From Paramoeba atlantica (Eukaryota > Protista > Discosea), in assembly GCA_977017575.1 (NCBI GenBank), contig CDRNVI010000060.1, forward strand, positions 1 through 64,000: DNA of 64,000 bases. The letters run 5' to 3'. Below are positions 1-64,000 of this stretch, piece after piece (within the stretch, counting starts at the first letter, position 1; each line of letters begins with the position of its first letter). The notes below the pieces were generated by a model. It was not told the origin of the DNA and ran no database searches. It was given only the letters and a program-made list of their open reading frames with translations. A program made the translations under genes and the position numbers.

Positions 1-207
1 GGTTGAGGTAAATATGATGAGGAGATTCGCTTGTAACTCAGCAAAGCTTGACGATTTCGGACATTGCTACCCATTAGAGTCCTTGTATTGTGGTACGCCT
101 CGATTTTCGACCGTGCATCTTGCCCGTGCGAAAATCGTTGGTCACATGCTCAGGCACTCCTCTACGTTTCGCGAGCTCGTTCAATGGAATAGCACGGAAA
201 AAACAAG

Positions 208-247
208 AAATATTTCTCCTCAAAAAAAAAAAAAAAATATTTCTCCT
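208..247 (+). other. poly(A)-only insertion with 13-bp target-site duplication
   Basis: aaatatttctcct at 208-220 and 235-247 flanks c+A13. The net addition is 27 bp, so the frame is kept. Confidence 0.6.
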
Positions 248-785
248 AGCGAAGCAAGTTTTAATGATCTAGGGATTACTCTGGAGCAGGAGCTTGTTTA
301 CTCGCAGGATCGGCTACACTGGCAAAAGCTATGCGATGAGCTCAGACAGAAACTTGAACCACTTCCGATGTATGAGGTATTAAGGTATCCAAGGTGGAAA
401 ACTAAACACACTCAAGCGGTCAAAAGCAAAAGCTCTTATGAGCTACAATTTGTGGAGGAAGGCTCGGATCCGTTCCCCATGAGTGAGGGTGAGGTTCATA
501 TGTATATTGATGGCTCTGTTCGGCAGTTGCGGGGGTCCAAGGAACAAAGATCCGGTGCGGGAATAGTTCTGAGAATGAGTGGAACAGAAGACAAATACTA
601 TTCCATAGCATTGGATGCTGGCTCAACTGAGAGAGCTGAGGTTGAATCGCTGAGGGAAGCGCTGGAAAGGATACCTAATGAGGCTCAAACAGTTGTTATA
701 CACACCGATTCGTTCTATGTATGGAATTTCTTCCATCATACTCGTCTACGGCGGCGAATCATTGGGTATAACAATCTACCGAATG

Positions 786-1304
786 CCCGCGGTGCGGGCG
801 TAGTTGTTAGACGGGCGTAGTTGTGGGCCTTACAACCTGCAGGTTGTGGGTTCGATTCCCGCTATCGACAAAACTCGCAACCTGGCGGCCTCACTGCAAA
901 GGGAAAGCGATCAGGAGTGCCTTCAAGGCCCACACCCAACCCCGCTCCCCTGGAGGACCGACCCGGAACCGCTGAGCTGAACCAGGCTCCAGCGTAGCCG
1001 CTAAATTGCGAGCTGCTTACGCAAAGGAGGCTTGAGACACAGCCTACACGATGCAACGGGGTGGACGCCCGTCCTAGTAGCTACGGTTGGGTAGCCGTGC
1101 TCGGGCCGCAAGGCGTCGAGTACCGTCTGGGAAGGGGGTAGCAACACGATGAAGGTCGGTGGCCTGAGACTCTACCCTAACGGTTGGCGCTGCAGAGCCC
1201 TCCGTGTCTTCTTCTTCTTCTTCTTCTTCTTCTTCTTCTTCTTCTTCTTCTTCTTCTTCTTCTTCTTCTTCTTCTTCTTCTTCTTCTTCTTCTTCTTCTT
1301 CTTC
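786..1304 (+). mobile_element. SINE-like retroposon with Pol III B-box head and (TTC)32 tail
   Basis: TSD tctaccgaatg at 775-785 and 1303-1313. ggttcgattcc sits in a TpsiC-like stem-loop (gtggg-ttcgatt-cccgc, 846-862). The TTC run spans 1209-1304. Confidence 0.75.
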
Positions 1305-2636
1305 TACCGAATGGGGGTATCCTTGAGAAATTGGATCGGGAAATTCGAACGCTCCAATCGATGGATAAAAGGTGTTACGTGTACAAAGTGAAATCCCACA
1401 ACGGGAACATTTACAATGAGAAGGCAGACACCTTGGCGCTTGCAGGGTCGAGAAAAATAGTCCCAGCCTCAGAAATAAAGAGGAGAAAGACTGCGACAAG
1501 TGCCTCAGAAGCTCAAAGGGTTAGCTCAGAAACCGTTCAAACCATGAATCGTCCTCGGAAACACTGTGGCCAAATACCTAAGCCATTAGGGAAAAGACGG
1601 GATTACTTCAAGATTGCAGAAGGTGATCCTCTCTCCAAAAAGGGCACCTCGCCACCTGTAGAGACTGGAGTGGATTCTCCTGAAAATAAAGAGTGTTTGC
1701 CTGAGGAATGTGATGCCAAAAATACAAAGTTGCATGAAAGACGTACCACGCCCGGTTCAGCGGACAAGGAGCATGAAAGGGCGAATTCACCTGAGAGAAA
1801 GACGTCGAAGCGACGAATAAAACGGATGTGTTCTTAACCGATGCAAATCGGTCTTATAGGACAGGATAGGATGAGGTCGGCTCCCCGTCCCTGACCACGT
1901 GGTAAGTTGACCGCTTTCTTTTTCCCATTCCCGAGTATCTTCTTTCTTTATCTAAAAAGATAAGATAAGAGCGAGAGCTAATCGCTTCTCTTCAGTACCC
2001 ATCATCGCCTCTAATTAGGAGACGTCTCGACTTAGACGAATACCCAGAAGCCGGTTTGTTAACGTTACGCGACCAGCTGCAGTTATATCTTTTCCCGATG
2101 TGGCAACAAACTCTAGCACGGCTGCCGCACAATCATCCTCTGATATCCCCACCATTTAGGTCAACAAACTTTTGCACCCTATAGGACTTCCGAACCGAAT
2201 ACAAATCTTGAGCTCAGTCGTAGTAGAACAGTTCTCACTTTCAGTTGGAGAGTTTGGATTGTTTTCAATTGCAAGACTTGATGCACCTGGGGCCACTATG
2301 ATGGCACTATAATGCCAGGCATAAGTTGGTGAATCAAATTTTGGTAATAGTACTATGATCATCTCAAATGGATGCAAGCGTGTTCAGCTATAAGTAACAG
2401 CCTACAGTCATAGCAGAAACAAAATAGTAGTCGGGAAATCAATTTCCTTTTTCTTTTTGAAAAATATTTTTCCAGCTGACCGTAGCGCCAGGCAAGCCAA
2501 GGCGTGTTTACTACGCCGAGATAATGGGTAGTTGCTGTAAACCTGCGCAGGTTCTACTGAACAGGGGGTCGCAACTTCCTCATTATCACGAACTTCGTAA
2601 TCACCTTGATAACAGGACCCATTTGCAGTGCCAGGC

Positions 2637-4644
2637 AAAAAAAAATCCAAATCATTCCGGATTGCTCCGGATGATCACTGGCAAGCCAGACCCTTCACAG
2701 ACAGATTTGGAAGTTCCGAGGCCGACGTCCTCTACCAGTTTCCGCTTGTCCAAGGCGGCAAAAACATGCTGTTACCAACACGTTGCGTCGACGAATTGTA
2801 CGTCAACACGGCCCACCCAAGAAGTGTAAGACGGGTAAGGGAGCTTGTTCCCGGAGGGGAGGGTCCGGGACGGTCCTCCGAGTACTGGGCCTAGTCGGTT
2901 ATCAGCCCAGCCTATTACCGTATAACCTCCCAGTAAGAGAGAGTACCCCCCCAGTAAGAGAGTTTTGGCCCTTTTTGGGCTGACCCCCAGTATGGGAGTT
3001 TTGGCTCGGGATCCCCACAGGAGGCGTATAGTGGGTAGGGGGTGGGTGTCTGCATGTTGAGGGCCTCGGGGGTAAGACAGATTTGGAAGTTCCGAGGCCG
3101 ACGTCCTCTACCAGTTTCCGCTTGTCCAAGGCGGCAAAAACATGCTGTTGCCAACACGCTGCGTCGACGAATTGTACGTCAACACGGCTTACCCAAGAGG
3201 TGTAAGCCGGGTGAGGGAGCTGGTTCCCTGAGGGGAGGGTCCGGGATGGTCCTCCGAGTACTGGGCCTAGTCGGTTATCAGCCCAGCCTCTTAGAGTGAG
3301 GCCGCCGGTAATAATGCGATGAGCGGGTTTGAACTCGCTGTCTGAGCACCATGTGCTTCAAACTTTGAATTCTTGCCACTCCGCCACCTCCAACCAGGCA
3401 AGCCAGCGCATGATATCCCCCCGCCTTCCTTCCCTTTTCGGCTTCCAAAACATAAATGCCAATGGGATAGGGAACATTCAACGAAATGAGATAGATAGAT
3501 AGAGCAACTAGTTTGCTCCGCTCTTGGCTTCGGAATCACATGGGCCTCTCAACATTGTAATGTTGAGGGGGCGTACCGTTAAAGGTACCGTCACCCCCCC
3601 CTCACATATCCTCGCAAAAGTAGAAAAAAGAGGCCAAAAGCGGATATGTCACCTAGGAGGACAAGTCACCTAGACTTCGAGTGAATATTTTTTCTGTTAG
3701 TTACTCTCGGCCTGCTGAAAAAAAAGAATGAGGTCCGGTTTAGCATACAACCCCGTTCCGCTCATTTTGGGACAAAAATTAAGACACCCGCCCCACTAAG
3801 ACCCGCCCCACGCGATATTGCAGAAACGAACAAGCCACACCCGTTCCCCGGCAACGGGCATACTCCAAAAAAAAAAAATCCAAATCATTCCGGATTGCTC
3901 CGGATGGTCACTGGCAAGCCAGACCCTTCACAGACAGATTTGGAAGTTCCGAGGCCGACGTCCTCTACCAGTTTCCGCTTGTCCAAGGCGGCACCAACGT
4001 GCTGTTGCCAACACGCTGCGTCGACGAACTGTACGTCAACACGGCTTACCCAAGAGGTGTAAGCCGGGTAAGGGAGCTGGTTCCCTGAGTGGAGGGTCCG
4101 GGGCGGTCCTCCGAGTACTGGGCCTAGTCGGTTATCAGCCCAGCCTCTTAGAGTGAGGCCGCCAGTAATAATGCGATGAGCGGGTTTGAAATCGCCGTCT
4201 GAGCACCATGTGCTTCAAACTTTGAATTCTTGCCACTCCTCGTGGAAACTCATAAGAATTCCAAATCCAAAAAATCCAAATCATTCCGGATTGCTCCGGA
4301 TGGTCACTGGCAAGCCAGACCCTTCACAGACAGATTTGGAAGTTCCGAGGCCGACGTCTTCTACCAGTTTCCGCTTGTCCAAGGCGGCAAAAACATGCTG
4401 TTATCAACACGCTGCGTCGACGAATTGTACGTCGACACGGCCCACCCAAGAAGTGTAAGCCGGGTAAGGGAGCTGGTTCCCTGAGGGGAGGGTCCGGGAC
4501 GGTCCTCCGAGTACTGGGCCTAGTCGGTTCTCAGCCCAGTCTCTTAGAGTGAGGCTGCCAGGAATAATGCGATGAGCGGGTTTGAACTCGCCGTCTGAGC
4601 ACCACGTGCTTCAAACTTTGAATTCTTGCCACTCCGCCACCTCC
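2637..4644 (-). repeat. four diverged copies of a 270-380 bp coding-like fragment (about 2637-2911, 3077-3412, 3868-4232, 4268-4644)
   Basis: Near-identical blocks gacagatttggaagttccgagg...cagcccag. The minus strand reads ..PSGNQLPYP..AALDKRKLVEDVG.. Confidence 0.85.
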
Positions 4645-5323
4645 ACTTGGAGCATACTCTTACTGTGTACAACGGGCATACTCTTACTGTGTTTTCATGC
4701 CCGTTGCCGGCCGGCGCTAAGGCTGGAACTGTCCCCCTTTATCGCTAAAGCAGGGGGCGCGCCTTCATCCCTTCACCCCTCCCCGGCTCGCTCCCCTGGA
4801 GTGAGTGCTTCCCCCTCTCGGCTTCTTTCCTCGCGACCCTTGCCTCTCCGAGAGGGCTGGGTGTCACGGTGGCCTCCGTTAAGGGCCACTAGGCGTGTCC
4901 CTCGCTGCCTGCGTTTACGGCTCTCCGCACCTGACGGTCACCCAGCTCTCCGCACCTCGGCTCTCTCGCAGCTCTCTGCACCCGAGTTGCCCCCGAAACT
5001 GTAATATGGGGATTACCCATCCGACTGTCCGCACCTGCACATGACAACCGATCTCTCTGCACCTGGGACGTCAGCTCTCTGCACCCATTCTCCTCCAGCG
5101 AGGGCAAATCCTCACGTGATCCACCCGTCGTATGTGGGTAAGGAAAATGTGAGGCAAATCTCTGCACTCTCACCAAACAACAAGTGATATCAGTGATATC
5201 TTTGTATCGTCATTGCCCCTGACTTGTCCCCGCTTTCGTATCTTGGTACTAGATGACATATCCTCTCATCGAATGTAAAAAGAGGATATGTCACCTAGGA
5301 GGACAAGTGAGGGGGGGTGACGG
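3588..5323. mobile_element. non-autonomous TA-flanked TIR element carrying captured sequence
   Basis: TA-ccgtcacccccccctcac at the left end and gtgagggggggtgacgg-TA at the right end. Subterminal gaggatatgtcacctagg motifs are repeated. No transposase inside. Confidence 0.75.
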
Positions 5324-5407
5324 TACGCAGCCCATGATCCTCATTGCAAGGTTGCAATGGTGTCGCGGTTAAAACAGTACGCGATTACCGCTCTGTTTTT
5401 ACTACTC

Positions 5408-5434
5408 AAAAGATACAGTTTCTGTGACTTGTTG
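5408..5434 (+). ncRNA. spliced-leader exon-like sequence followed by GT
   Basis: aaaagatacagtttctgtgacttgttg|gtaatt matches the kinetoplastid SL core (gatacagtttctgt..ttg|gt). The canonical 5' aactaacgct is absent. Confidence 0.55.
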
Positions 5435-5640
5435 GTAATTTTTCCTTAGTTCATCCTTTCGTTCCCCGACTAACAGATTCGCCTGTTACCCCTACTGGTA
5501 GAGCATCAAAAACGGCCCAAATTCACCCAACAAATAGATTTTTCATGGTCTTTTCGCAATTTTTCTTTTTTAGTGGCTTCGTTAAACGCGGGTAGTTTTC
5601 AACGGGAGGCGCGCAGCATGAGTCCAAACACGGCCCTTTT

Positions 5641-6090
5641 TTGCATTTGTTTTCATCCCAATCGCAAGGTAAAAAAATTAGGGATGCAAGTTCCGTGAAG
5701 GGTGAAGCGATTCTCGTTGAGTGTTTTTCAAAAAGGGGTATTCTTGAATATTTAGTTGAAAATAGAGAACAAGCGATTGTGCAAATGGACAATGCGGCCA
5801 CGCATAACAAAACGAAGCGTGTCCTTTTAGAAAAAGGAATTACTCGATTGGAGTCGCCAGCACTCTCTCCTGACCTCAATCCGATCGAGAATGTTTGGTC
5901 AATAATGGACCGAATTGTGAAAGAAATTCTGAAGCCAGAGACTGAAACACAGCTCCGGAAGGCAATAAAAAAAGCCTTCATGATGCTTAAGCGTCATCCT
6001 TATCGACGCCAAGTCTTAAATTGCATAAATTCAGTACCTAAACGCTTGCGAATAGTGCAGAGCGTTCGAGGAGACCATTGTGGGTATTAA
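5641..6090 (+). pseudogene. Tc1/IS630 transposase, C-terminal fragment, D32E spacing
   Basis: QMDNAATH...SPDLNPIENVW. A piece of the TIR of the 35640-37178 element follows at about 6234-6272. Confidence 0.85.
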
Positions 6091-6562
6091 TGTAGGAATT
6101 CATACACCTTTTTTGTCATTTTTTCCCACTTCAAAAACTTTTTTTTTTTTTTTGAAATTTGCCATCTTTGATCACACCCACCAAGAACCCAGGGGGGTTG
6201 ATGGGCAAACAAACGGCGGGAAACGCTCTACTTTTTCGAGATCTGTTGAATGTCGAAGGAATTAGGTCAATAATGTCAGAGCACACTGAAGGAGCTTAGC
6301 GAATCCTTTTCGGTAACATCACGTACAATGCAACGCATCAAGGAAAAGGGTGCAACACATTATCAGGCCATGATAACGAAGGCAGGTGGAAAAAGTAAGG
6401 GATGCGGAAATTTAATCACGACAGAGTAGACAGCATATTAAAAGTACACGAAGAATTGTGCTCTATATTACAGAGACATTGTCTGATTACTAAGGAAATG
6501 GTTTATGATGCCATGGAAAAATATGGCGTTTTCTCAGGTCTTTCCGATAGGGGGAGAGCGCG

Positions 6563-6706
6563 AAAAATCCTATTTTTCCAAAATCGACTCCTAAACCGCA
6601 CTGTACCCCCCCTAGTTATCTGTCACCTTTTCTCGAAAAGTAGCGACAGATAACTAGGGGGGGTACAGTGCGGTTTAGGAGTCGATTTTGGAAAAATAGG
6701 ATTTTT
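6563..6706. repeat. 144-bp palindrome centred on a 68-bp mini-MITE (6601-6668)
   Basis: Arms aaaaatcctatttttccaaaatcgactcctaaaccgcactgtaccccccctagttatctgtc and its reverse complement. The same core recurs at about 28874-28932. Confidence 0.85.
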
Positions 6707-6930
6707 GCTTTTTTTTTGGGTCAAATTTTTTTTTTGGTCACCCCAAAAATTTCGGAAATTTTGACCTTGTCGGACCCCTCCCGCGCGTACCAGGGGGGTA
6801 CCCCCATGGGGGGGGGTGGATAATTATCGCCGAGGCATACTCTACCACTTCCCTGCGCTCGATTTCGAAAAGCAAAAAATTCGAAAAAATATTCTTGACG
6901 TATGCCCCCCCCACTGACCCCACAATTTCA
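6685..6930 (-). repeat. dispersed 250-330 bp repeat family (also about 8060-8150, 20045-20365, 22325-22600, 31978-32280, 42110-42280, 46940-47230)
   Basis: Shared motifs aaaatcgagcgc.gggaagt.gtagag, ggaggggtcc.acaaggtcaaaatttcc and aaaatcgactcctaaa. Probably the internal part of a non-autonomous transposon. Confidence 0.8.
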
Positions 6931-7137
6931 GGACAACTACGTCTTCGGAAATACTCCTGAATTGTCAATGTCTTCCTCCTCTTCTCCCTCCTTGTCTTCC
7001 TGTTCATCCTCCTCCAACGAAACAACCTCGCTAGGAATTTCTTCATGAATGCCACTCAGTTCTTGAGTGGCATGTTGAGTGGCATGTTGACAAAAAAAAA
7101 TGATCAGTACACATGTAAAAAAATCTCAATTAAAAAA

Positions 7138-7480
7138 AACCCAGGGTAATGGGGACGAGGGAGATACCAACAGTGTAGGTGCGGCAGTTTCCACAGGAAA
7201 AACGGCATCTCTACATTTTTAGGCGCTTGTCTTCATGCCATAAGGGAGATACCGTTTTTCCTGTGGAAACTGCCGCACCTACACTGTTGGTATCTCCCTC
7301 GTCCCCTTTACCCTGGGTTACATGGTAAAAACATGTTCCCTAGGACTCCTTACAGCTTCCCACGCGAGGAAGTCGTCGTCGCTGCGGGAAAAAGGCAGAA
7401 GGCTCCGCCTTCTGCTTTTGCCTTGCGCCTCCTCCTTCCTCTACGGTCTTGCGTATCCCAAACTTCAAGTTGAAAAAAGC
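7138..7480. repeat. long hairpin (arms 7138-7212 and 7243-7319) plus conserved ~160-bp tail, copy A
   Basis: Near-perfect ~75-bp inverted arms. The tail is homologous to 26410-26570 in reverse orientation. Confidence 0.85.
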
Positions 7481-8230
7481 ATACGTGGCAAATCGGGCTT
7501 TGCAAATCGCTTCCGAAGAAGGGGGTCCCGAGTCGTCCAAAAGGTGCGTTTTTCTTTCCTAAACTATCTATTTATGTGTTGCCTTTCGTTCTTTGCGAAA
7601 AAAACTTTTTCCAGAAACCCCTGTTCAATATAACATACCCCCCCCCGATATGTTAACGTGTTGCAGGTACGTTATCCAGGGCCCCGTTCAGTACGAATCT
7701 GTGCTCCTGCGCGGAAATGCCTAATACGGATACAAATTCTACCCATGCAGACTCTCCCAAAGAAACACCTATCCAGGAAGATTGGCCTTTTGAACATGAA
7801 TTGGTCAAACCTGCTTCAGAACTCAAGGAGGCATGTATTGCTTTCTCTCTGGTTGCTCCTCCGGAAGATACAATAGCCCACTCGGCAAATCATATTTTTG
7901 AAGCGCCCTCCGTTCAGGAAACTCCTTTGATTTCTTGTGATGTGTCAATTGCGAAGCTCAATACATTGCGGCAGAAGCTTGACACATAATAAAGGGGGGG
8001 AGGATACCCGTCCATATTAAAGGAGGGGCACGGTAATACTGATATCAAAGGGGATATCCCGGGGGGGGGGGTCACCCCCGGGTAGGGGGGTGGAAAATGC
8101 GCGTCGAGACCCCGGTTATCCCTTGTGCGGGTTTCGGTTTCAAAAATAATTTTTCTCGGATTCTTTTGTCGGATGTACCGACAGTAAATGGGTCATGCCA
8201 TGACCTTCTTTATTGGATTCAAACCCGTGG

Positions 8231-9106
8231 TTAGAGTGGTAAGTCAAAGAGGTTGCCACGCAGGGGTTTGTAATCAAGCCAGTACTTGTCTATACCTGAC
8301 GTTACTCCAGTGAGCTGGTTCATGGAGACATCAAGATTTATTAAACGTGGAAGAGAAGAAAGGTTAAGAGTCCCCTCTAAACGATTATTGTCCAGAATAA
8401 GGAAGCCCATGGATTTCGGGAGATGATCAAGATCTAGCGTCCCTGTCAGCTTATTGTGACTCAAGGCAAGGGCGTACATCCCAGGAGGTAATGCGTGAAG
8501 TTTAATCGGCCCTACAAAATGATTATTCTCAGCGAATATTGTGCGTATTTTTGGGGGTAACTGAGTGAGATCGACAGGACCTTCTAGCTCATTCACCCGT
8601 AGCGTTAGTTCTTTTAGCTGTACTGGTAGTGTCGTGAAATCAAACACGCCTCGATGCTTGTGTTCTGCAACATTAAAGATTTCTAGTGGGGCAATTAAAT
8701 CGATGGAGCGTAAGGTTCCCGCCAAAGTTCTTTCGATGACATCGTTTTCCGCATTGAAGTAGGTGACGTTTGGAGGCAAATAACTCCATGTGAGGTTCCC
8801 GGAGAGTTTGAAAAAACACCATCGGATGCGTGTGACTTGTGACTCAGCGTTACACTTTACGCCTTTCCAAGAACAAGCGGAGGCCCGTTTCTTCCACGAA
8901 GGAGGGGTGTAAAGCACATTTAACACGAGACGGCGCATCATATCGATCTCCGACAGGGTCACTGAGCTGACCTTGCTGCCGAATTTTCGCCTTTTCTGCG
9001 GAGGTTGCTGTGGCAGGTCGGCTAGGGCTACACAATAGTGAGGCTGAAAAGGAACCGCATATAGGAGTAGCGGGAAGATCCAGTCACTTGTCATAAAGGA
9101 ATACAC
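8231..9106 (-). CDS. LRR protein with CxWxGVxC N-cap, 291 aa
   Basis: ACSWKGVKC cap, 23-aa LPxxLxxLxLxxNxLxGxxDLxx repeats and a hydrophobic N-terminus. Confidence 0.9.
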   Translation of the reverse strand: MYSFMTSDWIFPLLLYAVPFQPHYCVALADLPQQPPQKRRKFGSKVSSVTLSEIDMMRRLVLNVLYTPPSWKKRASACSWKGVKCNAESQVTRIRWCFFKLSGNLTWSYLPPNVTYFNAENDVIERTLAGTLRSIDLIAPLEIFNVAEHKHRGVFDFTTLPVQLKELTLRVNELEGPVDLTQLPPKIRTIFAENNHFVGPIKLHALPPGMYALALSHNKLTGTLDLDHLPKSMGFLILDNNRLEGTLNLSSLPRLINLDVSMNQLTGVTSGIDKYWLDYKPLRGNLFDLPL

Positions 9107-9853
9107 AAGTAATAAACAAGAAAACTAAGTTTTTGTTCGTTCACAAAGTCAAATGATAAAAGAGCCAAACGAAGGATTCGATGCAACAATGAAATGAAAT
9201 CAAAGACTCAAATTGAAAAAGCACTTTAAAGGAACGATTTAAAACTATAAAAGCAAGCTCCACCAGTTCTATATTATAACTTTATTGGTTCAAGTTTTGA
9301 TAATAGAGGGCAAGAGATTGTTTCGAAAAAAAATATTCCCAAACGTTTTAAAGAGATAAAGAAAACGGAAAGGGATTCGAAAGTACAGAAAAGAAATACG
9401 GGAATGTATTTCTATTTTCACCTTGAAAAAACTAAGAAATATTACAAATTGAAAAGTCGCGTAAAAATATTAATCACTGAAAATGAGACTATGAATAACT
9501 AAAACAGATATTTTTTTTGAAGATTTTTTTGAAGAAACAGAATGTATAGTCAAAAAAGAATATTAATCATATCAAAAAAATATAAGTCCTATCAAAAGAA
9601 GAATATAAACGTACGAATTATAGCGAACTGAACAGGATATGCAAAGACAAGAAACAGAATATGCGTGGATATATAGCTAAATTGATTTCTTTCATTGGTA
9701 CGATACAAAAAAATATTAGAAAAGCAAGGTTAACCTCTATGTTTATTTCTAAAATTTATAAACAAAATCCTAGATTCCATCTAAAAAGACTCCTAAATTC
9801 ACCCCTCGAGAATGAACGACCGTCGCCTTGCCCAATCCTTCGGCAACCAGGAC

Positions 9854-12472
9854 CTACTCTCGTACCTTTTCCAACTTCGACAGAGAGCCCTGCACTAGTA
9901 CCGATAGCTTATCACAGTACGACAACAGTTCACTCCACAAACGGTCTCTTCCCAAGGTTTCTTGATCTCCAATAATGATTAGCCCCTCCTGGGCTCTTGT
10001 CAGTGCCACATTCATCCGTCGACGATCGGCCAGAAACCCAATCCCCCCGGAGCGACTACTCCTTACACAGCTGAGCACGACATATTCCTTTTCCCGACCC
10101 TGGAACGCATCCACCGTGTTCACCTCGACAAGCGGCAACGCCTTTGCTTGTATAAAAGGGCTTCTTCTCATGGTGGATTGAAACTCACCCAACACACAGC
10201 CTCGTTGTCCGGAGTAGGGCGTGATGACGGCAATCTTCTCCCCCCCTACGCCCCCTTTCAAGAGTCGCATCACGCACTCCCGTACGACAACCGCCTCTTT
10301 ACGATTGGAAGGGGATTTGTGAGAATGATGAAGTTTTGATTTTTTTCGTCCTTCTTTGGATTTGTTGGTTGGATACATGTCGCTTTGCTTTTCATCCTCC
10401 GGTCCGAAAGTGTGAACAAACACAACTGGGGCTTGAGTATTCGGCCACGGAAAGTGATCGCGATTGGCGCAATACGTCTCCGGCCATTCTTTACTGTGCA
10501 GCTCTCCTGCATAAAAGTGTTGTGCCGGAAAGGCGGCAATCGCAGGATGCATACGGTATTGGACCCGTAGCATATGAGGAGTCATCCCGTTCGAGAGCAG
10601 ACGCTCAAAAAGCGTCCCCCCGAGCCCTTTTTGCTCTGCCTCTCGACAAAGCACCGTGGGACCGAGTTGTTTGTGGTCCCCAATGAGTACCGCACACTGC
10701 GTGCCTTTGACCAAGGGAATTAACGTCTCCGGCTCACACGCCTGCGTGGCTTCGTCGATCAGCACATGGGAAAACGAAAACAAGGAGAGACGGGTGTCGG
10801 CGGCTCCGGAACAGGTCGTACAAATCACCCGCGCGGCTTCTAGAATGGAGTTTTCTGTTTCTCGGATGAGTTCACGAATCTTTTGCTCTTCCCCTTCGTT
10901 ATCGCTGTCGTCGTCGAAGTCAAGGAGGAAGTTTCGCCACGTGTGATTCCGTTCGTCTTGCGTTTCGCGATTTGTACTTCTGTGCCGTTTAGTACTTCTT
11001 TCTTTTCGCGCTTTCCTTTTTCTTTTCCATTTTTGGTAACGTGGATCCCCGGCAAGGCGTTCATCCACGAGAACATGTAGAGCAAAAGGGTGTTTTGGAC
11101 ACTGCGGGGAGGACTCCTTCTTTTGTGCGTAGACACGAACGACATGAAGACCACATTTTGCCAGTCGCTCCGCAATGTGATCCACCGCCACGTTACTTGG
11201 GGAGGCCACTAGGATTCGGGAGCACATCAATTTTTCCATATGATACACAATGGCCGTACATGTTGTTGTCTTTCCCGTCCCCGGGGGTCCCTGAATTAGC
11301 GTGAGTGGGCCTCGTAGGGCGTGTTGAATGGCTTCCTTTTGACTCTCGTTGAGCGCCACGAGAAAGGGGATGCTGGTTTCCACAGAAATGTTGCTGAGTT
11401 CGTTGTCTGGACTTGCCTTTTGTACGGTACTCGGCTGATTTTGGTTAATTTCGAGACCATCGACCGTTGGAGATAATGCATCGACAGCGTCATGGTCCGG
11501 TGATTCAGCTAAAGCATGTTCCGATGGACTCTTGTTCGGATATTTGCTAGCCTCAGCATGCGTTACTGGATCAACTACTTCTTTCCCAGACGGCACATCT
11601 CGTGATAAGGCGTCTATCGTGTCGTGCTCAGGTGATTCATTTGAAACAAGTCGCGATGAAATCTTTTCCAAAATGGGAGAGTCCTCATCGATATGAGATA
11701 CCGCATTGTCTACTTCAGACGACTCACTTGGGACTTGTTCAGCTGAACTTTCCGTTGAATCTGAGGGGCACTCGACTTGAGAACTCTTTTCGGTCGCTTT
11801 ATCCGCAGACAACGCACTTGAATCTTCCTCCGATGAAGAGCCGTTGATTCGGCAGAGGTCAGAAAATTTGGATGATAAATCCATATCGTTGCATTTGCCC
11901 AAGAAAATGAGGTGGAGGTCGTATGAGAGTTTCTCTGGATCGGGACCCGCGGCAAAGGACTCTAGTGCCTGTTTCATACGCACATAACACGTGTCATCCC
12001 ACAATTTTGCGCACGCCACCTTGTTGACCCTCCGCTCAGTGTTGACAGTGCAATCTACGTTGTTACGACTGTATATCCAGTGAACTGTGGATGTTCCCAT
12101 TTCAAATTCCAGTGGCAAAATTTTCGTAACCTCAAGGCTTCCGTCTCCGCCAAAGATGCATCCAGATTCCAACCAGTCGACGTCTGATGCGACTATCGAC
12201 CCACCCTGTTGTTTTTTATTCGTATTTTCTTTGAAAGTTTCTCGCTTAAATGTGACTCGGTCGCCTGGGACAAGATTGAGACCACGAAGGCACTCATCTT
12301 TGACCGTAAAGGTTCCGTGCTGCTTTCCCTCCGTTGTGTAACATTTAACGGTGAGGTTGCGGAGTCGTTTCGCGGATTCTTCTCGCATGCAGTACTCTCT
12401 TTCAAGATCCACGAGTTTCGTAAACACCGAACTGTAGTGCTTCCCGTTTTTGTATTGCGAAGAAGTTATCAT
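9854..12472 (-). CDS. UPF1-like SF1B RNA helicase without a CH zinc domain, 872 aa
   Basis: Motifs GPPGTGKT, DEATQ, GDHKQLGP, QYRMHP, TPYSGQ, TVDAFQGRE and RRMNVALTRA. The N-terminus YSSVFTKLVDLE resembles the UPF1 stalk. A pyrimidine tract plus AG lies about 27 nt upstream of the ATG. Confidence 0.9.
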   Translation of the reverse strand: MITSSQYKNGKHYSSVFTKLVDLEREYCMREESAKRLRNLTVKCYTTEGKQHGTFTVKDECLRGLNLVPGDRVTFKRETFKENTNKKQQGGSIVASDVDWLESGCIFGGDGSLEVTKILPLEFEMGTSTVHWIYSRNNVDCTVNTERRVNKVACAKLWDDTCYVRMKQALESFAAGPDPEKLSYDLHLIFLGKCNDMDLSSKFSDLCRINGSSSEEDSSALSADKATEKSSQVECPSDSTESSAEQVPSESSEVDNAVSHIDEDSPILEKISSRLVSNESPEHDTIDALSRDVPSGKEVVDPVTHAEASKYPNKSPSEHALAESPDHDAVDALSPTVDGLEINQNQPSTVQKASPDNELSNISVETSIPFLVALNESQKEAIQHALRGPLTLIQGPPGTGKTTTCTAIVYHMEKLMCSRILVASPSNVAVDHIAERLAKCGLHVVRVYAQKKESSPQCPKHPFALHVLVDERLAGDPRYQKWKRKRKARKERSTKRHRSTNRETQDERNHTWRNFLLDFDDDSDNEGEEQKIRELIRETENSILEAARVICTTCSGAADTRLSLFSFSHVLIDEATQACEPETLIPLVKGTQCAVLIGDHKQLGPTVLCREAEQKGLGGTLFERLLSNGMTPHMLRVQYRMHPAIAAFPAQHFYAGELHSKEWPETYCANRDHFPWPNTQAPVVFVHTFGPEDEKQSDMYPTNKSKEGRKKSKLHHSHKSPSNRKEAVVVRECVMRLLKGGVGGEKIAVITPYSGQRGCVLGEFQSTMRRSPFIQAKALPLVEVNTVDAFQGREKEYVVLSCVRSSRSGGIGFLADRRRMNVALTRAQEGLIIIGDQETLGRDRLWSELLSYCDKLSVLVQGSLSKLEKVRE

Positions 12473-13763
12473 AGGTAATGAATCGATGGGGCAACAGACC
12501 TAAAAAAAGATTTTTTTGGAGTACAAAAATAAGTCGAAAGGGACTTTAAGCAAAGTCACTTATTCCCCATCTTTATACAGATTGTGTATAATATATACTA
12601 GTTATGTTTCCAAACTCGGAAAAGGAATCCAAAATCCATCAATTATGGAGGAGGGGGCGTGACCTGAGTTGCGTCCTCAGTTGGCGAAACGAATATTCCC
12701 ACAGAACAAATTCTCTAAGCTGGAGCCGCGTCGCAAAGGGGAGGTGTCAAAATTACGACCTAAATCTTTCCACCAATCAAAAGAATACATCCTCGAAATT
12801 TCTATATGTAATAAAAATTAGTCAGCGAATTGAAAATCAAGTCATTTCTTCCCAATGCTGCATCAACAAAACTCTGCGGTCACGTGGAAAAAAGAGTTTT
12901 TGAAAGTGGTAGCAAAGTACGTAGTAGTAAAGGACCGAAATGAAGAAAACGCCTTTCTAAAGCGTGCCGTTGATGAAGCGTACATTTTTTAAATAATTAA
13001 CTATTAATTAATTAAGTTTTTCGCGGAAATCTATAATGAGGGACGAAGGGCGACAAATGCTGTTTCTAATTTGGCAACTATGACGGGAATCAGCAGTGAT
13101 AGAAAACGCATTTCTACTATCTGGAAACGCATTAGAAATAAAAAGAAGGAAACTTTACAGCGTAGAGGGAAGAAGTACACTGTGGACAGTAAAAGAGTTT
13201 CAAAGCTTACAGGGGCTTGAGTGAATACCTAGACCAAAACTGTAAACCACAGTAGAAAAGGCAAATACCGTTTTGTTACTGAGGACCGCGTGCATAAGAC
13301 CAATGCAGAAAGCTGTCGCGCGAAGTCATCCCCACAGAGGGGTGTCATGACCCGGCATTTCTGTATTCCCGATCTTGGTGATTGCTAACGGTGTAATGTC
13401 ATCCTCACAAAGAGGCATCATGACATGCTATGTTTGTAGCATTGCAAGTGTATCATCCCCACAAAGGGGCGTCATGGCCCCATATGTTTGGTACGTATCT
13501 GGGTCAAACAAAAAGTTAGTATGACTGTATTATACCAGCGTGTACAAGTAACTACGTATAGCATACGAGTACTACTACAGTAGTATGAGAGACACTACAG
13601 ATACCGCCAAAGCTAATAACATATCCGCCATAAAACAATGAAATAAAATTTCAAAAATAACTGTGTTTTTAAAATGGCAATAACATTCATGGGAAGACTC
13701 AAAAGTAGTAACTCATAGTAATTACTATAGTAATTACTAGTTAGGGTATGACTACCACTACTA

Positions 13764-14084
13764 CCGTATACCCCCCCCCCCAGTAAGGTACCCCCCCAGT
13801 AAGAGAGATTTGGCCCTTTTTGGGCTGATCCCCAGTAAGAGAGATTTGGCTCGGGAGCCCCACAGGGGGCGTATAGGGGGTAGGGGGTGGGTGTCTGCAT
13901 GTTGGGGGCCTCGGGGGTAACCCAAATAAGCGTTTTGACACGTTTTCAGAAGAAAAAATAGAAACAAATAGTCAAAAAAGTAGGGAGAAAAGAGGAAACT
14001 GGCCAAAAAAGCATACCCCCCCAGTAAGAGAGATTTGGCCATTTCGACCCAAAACCCATTCTCTTACTGGGGGGGGGTATAAGG
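13764..14084. mobile_element. MITE with TA TSD and ccccagtaagagagatttggc subterminal repeats
   Basis: TA-ccgtataccccc...gggggtataagg-TA. Related partial ends occur at about 2917-3075, 53227-53300 and 55487-55560. Confidence 0.8.
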
Positions 14085-14105
14085 TAGTATACGAGTATGC
14101 ACATA

Positions 14106-14844
14106 CAGGGGTGTAAATTTGGACGTGGGGGGGTCTAAAATTTATAAAAATTGGCCAATTTCGGAAAATAATAGCGCATTCGAGAGCTCTCGAACAGGGC
14201 TCATGAACGTAACATGACCGAACTAGGCAGAAGGGGGTATTACCCCCTAGACAAAGAACCCCCAAATGCTATTTGCAACTTTCTAAAGCAATAGCAAATA
14301 TCAAAAAAATATATTAATAATTGCCATTATCGTCGTTTTATCTCAATTACAATACGGCATCGCTTTCGAAAGCTCTGCATGGCATTTTCAGGGGCCTTGA
14401 AACGATGCTTCGATCGCAATGATCAAATCTGCGCGATTCCGAGGGGCTCAACCATTTTTGAAGTCGCGCACTATGGAAAATAAATTTTTAGAGCGAAAAA
14501 GATTGTGTTGTTTCGTAATCGGCAACAAGAACCATGCACCAGCTTGCTTTTACGTGCCCAGGCGAAGAATAAGCCCTTTCGTAGTCTTTGTGTTCGGGCG
14601 ATCGCCCACAACTCCGTCTTTGTTGCATGAATCAGGGGAGAAATCAGAAAACCTGTGAAAAATGCAAGATTTTGTCTCCCAAAAAAATGAGTTTTTTATG
14701 TGCACTTGAAAATCTAATTAACGCAGATGCCGTACATGCACGTTCATGAGCCCGGTTCGAGGGCTCTCGAATGCGCTATTATTTTCCAAATTGGCCAAGT
14801 TTTACAAATTTTAGACCCCCCCCACATCCAAATTTACACCCCTT
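14106..14844. mobile_element. non-autonomous Tc1-type element with ~105-bp TIRs
   Basis: TA-caggggtgtaaatttggacgtgggggggtctaaaattt... mirrored at about 14737-14844 and followed by TA. Confidence 0.85.
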
Positions 14845-15903
14845 TACATGTACATGTATAAGTGCTCAGTACAAGTAATACTTGTATGTATCCATACTTA
14901 GTGTGGACATACCCAGTGAAGCAGATCGGCGTATCTATGAAACACTGCATACTTTGTGGTCAACATCTTTTGCTACTGACAATTACTGCGAAATGACCTC
15001 AAAATTGTTAATTCCTACGGACCAGTGCACTTTTTTTAAGAAGCTCTGTTCCCTGAAGCGCAAGGGCATACATGTCGGAAGTATACTGGTACGTTGCTTA
15101 CCAGGTGCTATCCAATACGGTAAACGCGTAGTCAACGATGAAGATATTTTTGAAAAAGTTGCCTCTATGGCAAGAAACGGAAAAACTACCGAAGGCGTAA
15201 AAAATTTAAAAATAGAACTTGCGTCCGCAGCTTTATTATTTACTTACTTTAATTCACGAAACGTAACTGATGAGATGCACGTCGCTCTATGAGATGCCGT
15301 ACCTGAGATTGAAGCAGACTCTAAAAACATGGAAACGAAGGAACCCACGGAAGAAAAACCCGAACATGAACTTTCCTCTGCGCAGAAGCGCCTAAAGGAC
15401 ATCCAGGATCAGGTTCGGCTGTATCCATCCTCGTTGTGGAGGACTGGTCCACAAATGCCTTTCAAACGTGGGGTTTAAAATACCGGTGAAAAGGGCATAC
15501 TTTTATACCAACTCTTCCGACTGACTGAAAACGATTTGGTGAAAGTGAAGCATTATTTCTCATAAAAAATTTCTTTTTATGTGCTCTAAATGTTGCCTAT
15601 CATCTTTTCCGTGCATTGAAATTGTTTTTCTGACATTTTTTTGCATAAAGCTGCAGTTTTTCGCCGTGAGGTACGCTTGGCAGTGGGGAAGAAGCGCTAG
15701 ATAATCGGCTGAAGTTCGCTGTAGAAAATGTAAAAAGATATCTTATTTATTAAAGAATATGGACGTATACAAAATGCTATAGATGTATACAAAATACGGA
15801 AACAAAATTTTCTGTTGGAGTTTCTTAGATTCTAAAATTCTTGATTCTAAAATCATACTTATTCTGAAAGATATTTAAGAAACTGCGACAATTTCCGCCA
15901 TAT

Positions 15904-17866
15904 ATGCCGAACAACCAGCCCTCCGCTTCGGACGTCATGCGCCAACTGACTCTGTTGACCTCGAACTTTGACGCAAATGCTGGACAAATACAAGCTCTGC
16001 AAGAGGAAATGTTGCACCTTCGATCGCAGATAGGCCGGTTAGATAGAATGGAAGGCGATTTATACAGGTTAAACACTGAAAATAAGGAAGCGCTCCAAAT
16101 GATAGCGCGATCCGCGGTTTCTCATTCCTCGTATGACCTTTCCATTCACGATCTGCCCCAAGAACATGTCTTACAACCGGAAAATTGGAAACCTGAACAC
16201 TACTGCTCCGACAACTTGCGACGACAGCTCATTCAGCGCATCGAACAGGTGGTGAGAAAACTTTTGGAAACTCAGCGGATCCGACCGCGGTGCCGGGGGA
16301 TGCGATCGGACTCAAAGATGCATTGGACACAATTCAGAGTCACCTGGAATGCTGTGACGAATTGGTAAAACGAAACCAGGAGGTACCGATGAATACTGTC
16401 GCCAGCAACGGAGTTCTGGTAAAGCAATTGGCTCTATCGTGGCATTGTGTGCTCGTTTCTCAAAAGGGTGTCTCTTAGATTCTTTGGAGAAAGTGTACTC
16501 GCACACGAATTCAGATTTACAGCGAAAAGCAAATCGAGCTGCGTGGACGAACACTGGCTTTACTCACACTTTTCTTGCTGAGACAGAAAATGGTCGAACT
16601 GCATGGACTCGGCGATACGAGCTTTTCAATTATCATAATTTTGTGGATGAGGAGGAGGAGTCCTCTGATATTGAGGGAGAAAACACTTTTGCTGCGATTC
16701 CAGATGAGCTGGATAACATTAATGAATTGGGAACGCAAATACTATCTATCTCAGATAAATTCAAAGAAAGTTATAATTATTATTATTTATGAGAGGCGCA
16801 GTATACTGTCCTCCCGTTTAAGCGCACCTCGTTTTCCGTGAAAAGTGCGCTTAAACGGGGGGTCTGCATCTGTACATAAAAAAGAGAGCTGTGTATACCG
16901 AGCGGAAGAAATTTTCCACGAGAAGTCTTCTCCTGGAACGCAGGAGATCATGAAAAGGCTGTGGAAGAGATTCGCAAGTTTCGCAGAACGAGTCCACATC
17001 CAGAGATATGTGCTAGAGGAAGAGAATATGCTCGCGGCGTTTGCTCTCCATTTACACAATCAAGAGAGCGTAAAAGGACAAACAGTGGTACAATATCTCT
17101 GCCATTTGGTGAACGAGTATTCTCTCTTGGGCGTAGAGCTGGATTTGGATCAGATAGAGGCGTTGAAAACGGCTATGATGAGAAGAGCCACTTCCGTTAT
17201 AAAGGCGAATCCTATGTCCTACGAACAGGTAATTCAATTTTTGAGACAACCACAGTTAACGGCAATATAAAAAACGTTCTTCATGGTATATTGGCTTAGC
17301 GTGTACTAGGGGCACGCTGGTTTATGGAGGCGAATCCAAATTTCTTGCCCATTTTTTAGAAGACTTACTCAAAGTGAAATTATTTTACCCTTCCCGTGTC
17401 GAAAAGTAAAAATATGGATGCCGGCGTTTCTCGTCCCAAACGAACCTTGCGGGCAATACTGAACGCGATTCCTTTGAATGAAGTACAGGAAATGGTACCA
17501 GGACGTTTGGATCTCCCGCGGCTAGCCGATATTGAAGCAATGGTTCGGAAAAATAGTTTCTTTTGCGAGACAGACGAAAAAAGCTGGTACAACCAGCTTT
17601 CCCTTCTACTGTCGGCGTTGCCTTATTTCGCTATTCGTGTTTGTGGTCGAACTTATGCTTGGGCTACTTTACCAATGGGTTGGAAGAGTTCGGTTAAGAT
17701 TACGCATGCTGGTACATCAGTTCTCCATCACTTACCGAATACCAAAAGTGCATCCTTGATGTTTATTGATAACGGGTACCGGTTTACCTACTCACAACAA
17801 GACTTGCACGCCGATCTAAAGGGAGTTTTGGAAAAAGAATTCGAGCGTTTGGAGCAGTCCAACTAA
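15904..17866 (+). mobile_element. degenerate tyrosine-recombinase retrotransposon (VIPER/TATE/DIRS-like): gag-like, YR N-terminus, RT
   Basis: 16845-17270 gives LWKRFASF..AAFALHL..TVVQYL..KANPMSYEQV (YR N-terminal domain). 17396-17866 gives RAILN, DEKSWYNQL, LPMGWKSS and MFIDN (RT). Stops and deletions are present. Confidence 0.65.
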
Positions 17867-18088
17867 AAGAAGATTGTGAAAAAGAGTGGAAAGAGGTATT
17901 CATTCAACCTGTTCTGCCTTGTAAAGGTCAACCAAAGACAGATAAAATCGAAACCATGTATACCGCAGCGGCGTGATCCGCATGACACAGTAATGAATAG
18001 AAGGCTCATTGGGATCAAGAGCCTGACGTGGACCATGGGTTCCCGTTTTCAGATATACATTACATTTCTCCATTGTACTTGCAAACCG

Positions 18089-18322
18089 TGGTATTTGAAC
18101 GATGGGATTCTGGGGGGAAAGGCTCAAGATGTCAGATGAGCTTTGGACATCATCGAAAAAGTCAGCTCACAGTGGGGCATTTGCCTAAACGTGAACAAAT
18201 GTGAGGCGATCACTCATCCTGAATGCGCTAAATACCTGGAAAGCTTCAACAACATACAGGCCACTCAGAATACGAGCGGGGAGAATTTTTCAATTCTAGG
18301 TAGCACTGTCGGAACGACTGAT
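18089..18322 (+). pseudogene. CRE-clade non-LTR RT fragment
   Basis: WYLNDGILGG..V..AL..I....GICLNVNKCE..FSILGSTVG, with one in-frame TGA. Confidence 0.7.
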
Positions 18323-18975
18323 TTATATAAACGGCGTTACAGATTAACATGCCGGGGGGTCATGTTATGGTGTTACAGGCATGTTAAATTTTTGAGTTTC
18401 CGTTCGAAAAAAAAGAAAGCAATCGACACAAAAAAGATTATTTTACGTATGTGTGCTCTCAAAGCACTAAATCCGAAAATTGCGCATGGGAAATCACACA
18501 GGCTGTTGCGACTTCAGGGGGAACAAAAGAGTATGCAGCACCGAGAACAGATATACTGTATGTATGCTTATGATCCGTTTCTCCGAAACGGAAGAAAGAC
18601 CCTAAGCGCTACATGTCGACGGCACGCTTCCAGTGGCGCTTTCCAGGGTAGTTTGGCAGGCGCCCGTTTCAGGAAGTAAGGCAGTTTGCTTGGCTCCGAA
18701 TAAAAGGAACTACACTGCTATGGAATAAAAGGAACTACACTGCTATGGCACTGATCCGACACAGAAAAAGGAACACAGTATTATCCTAAAGAGAGACTTA
18801 AATCAAATAAAGATAAAGGGAACAAGAGGAAACCGTAGTGTACCAGAAAAAAAGGTCGGATTCGCCGAGCAAATCGGAGTGGGGGGCATGTTATAGGACC
18901 CTGTTTCACTATAACATGCCGGGGGGCATGTTACGGTGCTACAGGCATGTTAACCCGTGCCCTCGTTTATAGAAT
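18323..18975. repeat. cassette bounded by direct repeats (ataacatgccggggggcat..aggcatgtta); homolog at 31497-31970
   Basis: The two copies share both ends but have different interiors. Confidence 0.7.
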
Positions 18976-20709
18976 TTCTCCGCGAACACTCCTTGCTGTC
19001 TGCTGAAGAATCACTGACTGCGATCGAATACGGTACCCATCCTAGTTACAGTATCTATCGCTACTTTTCGGGAACAGGTGGCAGATAAGTAGGGGGCGGA
19101 TAGGGGTGTGGCAGATAACTGGGGGGGGGGGCTGTCACCAAAAAATAGAAAGAGCAAAGAGCTACAAAAAGAGGCATATTTAACCCCTAAAAGATTTCTG
19201 TCCACCAGGTTTTCCTTCTTTTCTTCCTGCGCACGACCATTCACTTTCAAACAGAAAAGAAAGGAAATTAAATTTCCGGTTTGCTTTATGAAAAAGATGA
19301 CAAAAAAGTGACAGTTAACTAGCAGGGGGATGACGTATGAGAGAACTAGGGGGGGTACATCACTTAAATAAAAACATAAAACTTTTTATTTTCAAGGGAC
19401 TAAAAACAGCGGGAACGCCTAGATCTCAAAATTTTGAACTTTGTAAAAATCTCAGTTATTTTCAGAAACCATTATTTTAAAACCCGTGAAGCATCCACAA
19501 TATGCACTTTTCTTTTCTACGATGATTCTACAACCTTTTCTAAAGTTTTTTAACGTATTATCAAATTTATCTTTGTCTTTTGCCTGAAGTTTATCGTAAA
19601 AAAGATGAATCGCTCCACCCAGAGTTTTACAGTTCCCTAGTGGACCCAAACACTTTGGTACGTCCTGGAATAAAACTGTGTTTTCTCGAAGTCTGGGGGA
19701 AAAATTCAATTTGCCATATTTTCACAAGAAAAAAACTATCTTTTTTGTCACCGGATTAAATCGTTCAAGTCGAGCGTTCCGAACACGCCAAAGACATACA
19801 ACTCTGCGAGAGCTCTCCAATGCGCTATTATTTTCCAAAATTGGACAATTTTTATAAATACCCCCCAGATGGAAGGTTTCACTCCTGTATTCGTTGGGAG
19901 GGTTATAACTACTTTGGTAGGATAACTAATTATTGCGGTGGTTGTATAACTGCCGCTCTACCCTCGATTATTGAAAAAAAAGTGAACAAAAACAGTGAAA
20001 ATATAAAGAGGAACACAGTACTATAATAGAAGAAAAAAATATAAAAGGGGGCTCCGGTGGTCCAAAACTGAAAAAAAAATTGAAAAAAATGGCGGGCCCA
20101 TCGGAGGGTCCATGGGGGGTGGGGTATACGTCGAGAATTTTTTTAGAACCTTTTGCTTTTCAAAATCGAGCGCTGGGAAGTGGTAGAGTATGCCGCGGCG
20201 ATAATTTTCCATCCCCACCACCTGGGGGTACCCCCCCTTGTACGCGCGGGAGGGGTCCGACAAGGTCAAAATTTCCTAAATTTTTGAGATGACCAAAAAA
20301 AAATATTAGACCCAAAAAAAAAGTAAGATTACTGTTTTTCTAAAATCGACTCCTAAAACGTATTTTGAGAGTTTGGAACATCAGCTACCATTATACGACG
20401 TTTTTTTCGCCAGATGCGCCTCCTACTCATTATGGTAGGGCATCATAAACGTCCCGAATTTGGGGTAAACATTCACAATCGTCGCCTGAAATTTGGGCTT
20501 TTTCACCACAAAAAAATGGAATGGAGTCGCATTCTCTATCCAATACGTTCTGTAGCCTCGAATACATGCGTACGAGTGATTTCCCACTCGAATTTAGTGC
20601 TCTGAGAGAAAAAATACGCAAAAATCACCCCATTGTTACCTAAACATCGGCTATTTTTGTCTCAAATCCTTCCCTTTTCGTCAGCGTCCCAGGTCAATTT
20701 TCTTTTTTA

Positions 20710-21304
20710 GGCACTTCGTTAAACGCGGTGGTAGTTTTCAACGCGAAGCGCGCAGCATGAGTCACTTCTAAGAGGGTTGAAACCTATGAAATGCAAAACC
20801 TGGCAAAACCCGCATATTCCTCATTGGCGTGGAGAAGAAAAGTACTTTGTCAAAAATAGTGAAGAACGTACTTGGTGCCCATCGTGCGCTGCAAAACACT
20901 TTCGAGCCAGAAAAAATAAAATTAAAAAAAAAAATACTTTTCAAAATAAACCCACAGAAAGGGTAGTCGAGGGTTTGGCGCACATTTTCCACCCCCGTAC
21001 TCGGGGACGACTCCCCCTGGTATCAACAGGACGGGGCCGCCAAGTTCGGGTTTTTCTGAAAAGAAAATTGAAAAGCAAGTCAACTTGGCGAACAACATGG
21101 CTTAAAAAATAGAATTTAAAATCGTTTCACCTATAGTAGTTTGAGAGTTTGGGACCTATACTAGTTTTCTACGCCATTGTTTTCACGAGACATCCCTTCT
21201 TGAAGCCGAAGTAGGTGTCCTGGTAAAACTTGGCAAAACCCGGCAAAACTTAACAGGTTTCAACCCTCTAAGTTGAAAACAACCACCGCGTTTAACGAGG
21301 AGCC
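20710..21304. mobile_element. TA-MITE containing a nested TAA-flanked element (20772-21268)
   Basis: Outer TIR ggcacttcgttaaacgcggtggtagttttcaac. Inner TIR gagggttgaaacct with TAA on both sides. Copies without the inner element lie at 22650-22744 and 39961-40055. Confidence 0.85.
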
Positions 21305-21376
21305 TAATTATTATTTTCTCACAAAACATTCCCAAGCATGAACGTTACTTACCATACCCCGTTACTCAGTCAGAAA

Positions 21377-22222
21377 CTATGGCATCGGAGCTGAAAAATA
21401 GGGTACAAGTACAAGAAAGAGGATAAATATAATTAGGAGTGGCATCAGCACATAAAAATGTACATGTAAATTTATTTGATAGATCACATTTATAAGATGG
21501 ACCAAACTCACTAGGAGTGGTGTAATAGTAGGTGCGTGTAGAACTAATAAAGTACAATAAAAATTACATAAGGGAACGACAATGAAATGCAAATAACGAC
21601 GGAAAGCTTGAAAGTACGACAAAAATGAATCAGGAATGTGCCACGTTCTTGGGTAGTCAAAGTTGCGCACTGATCCTGTTAATTCGGGGTTACCTAGTAT
21701 ATTAAGATATGAATCGGTCTGGTAGAGAGGCGTACCCACAAGATTTGAGAGATCAACGTGACCACTAAAGCGGCATCTCGACAGATTGAGTTCGATCAAT
21801 GCTGCAGGCAAAATTTCGAAACGTAAGTCCCCACTAAACAAATTTACTTGAATGTACATGTACCCTAAGCCAAGAGGTAATGCTGAAAAATCCACAGGGC
21901 CACTCAGCATATTATTAATCAGGTCTATGAAAAACAGAGATTGTGGTAAATATTTCCAATGTGGTGTTCCACATAGTGATCGATCATGCCACCTAATGCG
22001 AATAACTTCACCCTCACCATTACACTCCACTCCATACCATTCACATGCAGACGTTTCAGTACTCCATGAAAGGTCTGGGTTTTCGATGTCACAGATAAAC
22101 TTGGCAAGTTCATATTCCTGAGGGAGAAATGTGCCTCTCACCTTACTCGCACATGAAGCAGGGGATGAGGAGAAGTCCGTGCCTTCGCAAAATAAGAGGC
22201 AAGGAATTCCGAAAAGCGTCAT
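21377..22222 (-). CDS. LRR protein with N-cap
   Basis: KVRGTFLPQEYELAKFI, ACEWYGVEC and LRRs. The C-terminal ~60 aa looks like read-through into non-coding DNA. Confidence 0.85.
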   Translation of the reverse strand: MTLFGIPCLLFCEGTDFSSSPASCASKVRGTFLPQEYELAKFICDIENPDLSWSTETSACEWYGVECNGEGEVIRIRWHDRSLCGTPHWKYLPQSLFFIDLINNMLSGPVDFSALPLGLGYMYIQVNLFSGDLRFEILPAALIELNLSRCRFSGHVDLSNLVGTPLYQTDSYLNILGNPELTGSVRNFDYPRTWHIPDSFLSYFQAFRRYLHFIVVPLCNFYCTLLVLHAPTITPLLVSLVHLINVIYQINLHVHFYVLMPLLIIFILFLVLVPYFSAPMP

Positions 22223-24605
22223 GAAAGTATGAGTGCTATTATCAATTTACCACGCTATAGGAGATTGTATATGAAGTACCAGAGTAAAGTGTGTAAGCAG
22301 ACAAATACCTTTTATTAAAAAAGATAAAAGGGGGCCCCGGTGGTCAAAAAACTGAAAAAAGAATTCAAAAAAAGGGGCTGTTCATGGTGGGATCCAGGGG
22401 GGGGGTCCAGGGGGGGGTCCAGGGGGGGGTCCAGGGGGGGGTCCAGGGGGGGCATACGTCGTTTTCTGAAATTTTCAAAAATTTGATTTCCGAAATCGAG
22501 CGCGGGGAAGTGGTAGAGCATGCCGCGGCGATGATTTTTCACCCCCATATTTGGGGTGACCCCCTGGTATGCGCAGGAGGGGGCAAAATCGGGCAGTTTC
22601 ACCCAGAAAAATACTTTATTCATGATCTTTTGGGAATTTTTCATTTTTAGTCGCTTCGTTAAGTGCGGAGGTAGTTTTCAACGCGAAGCGCGCAGTATAA
22701 GTGACTTCTAAGGTGAAAGCAACCACCGCTTTTAACGAAGCGACTAAAAAAGAAAAATATAAACTACAGTGGAGATATATTTACGGAAATATTTATTTGC
22801 GGATAAAGGATAAGAAGTTGGCGATTTTATCCTTACATAGATCATCCGTAAATAAATCCGCTTGTAGATAAGTTTTTTTCATCTTGCCTACATGTAACTT
22901 AATCTGATTGTCAAGTTTTGTAGGAACCCCAAACTCGAAGATATTGTTTTCGGGATTGTACGGGAGAATACACCAATGTAGTTGCGATGGAGAAAACTAC
23001 GCGCGGTCTGCAACACTTTCTATTTCCTCGGAAGAAAAATGAATTTGTTTTGGAATCTAAGTTCATATGCTCTGCCGCCGCCGCAGCTACTTGTTTTTGA
23101 ATACCAGGGGAATATAAACGTTTATATAAAAAGTGAAAAAACGTTTTTATCCTTAAATAGATTATCCGCAAATAAATGAGGGGCTGCGGGTGGTGTTTTG
23201 GTACGGTTTCGGTATGGTTAAGAGTACCTGACAAGGTGAAGGATGAGAAGCTTAGAAGCGGTGGGGAGGACAACAGCGGATGTAGAACATGGATCCAAAG
23301 TTTCATGCATATTTAGACTGTTTTTTTCTGCAAAAATGTTGCTACTGAGCACAAAAAAATGATACTGTTACAAAGAATACTGTCACAAAGAATACTGTTA
23401 CAAAGCAATCTTTTACGAAATTGTTGTTGTATGGGTTGTTTTAACGAGATAATCTACTTTGCGTTTTTGAGTGGCGGTTTTGGAGTATATCCTACATGAT
23501 CTATGTGCTCTGTAAGCCATTCTCGACGAGAATAATTTGGATCAACAGCCCCACAACCTTTGGAACAACAAAATGAAGACTCATCTATCTCCTTTAAATC
23601 AGAATTTATTACTCCATCGAAGTCATGGCTCTGTGGCTCTGCAGCTAGCAACCCGTAAACAGCCACGGATACAATCTTGAGAGCAGACTTTAGCCATGCA
23701 CGGTCGTGATCTGTTTCATGGAAAAAACGGAATTTGTCAAAGTGTGCAAAGCAGCGTTCGATTATTGAACGTATCCAATAATGAACAAGAATATTATCCG
23801 TAACGTAGACTGCCGTAAATACATCCCCACCTGTAAAAAATTTTGTAGATTATAATTATTGAGGGAGATACTACTCCCTCGCTACCGTATATTAATTGTT
23901 TGTCAGAAATTTCACCGTTTTTTTGCCCGAATTTTGCCCTCACGTGGCCCGGGATCGGCCAACTTTAACAACTTTACCCTTTCCAGGGAGGGTGGGGTCC
24001 CTCCTCACACCTTACCATAAAATTACTTTTAACCCACCCTCGCTCCCATATATTTATTGGTCGCCAAAGATTTTGTTTACTTTTTCCCGAAATTTGGCCC
24101 GGACCTGGCCCGGACCTAGTCCCTTTTTTTTGCCGAAAAACAAATATACTTGTTTTCAAAATCGAGTTAGGGGAAGTGGTAGCACAGGACTCGGAGATGA
24201 TAATATAACTCTGCTCTGTACTCTCAGGTGGTGTCCGACAAAATTTCAAACAATTTTGCCGGGGGGGGCAAAAATATTTTTTTGACCGAAATGAAAGTAA
24301 AAAAAAATATTTTTTCAAAATACAGTAAGCAAAAAAACCGTTCGAATGTTTCGTTTTTTTTTCTTTTGTATAGAGCTATTGATTAAATATCACCGTTGCG
24401 CTGGTAATGTGTGCTAGTAGTGTAGGCATGAGTGTCACCTAATAGTACCCATAGATAGTTCACCTCAGTTCGTTCTACCAAAGAAATAGAATGAATATAA
24501 AAAAGTTTAGCATTCGAAAGGTTTTTTTGCTACCTATTATAGAGAAAATCTTGTCCCAAAAAATAGATGAAACGTAATCGCCCAAGAGAGATTATGCCCC
24601 TAAAA

Positions 24606-25616
24606 TTAGTATTTAGTATTCCCCCCACGAGCCTTCAGCACTGCCTTCGTACGGGCAGGCATACTGTCCAGCTGGGCACGACATACTGAGGGTGGTATGT
24701 TCGCCCATTCCATTTTTACCCTCTCCCACAACTCTCGGACCCCGCTTGGTGGATCATCGTGCGCTGCAAGGCGCCGCTTGAGTTCCCCCCAAACGTTTTC
24801 GATTGGATTTAAGTCAGGGGACTGCGGGGGCCACCGCATGACTTCAAACCCGGTACCCCGGAGGTGCCGTTGCGCACAATGGCTTGTGTGCTTGGGGTCA
24901 TTATCTTGTTGGAAGATGACCATTGGGGGGTCTAGACCCATAGTTTCGATGGAGGGGGCAAGATTCTCTTCAAGAATCTCGACGTACTGTGTGGCGTTCA
25001 GGTTCCCTTGAACTAGACGCACATGCCCCACACCGCTTCGGGACATGCACGCCCAAATCATGATGTGCCCCCCTCCGTACTTTACCGTGGGAATTACCCC
25101 TTTTTCACCCAGTTCCTCCCCCGGGGTCCCCCATGTCCAAAGACGTCCCCCCGTTTCAAAGCGCGAGATCTTCGTCTCGTCCGACCATACAACTGGAGCC
25201 CAGTCGTGCACTGTCCAGTGCTCATGGGCCGTGGCAAAGTCCATCCGAAGCTTGCGATGGCGCTTGGACAGGTAGGGCTTGCGGACACGCTTTCTACCTT
25301 TGTGTCCGAAGCGGTGCATCGAAACTCGGATAGACTGAGGAACAACATCAGCAACGCCCTCGCGGCGCAGCTGAGATGATACCTCTCGCGCAGAATTTCC
25401 GGAGAACACAAGTCGTCGCACACGGCGTGTGCACGGCTCGGAAAGCTTTCGAGGGTGTCCACCCTGCATCCTGAGAGTATCAGGCCTTTCTTTTTTTAAT
25501 ATCATAGAAATTGTTGAGATACTTAAATTTACAGTATCAGAGATGGACCTCATAGACACACCGCTGTCGTAGAGCTCTGCAATTTGTTTCTTTACGTAAC
25601 GTGGTGTGGGCCTCAT
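24606..25616 (-). CDS. intact Tc1 transposase, DD34E, 336 aa
   Basis: HTH N-terminus, VWSDETK and FQQDNDPKH...WPPQSPDLNPIENVW. No TIR pair was found. Confidence 0.95.
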   Translation of the reverse strand: MRPTPRYVKKQIAELYDSGVSMRSISDTVNLSISTISMILKKERPDTLRMQGGHPRKLSEPCTRRVRRLVFSGNSAREVSSQLRREGVADVVPQSIRVSMHRFGHKGRKRVRKPYLSKRHRKLRMDFATAHEHWTVHDWAPVVWSDETKISRFETGGRLWTWGTPGEELGEKGVIPTVKYGGGHIMIWACMSRSGVGHVRLVQGNLNATQYVEILEENLAPSIETMGLDPPMVIFQQDNDPKHTSHCAQRHLRGTGFEVMRWPPQSPDLNPIENVWGELKRRLAAHDDPPSGVRELWERVKMEWANIPPSVCRAQLDSMPARTKAVLKARGGNTKY

Positions 25617-25713
25617 AGAAAATAAGAATTTTAGGTAAGAAGAATTTTAGGTTATAGAGTTTATCTTACACTATTACATTGTTTATCTTATACTGTTACA
25701 TTTTGCACTCTAT

Positions 25714-25757
25714 ATGAGGCCCACACCACGTTACGTAAAGAAACAAATTGCAGAGCT
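25714..25757 (+). repeat. perfect 44-bp inverted copy of the start of the transposase CDS (25573-25616)
   Basis: atgaggcccacaccacgttacgtaaagaaacaaattgcagagct occurs on both strands, separated by a 97-nt spacer. Confidence 0.95.
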
Positions 25758-26409
25758 TTTGCTGACTGTAGATTGCCAAACCGTATTCTGAGAGCTTGGA
25801 AGCCCAGATACCATTATATGACGTTTTTTCGATGAGATACCTAAACAACCCCTACTGGTAAAGAATTCAAAATCCTAGGTCAAAACGCACGGAAACCTGA
25901 TATTCTTGGGTGAAAATTGGTGTTGGCCCCGGGGAGAAGAATTATTTTTTTGAGAGTTTGGGACCTGTTATACTTGTATACGCTTTGGTTTCATTCGATA
26001 CGTCGGTGAAAGTGAAGTATTATTGCGCCAATTTTTTTTTTTTTTGCATTTTTCAAATATTGGTCTAAAACAAATATGTTTTCTTTTGGAGTGTGTCAGA
26101 TTATCAAAAACACAACCTTTTTTCACGGTTGATCACTACGAACTGCGCACAACAGCACAATTAATTAAGTTGTCTGCTGGAAGGCGAACCGTAGCGAGCA
26201 TTGATTGCTGGCGAGCGACTCGCTCGTTGGGATCTTTAATTAATGTTCAGACTCAGCTTTTTAGAAGCGAAATCAAAAAAATAAGTAGTAGCGGTCCATA
26301 AACCTAAAAAAATATCTTCGTTTATTTTTTTCAAAAAAGGAGCAATAGTGCTTCACTTTGACCGATACGTCTGCACCCTGTGCTGGTAATACACTTACAA
26401 AGACCAACA

Positions 26410-26757
26410 TTCAACTTGAAGTGTGTGACACGCGAGGCTGAACAGGAAGGAGGAGGCGCAAGGCAAAAGGCAGAAGGCGGAGCCTTTTGTCTTTTTGCCG
26501 CGGCGACGACGACTTCCTCGCGTGGGAAGCTGTAATGAGTTCTGGGGAGCATGTTTTCATGGCTATGTAACCCAGGCAAAAGTGGACGAGGGAGATACCA
26601 AAGGTACTTTTGGAAAACGACCACAAAACTGGAACTGTATCTCCCGGTTTGTAAAGCATTCTGATGTGACAAAGGAATTTCTAACAGGAGATAGTGTTCC
26701 AGTTTTGTGGTCGTTTTCCAAAGGTGCCTTTGGTATCTCCCTCGTCGACTTTAGCCT
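26410..26757. repeat. tail plus long hairpin, copy B (homolog of 7138-7480, opposite orientation)
   Basis: Arms 26585-26645 and 26687-26746. The gacgagggagatacc boundaries are shared with copy A but the inner stem is different. Confidence 0.85.
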
Positions 26758-26768
26758 GATAATTACTA

Positions 26769-27591
26769 CTCCCCCTTTCATAATTCTTTATAAATATAAA
26801 CTATAAGTGTTTCGGCGATTTATATTTATATTATATAAAGCTTTATAAGTGTTTGGTACCGAGATGGAATTACTTATAAAAATATTTATATAAATTATGA
26901 TCATTAGTTCTACTAGTTCTTATGCGCTTTCATAGGGTGTTTGTATGAATAGGTGACCGAATTTGATACTCCCCCTGTCATTAATAATGATAATGATAAT
27001 CCACAAAAATGATAATTTTTTTGAGATTAATATTATCATTATCATTATTAATGGCAGGGGGAGTACATAGTACATGTAATTTTCGCCAAAAAAACATGAT
27101 TTTCAGGCCAAAAATGCGAAATTTTAACCCGAATTTGGGCCGTTTTTGAAACCTTACCAGTAGTTTTTTAGTTCAAAAAACCTTTTTTTTAAGAAAATCC
27201 TGCGTGCATGAAAATAAGTTGATAATTCTTTAAGAGTCTTCACCACATAGAATGATAATGTTTTTAAGATTATCATTATTAATGACAGGGGGAGTATGTA
27301 AAGTCACACGCATTTGACCACATTGATGAATTTTAATAAAAAAAGAGGACCGATACAAAGAACCGAAAAAGAAGTTTCTAAAACTATTAGACTGCTTAAT
27401 GTCTAAAAAAATTCAAAATATGCATTTGATACGCGAATCAGAATGAGAAATCCGCGGCGCTGCGCGCCGCGAGCTCCGTTTTTTACCCTGATCTTTTAGC
27501 GTTTTTCAGGCGTTTCAAAGTTTTATATAAATTTATATAAAACCAAGAATCATTTTGGGCTCGAACTTATAAAGAATTATGAAAGGGGGAG
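26769..27591. mobile_element. TA-MITE with a nested TA-MITE (26969-27294)
   Basis: Outer TIR ctccccctttcataattctttataa and inner TIR ctccccctgtcattaataatgataat, each flanked by TA. Confidence 0.85.
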
Positions 27592-27883
27592 TAATGAGAG
27601 GGGGGGGTATTGTCCCTAATAATTGTCAATTGGCATTCCACCATCTGCTTGTCGCCCTGTGCATTAGCTACGTGAATAAAGAATTATTCGCAAAACCTGC
27701 CCCAAGTAAGCTTTTAGAAGAATATCTTACAAGAATATCTTGTATTGTATAGAGGACAGACGAATTAAAATCATGAACGAAATTTCTGCCTTCTGAAGTA
27801 CACGAAGAAAAAAAAGTTTTTTGAAAGTTTTCCGAAAAAATCAAGCACTTTCATAAAGCAACTTCAAAAGTTACTGTGTACGT

Positions 27884-27977
27884 CTCGTTGACGGGTCAAC
27901 CAATTGGCTACCACTTCGTTGCCAGTAAATCCGACTGTCAACGAAGCGGTTGCCATTTGGTTGACCCGTCAACGAAG
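27884..27977. repeat. ~90-bp hairpin, MITE-like
   Basis: cgttgacgggtcaaccaa...ttggttgacccgtcaacg, with arms of about 38 bp. Confidence 0.7.
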
Positions 27978-28780
27978 TAGAGACATAGCCAAGTTACTGT
28001 ACCACCCCTAGGTATCTGTCGCTTTTCGGCCCTTCGAATAATTTTTTTCGTCCACCACCCACCCTAGTTATCTGTCACTTTTTAAAAAGAAAGTTCAAAA
28101 ATTTAAAAAGTTATAAGCGAAAGTTATATTTTTTTTTCTGTTCTGTTTTTGGGCGAATGGCTTTGCGTGGTGTTGTACGGACCAAATTGGAAAGCAGGAG
28201 TTGGAAATTGTTAGCTTCATCGTCTCCATCATCGTCCCATTCATGATTCCCTTCATCATCCCCTTCACTTCGCCGTCCCCTTTATCTACCCTTTCTCAGC
28301 CACCTATCGGCCCGCTTTCGTCTTGGATTAAAGCAAGGCCGCCTGCTCCACGAGTGAGCCCTCTTATTACTCCACTGCACGAGAAACCCTCCGATATCCT
28401 CATTGTGTTAGTTAAAACTTCTACTGTAATGAACTAACTGCACACCAAAAATTGAATTAACCCTGTTCCGGGTTAATGTGCCTATAGTTAGTTATTATGC
28501 CGGGGGGGCACAATCAGTGGAAAAGGCCGCTATTATTGTGCCCCCCAACAGAAAACAGGTCTCGAAACATTTTTCGCCACTGTTGCAGACCAGGCACGGA
28601 CGATGTAGCCGTAGCCAAAGCACTATGTAAACCAAAAAAAATCGTCTCATTGACTTAGCTTTCACATTTCAGAGGTATTTTCGTTCAAGATAGTTAACCT
28701 GTAGATGCATGTCTTCAGCTTATAGTACATTGTAATATGATTGTACCCCATGGGGGTGGAAAGGAATCTTCCTAGGCAAT

Positions 28781-28800
28781 AAAGATACCGTTTCTGTACC
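28781..28800 (+). ncRNA. spliced-leader-like fragment
   Basis: aaagataccgtttctgtacc is 19/20 identical to the copy at 59367. Confidence 0.4.
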
Positions 28801-29330
28801 ATTTCGTTCCCTCGTTTTTTTGGGGACTGACACGGCGTCCGGGACACCACTAGTTATCGATCGCACTTTGACTCCCCTAGTTATCTGTCACCTTTTCTCG
28901 AAAAGTAGCGACAGATAATTAGGGGGGTACAGTACTTTAAAGTTTAAAGTACTTCCTTGAAAGTTTTAAAGTTTACACGAACCCTGAAATCTTTCAAAGC
29001 ACAGACTTACTGCACGTACTTACTGCATCGTAGGAAGGAAGTTCATTAAAATCGAAGTTTATCGATGGTTAACAATAAACGAATCCGGCGAACTTCAGCC
29101 GATTATCTCGCGCTGCTTGCCCACTACGAAAAAGTACAGCTGTATGCAAAACAATGTCAGAAAAGCACTTTCAATGCACGTAAAATATGACAAGGCACCA
29201 TTTAAAACACATATAAAAATTTATTATTCGTTTTCGTTTATGTGAAATAAATATTTTGACCGCCCCCCCCTCCGTTTATGATAAAATGTTTTCTCATTGT
29301 TCTGAGAACAAAGAACAGTACTGAAAACAA

Positions 29331-30011
29331 TCAACGGAACGAGTCACCATTGCACACCACAATCAAAGTTCTCCGAAAATCGTAAGCTTCCAATGTTGAA
29401 GGTAAAGCTTTGATATCTACAACACCATGAAGATCTTGGTTTCCGCACAAGTAAAGCTGTTGCAATGAACTAGGAAGGTTTTCAAAAGCGAGTTCGCCGC
29501 TGAATCTATTTTCACTAAGGAAAATGCAAACGATATCGCGCGGAAGGCATTCCAATTGTAGAGTACCAGAAAACTGATTATTCACCAAATTTAATGAGAC
29601 CATTTGCACCGGTAAATTGTCCCATTTTACCTCTCCTGAAATTCCGTTGGACACCAGACGTAACGTAAGGATGGTTTGTGGCAAGCACTTCCATTGGAGA
29701 GTTCCCACAAGACGCAATTTGTCTCCTTTGTACGTTAACCGAACGATTTCCTCACGTCCATTGCATGTGATGCCATCCCATGTACACACAGACACCTCTT
29801 TAATTGTCACAAGCATTTTCCTTTGCGTGGTACGCCACGATGGATGCTTCACACTCAGATTGGCAATGAACTGCTCCATCATTTCCGACTGCGGTAGTAA
29901 CATAGATGCCACTTTACCACGACGTAAATTGGAACTGTGATCTACACCCGAGAAGCAGATCATGGGGGTTGAAGACGTGCTGTAAAGTAGTAAAAAAAGT
30001 GGACACAACAA
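29331..30011 (-). CDS. LRR protein with N-cap, 226 aa
   Basis: VCTWDGITC cap and 23-aa LRRs. Confidence 0.9.
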   Translation of the reverse strand: MLCPLFLLLYSTSSTPMICFSGVDHSSNLRRGKVASMLLPQSEMMEQFIANLSVKHPSWRTTQRKMLVTIKEVSVCTWDGITCNGREEIVRLTYKGDKLRLVGTLQWKCLPQTILTLRLVSNGISGEVKWDNLPVQMVSLNLVNNQFSGTLQLECLPRDIVCIFLSENRFSGELAFENLPSSLQQLYLCGNQDLHGVVDIKALPSTLEAYDFRRTLIVVCNGDSFR

Positions 30012-30371
30012 CTACTACAAGGGAATGAACTGAAGCTGAAAGAAAGTGAGTACGGCAAGTGTGGTATTAGAGTACCGTACTCACTTACTCGTACAATGCA
30101 CACTCACACTATGTAAACTCTGTACCACGCCACGGATAATTCAATGCCGAGATTATTGAACGCCGAGTCTATTCAATGAGATCTGCGAAATAGAATAAGA
30201 ATTAGATCACATGGATTTTTGGTACGAATTTTAGATCAGGTGCGTTGCCGTGCCGTGGTGTTTAAAGAATAGAACTCAACACAATTTCGGAGTGCTAATA
30301 CAACGTCCAAGAAACAAGATACAAACTCACTGAAAAAAGGTTCGTATGGGGATTACGTTCTCCACACTCCT

Positions 30372-31166
30372 CTATTCTTCTGTCCCATCCGTTATTTTTG
30401 TATCATCCACATGAAGCCCCGTAGTAAGCGATGGCGGCAGAAGCTCCTCCTTCACAATCCCCCACAGCTCCACATTCCCATCCAAATACAAATGTTCCAA
30501 CTGAGGTGGCAGACGATCCTCCAAACACAACGCCAACAACGACGTCGGGAGGTTCCTTAAATCCACTCCCCCCTCCAACCGGTTACTCCCCAGGATCAAA
30601 TACTCCATCCCCTGGGGAAGTCCCCCCAACACCACCTCCCCCTCCAATTGGTTCTGTTCCAACGACAGGTGGGTTAACCCCGGGGCGGGAAGCCCCGTGA
30701 GCCCCACGCCCCCCTGCAACCGATTCCCCCCTAAATTCACCACACGCGCGGCGGGGGGGAGATGCAACAGCTCCACCCCCCCGCCCAACGCGTTGTGCTG
30801 CAGCCGGAGAACCTCCAGCCCCCGGGGGAACACCTCTAAGGGAATCCCCCCACTGAGTTGGTGGTCCCAGGCGTTGAGTTTCACCAAGGAGGGGGGGAGA
30901 GAGGTGAAATCCAGGCCCCCGGGCCCCAGGGGGCCGTAGTCTTGGAGTTCACTGCTACTGCGCTGCCACAGCAGCTGGGTGACGCTGTGTTGGTGCGTGT
31001 CACACCGGACCCCGGCCCAGGCACAGGCGGGGGTGTGGGTGTGCCACGTGGGGGGGAGGGCGTGTGGGGATGAGGCGTGGAGGGGGGCGATGAGACGGGC
31101 CAGGAGGTATTCCTGGGGGAGGGTGGTGGTGTGGAGTTTGTGGGGGAGGGTGGGGGTGGGGTTCAT
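30372..31166 (-). CDS. LRR protein with N-cap, GC-rich, 264 aa
   Basis: LPQEYLLARLI, ACAWAGVRC and LRRs. Confidence 0.85.
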   Translation of the reverse strand: MNPTPTLPHKLHTTTLPQEYLLARLIAPLHASSPHALPPTWHTHTPACAWAGVRCDTHQHSVTQLLWQRSSSELQDYGPLGPGGLDFTSLPPSLVKLNAWDHQLSGGIPLEVFPRGLEVLRLQHNALGGGVELLHLPPAARVVNLGGNRLQGGVGLTGLPAPGLTHLSLEQNQLEGEVVLGGLPQGMEYLILGSNRLEGGVDLRNLPTSLLALCLEDRLPPQLEHLYLDGNVELWGIVKEELLPPSLTTGLHVDDTKITDGTEE

Positions 31167-33036
31167 GTAGAGGAGGGTGGGTGGGAGAGGGAGAGGGAAA
31201 GAGGGATAAGATGAAAAACTCTCTATTGTGTCAGATTGAACCTTAATTTTTCACGCTCAGGGCATCGTTCATAACATCTTAATTGCGGTGGTTGTATAAC
31301 TACTGCTCTACCCTCGATTATTGAAAAAAAAGTGAACAATTTTTTTTGTCATCCCCCGAACCCATTAGCGCACGCCCCTACGTTACCATTTTTGTACCGC
31401 GGCATTCCGGGAATCCGGGCGTTCCCCTTTTTGATGGCTACCCCGATTGCCAAAAAGCCAACAAAAACAGTTCAAATATAAAGAGGAACACAATAATATA
31501 ATAAACGGCGTTACAGGATAACATGCCGGGGGGGCATTTTATGGTGTTACAGGCATGTTAAATTTCTGAACCTCCGTTCGAAAAAATAAGGAAAGCAATC
31601 GACACAAAAATTCTTCATGAAAAAGGTCGGAGAACTCTACTATCAGGAGCTCAACATCTTCATCAGCAGCTTCGTCTTCCTCATCATCATCCTCTTCTTC
31701 TTCTTCCTGCTCGTCTTCCTCTTCCTCACCCCCCTCCTCTTCTTCAGAGAACTCTTCTTCACAGGATTCCTCACGAGCATGACCCTGATTCGACAATGAA
31801 AAATGTACACAGTATAAAAAAGGAATTAAGATTAAAGAAACAAGAGGAAAACATAGTGTATAAAAAAAGACTCGGGGGGGGCATATTATAAGACCCTATT
31901 TCACGATAACATGCCGGGGGGCATGTTATCGTGATATAGGCATGTTATCCCGTGCCCTCGTTTAGAAGAAAAGAATATAAAAGGGGGCTCCGGTGGTCCA
32001 AAACTGAAAAGAAAATTGAAAAAAATGGGGGGTCCATGGGGGGGGCATACGTCGCGATTTTTTTGTTCGATTTTTTTGCTTTTCAAAATCGAGCGCAGGG
32101 AAGTAGTAGAGTAGGCTGCGGCGATAATTCCCCCCCCCCCCCCACCCACCTGGGGGTACCCCCCTGGCACGCGCAGGAGGGGTCCAACAAGGTCAAAATT
32201 TCCTAAATTTTTGAGATGACCAAAACAAAAAAAAGTAAAAATATTATTTTTCCAAAATCGACTCCTAAAACGTAATTTGAGAGTTTTGAACCTCCGCCGA
32301 GCAACTTATTTCTTTTATGTGGTGAACCTGATGTCTTATAACTGGGGCAAAGTTCATCCAGCACTACTCCGTGATTCTTTATGGACACAAAATCTTGCGG
32401 AATATCCACATTATGTTTCCATCTGAGGACGCAGCGAAGGTTAAAACAAGTGCACATGTCAGAGAAACCAAGGAAAATAAGTATTGAAAGCTCCATAATC
32501 AACACACTAAAAAATAGAAAAAAATGTTTTTTTTGGGTACATTATAAGCTATCATTGCCCCGAGGGGCATAATTACATTCTTTCGAGCAGACTCATTTTT
32601 GTTTATAAATAAGAAGTATTTATAAATCCTGAGAATAGGGTAGTTTATAATTAGTTGTTAGTGAGGGGGGGGTAACCGTACTATAGATGTATTGAAATCT
32701 TCACCCTCACACTCTGTCGAATATGGCTGTACCGGGATTGTAAACCGGTAACAAGCGTGCTAACGAAGGCTAACTATAATGTATGTTTTGATCCATGGAC
32801 AAAGTCATTACCTGTTCAATTTCAAATAATAATATCTTGAAGATATTATCTTTGGTTTCTATGTAATACATAGAACGTATACGTCGTATACATTGTATAC
32901 GTTGCAACAAAACTTTTAATTGGCATGACAATCGTCAACTCAGAAACAGAAATATAGAAATCTACCTTTTTGAAACACAACGTGGAATATAAAGTGCCCC
33001 GAGCATTCAGGGAATTACAAATTATTGCTGCTTCCT

Positions 33037-33533
33037 TTATTCAGAAACCACAATGATCTTCGTGTTAACCACAACCTGGTGTTCGAAAACATCTCTCGTT
33101 CTTAGATTAGGAGGAAGTTTACTCACTGTTAAAGTACCTTCTAAGAGTCTGTTATTTTCCAGGTTAAAATTGGAAAGATTTTCAGGAAGAAACGATAAAT
33201 CGACATTTCCAACAAATTCATTATCATTCATGTATAAACTGAAATATTCATGTATAAACTGTATAGGGTCTCCGGAAGAAATCTCAGATCAATTGCCCCA
33301 GTCAGCGAATTGTTACTGAGGTCAAGTCTTTGCAATTCAGGAGGCAGCTGAGTAAGGCATATGTCACCTGATAGTTCGTTGTGTTCCATCCATGCGGAAA
33401 TCATACCTTTTGGTAAAACTGTAAGGTCTGGATTTCCCGTAAATTTGTTTAGACTTATGATCAATTCAGTAAGGTGTACGAGAAGGGAGAGATCACTAAG
33501 GTCGAATTGACCCAGAAATTGAGTTGTCTTCAA
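33037..33533 (-). pseudogene. LRR gene fragment, 5'-truncated and frameshifted
   Basis: LRRs in two frames (33228..33533 and 33037..33231). No N-cap. Confidence 0.8.
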
Positions 33534-33669
33534 TATCTAACTCCGTAATGGAACTCGGGATGTGGGAGAACTTGAACGATCCTATGAGCCTTCGATTGTC
33601 CCACCGTATTTCTGTCACTTTTTCATCAGTAATACACGTAGTACCGTCCCATTTGCACGCGGGCATATA

Positions 33670-35635
33670 CAGGGGGGGCCACGAAAACTGACAAGGTCCG
33701 CATTTTAGCGTCCTGAGGCCGTTTGAGCTGATTTTTGTTGCAAACGAGAGATCTGGTTCTGAATATCGTGTCTACGCTATTTGGAGCCCGTTTCTGCGAA
33801 TCAATAAAAAAATATATTTACAAAATATTGAAATTTTGGGCAAAATATTTTGCAAAAAGTATCGAAAAACGTAAAAAAGGCTATTTTTTCTTCTTTTTAC
33901 CTTACTATGGGCAAACGGAATAGACTAAACCGTCGCCAGCTATCACCAGAACAGTGTTCATATCCTGTGCGCATTGTCTGCGCACACGAAAGACACCGTG
34001 GGACATCTATTCCGGATACGGCACGTATGATGAACTGTTCAGAGAGCTCTGTCTCTCGGTACAAAGCGCGTTTCGATGAGTCAGGTGACGTGGCACGTGC
34101 ACCCTACTCGCGCGATAACGGCGTTGATACGGAGGAGATCCGAGCCATGCTGCCCTCTGTGCTATTGTTGAGACACAATTCGGGTGTCCGGGGTTTAAAT
34201 GGGTACATAAGAGAGTGGATAAAGTATCCATGTAGTCTAAACACCGTGAAACAGAGTTTGAAAAAGATGGGATACGTCATTAAGACGATGTCGCACAAGC
34301 CTTTTTTAACAGCTGAGCACAAGGCTGCTAGACTACAACTTGCTGATTACTTTGAGGGATTCAGCCCAGATCAGCTGTCTCGTATTGTGTGGTGCGACGA
34401 AAAAATCTTTCGATGCGGATCACACTAAAAGTTTACGGATTGAAATTCAGGAGGGATTATATTTTAATAGGGTTTGTTAATAATTATGTACGTGTATGAA
34501 CTGTATGCATTTTCGCGTGAAATTGATTTTATTCGTATGTGACTGTATTAGTGACTATTCTATTTGGGTAAAGCTTCACTCGTTTTCGGTTGGTTGGCTG
34601 CGAGCTGAGGGGATGGGTCTTCCCGTTCACAAGTTACTTTGATTATGGAATTCCGGAACATTGTTTCAAACTGTGCTGATGTGATGAGACTTGTACTCTT
34701 TGAGAAACTGATCTACATGTATGACGATTTCAATGAATTTTCGTTATGTTCTATTTCCAGTTATATTTCTTCTTAATATATCTTTTCATATTCTTTGTTA
34801 ATGTACGTGAAAGCACGAACTGGATTTCGGTAAAAAAAATACGTACCTTGCAAAAATGACTGACCCCCCCAAGGAAACACCAGTACAATTAGATAGGTGG
34901 TACGGCGGGAAAGGAGTTCATGTATTCATGGCCACCAGTCTCCGTTGGGAAGTGCCTGATGCGTGTTTCCATGAGTTCGCACAAAATGAAACTGTTACAA
35001 ATGAGGTCTTTTTGAATGCAATGAAAAAACGAAATGGGTTTTTCAACTGGATGCATCGCCGCCCCGGGGCTACAATTGTCCTTGAAAACGCGCCAGGGCA
35101 TGGGGAAGCCAGGAGAATAGGTAAGTTGGAAGATATCAAAATTATTGATTGGCCTTCGAAATCTCCTGATCTCAATTTGATTGAGAATTTGTGGAGCACG
35201 ATGGATAAGTACATCCTCAGCCATCTCCGTCCACAGAATCTAAAAGAATTACAAGCGGCTATTCCAAAGGCCAAGGAATATTTGTTGAACGAATGTCACG
35301 AGGCGTATGTGAATACGCTAAAGAGTCTTCCCATGCGCCTCGCTATACTACGTGAGCGTGGAGGTGGGAATACTGGCTATTAAGACCTACTTTCTGGGTA
35401 CTTTTTGGGCCGTGGTACGTAAAAATTACTAATTTTAGACCCGTTTTTCAATTTGCAAAATCTTTAAAATTTCACTTTTGTAACTCATTGGAAATGTTTT
35501 CCGGCGAACGTTTTTGTATTTTAAATAGCGTAGACACGATATTCAGAACGAGATCTCTCGTTTGCAACAAAAATCAGCTCAAACTGCCTCAGGACGCTAA
35601 AATGCGGACCTTGTCAGTTTTCGTGACCCCCCCTG
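33670..35635 (+). mobile_element. Tc1/IS630 element A with ~110-bp TIRs; transposase 33907-35383 split by a ~400-bp insertion
   Basis: TA-cagggggg.cacgaaaactgacaagg..., mirrored at the right end. Motifs VWCDEKIF and LENAPGH...SPDLNLIE (32-residue spacing, second D replaced by E). Confidence 0.9.
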
Positions 35636-35639
35636 TATA

Positions 35640-37178
35640 CAGGGGGGGTCACGAAAAAGGTGGGGGGTCTAAAATTTGTACCGTGCGAGCTTTTGACCTA
35701 ATTCCTTCGGCATTCAACAGATCTCGAAATTTTAAGGCTACTGGCACCATTGTTGCCGCCCCTGAAGCTGATATGACGTCATGATAAAATTTTACTGAAT
35801 TTTCAGGTAAAAAATCGGATTTTTATCATTTTTTATCATTTTAGCCCATTAATCTATGAATAAAATACCACTTAACTCTTTCTAACACATCTTTTATGCC
35901 GAAAACACTTCGCCGCCAGAGGCGCACCCTCTCGACGCAACAAATCACTTATGAAACACGTGTAATTTGCGTCCATGAGGTACAAAACCAGGGACGTTCG
36001 ATTACAGACACTGCTGCTCTTATGAAATGCAGTGAAGCAACTGTCTCTCGATGGGTTAAACGCCACCGGTAGACAGGAGGGTTAGAACGTATAAAATACA
36101 TACGTAAGAATGCGATTGATAATGAAGAGTTTCGAATAATGTTAGAATCTATTGTAGATGAAGAGAATCAACGTAGTCCCATTGGCTGTTCATCTTGGAG
36201 GTGGGTTCACCGCCAGATCGATCAAACCAAGTACCCATGCTCTCTTTCGTCTGTGAAAAGATCACTGAAATGGAGCGGGTACATAAGCAGAAAAATGAGG
36301 AAAGTTCCTCATCTCACGCCTCAGCAGAAATTCGACCGCCTGGAGTGGGCAAATCGTTTGGAGAGGTTCACCCCTTTTCAGTACGCCCGTATTCTGTGGA
36401 CGGATGAAAAGATTTTTAAATGCGGGTACCACTCACGCAATATTTGGTACATTTGCAAAAGGTCAGATGAACCCCTTGAGGTACCAAAAGATGTTGAGAA
36501 ATATTTCGGAGGAAAGGGGGTTCATATTTGGATGGCGGTGAGCCTTGAATGGGGGGTTCCCAAGGTTCACTGTTTTCATGAGTTTGCGGAGAATGAGACG
36601 GTCACGAATGAAACGTTTCTCTCTGCCATAACAAAACGAAATGGTTTCTACAACTGGTTAAAGCGTAAACCAGCGGCAACAGTAATCATGGATAACGCTC
36701 CGGGCCATAATCACGCTCGCCGCGTCGGCAGAGACATGGGTATCAGCATTCCTGATTGGCCTGCCAAGTCGCCGGATTTAAATTTAATTGAAAATTTGTG
36801 GAGCATGATGGATCACCAGATAAAATTTACTCTCCGCCCCACAAACCGTAAGGAACTACAAGCTGCAATTCCAAAAGCGCTTGATTATCTATTATCTGAT
36901 ATGAAAGCATCGTATACTAATACTTCCCGTCCCGAATCACACTTCTTCGAGAAAAAAACGGGGGATCAATAATGAAATAGTGAGAAAATCCAAATATGCA
37001 AAAAACAAAAAAACCTGTTTTTTGCTGACTCACCATTTATCACTCAACCTTATATGCCTAAGTAGTTATAACTCACGTAGTCTTAAAATTTCGAGATCTG
37101 TTGAATGCCGAAGGAAATAGGTCAAAAGCTCGCACGGTACAAATTTTAGACCCCCCACTCTTTTCGTGACCCCCCCTG
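35640..37178 (+). mobile_element. Tc1/IS630 element B with ~95-bp TIRs; DD32E transposase 35896-36972 with one premature TAG at 36070
   Basis: TA-cagggggggtcacgaaaa..., mirrored at the right end. Motifs LWTDEKIF and MDNAPGH...SPDLNLIE. Confidence 0.9.
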
Positions 37179-37184
37179 TATATA

Positions 37185-38121
37185 TATACATGTATATATG
37201 CGTCATTTTTGCGGGAACGTAAAGAATGGAACAGTTTGCATCTTGCAACAAGCTCTGTACCTCGCTATGCTGTGTAGCCTGGTCAAGCAATAGCAGGGCG
37301 GGTGCATTTTCGTCACCAAGAGCCGTTCGAACGTCGCTAACCACTGAAAGGAAAAGGGTTACCCATTTTTTAAAACTTTCTGCATCTTGAAAATGAGAAC
37401 CAGCTCGATGGTCTTGTGTAATGCGCGGATTAATGGAGTCTTCGCTTACTTTTACATGGACGCCGCTAGTAGAGCCCTTCCATAATAAATGCGCGTTATG
37501 AAAGGACCCATCTGAAGATACTAGAATTGTACATGTGAAACCCATGCGAGGCGATGAAATTTGAATTGGTATTCCTTTCGCCGGCTTTGTCCACGTCCAA
37601 GAACGATCATTGTTATCGAGGTTGCAAAAGAACTCGTCCATGTTAAAGACAAGCTCGGGTCGAATAACGCTGAAATGTTCTAGGTCCTCATAGAAACGCT
37701 CTCCTGCACATTTTATTTCACGGGGAGAAACACGCCGATCAGAGCTTGCTGATCGCACAGCAAAACCGTGCTTGTGTAAGAAATTTCTTGCGCAGGAGTC
37801 GCAAATTGAAAATGGCCCCCCGTTTTCAAAAAGAATTTCAGGTCTGGTGCGAGACATTACCCCTCGAACAACAGTTGCTACAAGCTGAGCGTCAACAGGT
37901 CTGCTTGCATCATTTTGTAGCTTTACTCCATCTAAAATATCTTGGGTCTCTTCTGCCGTTAAAGCGTGTTGCCTACCTCGCTTTCGTGTATCGCTTTCAT
38001 TTTGCAAGCGGTAGGCGCTGCTTCTGCTCATTTTTTTGATGTGATTGATTCCATATCCGAATGCTATCTGCAATTGAATGATGGTTGCGTAATGTGAAAA
38101 ATTCGCTTCTCTCATCTGCAC
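37185..38121 (-). pseudogene. pogo/Tc5-type (DDE_1) transposase, truncated at element B
   Basis: HTH region, VFNMDE, LLLLDQATQH and VPAKMTH. The sequence then runs into the TIR of element B before the final catalytic D. Confidence 0.85.
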
Positions 38122-38486
38122 TCCAAGTCTGACGCTTGCTCTCCTGGGTTCTATTGTTGTACTCTTCTACCGCTTCGACTACTGTGTGGGAGACGCAAAA
38201 GTGAGACTCAGCAAGGGTTGGGGGGCCTGGGCCATGGGAGGAAAAAATAATTGCTAATTATAAACTGCCTGAAAATGCCAAAAATTGTCGAAAAATAATT
38301 ATTCCCTTAATTAGTGTTCCCTTAATTGATGTACCCTTATTTAATGTGTCTCTTAATTAATGTTTCCACGATAATTTCTATTAATAAATTAAAGAAATAA
38401 TTTCTATTTATAACAATTATTAACTGCCGCTATGGTTGCCAACCTTTAAAGCCAACCGTCGGGAAAGTTTCTCATTCTAACTTCCC

Positions 38487-39239
38487 CTACATGTGTAATA
38501 AGGCTATTAACGTGTTGTCAACCTTTAAAGCCAACCTTCGGGACAGGTTTTTCATTCTGACTTCCCCTTGAAGTTTCTTGTTCCCATTCATCCATAAGAT
38601 GCGTAAACTTAGAGGTAACGCATCAAAAACTACGTCGCCTTCAAAAAAATTATGAGAAAGATGTAGGTTTTCAAGGTGGGGAGGCAGATGACGTAAGTCC
38701 AGGTGACCCGAAAACTGGTTTCCGGTCAAATTAAGACGTCGCAGTTCCAAAGGCAGACGGTTTAGGGTAATTTCCCCTGTAAACTTATTCCCATCCAAGT
38801 ACAAAGAACCCAAGCCTTCGGGCAAACCCGTAAGATCAATGGTCCCTGTAAAAGCATTATCAGAAAGACTCAATACCTTTAGTACGCACGGAAGCATATC
38901 GAAACAAACGCTGCCGGAAAGCTCATTTTTGGCGACCTGGAAGCCAATCACGGAATCTGGAAGGTATTGTAAATGAAGCTCCCCATGAAGATTTATTGAT
39001 TCCCAGTCCATAGCATCAACTTTTGAGTTCGAGTCGCAAGAGACGAAGCTCCATTGACAAGCCGGGGTATTCGTATTCCAGGATGGCAACGGATTTCTAA
39101 GGTCTTGAATAAGATGTGCGAGGCTATACTCCTGAGGCAGTGGTGCGCCCCGCACCTTGCTTGGCTTCAAAACTGAAGAATCAGTGGCGTGCTTTAAAGA
39201 AGAAGTCAAGTCTACGAAATAGAAGAGTGATATGGACAT
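38487..39239 (-). CDS. LRR protein with N-cap, 250 aa
   Basis: KVRGAPLPQEYSLAHLI, ACQWSFVSC and LRRs. About 50 bp of the 3' end is duplicated immediately downstream. Confidence 0.9.
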   Translation of the reverse strand: MSISLFYFVDLTSSLKHATDSSVLKPSKVRGAPLPQEYSLAHLIQDLRNPLPSWNTNTPACQWSFVSCDSNSKVDAMDWESINLHGELHLQYLPDSVIGFQVAKNELSGSVCFDMLPCVLKVLSLSDNAFTGTIDLTGLPEGLGSLYLDGNKFTGEITLNRLPLELRRLNLTGNQFSGHLDLRHLPPHLENLHLSHNFFEGDVVFDALPLSLRILWMNGNKKLQGEVRMKNLSRRLALKVDNTLIALLHM

Positions 39240-40286
39240 TTAGGTACTATAAATAGATTTAGATACTAGAAATAGAATTTAGATAGATTTAGATAGATGT
39301 ACTAGTAATAGAACCGTGATGTATTTCCTGGTGCGTGAAGAGTCTGATGGATGGTTACTCTATGCTTCAAAAACGGTATCCAACAAAACGCTCCACCAAT
39401 AATTTGCGTTTCACCGGCACTCAGAAGGTACCCGAAAAACTCTTTTTTGAAAACATTCCGCAGTCGACCAAACTTCAACCTGAGTGGTTCTGAGTAATAA
39501 TTTGTTACTAATGAATAACAGCATTTATAAAACAATATTTCCTGCAATTTGAGTGATTACTCCCCCGGTCAAAAATAAAGGAAAATGAAAATCCAGAAAA
39601 GGAAAATTTATTTTCTCATTTTCATTTTCCTTAATGATAATGCGTCTCGGAATGACCATGTCAACGTGCAACTCCATTTGAGAACCAAAAATGAGAATGG
39701 CCAAAAAAGCTCCATACAGATTCTGCACTTCCTCTTTATACCTAATATTACTCTCCCCCTATCCTAGAGTTCCCTCGTTTGCCTTCAGTGGAAAGGGGCA
39801 CCGTTGCTGAGACTGGAAAAGAATTCATACGACTTGCAAAGGCCCCGGTTCTTGGCAAAGGGGGGCGTCGAATGATGTACTTGCTCATCGGCCCACGATC
39901 GTCTGGGGCATATTCAGACATAGAGATGATAATTCGAAGATCGTAATTTAATCTTTTTTAGGCTCTTCGTTAAACGCGGTGGTTGTTTTTAACATAGAAG
40001 TCACTCATGCTGCGCGTTTCGCGTTGAAAACTACCACCGCGTTTAACGAAGAGCCTAAAAAAGAAATTATGGTCTGGAAAGCTGAAGAAAACGGAAGGAA
40101 TTGAGCCAAAAATAGCCGATTTTTAGGTAAAAATAGGACCATTTTTGCATTTTTTTTCTCTCAGAGCACTATATCCAACATTTGCGTGTGGGAAATCACT
40201 CGTACGCATGAATTCAAGGCTGCAGAACGTAATGGGTATAGAATGCGACTCAAACCACCCCATTCTTCCGACCCAAAAATAATGTT

Positions 40287-40628
40287 TCAATTCAAAAAAT
40301 AATAATGTTTCCATTCAATCAACGCAGCGTGAGCGTCACGCACTGATTCAATTGTGGCATTCGCGTCGCCTCGATGCAGTATACGACTGCATGTGCTCGG
40401 ATGCAGTGAGAACATATAACATAAATCGGCCTGATTGAAAGTGCCGATACTGTGTAAAATTTTTAACGTGAAAACTCCTGTTTCACTTAACCCCCCTCTA
40501 CCTGTACAAACAATCGGCAAACCAAGACGTTTTTTGTTGCGTTTCTTCATGGGACGCTCGGCTCGCTTTTTCTGGGGAGAAGGAACACCGCCGGTATTGG
40601 TGATACACAGTCTCCTCAGTGCAGCCAT
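40287..40628 (-). pseudogene. Harbinger/ISL2EU-type transposase HTH fragment
   Basis: QADLCYMFSLHPSTCSRIL resembles HTH_Tnp_4. Confidence 0.45.
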
Positions 40629-40730
40629 GGTGACAAGAAGTTTTTGTTGCTCTTTTTGTTGAGCTTTGAGAGCGGTTTGTATCTCAACGTATTTTGTTTT
40701 TGGTGTGAACCCCCTAGGCCCACCGGAAGC

Positions 40731-40895
40731 CTACCCCCTAACACCGCGACGGTACCAATCTTGTACCGCCGCCTGAACGATTTGAGAGTTGCCTTTCTGT
40801 ATGGCCACCCCTATGGTCATAAGGATGTGGGAAAGTCATCCGTTCTTGTCAGATGTGTGGGCCCTGGCCACCTTGTTAAGGAAATTTAGGGTCCA
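40731..40895 (-). pseudogene. CRE-clade retrotransposon C-terminal end
   Basis: LNFLNKVA..GVAIQKGNSQIVQAAVQDWYRRGV*, homologous to 49823-50185. Confidence 0.7.
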
Positions 40896-42642
40896 AATCA
40901 TCATGTACATGCATGTCCTCTTCATCTTCATCCTCATCAACGTCCTCATCTTCATACTCATCAACGTCATCTTCATCCACATCACAGTAGAGAAATCGAG
41001 TTCGACATCCGTTCGAGACTGTAATGTTTGTTTGCAGAAAGTCGTAAGACAAATACTTCTTCAGAATCGTGAAATCGTTTTAGAAGATTGCGATACTTAC
41101 GTTTAACTGTGCGAAGCTCCTTTTTCTGAGCGAATCTGTTATCTTCAATGACTCTCAGAAGCGTAGAAGCGTCGGGAATGATAGAAAAATGCTCGGCAAC
41201 CGCTAGCGTATTGGTTACCTCACAGGAAGATTCGGGCGAGTTAATGACCCCGGGAGAAGAAGCCATACCAAGTTCCATAATCTTTTTTAAGGCAAAAGCA
41301 TCTTCCAGAAGTTGCGCATCGAACAGACAGCGCTTTCGAAATCCTCAACGGGAACGAATTCCGTCTCGTCTCGAAAACGCTCCGCAGTCTTCGTCTTTGT
41401 CATCTGCATGGCGCTCAACGCCCTTGAGAGAAGCATAAATGGAAATGCTCTCTTCTTCACTCCACTCATCCTCGCAAGTAGAGGAACTTTCTTCATCGCT
41501 AGGTTCCCAGTCTGGGTCGTCGCTGGCTGAAAGGGCCAGGTCGGAGTTCGTAGCGGTATCGGTAGAAGAAGTAGAAGAAGCGTCAGAAAAGGTTGGCCGA
41601 CTGTGATCGGACTCGGAGTCAAGAAGAGAAGGCGTGACTGGGATTATGTCACGAAATGGCATGTTAGGATAAATAAAAAAAATCGAGCTCAACGAAAAAA
41701 AGTGATAAGGTTAAGAAAAATTGATTATATTTTTAATATTTTCGGTAAAGTTAAGAATCACGAGTTTAAAGCAATTTTCCGACGTTCTCTCTAGGGGTTC
41801 ACTCATTTTGCTTTTTATACGACCAGAATTGGACTTCAGACGCAAAATTAAAGTACGTTGCATTGTTTTCGCATGGGGGTGTAGCAATAAAATTCATCGA
41901 TGCCCAAACGTGGACAAAAATGGGAGAAAAGTCAATAGAATAACCGAATTTGATCAATGAAAGATCATTTTTGTTTCTAGAAATTTATGTGAAAAACGGA
42001 GAAAAATTCAAAAAATTGGGGTACATTTTCACCATAGAATACCCAAATTTTTTTTTGGTATTTTTTTCGTCAAAATGAAATTGATTTCATTTTTTTCCCG
42101 AAAACATCCGAACTTGGCGGACCCCTCCTGCGGATGCGCGGGAGGGTCACCCCCGGGTAGAGGGGTGGAAAATGCGCGACAAGACCCCGGCTACCCCTTT
42201 TGCGGTTTTTTTTTGGAAAAATATTTTTTTCAAAAAAATTTGCTCGACCATGCCCCCCCTAGACCCCCATTTTTTTTGATTTTTTTTGATAATGCGAATT
42301 TATGTAAGAAATTTTGAAGAATGTGTACTTACAGTAACTAACAAAAGTGTTCAAATGTTTTCACAAATTTTAATGTTTTTATATTTTACAAAAGAGATGC
42401 AGAGGATAATGCAGTAGTATATTACAGTAGTGTAGGCTGGAGTAGTGCTTACATTCCCACGTACTTAGACTTCATCAACGATCTTACAATAAAAAACTAT
42501 GAAAGATATAATGCGATCCCAACACTTGAACACTTTTTTCACTTTTTTGAGATTATTTTTTTTTGACCAAAACTTTGCCTTACTTCACCCTTACCAAACC
42601 AAAATGACCAAAACTTAATACTTCGTAAGTCCCCCCTTCGCC

Positions 42643-43430
42643 CTAATTACTGCCCTTAAACGACGGGGCATGCTGCGGACAAGAGGAAGACATGCACTCG
42701 GAGGAAGGCCTGCCCACGCTTTTTGGGCGCGTTCCCAAAGTTCCTACGGGAGGATCTGGATGATCCGCAGTCGACTTTTTGAGCTCGCCCCATAGGTGCT
42801 CTATGGGATTTAAATCGGGAGATTGCGGGGGCCAGTCTAGGGCACACAATTCTTGTAAACGAAGGAATTCCCGGGCCTTCTTACTCGTGTGCTTTGGATC
42901 ATTATCTTGTTGGAAGATGATCCGGTCCTTCATGACTTCCAACTTGTGGAGGGAAGGAGACAAATTCTGTTGAAGTATTTGAACGTACTGTTCAGCATTC
43001 ATGTTGCCATGAACCAGAGCAATGGAGCCCACGCCGTGAGCCATCATACACCCCCATATCATGATGGATCCCCCACCGTACTTCACGGTGCTGTGTGTAT
43101 TTCGCTCTGAAAGTGCTTCCCCAAAGCTCACCCACGCCCACCGGCTGCCATTCGACTCGAAACGGCAGATCTTACTTTCATCAGTGAAAAGCACACGGCT
43201 CCAGTCGGCGTTCTTCCAATGCTCATACTTCTTTGCAAAGGCAAGACGTAGAGCTTTGTGACGCTTCGTAAGGTGGGGTTTCCGTAATTTCTTCTTCCCC
43301 TTCAAACCACGCTTCCGAAGGGAAACCCGAATGGTTTGGGGCGAAACATCTGCAACCCCCTCATCTCTCAACCTTTTACTGGTCGCGACTGCATCCTTAG
43401 TTGCACCGCTGGTGATGATGAAAACGCATT
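42643..43430 (-). pseudogene. Tc1 transposase DD34E, 5'-truncated and 3'-frameshifted paralog of 24606-25616
   Basis: LFTDESK and FQQDNDPKH...SPDLNPIEHLW. Confidence 0.9.
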
Positions 43431-43835
43431 TAAATGCTTTTATACGAGGAGCGCGAAGTATTCATCATTACCAATGATGTATGTCAAATGATAATCTCTA
43501 TTTACCTAATAAGAATAGTTGTATACCTCTTTATTGCTATATCTACATAAATTCATACTGCCCTGTTCGTCTAACGTCCACGCCCACCGTTCTCACCCGC
43601 CCTCTTGACCATGTAGTTTACAGTTTAGATTATATTCGTGTCGTATTATGAGTAAACACGGCGCCGCGAGGCATTCCGGGTAAAAGTAGCGCAAAAACAT
43701 GTACGACTGAAGAGCGAGCCTGAAGAACGAGCGAATGGGTGGACGCGGGCTACCCACTCGTAAGTCCATAAGCCACATAAACAAGCAAGTATAGTATCAC
43801 CCCGTTACAATCTCTTGGTTGTACCGTGCCGAACA

Positions 43836-43897
43836 TAATTACGCCCGTACATAATTACGCCCAACTTAATTACGCCCAAACTTAATTAAGCCCAAAT
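43836..43897. repeat. short tandem repeat of taatta(c/a)gccc, 4 copies
   Basis: Read directly from the sequence. Confidence 0.8.
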
Positions 43898-45270
43898 GGG
43901 TTGGTCAGGCTGCGGGCGATCCCCCCCGATGCCATCACCCTGCAGGGGGATCGAGGAAAATACCGGTGAAACGGTACCGGCGAAACGAGCTTCGCCTGTT
44001 TTGCCCACCTTTACCTTCAACCAGTTCAACGTGTGAGAGAAAAGCTAAAACGATCATTGAAAGGAGTCTGAGACGGAATCATGAAATTAATTTTTTCCGA
44101 TTTTTCCCCCAAAATGACAAAAAATTAATTATTTCCTTAATTAATGTTGCCTTAATTACCATTAATTGAAATTTCTACGGTACGTGGGTAAAAAGAATTT
44201 TAGAAAAAATCTATAGGATTTCTGAAAAATCCTCTCATTCCAATAGTAAATTAAGTAGCGCCTGGACATCAATCTCTTCTTAACTTTCAGATGGTGTTTT
44301 GTTCTGACGAAAACTCATCAAGCACTACCTTCGGAATCGTAAAGTTATCTATAAAAAATGGAAGATTCTTTTTCAAAAGATTTAGAAAACAGTTTATCGA
44401 ACATAACGTTTGTTACGCTCAAACTTACTTACACTCAAACTTAATTAAGCCCAAATAAATAAATATAAAGAATAGGTAGTAGAAGGGGAATAGATTGCGT
44501 CAGGCGAACAGAGGCGAACCGACCCCGAACCTGAATGGTTTCACTCCTCTTAACGCGGGAGGAAAAAGTCACCGGGAATCCCAATAACTAAAAGTCCCCG
44601 GGAATCCCAATAACTACAACTAACCACGCGTATTATCCCTGAAGCCACGAAAGCGGACTGACGTGTATGTCTATTGTTTTCTTCAACATCAATCGCCTTT
44701 TCTATTCTCCGGGACCCGCTTCAAACAGTATCAGTATTCATAAAATCAATGAAGCACATGTAAAGGAAGCCATTATTCAGCGAGGAAAAGATCTCTTGTC
44801 GAAGAAAATACTGAATGCCAGCGCTCTCTTTGATCTTGGAAAAATACAAAACGTTGAGCATACCGTCTCGGGTAGCCTAGGACAGGTGAAATTACCTTTC
44901 AGTTTCCTCGCCGTCCAATCGATGGTAACGATTTCATCATCTGAAGTACAAACGACGCCGGCCCACAAGCATGCCTGTGTTTCATTCTTGGTAACGTTTT
45001 CTCGAGATGCTCAATAAATTGTGTCATTTGTATGTCTTATGAGAGGATGGCTTCCCGCACTTTACCCAGACGTGTTCGAATCTTGGGTGAATCAGCGAGA
45101 GCAGCTCTTGTAATGAGCTGCTCTAGAGATGACATTGACGTTTAATAAAGAATAGTGATGATAACGTGCGTTGCGTGCTTGGTATATGGTAGTCCCTTTT
45201 CCCCGCACCTATTTTCCCTTTACCGACTTTTCTCTACCGACTTTCCCCCTACCGATTTCTCCTTTTCTTT

Positions 45271-45714
45271 TTGTTGTCCACCCAACCTTTGCCCAGCTAC
45301 CGTATGCCGCAGTGCCCCATCGAATGCGCAGTAAAGGACCCTTGTATTCAGTGTCACAGGGTTTCAGTCCTCATAGGTTCAAACTACTGTCCGTTGTGCA
45401 ATTCTCCTCAAGATGGAAAACGACTTTCGGCCAACACCCTAGACCACAAAGACTGCGCTGGTAGGAAGCTTTTGTTGGTTCTAGGTGACTCAATATTTGA
45501 AATTGATCAAAAGTTTGTTCAGCATGTTCAGGGTGAGATCATGGACAAACTTGGTAATTCAATGGAGAATGATCCTACTGAACTTCTTTCTATCCGGGAT
45601 GAGCTTGTTCAACTGCGGATTCTCAAAAAGGGATTCGAAAGCACAAGCAAAATTATGAAAATTAAGAGTTCCGTAAACCAAAGAATTTATTTAATATATC
45701 TTTCTTTCCTGTAA
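45271..45714 (+). other. Cys-rich ORF, possible accessory gene of the adjacent Harbinger/ISL2EU relic
   Basis: CxxxC, CxxC and CPLC motifs followed by a helical region. Function not recognised. Confidence 0.3.
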
Positions 45715-46180
45715 TAAAATCGTCATAATCTTTCCTCTGCTTGATACTGAAGCTTGGCCGTATTGAAACCCGGGAATACACCTCTGACACACCCCTTAAA
45801 ACATCTGAAATCTGTGACGCACAACCAGATATACCCCGCGATACACCTGATGCTCCCTACGTCCGAGTAGGGATATTCCGAGTTGTCCTTACGCGGTTCA
45901 AGACATCGCGCTCTCACCTTTTTTAAACTCCATTATCCCTTTGAAGAAATTTTTGCGAGTTTTCATTTTTTGCAGTGGTGGTAGCTAAGACATTATATCA
46001 GAACTCGTGTCCTTGAAATTTGGAACCGGTTGGTCTCAATGTTCTTGTTCTGACAAGAACAACAAAGACCCGAGCTTCTTGAAAACCTGCATTCCGATGT
46101 GAAGGATACATGGCTTTGGATTCTGATATTTTACACCATGAATCAAACACAGTTCTTCCTTTTAGGATAAGGATATAAAC

Positions 46181-46728
46181 GTGGTGATGGACACAGTGCC
46201 ACTGCACGTTGATAGCTTGCCTCACTGCTATCAGCCAAAATATGCTACACATGTTGTGAAAGCTCTTGTAGCATGTACAATGTCTGGACACGTTTGCTTC
46301 ACAACAGACACATTGCACTGTGGAGCCTCATCCGACGCCGTTATTAATAACTGTAGTGGTATTTTAGATTTTCTGGGACGTAATCATCTTCGCGCTCTTG
46401 CTGATGGGGAATTTAACGGCAGTCTTACCGATATAGACTAATGGTACCCCATTCTAAAGCCAAAGTTTGTTGTTCGAAGCGAACAAAATCTAAGTCTACG
46501 CAAAAACATCATGATTCAGAAGCAGAGAGTAAAATGTACTTCAATGAGAAGTTGGCTCACTTTAGAGCGCGGGTCGAACACATTTTTTCTCGTTCGTGCT
46601 GCGGCAAATGGCTCGCTTTTAAACAGTGGACTCGTAGTCCAGATTTTCTTTACTACGCCTTTTCGTGCGCTCTCATGGTACATAACATCGAAGTGTTACG
46701 TTCCCCTAACATAACATGGAAGGGTTAA
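46181..46728 (+). pseudogene. PIF/Harbinger/ISL2EU (DDE_Tnp_4) transposase, frameshifted
   Basis: VMDTVP, YQPKYATHVVK, GASSD, LADGEF and FNEKLAHFRARVEHIF. Confidence 0.8.
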
Positions 46729-47960
46729 CTTGAGGACCACGCGACGGAGCCATAGGCTACGTCATAGGAATCCCTGCGTGCGACCGGCGTTGAATGTGCT
46801 AATGGCCGTCGCACGACAGGCATCTCTCTCTGCAGGCCTTTGTATGAAAAAATAACACGACGAAAATAAGTCTACAATAAATATTATTAGAGGCCCAAAT
46901 TATCAATAATTCCGCTACTATGGGCAGTGGTTTAATACGTTTTAGGAGTCGATTTTGGAAAATTAAGGTTTTTTACGTTTTTTGGCCAAAAATGTTTTCT
47001 TCTGTAAGCCCCTTTTTTTTTTGGAAATTTCGAATTTATCAGACCCCTCCTGCGTGTACCAGAGGGGTCACCTCCAGGTGTGAGGGTAGAAAATCATCGC
47101 CGCGGCATACTCGAATACTTCCTTTTGAAAAACAACAAAAAAACAGAGCGCGTATGCCTCGCCCTCTGGACCCATTTTTTGAATTATTGTCCTATTTTTA
47201 GACCACCGGAGCCCCCTTTATGTTCTGTTCAAAATGTTTTAGGAGCAAAAATTGTGATACCCCCGTTCCAAAATACATTGATATTAAAAATGTATAGCGG
47301 AAGTGCCCGGCTTCTTCCACCTTTTTACAGCAGAGGCGAGTATCGTGGCGGTTCCTTTCGAAATAGCGATATTTATGGCTTGCAGAGCGTGACGCAGGAA
47401 ACTTGTCCTGTAATTCGTATATGCCACGATTTCTTTTACTAGAAGTATGGTTCTGGACCCATTTTTGTTCCATCATTGGGTTTTTGTTTCATTTTTGGAC
47501 CACCGGGGCCCCTTTTTTCTGTTCCCTTATTGTTATTGTTTTACTTTATTACTGTGTTCGTCTTTATATTTTCACTGTTTTCATTCGTTTTTTTTCGATA
47601 ATCGAGGGTAGAGCGGTAGTTATACAACCACCGCAACTGTAATTTGTACTGTGTAACAAGAAAACATAAATACGGGGGTGCATCCGTGTGGTGCATCTCA
47701 AAACAAAACTCTTCGAGAGCTCTCAAATGCGTTATTATTTTCCAGAACTTCTTTCTAAGTAGATGTTTTTAAATAGACTTCTTTTTAAGTAGATGTAACT
47801 AATAGTTTACATGTGCCTGTATCATACAGGTTATATACATACAGGCTGTATATGCAATACCTTCAAAACCTACTGTATGAAGTTGCGTAACTACACATGA
47901 AGCTGTGAACTATACATGAAGCTGCGTAAGGTCATTCTGTGTAAGGTCATGTATAGTCAT

Positions 47961-48827
47961 TCACTCGGAAGCCTTCTTCTGAGAAATTTTCGTGTTTGCA
48001 TAACGAAACGCGTAAGGTCGTGTCAAACGCTTTGGTAAAAACGACTCGTCAAAAACACCGCAGAGTTCTTCGTTGCCGTTCAAGTACAAGGAGTCCATCT
48101 TCTGAGGGAGGTGATCCAAGTCTAGCTCGCCATAAAGTTGGTTGCCGTCTAATAGAAGGAATTCTAAACTGAGAGGCAAGTGCGCTAAATCAGGGGCCCT
48201 TGTAAACTTGTTGTCGCTCAGATACAACATCCGTAGCCTAGGAGGCAGTGTATAGAAGTTTAAGCCACCAGTCAATCTGTTCGAGCATAGGTGCAGTTCA
48301 CACAAGCTTTTGGGGAGTGCTGTGAGATCGATCTCACCATAAAAAAGATTTGTGCCCAAATTCACGTAACGTATATTTTCCGGAAGGTGTGACAAGTCTA
48401 ACAATCCATCAAAATGGTTGACCATTATCTGCATCACATCCAATTGTGAAGGTAATATTTGAAGCGGAATCTGACCATTCAGATCATTCCGATATGCATT
48501 CATCGTGCTAACGGTGCGGGGCAAGTAGTCCCAACGAAAAGATCCGCTCAACTTTTGATCGTGCCAATTCAGGGTGCACACTTCCTTTTCCGCCCTACAT
48601 ATCACGCCATACCATTCACATGCTGGAGTAGTTGTATTCCAATTCTTCAAAGGAGAATATTCAGAGGATTTCTTAGCAAACGTAACATTGGCAATAAACC
48701 GGGCGAGGTCGTACTCTTGAGGTAATGCCAATCTTCCTACCTTTGACGGAGCCGTTCGATACATCGTGGTCGTACGAAGTTCTGTTGTGCCGGAAGTATC
48801 TTGTGAACTTGAGAACAGCAACATCAT
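47961..48827 (-). CDS. LRR protein with N-cap, 288 aa
   Basis: KVGRLALPQEYDLARFI, ACEWYGVIC and LRRs. Confidence 0.9.
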   Translation of the reverse strand: MMLLFSSSQDTSGTTELRTTTMYRTAPSKVGRLALPQEYDLARFIANVTFAKKSSEYSPLKNWNTTTPACEWYGVICRAEKEVCTLNWHDQKLSGSFRWDYLPRTVSTMNAYRNDLNGQIPLQILPSQLDVMQIMVNHFDGLLDLSHLPENIRYVNLGTNLFYGEIDLTALPKSLCELHLCSNRLTGGLNFYTLPPRLRMLYLSDNKFTRAPDLAHLPLSLEFLLLDGNQLYGELDLDHLPQKMDSLYLNGNEELCGVFDESFLPKRLTRPYAFRYANTKISQKKASE

Positions 48828-49822
48828 AAAAACAGGGCTAATTTTGAGTAATTACGTTTTACTAAAACGTTTTGTCTTTCCTAATTTCTTCACGCCAATA
48901 ATGTCATAGGTCATTACACCGTGTCGAAGTGACAAGCTGGTAATGATTGAGGGGCTGCGGATGAAACCTCGCGAAACTCAGCCAAAATACCTCAAAGCCA
49001 TGTTCAAGTGTTTGTCGTCCAACAACTCAGCAAATAAAATAAAATGGAAATACAGCAATACTCAGTGCTAGATAAATTCATTTTAACGCCTTTCAAAAAT
49101 CAGTTCAACAACGCCACAACCATGATAGCATTGGTTCTCTTCATTGAAATTTTTAAGAGATCTATTAATGTATGAGGCATACTCATACTGAGGATTCACG
49201 CACAATGAACCATACATGAGAACCAATGCAATCTGCACCGCATCTTTTATTTTTCAAAAGGGTCAGAAGACGTGAAAAAAGAGTTCTTTGTCTTACAATT
49301 GCTTTACTCTATACTATTTAACTTTAATTATTAGAATTACTATTTTTAAAATGTGACAGATAACTAGGGAGGGTGGTCGACGAAAAAAAAATCGAAGTGC
49401 CAAAAAGGGACAGATAACTAGGGGGAGGGGTGACTGATAACTAGGGGGAGGGGTGACTGATAACTAGGGGTGGTACAGTATGCGTGTACATAAATCAAAA
49501 AAGCACTTCGCTAAAATATGGCATAGATAATCAATATTTTCCGGTGATCACCCCTACAAAATTATTGTGCATGCGAAACCTCGGTGAAACCTCGCGACCC
49601 GCAGCCCCTCAATTCTTGAAAACCGAAAAGTAGGATGTACGAAACGCTGGAGGAAAAAATATATTTTTCAAAAATTTGGTCTCAATATGTAGAGTAGTGC
49701 ACAGCGACATGTACCCCCTTTACAGGTTTTGTTTGCATACCACCGTTTTTCGACCCAATCCGGTCCTTTTCACTCGTGGACACATGTATCATATTTTTCC
49801 CCGTAAATCCTAACCCGCTCCC

Positions 49823-50185
49823 CTACCATCGTACCCCGCGGCGGTACCAATCTTGCACCGCCGCTTGAATGATCTGGGCATTGTCCCTCTGAATGGCCAC
49901 CCCTGTGCCATTAACCCAGGCACCCAACTTTGTCCCACGCGTGGGCACCGGCCACCTTATTGAGGAAGTTCAGTCTCTGGGTCCGGGATGCCGTAGGTAG
50001 TGAAGGCCAGGGGGTAGAATTCCACCCCCCTAACGAGCGCCATATGATCACGCGCGCCGTTTGTTGGCCTCCGCCATCCTTAGGGTGTGGGACGGCTCAG
50101 CCGCCTCCCTGTTCACGGGGGATGGGGCCGGTCGATTGACTACTTTGACATCCACGAGGACGGTATTCTGTCCCAGTTAGGAACA
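49823..50185 (-). pseudogene. CRE-clade restriction-like endonuclease domain, degenerate
   Basis: VLVDVKVVN..AEANKRR..RGVEFYPLAFTTYG..LNFLNK..GVAIQRDNAQII, with frameshifts. Confidence 0.75.
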
Positions 50186-50471
50186 CGCTGTACGTCCTAC
50201 ATGTTATCATACCTACACAAAAAAATTAAGAAATTAGAAAAGAACCATTTCTCGAAGTAAATTTGTGCCAAGTACACGAAGTACTTTAGATGAGTGTTAG
50301 TGTGTCTGGTCATTCTTTTTATTATTTCACAAGAATTAAGCTACTGAAAACATAAAATGAAAAGATACCACTGTCCAGATTACGATAACGCCCAGTACAT
50401 TGTGTATATTGCGAACGTAGAGACATCTCAATGAATATAAAAAGACATCCCATATTGGTGCTTCTCTCGGC

Positions 50472-51071
50472 TCACCAAGGTAATTCTGCATAGCCCTGAA
50501 TGCCTGTACCTCCTGCGGCAAATGCACTACGTGATCTTAGTGCAGGAGGTAAATCACAGGCCCTCAAATCACACGCGAGAAGTTTATTCTGGTCAAGACG
50601 CAGCCATTCCAGATTACCAGGTAACATATTTAACTTCACTGAACCGTGAAAGTCATTATTGTTGAGGATCACGTCTCGTAAAGAAGAAGGCAGGTTGGTG
50701 AAATCGGGTGTCCCGGAGAACGCGTTCCGCCCGAGATTAAAATATCGAAGTCCGTCGGGGAGAAATTTCCAGCCCACCTCCCCGGTGAGCTTATTGTCCT
50801 CCACACTGAACTCCACAAGAGACTGAGGGAAGTATTCCCAACGCAAGGCCCCCATTAAGTGACGACGTCCCCACTGAATGTCACGAACAGCGACACGTTC
50901 GCCAACGTCACCGCTCCAGGGACACGATACGCCAATCCAGTTGTAGACCGCTGTCTCGGAATTCCAACTGGGATGTGGATTGCGTACATCCTGGATCAAT
51001 TACGTCAGTTGGTATTCTTGGGGAAGCGCTGCACCCCTGACCTTAGCGGGACGGGTCGTCGGGGTGTCCAT
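50472..51071 (-). pseudogene. LRR gene with a 5' frameshift and an in-frame stop
   Basis: MDTPTTRPAKVRGAALP, then a frameshift to EYQLT*LIQDVRNP, followed by LRRs. Confidence 0.8.
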
Positions 51072-51866
51072 TGTATCATAACTTAGTACACAATAGGAGG
51101 TACTGCGATGTAGTGTTATTAGGAAGTGTTTTTCTTTGAGGGTAAGTTAAACATAAAATTTAATTTTTACGTACAGCGCAACGAACTGTAGATACCTGGT
51201 CTGAAACCTTCGAGGGGGAACGAAAAGAGAACAGATTCATCGGGATAAGATGTCGCAAGATGGGTAGAGTCCTGCCAGGAAAGGTACTGTGACCCCCCCC
51301 TAATGTAGACATAATTTCGTCTTTTGTCTCTTTTAAAGGAGGTGCCACAGTACTGTGACCCCCCCTTTAATCATACATGAAGCGAGTACGGTAGTCATGT
51401 ACTCACCCGAGTAAGTACAGCGAGTAATTACTCGGAGTACCGTACTCGCTTCCAGCGAGTACGTACTCGCTATACAAGAGAGTTTGGAACAAGTGACGTT
51501 ATGTTAAGAAATTTCTGGTCGAGCAATTTCTGGTCGAGGAGGATGTAGGATGTGATAAGGGATGGAATGCGGGGTGTAAATGCGTTTGCAGTACAATCTT
51601 GTCGACGCAATCTTGTTACTAATTACAGTAAAGTATTGATGACTAATTTGACTCAGACGAGATTTTATTTTTGTCTTTGTTTTTTTGTTTTGTTTTTGTT
51701 TTTTATATTAACGACCGCCCACTTTAGAGTCGCTTCTTGGGTCTTTTTTTCTGCTGAACGGTCGTGCCCTCGAGCCGAACAGTTGGGGCTTAAACATACT
51801 ATTAAGTATTAAACATACTATTAAGTATTAAACATACTATTAGTATTAAAACATACACATATTATC

Positions 51867-52322
51867 TTATTGCGTTGCATCATCATCACTTTCAGAATAC
51901 ATACTTTCATCACTTTCTTCATCGTCTTCTCCTTCAGGTTTCGTCGTGGTGTAACCCAGTTTCTCCTCATTACCCCGTACAAAGATACGGTTGGCCACAG
52001 CGGTTGGTGCGATGCGCGACTGGCGAGAATTGTACATGTACCATAGTATGGACAACTAACTATCGCATTTCGTCACAAGCGGGGGAATCCAGATGTAATG
52101 TCGGGCTGCTTCGTAAACATTTGGAAATATCTGATGGCCTACATCCAACCACCATTCATGTTCGTTTGCATGTCGGTCAGGGTCATATTCATAATCTTCC
52201 CAGTTCACGTACTCTAGCCACTCATCGTAGGTAAGGATAGGCACGAAAAGTGTCCGGATTGGGATCAAAGAGATTGTTGGCGCAGGACACCGTGATCGGG
52301 GGAATGCCACAGAGTCTCGCAC
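51867..52322 (-). pseudogene. hAT transposase C-terminal dimerisation domain fragment
   Basis: EWWLDVGHQIFPNVYEAARHYIWIPPLVTKCDS, then RQSRIAPTAVANRIFVRGN in the next ORF. Confidence 0.7.
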
Positions 52323-53353
52323 ATTGAATTATATAGATCGGACGAAGCCATAATACGTGTTTCCAAAAATTCATGTTGTGATTCTTGCGAAGGCACTATT
52401 AAATTAATAGAGACCCCCTCTCATCACCCCCTTTAATATAGACAAATTTGGTGGAATTCTTTTTTTTTGGGGGGATGCCTTTTTGGCAGAAGTAGAGAAA
52501 AAAATTGGAATGTTGCTTAACTTGGGAAGAAAAATACTTAGAATTCAATAATCTACATTGTATAACAATCCTTGGCTTCATTAGGGGTTAGGTATGGTGG
52601 AAAAGTTGGGTTTCGCAAATTGTTTCCCACTAACGACACACATTTTTGTCTTGCAGATGGGTAAACAAGGTCTTGATTTTGATAGGGGTTGGGCCTGGTG
52701 GAAACGTTGGGTTTCCAATTTGATTCAAATTGATTCCAATTTGAGAGAATAATTGTTGGATAAGACGTTACACTACGATTTAAAGATAGAGAACAAAATT
52801 TTCACATTGGATATAAAGCTAGTACGTAACATATCCCATATTTTCGGGGAAAAATGGACACTCCTCCTCTCATTAATTTCTATAAATATAAATTATAACA
52901 AAAAAAGAAAATTAATATTTATAGAAATTAATGAGAATGGTTAGGCAAAAAGTCCTGATTAATGATCCTGCTTGATGGAAAAACGCTATTTTTCTGCGAT
53001 AAGCTATCGCGGAACGTGAGATCCAAGGCCCTTGTCGGAAGTGAGGGTCAAATCTTTCTGCGGTGTTCTCCCCTCTATCCTAGCTTTTCCTGTTTGTTTC
53101 TTCAAAACTAATTTTGTTTTGAAAATCTATAATTTTTTTTTGAAAAATTAGGAATGGCATTTATAGAAATTAATGAGAAGAGGAGTATGTTGCGTACTAG
53201 GATATGTCTAGGGGGGGGTAACGATACCGTAGACCCACCAGTAACAGACCCCCCAGTAACAAGGATTTGGCTCGAGAGGGTGGATCAAGGGGGAGGGGGA
53301 TTGGGGCGGGTGAGGGTGGTTGCGCAGGAGCGAGTGTTCTACTTTTACCCTAA

Positions 53354-53659
53354 ATGGGTTGCTCGAGCTGCTCCTATTGTTCATGCACTGATAAGTGGTC
53401 CTATACTTTGCTTTGTATGGCAACGGAAGACAGCATCATATTCCGGATAAAAAATCATGCTCTTATGTATGAGGCCGTTGCTTGTTCGAAACGTCGTGAG
53501 CCACGGGTATGTACTCTTAAGGAAGATCACTTGTTATGCTCCGATAGAAAGTGCCGCGGTAAAATTAATTTTTTAGAACCTCTTCTGACGGCCGCACATG
53601 GGCGCACCGCAAACCATGTTTTTAAAGTCTTATACGGTATCACTTCTGTAGCCGGCTAA
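53354..53659 (+). other. Cys-rich ORF, possibly a Merlin/IS1595-like N-terminal zinc region
   Basis: LCSDRKCR..FKVLYG pattern only. No DDE seen. Confidence 0.25.
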
Positions 53660-53984
53660 AGATCGCAACGGAGAACTGACTTGGGGCAAAAGCGATCACT
53701 CGGCTGACGAACATCCCTTTGAGTATGCTCTCGAACAATGAAAATCGAAAAAATGAAAAATGTGAAGCGAAAGAAATTCCAATTTCTTTCCAAAAAAATT
53801 CAAAGAATTCCGTATTAAAGGGGGGGATCATCGGGGTCCATATTAAAGGGGAGGTCACAGTATTCGTAAACTGAAAGTGAGCCTCAAAAATACTACTGCC
53901 CCTTTACTTAAGAGTCCGCCGATTTTCACCACTAAACTTGTTTGTTAATGAATAAAATCAGAGTACCCCCAAAAGGGTTACAAT

Positions 53985-54818
53985 TCAACTTCTTATTTTG
54001 ACATTTGTTGGAATTGACGAGGATTGTACATCCAAATTATATCTATTTCCACTCAGATCTAACTCATACATACCTGAGGGCAATGCATCAAACCATACTT
54101 TCCCCGTAAAGGCATTGTCCCCAAGAGAGAGCGTATGTAATGCGCGCGGAAGATTTCGAAGCTCCAACTCACCATCGAGCTTATTCTGTGACAGGTATAA
54201 AATTTCCAGTTGCTTCGGAAGACTTGTTAAGTCCACGCTCCCTACGAATTGATTTCCTTGAAGATAGAGCTTCAGTAGTGCTCCAGGCAACAAAGTTAAA
54301 TTTATGCTTCCCGAAAAACAGTTCCGAGGCAAAGAAAACACTTTCAAAGAAGGGGGAAGTGCCGTCAAGTCAAGCTCACCGGAAAACTTAGTAGATGCCG
54401 ACCAGAGTTCTTCAAACGCATGGGGGAGGGATCCGGCATCAAAGGCTCCATGAATGGCGTTATTTTGGATGTTGAAGTAAATGAGTTTAGGGGGAAGTGC
54501 ACGAACCTGAAAATATCCATCCAGCTTATTATCTCCGATACGAACACTGTACACCGTGTGAGGTAGGCTACCCCAGGTGAGATTACCCTTCAATTGTTTG
54601 GACGACCACTCGATGGATACGACCTCATGGACGGAGTTACAAGCGACACCGGTCCAATAGCATGCTTCTGTTTTATTCTTAGTAAGTACTGCAGTTTCCT
54701 CGAGATTTTCAATGAATTGTGCCATTTGCATGTCTTGTGAGAGGATGGCTCCTCGTACTTTACCCAGACGTGTTCGAGTCCGGGAGGAATCCGCAGTTTT
54801 TGTGATTAGAGATGACAT
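53985..54818 (-). CDS. LRR protein with N-cap, 277 aa
   Basis: KVRGAILSQDMQMAQFI, ACYWTGVAC and LRRs. Confidence 0.9.
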   Translation of the reverse strand: MSSLITKTADSSRTRTRLGKVRGAILSQDMQMAQFIENLEETAVLTKNKTEACYWTGVACNSVHEVVSIEWSSKQLKGNLTWGSLPHTVYSVRIGDNKLDGYFQVRALPPKLIYFNIQNNAIHGAFDAGSLPHAFEELWSASTKFSGELDLTALPPSLKVFSLPRNCFSGSINLTLLPGALLKLYLQGNQFVGSVDLTSLPKQLEILYLSQNKLDGELELRNLPRALHTLSLGDNAFTGKVWFDALPSGMYELDLSGNRYNLDVQSSSIPTNVKIRS

Positions 54819-54885
54819 TGCGTGAAGATGAAAGAATGAAAAGACCGCTTCGCTTCTTTAAGAGAAAGAAACTGTTTCTAAGTAA

Positions 54886-55730
54886 CGGGCGGTAGGGACA
54901 AATATTTGACAAAATATTGATTTTTTTCGAAATTGCTTACAATAATTGTTTAAACGTTTTCAAATCATTTTCGTATTCATGCAGCCATTTTCAGCGTCTC
55001 TGAGCGCATAATTTTATTAACTTTTTCCCGGCGATCTGAAGGAAGGTTCGACGCTTTGATCCACATGAAATCAACATTTTCTTACCTGACAAACGCAGAT
55101 GACTATCCCAGGACGGCAAATGCGTTTCTGAGTCAATGAAGGGCACCGGGTCGCCCCGGCTGGCCGCTGGCTCCCTCAGGATGTTCCCCCTTTGGGAAGT
55201 TGCCACCCTCCTTCAAGAGTGACACAATAGGCCCTTCACAGGCGTTTGGGGGTGCGAGGTCCGAATGCCTCTACCAGTTTCTGCCGACGTGTTTAACGTT
55301 GTTTAACGACCACATCGGGTATGGGAGTTGGTTCCATGAGGGGGGGTCCGAGTCGGTCCCCCAGACCTCAGACCTATTCGGAGGGTCTGTGTGGATTCGG
55401 AGCAGCTGTGTGGATCACTAAGCATTGCTCTTCCTCGTGGATAGCTGACTGGTCGTATTTCTCGGAGTGTTAGACCGCCCACTATTACCGTAAGTCCCGT
55501 AAGAGAGATTGGGCCCCAGTAAGCGAGATTTGGTTCGAGGGGCTGAGCGGGTGGATGGATGGGGGATCGTGGCTGGGATGGGTGATGGTAGCTGAGCGGG
55601 CGGTGATGTCTCTTTTAAACGCTTAAAATGGGTGTATTAACCTGCAAATGCCATAAAAACATTTAAAAGGACTTTTGAAACATTTTCGAAAAAAATCAAT
55701 TTTTCGTCAAATATTTGTCCCTACCGTCCC
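54886..55730. mobile_element. TAA-flanked (Harbinger-like) non-autonomous element with cargo
   Basis: TIR cggtagggacaaatatttgac at both ends, TAA at 54883-85 and 55731-33. The interior is homologous to the 2.6-4.6 kb repeat. Confidence 0.75.
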
Positions 55731-56201
55731 TAAATAACAATAATACTAACGAATAATACTAACTTATCGTAAACTCTCATTGGTTTCTCCTATATAAATA
55801 GGATGCTTAGCTAGGATGCTTATTGCTGTGTAATAAATAAGGCCCATAAGAACGCACATAATTCTGAAAATAAGACTAGTATAAATGATTCGTAAAAATA
55901 CATTGATGATAAATGAACGGTACCTTTTTTGGAGCGAAATTTATATACGTAATAGTTCAGAAGTGCATTCGATGACGTGAAATTACAAACTGAGAGTTGC
56001 ATACTTCCGCCATCGGAGAAATCAATCTCTTCAGTGTGTGATAAACGTGTATCTACAAGATCATTGTCGTTGTATTCATTTTAAGTTGAGAGCTAGAAGC
56101 AGAAAGTTTAAATTTCTTTGCACAATATTTTTATGAACTTCAAAAAAATTGAGGACATTACGCTCCCCTTAACTGGCACATCAAGATCTATCTTAATCTT
56201 C

Positions 56202-56760
56202 TTATCCCATCAGCTGGGATTTCGTTTGATCGAAGGTTATATAGTATATAGTCGACGAAGCGTCTGACAATGCAATGAAAAAACTTGATTCGGGAGTTGG
56301 CGGGCCTTCAATGCACAAGAAATTTTGTTGAATTGCCGCTAAATGTTGCCTCAGTAGTTCCAATTGAGCGGTGCGAAGGTGATGTGGTTCATCCTCGCTG
56401 CGCACCGAAATATCGCGACCAATCATCCTAGCCCCATATACTTTGGGAAAAGAAACTTGACGCACCATCGTATCCCACATAATGATACCTAGGACGCGTT
56501 TTACGTCCCGTACTGTTACCAATACCTTCGTGGTGAAGACCTCTCCCTCTACAGATTCTTCACTATACAGTTCTGTAAAAAACTTGCTCCTGAGATACTC
56601 AGTGACACTCTGTGAGCACTCAGTGGTGCATCAGACAACCGGTGAGGATTGCATGCAACGGACGCTAGAGATGCTAGAGTCAATGCCCATACTCACACGG
56701 GATCAGCATACGCTACGGAAGTGCGAAGTGATACTCGATGAGTGCCAGGCACCCTGATAC
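56202..56760 (-). pseudogene. VIPER/TATE/DIRS-like RT to RNase H fragment
   Basis: GAWHSSSIT and MGIDS parallel GWKSSVKIT and MFIDN of 17396-17866. The fragment ends at LSDAS. Confidence 0.55.
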
Positions 56761-56979
56761 ACCCTTCCCCTCCTACCTGGTGACAAGCAAGGCACCAAGG
56801 TCACATTGTATTTTAGAATAGTAAAAAGAATATCTTAATGATGAATGTTTCTCCTCCCTCACACTGATCGTACACTTGCGTGTACGACGTGCCGGGATTG
56901 GGACCGGTGACGAGCGTGTTTACGGAGGCCGTGAAAATGATATATTTCAAAGGCGAATTTTGCTTTAATTTAACCAAAA

Positions 56980-57662
56980 TTACGGACTATACTCCTGATC
57001 GGCGTAGAGCTCTGAAACTAGACGGCCGTCCGAGACCATAACGCTAGAGCGCTCGAAATAAATTTCCGTTCGATACCGTAATGTGTGCATGCCGAAAGTC
57101 GTAAGTTAAGTTCCGACTGTGCATTCCCACATTGAAGGTACCTTTAAGGCCAATGTCCCGAAACAGCTTTAGCTCGGCTAAAGTTGACGGAAGCGATGAG
57201 AAATCGTGTCAAAAAAATCATTGCTTTGAACGTCCAAGATCATCAGTAATGACGGAAGCTGCAGAAGGTTGAGATTACCCGTTAACTATTGGTAGATAAA
57301 TATATTTCCGTTAGAGTCGAGGGAAACGTCTCTAGAGGAAGTTCACCACGAAGCTGGGCATTTATCGTTTAAAGAGACACTAAACTCGACGGTAAAAATT
57401 TCCAATTTAACGTCACTAAATCTATAAAGTACCAACTGATTGCTTTAACTCGTTTCTTCTCACAACATTCAATGCCATTCCATTCACAAGCAGGTGTGTT
57501 GGTGTCCCAGTTAGGAAGCTTTTTATTTGCGCTTTCAACAAGTCTTGCCAAATCGTATTCTTGCGGTAAGGAAACAGACCTTATTTTCGCTGCACAGTGA
57601 TATGTTGAAGATTGTACGTCCGATGCACGTAGCGCACGCATCATTAAAAAGGAGTAAGTCAT
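56980..57662 (-). pseudogene. LRR gene with several frameshifts
   Basis: KIRSVSLPQEYDLARLV and ACEWNGIEC, then LRRs in shifted frames ending YDFRHAHITVSNG. Confidence 0.8.
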
Positions 57663-58036
57663 TGAAAATTGAAAAGCGTTTAAGAAAAGAGATCCCGAAT
57701 TAATTGGTCGGTCTACGGAACTACAACTGTAGAATAGAGCTCACAAGTATACTGTGATCCCGTTACTTAGCCCCCATACTCCGTGGAAAGAGAATAGCTC
57801 AGTTAAAGAAAGGAGTTAAGAAAGGATAAGTTAAAGAAAGATAAGTTAAAGAGGGGTGAATGACTCGCAACTCTTAGGAGCCAGAGGAGCGAAAGCAACA
57901 CTATTGTAATTTTGAACAGCGAGAGAAGTGATATAATTTCAGTGACCCATTGTTTCCTAGTGGCTACTGAGGTGCATCTGAAGCGCAATGTTTCACTTCA
58001 GTGCGTCAAATGTAGTGAGTGTTACAGTGCTCGTAA

Positions 58037-58256
58037 AAATTGGTGTCGTAAAATATCGAGTTGTAAAAATTAGTACATTTTTAATTAGTGTCATTGTTTT
58101 AATAATCGAATATGCCCGAAGACATAAGAGCGACACTGGGAATAGAAAATTGGTGTCGTAAAATATCGAGTTGTAAAAATTAGTACATTTTTAATTAGTG
58201 TCACTGTTTTAATAATCGAATATGCCCGAAGACATAAGAGCGACACTGGGAATAGA
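58037..58256. repeat. tandem duplication, 2 x 110 bp
   Basis: aaattggtgtcgtaaaatatcgag...gggaataga occurs twice. Confidence 0.9.
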
Positions 58257-59366
58257 GGCCGTGGCTCAAACGACGGAAAATCCTCAGCGAAAAAATATCT
58301 ACTGAACAACGGGAATGGCTTTTTTAAAAACTATAAGGACCAATTTATTAGTTTTCCATGCGTTTTTTTTCTTGGATTCAAGTAGTTGTTTGTAATATAA
58401 ATTAGTGTCGTAAAAATTCGTGTATTTTTAATTAACGTTATTTTCTCGACCAACACTGATCAAAAATATACTAATTTTTAAGAGCACTGTAGTCCACAAA
58501 GGCGGATACCAGGCTTGGCAATGTTGCATGTAGAATCTTTTGTAATTCGTGTTGCTGCACCTCTGACTTTTCCAAGTGGTCAGCGTTTTCACTGAACTGT
58601 GACTTAGCACTGTAGCTTATGAAAAAGGGTTTTTGATCGTGCGTTCTTTTTAGAGAACGAGCACAACTAGCTGACTTTTAAAAATTCTCCATCTGTTTAT
58701 TAAATCTCATTCTGTTCATTAAACTTTAATGCCATGGGACTTGTAGCATGTTCTTAGTCCTGGAGGTTGCAAGGTGTGGAAATCCTTGGATAATGACTTG
58801 AAAACACGACGGATGAAATAGGAATACTCACTTCTGAGTTATCAATATGTAAAATGCAAAAGTTGTCAATAGAAAGTATCAACAGTGTACAGCGGGTAGT
58901 GTCGACAGTGTACTGGTAATATTGATACGAGTGACAATATAAATGAAAAAAATTCTGATCAAATGGTTTAAAAAGAACATTGTTTTCAGATTATTGATAG
59001 CTAAACATTGGAGTCTGTGCAAGTCTTGGCCGTCACGAACGTCACGCGCAGCCACATTATCTTACTTTTTCGAGCTTTCTTAACATTGTTTTGGAAGGAA
59101 ACTTGATTACATGTACTCATTTCAATGTGACTGCAATCGTCTGTTCATCGGCAGCAGTGCCACGGAAATTGCAAGAGCTTGACTCCCTTCACAATCGTAC
59201 ACCTTAATCCTCTAGCCTTTCGTGTATATTGTAAAATAGTGTCCGACGCCTGACGAGCAGGACAAATGCGTTCTCTGCCTTGAAGATGGCGTTTTGCAAG
59301 GTACCGAAGTGTGCCTTTCATGTGGGCAAAGTCAGGTTATGGAATCTTTCCCTTCCGACTTGCTGC

Positions 59367-59402
59367 AAAGATACAGTTTCTGTACCTTGTTGTACCTTGT
59401 TG
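59367..59402 (+). ncRNA. spliced-leader-like fragment with a 10-nt terminal duplication
   Basis: aaagatacagtttctgtaccttgttg followed by taccttgttg. It contains gatacagtttctgtac, which I recall as the conserved SL core. Confidence 0.65.
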
Positions 59403-59429
59403 ATTTATTTCTTTATCGTTTAAATCTAC

Positions 59430-62400
59430 ATGGCGCGACACCGCGCGCAACGATCTCACTCGAATGCGCTGCAGGACCTTACACGAGGACCACGCGGCGT
59501 TCGCAAGCAAAGCGCAACTCCCACCCATCCTGACGCCTCTTCCAACGAGAACGGAAGTACTCCCGACAATCTGCTAAACGTCACGCAAACCGAGCATGTG
59601 ACTGGCAATTCGGCGAATACCACCGCATCGTCCCCAGCGGAACCCTGTAAGCACAAGTGTCTGAATAAACGTGAATGCTTACACTTGTGCTGCAAGCGTC
59701 ACTTAACTGCGCAAAGTATAACGGATAGCGACACCGTAACATCACATACCGTCATGTCAAAGAAACGAAGGAATTTTGAAGTCTCCCCGCTTGCCATGGC
59801 CCGATCAATTATACTAGTATTCAGAACTCTCTACAACATGCGGAATATTGGCATCATCATATCTAACGTCTTCAGATGGATATCTAGCCTCGCCGTTCAC
59901 CTCCTAGTAGCACCCATCCGCGCAATCCCGTCACCCAACGCCCTCAATCCTTTCCGTCGAAATGTTGGCACACAAAGTATCACGACAAAACCGTGTAGGC
60001 ACATCTGTCTGAACAAAGTCACCTGCAAACACCCTTGTTGCAAACGTCATATACGACACTCCCAGAAGAAAGTCATAAATGTGGTGCCAACAAACAATGG
60101 ACCCTTTGGTCACGTACTACTAGTCATCACAAGGAACACTCAAACCCTATTGTCCCTATTAACTGGTTGGCTTTCTGAAGCAGCAAACCCATTACACATT
60201 GTCCAATGTATGAACATGGTATATGTGTGCATAGGTAGTACCATCAGGTTCATTACTTCTTCTTGCAGAAAAACGTATGACATTTTCCCATCGCCTCTGC
60301 TTTTACTGCCCCGGATACGAATAATGCACGAGAAATTTTGTTCAAACGTCGCGCGGTTGAAAAAGCAACCACTGAGCATGACCGCTCTTGAAATCATGAA
60401 ACTTGCACAACGAATAATTCTCTGGTATATCAGGTTTTTCTATATACAAGTAGACACTATGCCACAAAATGACGGAAAACCAGAACCCGCAACCGCAAGT
60501 CCCACGAAACTATGCACATCATCCCAGCCATTCACGACTGCGGTCGAGAAAGAAAGCAATCCCTATTTACCAGCAAACCCAACAGTCACGCTTAACCACA
60601 ATGAGATGTACGAGGTGGAAAAGCTGACGGAAAAGCAAGAATTAATCATGCCTTGTCCCAGGGAACAGGAAGGAGAAAACGATGAAGTCCCTGGCTGGGT
60701 ATTTCAAAGCAGCGCGACACAGAACCGGGACGAATCCGCACCACCTGACACAAACCATGAACCACGGCAAAAGCAATACCTTCACTTTGTCCAGAGCAGA
60801 GCCCGCCCCGTGAAAGTGCGAACAGTAGCAAACCTGATCTGGACATACTTTCCAGATATTCGAAATGCCAGCGAATCTCCTCTCGTCCGGGCTAGAATAC
60901 CCTCTCTCCAAGCAGCACAAGCGGCACTCTCGAAAATGTTGTCTGGTAAAAGCAACTCTCATGACTTGGTTGTCGAGCCTTCCACAACTGAAGAACTCAT
61001 GGACCACCGCGGATGCGACTACATACATATCGAAGAACAAAATAGTCAACACATCAGTCGGCATGCCAGCTGGACATCCCTTCTCCAAGATAATACACTT
61101 AAACTCAACGAGAAGTATGCAACAGCGGGAGCACTAGGCCGCGCAGTCATGAAGGCGCTTAACGGAATGGATATACCACATCTCAGACATCTACGCATTA
61201 CAGTACATCGAAGACTGGAGGAAGCGGAAGAAGTCAGTTACGAACGTATCTCACGCAGAGAAGCATCACCGAATCGCATTCAACAGAACCGTAGTGCACC
61301 GACACTGCGCACTGTACAGCCATGCCGCCACACGTGTCGAAACAAACTTGAGTGCGCACACCTATGTTGCAAAGTATTTGGGCCACTCTATGCACCAGGG
61401 AACGAAACCGGCTGTGAATCCCCAACAACAGTACCCAGTAACATACATTCCCAAGTTGAACCCTCCACGCCGACAGTGCAATCTGACGCCTCTCAAAGTC
61501 AAAAAGCAGTAGAACTCCTGCAAAAGCACAATGCAATACTTGGCGGGAAGGTTACCATACGACTCAGCGAAGAGCAATGGCGACAGGTTGAAGCGAGAGC
61601 AAGTGCACGTTGCAACGAACTTCTAAGCGATACAACGGACAGGAAGACAGCTATACGTAACGCAGAACTTCTTAGCGCCGCCCTAGCCGTATCTGCTTAC
61701 GAAATAGCGACGGAAGCGAATCCGACAAGGGGCTTCCTCATCAGAGCTAGCACCGGACACGCCCGACGATGGTATCGACCACTCGCCACGGAGAGAGTCG
61801 CACAAGAACTGAAACACCATCTCACAACCTTGAAAACTTCGCTACGCTATACGAGAAGTAGGACGGAACGAGACGAATTACGAGCACAAATCAAAGAATG
61901 TCGGAAGCTAGTCAGGATACGTGAGGAAGAAGCGACGAAACAAAGAGAAGAAATCGATCAGCGCTGGGCCTCCGAGCGATTTTCCAGAAATCCGTGGACA
62001 GCAGCTTCAGAAACGATCGACAAACCTGACGCTAATGAAGTACAGAATACAACTTACCCGACCTGCGACCGGAACACCATAGAGACATACTTCGAGTCAA
62101 GCTTTAAACCCAGTGAAGAACTCTTCCAACTGCCTCCTCCAGATGTACTCGGACCAGGAGCCGCCCAACCCATGCATTGGGACCCAATCACGCGAGACGA
62201 TGTCACAGCAGCCATCAATATGAAACGGAACTCCAGCTCACCCGGTGCAGACACGATCACCAATCTGATTCTTAAGAAATGTCCATTCATGCATGATCAA
62301 TTTGCTAAGGTATTCAATAATCTGATGACTTTCTCGACCTGCCCTCCATCATGGAAAACTGCAATCACTAGGCTGATACATACAAGAACGGTGATACAAT

Positions 62401-64000
62401 GTAAGAACGGAGCACCGGAAAACCCCAAAAATTGGCGCCCCATTTCACTGACGAGCGCCCTTGGTAAAGCGTTCCACACAATCATATCGCATCGCCTGAC
62501 CCAACATCTTATTCGACACAATGTGATTGACCCGAAAATACAGAAAGGGTTTCTTCCCGAAATCAATGGGACATTGGAGCACACCCAAACTCTATGCACC
62601 CTCCTCCAGCACTACCAGCGACATAAACGACAGTACTGTCTTGCCCAATTGGACCTCACTAACGCCTTTGGTTCGATCCCGCATAACATTATACTAGCTT
62701 CCCTAGGTTGGGCAGGCATACCCTGCAACGTTGTCGACTACATCAAAGACAGCCTCACTGATGCACATATACGAGTTAAATGTTACGAAGGTCTAACGCG
62801 TCCCATACATGTAAAGAAGGGAGTCTTACAAGGCGATACACTCTCCACCACTATATTCTTAGTAGTCATGGAAATCGTATTACGATACGTTCGGTTCTCG
62901 TGTCCAACCTTTGGCATGCGCCTTCCCAACGGCGATAACAACTTCTTGAAAGCGTATGCCGATGATTTAACCATTCTGACCGAAAGTAACCGTGACATGC
63001 AAACTTCGCTGAACGCACTAACCACGGTGTTCTCCAAAATCGGATTAAAAATCAACGTCACAAAAAGTCGAGTCCAATGTATGAGCACGCGGAAAGGCGA
63101 AGAGCACCCGGGGTACATGACGAGAAGACCTACAGTAACCACATACGGAGAAAAAATTCCACATATTTGTGACGCCGGAAGCTCATTTCTTGGTATGACC
63201 CTCGCCCCTGGATCTCAGCAGCTAAACGAACTTTTCAAGAAATTAAACTCAAAGCTGAAGGGATGGCTCGAAAACACGAGTGCCAGCGCCTATAATCTCT
63301 CGGCTAAGCTGTGGATCTACAGACACGCTATAATTTCCCGACTTCGGTTTCAGTTTACCATCCACCCCTGCATCTCTTTCAGCTCAGTTCTGCGGCTTCA
63401 GAAGCGAGTCACAGCACACATTCGACGATGGATTAACATGGCTCGTGCCGGTAGCACAGAAGTACTATACTCCTGCCGCGGCTGGAATCTCAAAAGTCTG
63501 ACACAACTCTGGTACGAGTGCACCGGAACGTCACTTACCCAAATGCATCAATCACGAGACCCGAACGTGCTCAAGGCATTGCGCTTCCGCATCCAGGAAG
63601 AGCAAAGGAAGCGTGCGAAAGGTCAAATCCGCCTAGCTGCACAAATAACCGATCATCTTAACGACCCACAGCGCGCACGACAAATACTCCGTGATGCCCA
63701 CGAAGAACAAATGATTACACGTCTACGACAACGTGCTCCTGTTGCTGCCCTCTGGTGGCAGTTTCCGTCAGACCCAGAAATGGCACAAGAATTTGCATCT
63801 GCCATCCATGGGATCCGAAACGAGAAACTCTCGCGATTCATGTCCTCCGTCATGACTCTAACCCCCCTGCCCTCCCGAGTATCCCTTGTACAATGGGGTC
63901 GCAACTATCACTCTGATACAAACAACAAGACACGTCCTTTCATCATGCAACACATCCTTACAACAAGGGAGGTACACACTCAGACACGACATGGTTCTCC
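59430..64000 (+). CDS. single-ORF R2/NeSL-type non-LTR retrotransposon protein, at least 1523 aa, running off the window
   Basis: Translated by hand with no stop from MARHRAQ to the window end. RT motifs SPGADTI, WRPISL, QKGFLP, LDLTNAFGSIPH, GVLQGDTLS and YADD (62955-62966). Three Cys/His motifs at 59646, 59994 and 61323. Confidence 0.9.
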   Translation, partial: MARHRAQRSHSNALQDLTRGPRGVRKQSATPTHPDASSNENGSTPDNLLNVTQTEHVTGNSANTTASSPAEPCKHKCLNKRECLHLCCKRHLTAQSITDSDTVTSHTVMSKKRRNFEVSPLAMARSIILVFRTLYNMRNIGIIISNVFRWISSLAVHLLVAPIRAIPSPNALNPFRRNVGTQSITTKPCRHICLNKVTCKHPCCKRHIRHSQKKVINVVPTNNGPFGHVLLVITRNTQTLLSLLTGWLSEAANPLHIVQCMNMVYVCIGSTIRFITSSCRKTYDIFPSPLLLLPRIRIMHEKFCSNVARLKKQPLSMTALEIMKLAQRIILWYIRFFYIQVDTMPQNDGKPEPATASPTKLCTSSQPFTTAVEKESNPYLPANPTVTLNHNEMYEVEKLTEKQELIMPCPREQEGENDEVPGWVFQSSATQNRDESAPPDTNHEPRQKQYLHFVQSRARPVKVRTVANLIWTYFPDIRNASESPLVRARIPSLQAAQAALSKMLSGKSNSHDLVVEPSTTEELMDHRGCDYIHIEEQNSQHISRHASWTSLLQDNTLKLNEKYATAGALGRAVMKALNGMDIPHLRHLRITVHRRLEEAEEVSYERISRREASPNRIQQNRSAPTLRTVQPCRHTCRNKLECAHLCCKVFGPLYAPGNETGCESPTTVPSNIHSQVEPSTPTVQSDASQSQKAVELLQKHNAILGGKVTIRLSEEQWRQVEARASARCNELLSDTTDRKTAIRNAELLSAALAVSAYEIATEANPTRGFLIRASTGHARRWYRPLATERVAQELKHHLTTLKTSLRYTRSRTERDELRAQIKECRKLVRIREEEATKQREEIDQRWASERFSRNPWTAASETIDKPDANEVQNTTYPTCDRNTIETYFESSFKPSEELFQLPPPDVLGPGAAQPMHWDPITRDDVTAAINMKRNSSSPGADTITNLILKKCPFMHDQFAKVFNNLMTFSTCPPSWKTAITRLIHTRTVIQCKNGAPENPKNWRPISLTSALGKAFHTIISHRLTQHLIRHNVIDPKIQKGFLPEINGTLEHTQTLCTLLQHYQRHKRQYCLAQLDLTNAFGSIPHNIILASLGWAGIPCNVVDYIKDSLTDAHIRVKCYEGLTRPIHVKKGVLQGDTLSTTIFLVVMEIVLRYVRFSCPTFGMRLPNGDNNFLKAYADDLTILTESNRDMQTSLNALTTVFSKIGLKINVTKSRVQCMSTRKGEEHPGYMTRRPTVTTYGEKIPHICDAGSSFLGMTLAPGSQQLNELFKKLNSKLKGWLENTSASAYNLSAKLWIYRHAIISRLRFQFTIHPCISFSSVLRLQKRVTAHIRRWINMARAGSTEVLYSCRGWNLKSLTQLWYECTGTSLTQMHQSRDPNVLKALRFRIQEEQRKRAKGQIRLAAQITDHLNDPQRARQILRDAHEEQMITRLRQRAPVAALWWQFPSDPEMAQEFASAIHGIRNEKLSRFMSSVMTLTPLPSRVSLVQWGRNYHSDTNNKTRPFIMQHILTTREVHTQTRHGS

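What the first reader, a model, noticed from the sequence alone, without database searches (positions are those of the whole stretch)
59367..64000. Intact R2/NeSL-type retrotransposon headed by a spliced-leader sequence
Seen: an SL-like 26-mer plus a 10-nt repeat ends 27 nt before the ATG of an unbroken ORF of at least 1523 codons. Its RT motifs (QKGFLP..G..EH, LDLTNAFGSIPH, YADD) look R2/NeSL-like, not CRE-like. Known: SL-targeting elements in kinetoplastids are CRE-clade, while NeSL targets nematode SL1. Inference A: a second, convergent SL-targeting lineage, with the SL piece as target remnant. Inference B: the element RNA is trans-spliced and copied with its leader, giving a short ready-made 5' UTR. 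Either would be new to my knowledge.
Basis: partly seen in the sequence, partly recalled or inferred. Interest (0 to 1): 0.85.

Follow-up and report, generated by a model that had tools for sequence, protein, structure and literature searches.

The report
Retrotransposon headed by host spliced leader
A young R2-like jumping gene in a kinetoplastid-type protist starts with a DNA copy of the cell's own spliced leader because it was copied back from leader-carrying RNA, not because it aims at leader genes. This particular copy is already disabled by a small deletion.

Summary
Window 59367-59392 is an exact copy of positions 13-38 of the organism's real 38-nt spliced leader (SL), as found in 38 genuine SL RNA genes. 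It is followed by a 10-nt repeat of the SL tail, 27 nt of 5' UTR, and an ATG at 59430 that opens a stop-free frame to the window end.

"Intact" is wrong. A 29-bp deletion at 63917/63918, absent from five sibling copies, removes half of the CCHC knuckle and shifts the frame. The restriction-like endonuclease (RLE) is therefore out of frame.

The element is 5,178 bp (C60:59367-64544). It has no poly(A) tail and no target-site duplication.

- **Inference A (SL targeting) is refuted.** Three paralogous empty sites carry no SL, only a 4-nt AAAG microhomology, and the 3' flank has none.
- **Inference B (leader copied from RNA) is supported.** Four independent full-length siblings have unrelated flanks. 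Their homology ends inside the leader (positions 7, 7, 13, 16), and they carry four different leader/body joints.

How the leader is renewed each round is only partly explained.

The RT groups with unnamed RLE elements, beside a clade holding R2 and Caenorhabditis elements. No CRE reference could be obtained.

This scan has already reported the same phenomenon on other DNA of this genome. I found no paper describing it for mobile elements.

The parts
59313..59366 (.). Upstream half of the target, a dispersed repeat into which the element inserted
   Evidence: Matches C82, C34 and C30 at 90-91%. In those loci it continues directly into the sequence found 3' of the element.
59367..59392 (+). DNA copy of spliced-leader positions 13-38. 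The first 4 nt (AAAG) are shared with the target, so the templated part may start at position 17.
   Evidence: Identical to the exon of the SL RNA genes. The empty site reads tgctgcAAAGTCttcgag.
59393..59402 (+). 10-nt leader relic (SL positions 29-38 repeated)
   Evidence: The same relic occurs at 27 sites in several unrelated families.
59403..59429 (+). 27-nt T-rich 5' UTR of the element
   Evidence: Shared by siblings from TTTATTTCTTTATCG onward. The first 1-5 nt differ between copies.
59430..64000 (+). Single ORF, stop-free in the window. It ends at C60:64055 (1541 aa), and only about the first 1496 aa are authentic.
59646..59696 (+). Cys/His motif 1 (C.H.C.NK..C.H.CCK)
   Evidence: No Pfam or PDB sequence match.
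59994..60044 (+). Cys/His motif 2
61323..61373 (+). Cys/His motif 3
62421..63080 (+). Reverse transcriptase domain (aa 998-1217)
   Evidence: Pfam RVT_1, E 4.5e-28. PDB best match is R2Bm 8gh6, E 5.9e-25.
63917..63918 (+). Site of the 29-bp deletion that removes the first two cysteines of the CCHC knuckle and shifts the frame
   Evidence: Alignment of 8 copies. The same indel appears in contigs of public runs (table 4).
63886..64000 (+). Start of the out-of-frame remainder: second half of the CCHC knuckle, then the restriction-like endonuclease. It continues to C60:64467, and the element ends at C60:64544.

Best explanation
This is a recently inserted, now disabled copy of a single-ORF non-LTR retrotransposon of the restriction-like-endonuclease (R2-like) kind. 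Shown: its DNA begins with the 3' 26 nt of the host spliced leader, and the leader came in with the element. Inferred life cycle: the element is transcribed with its surroundings, as genes in kinetoplastids are, and its RNA receives the capped 38-nt leader by trans-splicing just upstream of a short T-rich 5' UTR, which makes it translatable. The protein carries three N-terminal Cys/His motifs, an RT, a CCHC knuckle and the endonuclease; it nicks a target and primes reverse transcription on the RNA 3' end (...ACAAACAA, no poly(A)). The RT runs through the 5' UTR into the leader. The cDNA end is then joined to the target at a few bases of microhomology, so each copy keeps a differently truncated leader. 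A DNA-coded leader can serve as acceptor in a later round at its internal AG, which leaves tandem leader relics. The 10-nt relic in this copy is such a trace, but its exact origin is not settled.
For: - **Real leader.** 38 SL RNA genes share one promoter region and one exon, with the classic GTATGAGAAGC intron start. They sit in 2.6-kb arrays, and 5S rRNA lies in the one SL repeat unit scanned (C3). The window 26-mer equals exon positions 13-38.
- **The leader arrived with the element.** Empty sites in C82, C34 and C30 lack it, and the junction shows AAAG microhomology with loss of 2 bp.
- **No second SL** within 10 kb around the element.
- **Sibling flanks.** Copies in C36, C66 and C54 have unrelated flanks. 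Homology stops inside the leader at positions 7, 7 and 16, against 13 here.
- **Four different joints.** The four siblings are about 99% identical. Their leader/body joints are: no relic (two different first bases), a 16-nt relic, and a 10-nt relic.
- **Relics after internal AGs.** The 16-nt and 22-nt relics start exactly after the leader's internal AGs.
- **Other families.** Families about 50% identical in protein have other UTRs but the same head, including one in a second assembly whose flank is 96% identical.
- **RNA signature.** Near-full-length DNA-coded leaders often differ from the genes at positions 1-2.
- **Scale.** At least 700 dispersed exact 23-mers of the leader, against 38 genes.
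Against: - No RNA data exist for this organism in the runs served, so neither expression nor the acceptor site was seen.
- The commonest relics (10 nt, 27 sites; 7 nt, 15 sites) do not start after an AG, yet they abut the leader exactly. Simple re-splicing does not predict this.
- Many copies of other families start at leader positions 21-25 with unrelated flanks; this is unexplained.
- None of the 8 copies of this family that were found is fully intact, so current activity is not shown.
Confidence: 0.75

Rival explanations
1. Leader capture by template switching. The element RNA itself is not trans-spliced. During reverse transcription the RT leaves the element RNA and continues on another leader-bearing RNA, or on the free SL exon whose 3' end is ...CCTTGTTG, so that a leader is appended to the cDNA.
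For: Relics are 3'-anchored leader pieces of many lengths (10, 7, 16, 8, 9, 22 nt) that abut exactly. Most do not follow an AG. Poly(A) runs lie directly in front of full-length leaders in several loci, which is a signature of end-to-end template jumps. The first base after the leader varies among siblings, as non-templated bases would.
Against: The free SL exon is a rare spliceosomal intermediate (general knowledge). The 16-nt and 22-nt relics fit the leader's two internal AGs exactly. In kinetoplastids every translated mRNA needs the leader, so an unspliced element RNA would not make the protein (general knowledge).
Confidence: 0.15
2. One-off fossil. An ancestor acquired the leader once, and it has since been inherited as ordinary element sequence, with transcripts starting upstream or at an internal promoter.
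For: Relics are inherited within some families (L015, L022 and L023 share the 10-nt relic). The non-coding 'GTAC' family nearly always starts at leader positions 11-13.
Against: Four young siblings have four different joints and different leader lengths, and none shares upstream sequence. The same 10-nt relic was gained separately in this family and in the sister family on C2, whose other members lack it.
Confidence: 0.07
3. SL-targeting element. The endonuclease aims at SL genes or at DNA-coded leader tags, and the SL piece is what remains of the target.
For: Superficial analogy with CRE/SLACS/CZAR and NeSL-1, which insert in SL genes (PMC12278014; general knowledge).
Against: Empty sites lack SL. 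No SL lies 3' of the element. The six 3' flanks are unrelated to each other and to SL genes. The array SL gene units inspected are uninterrupted, and the one large insertion examined in an SL array is an APE-type LINE in the spacer.
Confidence: 0.03

Closest known systems
Relict spliced leaders of dinoflagellate retrogenes (mRNA 'recycling'; e.g. PMC5585692, PMC12014239)
   Same: DNA copies of trans-spliced RNAs keep the leader at their 5' end. Tandem truncated leader relics record repeated rounds. Some relics start after an AG inside the leader.
   Different: Here the carriers are autonomous RLE-type retrotransposon families in a kinetoplastid-type genome, not cellular genes. Most relics (10 and 7 nt) do not start after an AG. 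The leader is the kinetoplastid type.
CRE clade (CRE1/2, SLACS, CZAR) of trypanosomatids
   Same: Same host group. Single ORF with RT, CCHC and restriction-like endonuclease, plus Cys/His motifs (PMC12278014).
   Different: CRE elements insert at one fixed position of SL RNA genes and end in poly(A). This element inserts elsewhere, ends in ...ACAAACAA, and brings the leader with it. Phylogenetic relation could not be tested.
R2 of arthropods (R2Bm, PDB 8gh6)
   Same: Best solved-structure match for the RT (E 5.9e-25). RT followed by a CCHC knuckle and a PD-(D/E)XK endonuclease. Small target deletion instead of a duplication. No poly(A).
   Different: Not in 28S rDNA. No C2H2 or Myb N-terminus detected. 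R2 frees its 5' end with a ribozyme (general knowledge), whereas this element carries the host leader.
NeSL-1 of Caenorhabditis
   Same: RLE-type LINE in an organism that trans-splices. Caenorhabditis proteins are strong profile hits (E 1e-136).
   Different: NeSL-1 targets SL1 genes and has a Ulp1-type protease (general knowledge). No protease was found here. The Caenorhabditis sequences fall in the other RLE clade of the tree.

Membership tests
RLE-type (R2-like) non-LTR retrotransposons | Reverse transcriptase of the LINE type | tested here: met
   RVT_1 E 4.5e-28. R2Bm E 5.9e-25 and L1 ORF2 about 1e-17.
RLE-type (R2-like) non-LTR retrotransposons | CCHC knuckle plus PD-(D/E)XK restriction-like endonuclease after the RT, and no APE domain | tested here: met
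   The natural sibling L052:749-3724:- has CPIC...H....C, RHD, RPD, ELTVPWE and KSEKY in one frame. These columns are conserved in alignment A1. In the window copy the module is broken.
RLE-type (R2-like) non-LTR retrotransposons | Site-specific insertion | tested here: not met
   The six 3' flanks and five 5' flanks are unrelated.
CRE clade (SLACS/CZAR/CRE) | Insertion at a fixed position of the SL RNA gene exon | tested here: not met
   Empty sites without SL, and no SL at the 3' flank.
CRE clade (SLACS/CZAR/CRE) | Poly(A) tail | tested here: not met
   All copies end ...GAACAAACAA.
CRE clade (SLACS/CZAR/CRE) | RT groups with CRE sequences in a tree | not testable with these tools
   No named trypanosomatid sequence appeared among the 120 and 70 listed hits, or among 20 looked-up clusters, of which 10 came from the top 150 of an exhaustive search.
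NeSL | Ulp1/C48 protease domain and SL1-gene target | tested here: not met
   Pfam finds only RVT_1. The target is not an SL gene.
NeSL / R2 clade | RT nested among named R2 or Caenorhabditis sequences | tested here: not met
   The own family lies in a separate clade of 24 rows (SH-aLRT 97) with unnamed sequences. This is a quick tree without bootstrap.
Retro-copies of trans-spliced RNA (dinoflagellate-type SL relicts) | DNA-coded leader at the 5' end, outside SL genes, with unrelated flanks | tested here: met
Retro-copies of trans-spliced RNA (dinoflagellate-type SL relicts) | Tandem relics truncated at the leader's internal AG | tested here: inconclusive
   12 of 77 relics (16 and 22 nt) fit. 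42 of 77 (10 and 7 nt) do not.

The most novel reading that the evidence does not exclude
Host trans-splicing is an obligatory, repeated step of this LINE's life cycle. The DNA-coded leader carries its own acceptor (the internal ACAG), so each copy can regain a full capped leader. The RT trims the resulting tandem repeats. This would be a self-renewing 5' end that replaces the internal promoter or ribozyme of other LINEs. The clustering of copy starts at leader position 23 would then mark an RT block in the mature leader, from structure or from a modified base.
Probability: 0.4. Interest if true: 0.8.

Novelty: new variant of a known kind. Interest (0 to 1): 0.7.

Why it matters
LINEs must solve two problems: how to make a translatable RNA, and how to keep a complete 5' end. 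Known answers are internal promoters, ribozymes and co-transcription with a host gene. Here a whole set of RLE-type families in a kinetoplastid-type genome appears to borrow the host's spliced leader, and its traces are written into the DNA at hundreds of sites. That gives a natural record of RNA 5' ends, of reverse-transcriptase stops and of splice-acceptor choice. It also shows that 'SL next to a retrotransposon' need not mean SL targeting, as it does for CRE and NeSL. In addition, it extends leader-tagged retroposition, so far described for dinoflagellate genes, to mobile elements of Euglenozoa.

Tried and rejected
- **RNA evidence.** No RNA run holds the stretch. The one possible RNA run (X5) laid nothing, and DNA contigs only confirmed the copies and the indel (4,901 letters were given, within the operators' limit).
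- **CRE references.** Two word-based searches, one exhaustive search, two cluster look-ups and one atlas search gave no named trypanosomatid element.
- **CRE-type insertion in SL arrays.** The 7.3-kb units on C74 hold an APE-type LINE in the spacer, not in the exon.
- **N-terminal Cys/His motifs.** No Pfam or PDB sequence match. The Mer3/HFM1 resemblance noted earlier in the scan was not tested.
- **SL exon variants with a duplicated tail.** None found; all 38 genes end the same way.
- **C45 copy as a product of trans-splicing.** It starts right after an in-ORF AG, but it is a plain 5' truncation with no leader.
- **LRR-motif target preference.** Only one of six sites of this family (C36) lies in an LRR repeat.
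- **Pattern search.** I did not pursue it.
- **Literature.** Four searches found SL relicts only in dinoflagellates, and no SL-headed kinetoplastid elements.
Full report
**What is there**

The window is G000:C60:1-64000 of a 45.7-Mb assembly. At 59367-59392 lies AAAGATACAGTTTCTGTACCTTGTTG. It is followed by TACCTTGTTG (59393-59402), then 27 nt, then ATG at 59430. From there 1523 codons run without a stop to the window end. The frame closes at C60:64055, giving 1541 aa.

Pfam sees one domain, RVT_1, at aa 998-1217. Three copies of a C.H.C.NK..C.H.CCK motif lie at aa 73, 189 and 632. They have no Pfam or PDB sequence match.

**The organism's real leader**

A pattern search found 38 sites where the leader tail is followed by GTATGAGAAGC, the usual start of a kinetoplastid SL intron. 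These sit in arrays with a period of about 2.6 kb on C97 and C107, and in shorter arrays on C3, C11 and C74.

The array copies share the same upstream region and the same exon, AACTTTAACGATAAAGATACAGTTTCTGTACCTTGTTG (38 nt). The one repeat unit scanned, on C3, also holds a 5S rRNA gene.

The window 26-mer equals exon positions 13-38.

**Limits of the element and its target**

Other copies share sequence from window 59367 to C60:64544, which makes the element 5,178 bp. It ends ...TATGAACAAACAA without a poly(A) tail.

The DNA on both sides belongs to a dispersed repeat. In C82, C34 and C30 the two sides are contiguous and read tgctgcAAAGTCttcgagagg. In the window the same place reads tgctgc|AAAG-ATACAG...ACAAACAA|ttcgagagg.

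It follows that:
- the leader piece came in with the element;
- the 5' joint used 4 nt of microhomology (AAAG);
- two bases of the target were lost;
- there is no target-site duplication.

No other leader-like sequence lies within 10 kb. This refutes inference A for this copy.

**Siblings**

- C51 is a 99.5% copy of the whole locus including its flanks. It is either a duplication or the other haplotype.
- Independent full-length copies lie on C36, C66 and C54. 5'-truncated copies lie on C45, C60 (420 kb) and C54 (522 kb).
- ORF identity among the full-length copies is about 99%. Differences are spread almost evenly over codon positions, as expected for decay after recent insertion.
- Flanks are unrelated.
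- Homology between siblings always ends inside the leader: position 7 (C36), 7 (C66), 13 (window) and 16 (C54). It never reaches shared upstream sequence. The template RNA therefore began with the leader.
- The leader/body joint differs in all four copies: no relic with ATTTC before the common UTR (C66), no relic with T (C54), a 16-nt relic with C (C36), and a 10-nt relic with A (window). The joint was therefore made several times within a young family.
- A sister family (C2, C55, C98, C101) shows the same picture: one copy has the 10-nt relic and three do not.
- A family only 50% identical in protein also starts with the leader, from position 11, before a different UTR. It comes from another assembly whose unique flank is 96% identical to this genome.

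**This copy is not intact**

Compared with five siblings, the window copy and its C51 twin lack 29 bp at 63917/63918, between two short direct repeats. Contigs of public runs show both forms (table 4).

The missing piece encodes the first two cysteines of the CCHC knuckle, and its loss shifts the frame. The second half of the knuckle and the endonuclease (RHD, RPD, ELTVPWE, KSEKY) are readable only in another frame. There the RPD motif reads RPY.

A natural 5'-truncated sibling (L052:749-3724:-) carries RT, knuckle and endonuclease in one frame. A complete ORF would be about 1,686 aa. None of the eight copies found is complete, although the search gives only a lower bound on copy number.

**Classification**

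- The best solved-structure match is silkworm R2 (E 5.9e-25), ahead of L1 ORF2.
- Word-based and profile searches return a family of unnamed proteins from related assemblies. After those come unnamed environmental RLE elements, some of them fused to C48 or UCH peptidase domains, and then named spider R2, Plectus and Caenorhabditis proteins.
- An exhaustive search adds pseudoscorpion and Artemia proteins.
- In a quick likelihood tree of the RT, rooted on APE-type LINEs, the own family falls in a clade of 24 unnamed rows (SH-aLRT 97). This clade lies beside the clade that holds the R2, Plectus and Caenorhabditis rows.
- No named CRE, SLACS or CZAR sequence was ever returned, so "not CRE-like" remains untested by phylogeny.
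- By its defining habits the element is not a CRE. It has no SL-gene target and no poly(A), which PMC12278014 lists for that clade.
- The 2016 Bodo saltans paper says that bodonids hold 'SLACS/CZAR' elements, with data not shown (PMC4728078). Whether those are elements of this kind cannot be told here.

**How the leader gets there**

The simplest reading is that the element RNA is trans-spliced like any kinetoplastid mRNA and is then copied with its leader. Two further observations point to an RNA origin:
- Near-full-length DNA-coded leaders often read AT, AG, GA or TT at positions 1-2, where all array genes read AA.
- Several are directly preceded by poly(A).

Relics give partial support for renewal at the leader's own AGs. 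Among 77 sites with a tandem leader piece:
- 10 have the 16-nt piece and 2 have the 22-nt piece, each starting right after ACAG or AAAG. The C36 sibling is one of these.
- 27 have the 10-nt piece seen in the window, 15 a 7-nt piece, 4 an 8-nt piece and 2 a 9-nt piece. None of these follows an AG, yet they abut exactly.
- About 13 have 1-8 extra bases between the pieces.

A 3-nt microhomology (TGT) could turn a 16-nt relic into the 10-nt one by RT slippage. The leader can also form a weak hairpin at positions 18-30, whose edges coincide with the relic starts (z-score -1.0, not significant). Both points are inference.

Many copies of other families start at leader positions 21-25, most often 23, next to unrelated DNA. 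I have no tested explanation for that. Template switching onto another leader-bearing RNA remains a live rival.

**Prior art**

Relict leaders in retro-copied genes are known from dinoflagellates (PMC5585692, PMC12014239). Four full-text searches found nothing on leader-headed retrotransposons in kinetoplastids, and the leader sequence itself does not occur in the library.

Within this scan the phenomenon has already been reported several times on other DNA of the same genome. My results agree with those notes. They add the following for this locus and family:
- the empty site;
- the inactivating deletion;
- the four different joints among siblings;
- the relic spectrum;
- the clustering of copy starts;
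- the uniformity of the 38 genuine SL genes.

**Limits**

- No RNA data were available.
- Listings are capped at 100 rows.
- The tree is a quick one without CRE references.

Noticed in passing
window 5410-5480: An older copy of a non-coding, leader-headed element. It has leader positions 13-38 with 2 mismatches, then GTAATTTTTCCTTAGTTCATCC... It belongs to the abundant 'GTAC' family, which nearly always starts at leader positions 11-13 and carries a CCGGNAACGGGCAT hairpin. At least 177 sites have the leader tail followed by GT (38 of them are genuine SL genes); 10 of the 12 fetched belong to this family.
   Followed up: partly
L037 1483-1520 (C3:780729-780766) and L037 2429-2547: A genuine SL RNA gene. 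The one repeat unit scanned (C3) carries a 5S rRNA gene on the opposite strand. 38 SL genes were found in total, with the main arrays on C97 and C107.
   Followed up: yes
L101, L102, L103/L107, L105/L106 (C6:27079, C83:133019, C87:74382 and 106940, C11:274164, C24:3426): Isolated copies of the whole SL RNA (exon plus intron) with foreign upstream DNA and altered first bases. They look like retro-copies of the unspliced SL RNA.
   Followed up: partly
L057 4285-8399 (C74:107284-111398): An APE-type (ingi-like) LINE sits in the spacer of an SL gene array, stretching the repeat unit from 2.7 to 7.3 kb. It is not in the exon.
   Followed up: partly
genome-wide, e.g. L059, L062-L070, C4:247622-266437: Many retro-copies of various families begin at leader positions 21-25 (mode 23, right after the internal ACAG) next to unrelated DNA. 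Starts are bimodal: near full length, or about position 23.
   Followed up: partly
L015, L019, L020, L028, L072, L075: Long poly(A) runs lie directly in front of full-length DNA-coded leaders. These may be head-to-tail or chimeric retro-copies, as template jumps would make. C1:9752-25030 is a tandem array (period 5,093 bp) in which each unit starts with a leader.
   Followed up: no
C51:68393-74893 (L046): The whole locus (element plus about 1.3 kb of flanks) is present twice at 99.5% identity, including the 29-bp deletion. This is either a segmental duplication or an uncollapsed haplotype.
   Followed up: partly
C66 and C54 copies, 5' junctions (L048, L049): Complex 5' joints. A second short leader fragment lies 25 nt upstream in C66. 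In C54, duplicated GATACAGT and ACGAGTGG blocks suggest back-and-forth template switching at integration.
   Followed up: no
L031 6239-6847, minus strand (C60:65239-65847, beyond the window): A leucine-rich-repeat protein gene (LRRNT_2, LRR) lies 0.7 kb 3' of the element. The C36 sibling sits inside an LRR repeat.
   Followed up: partly
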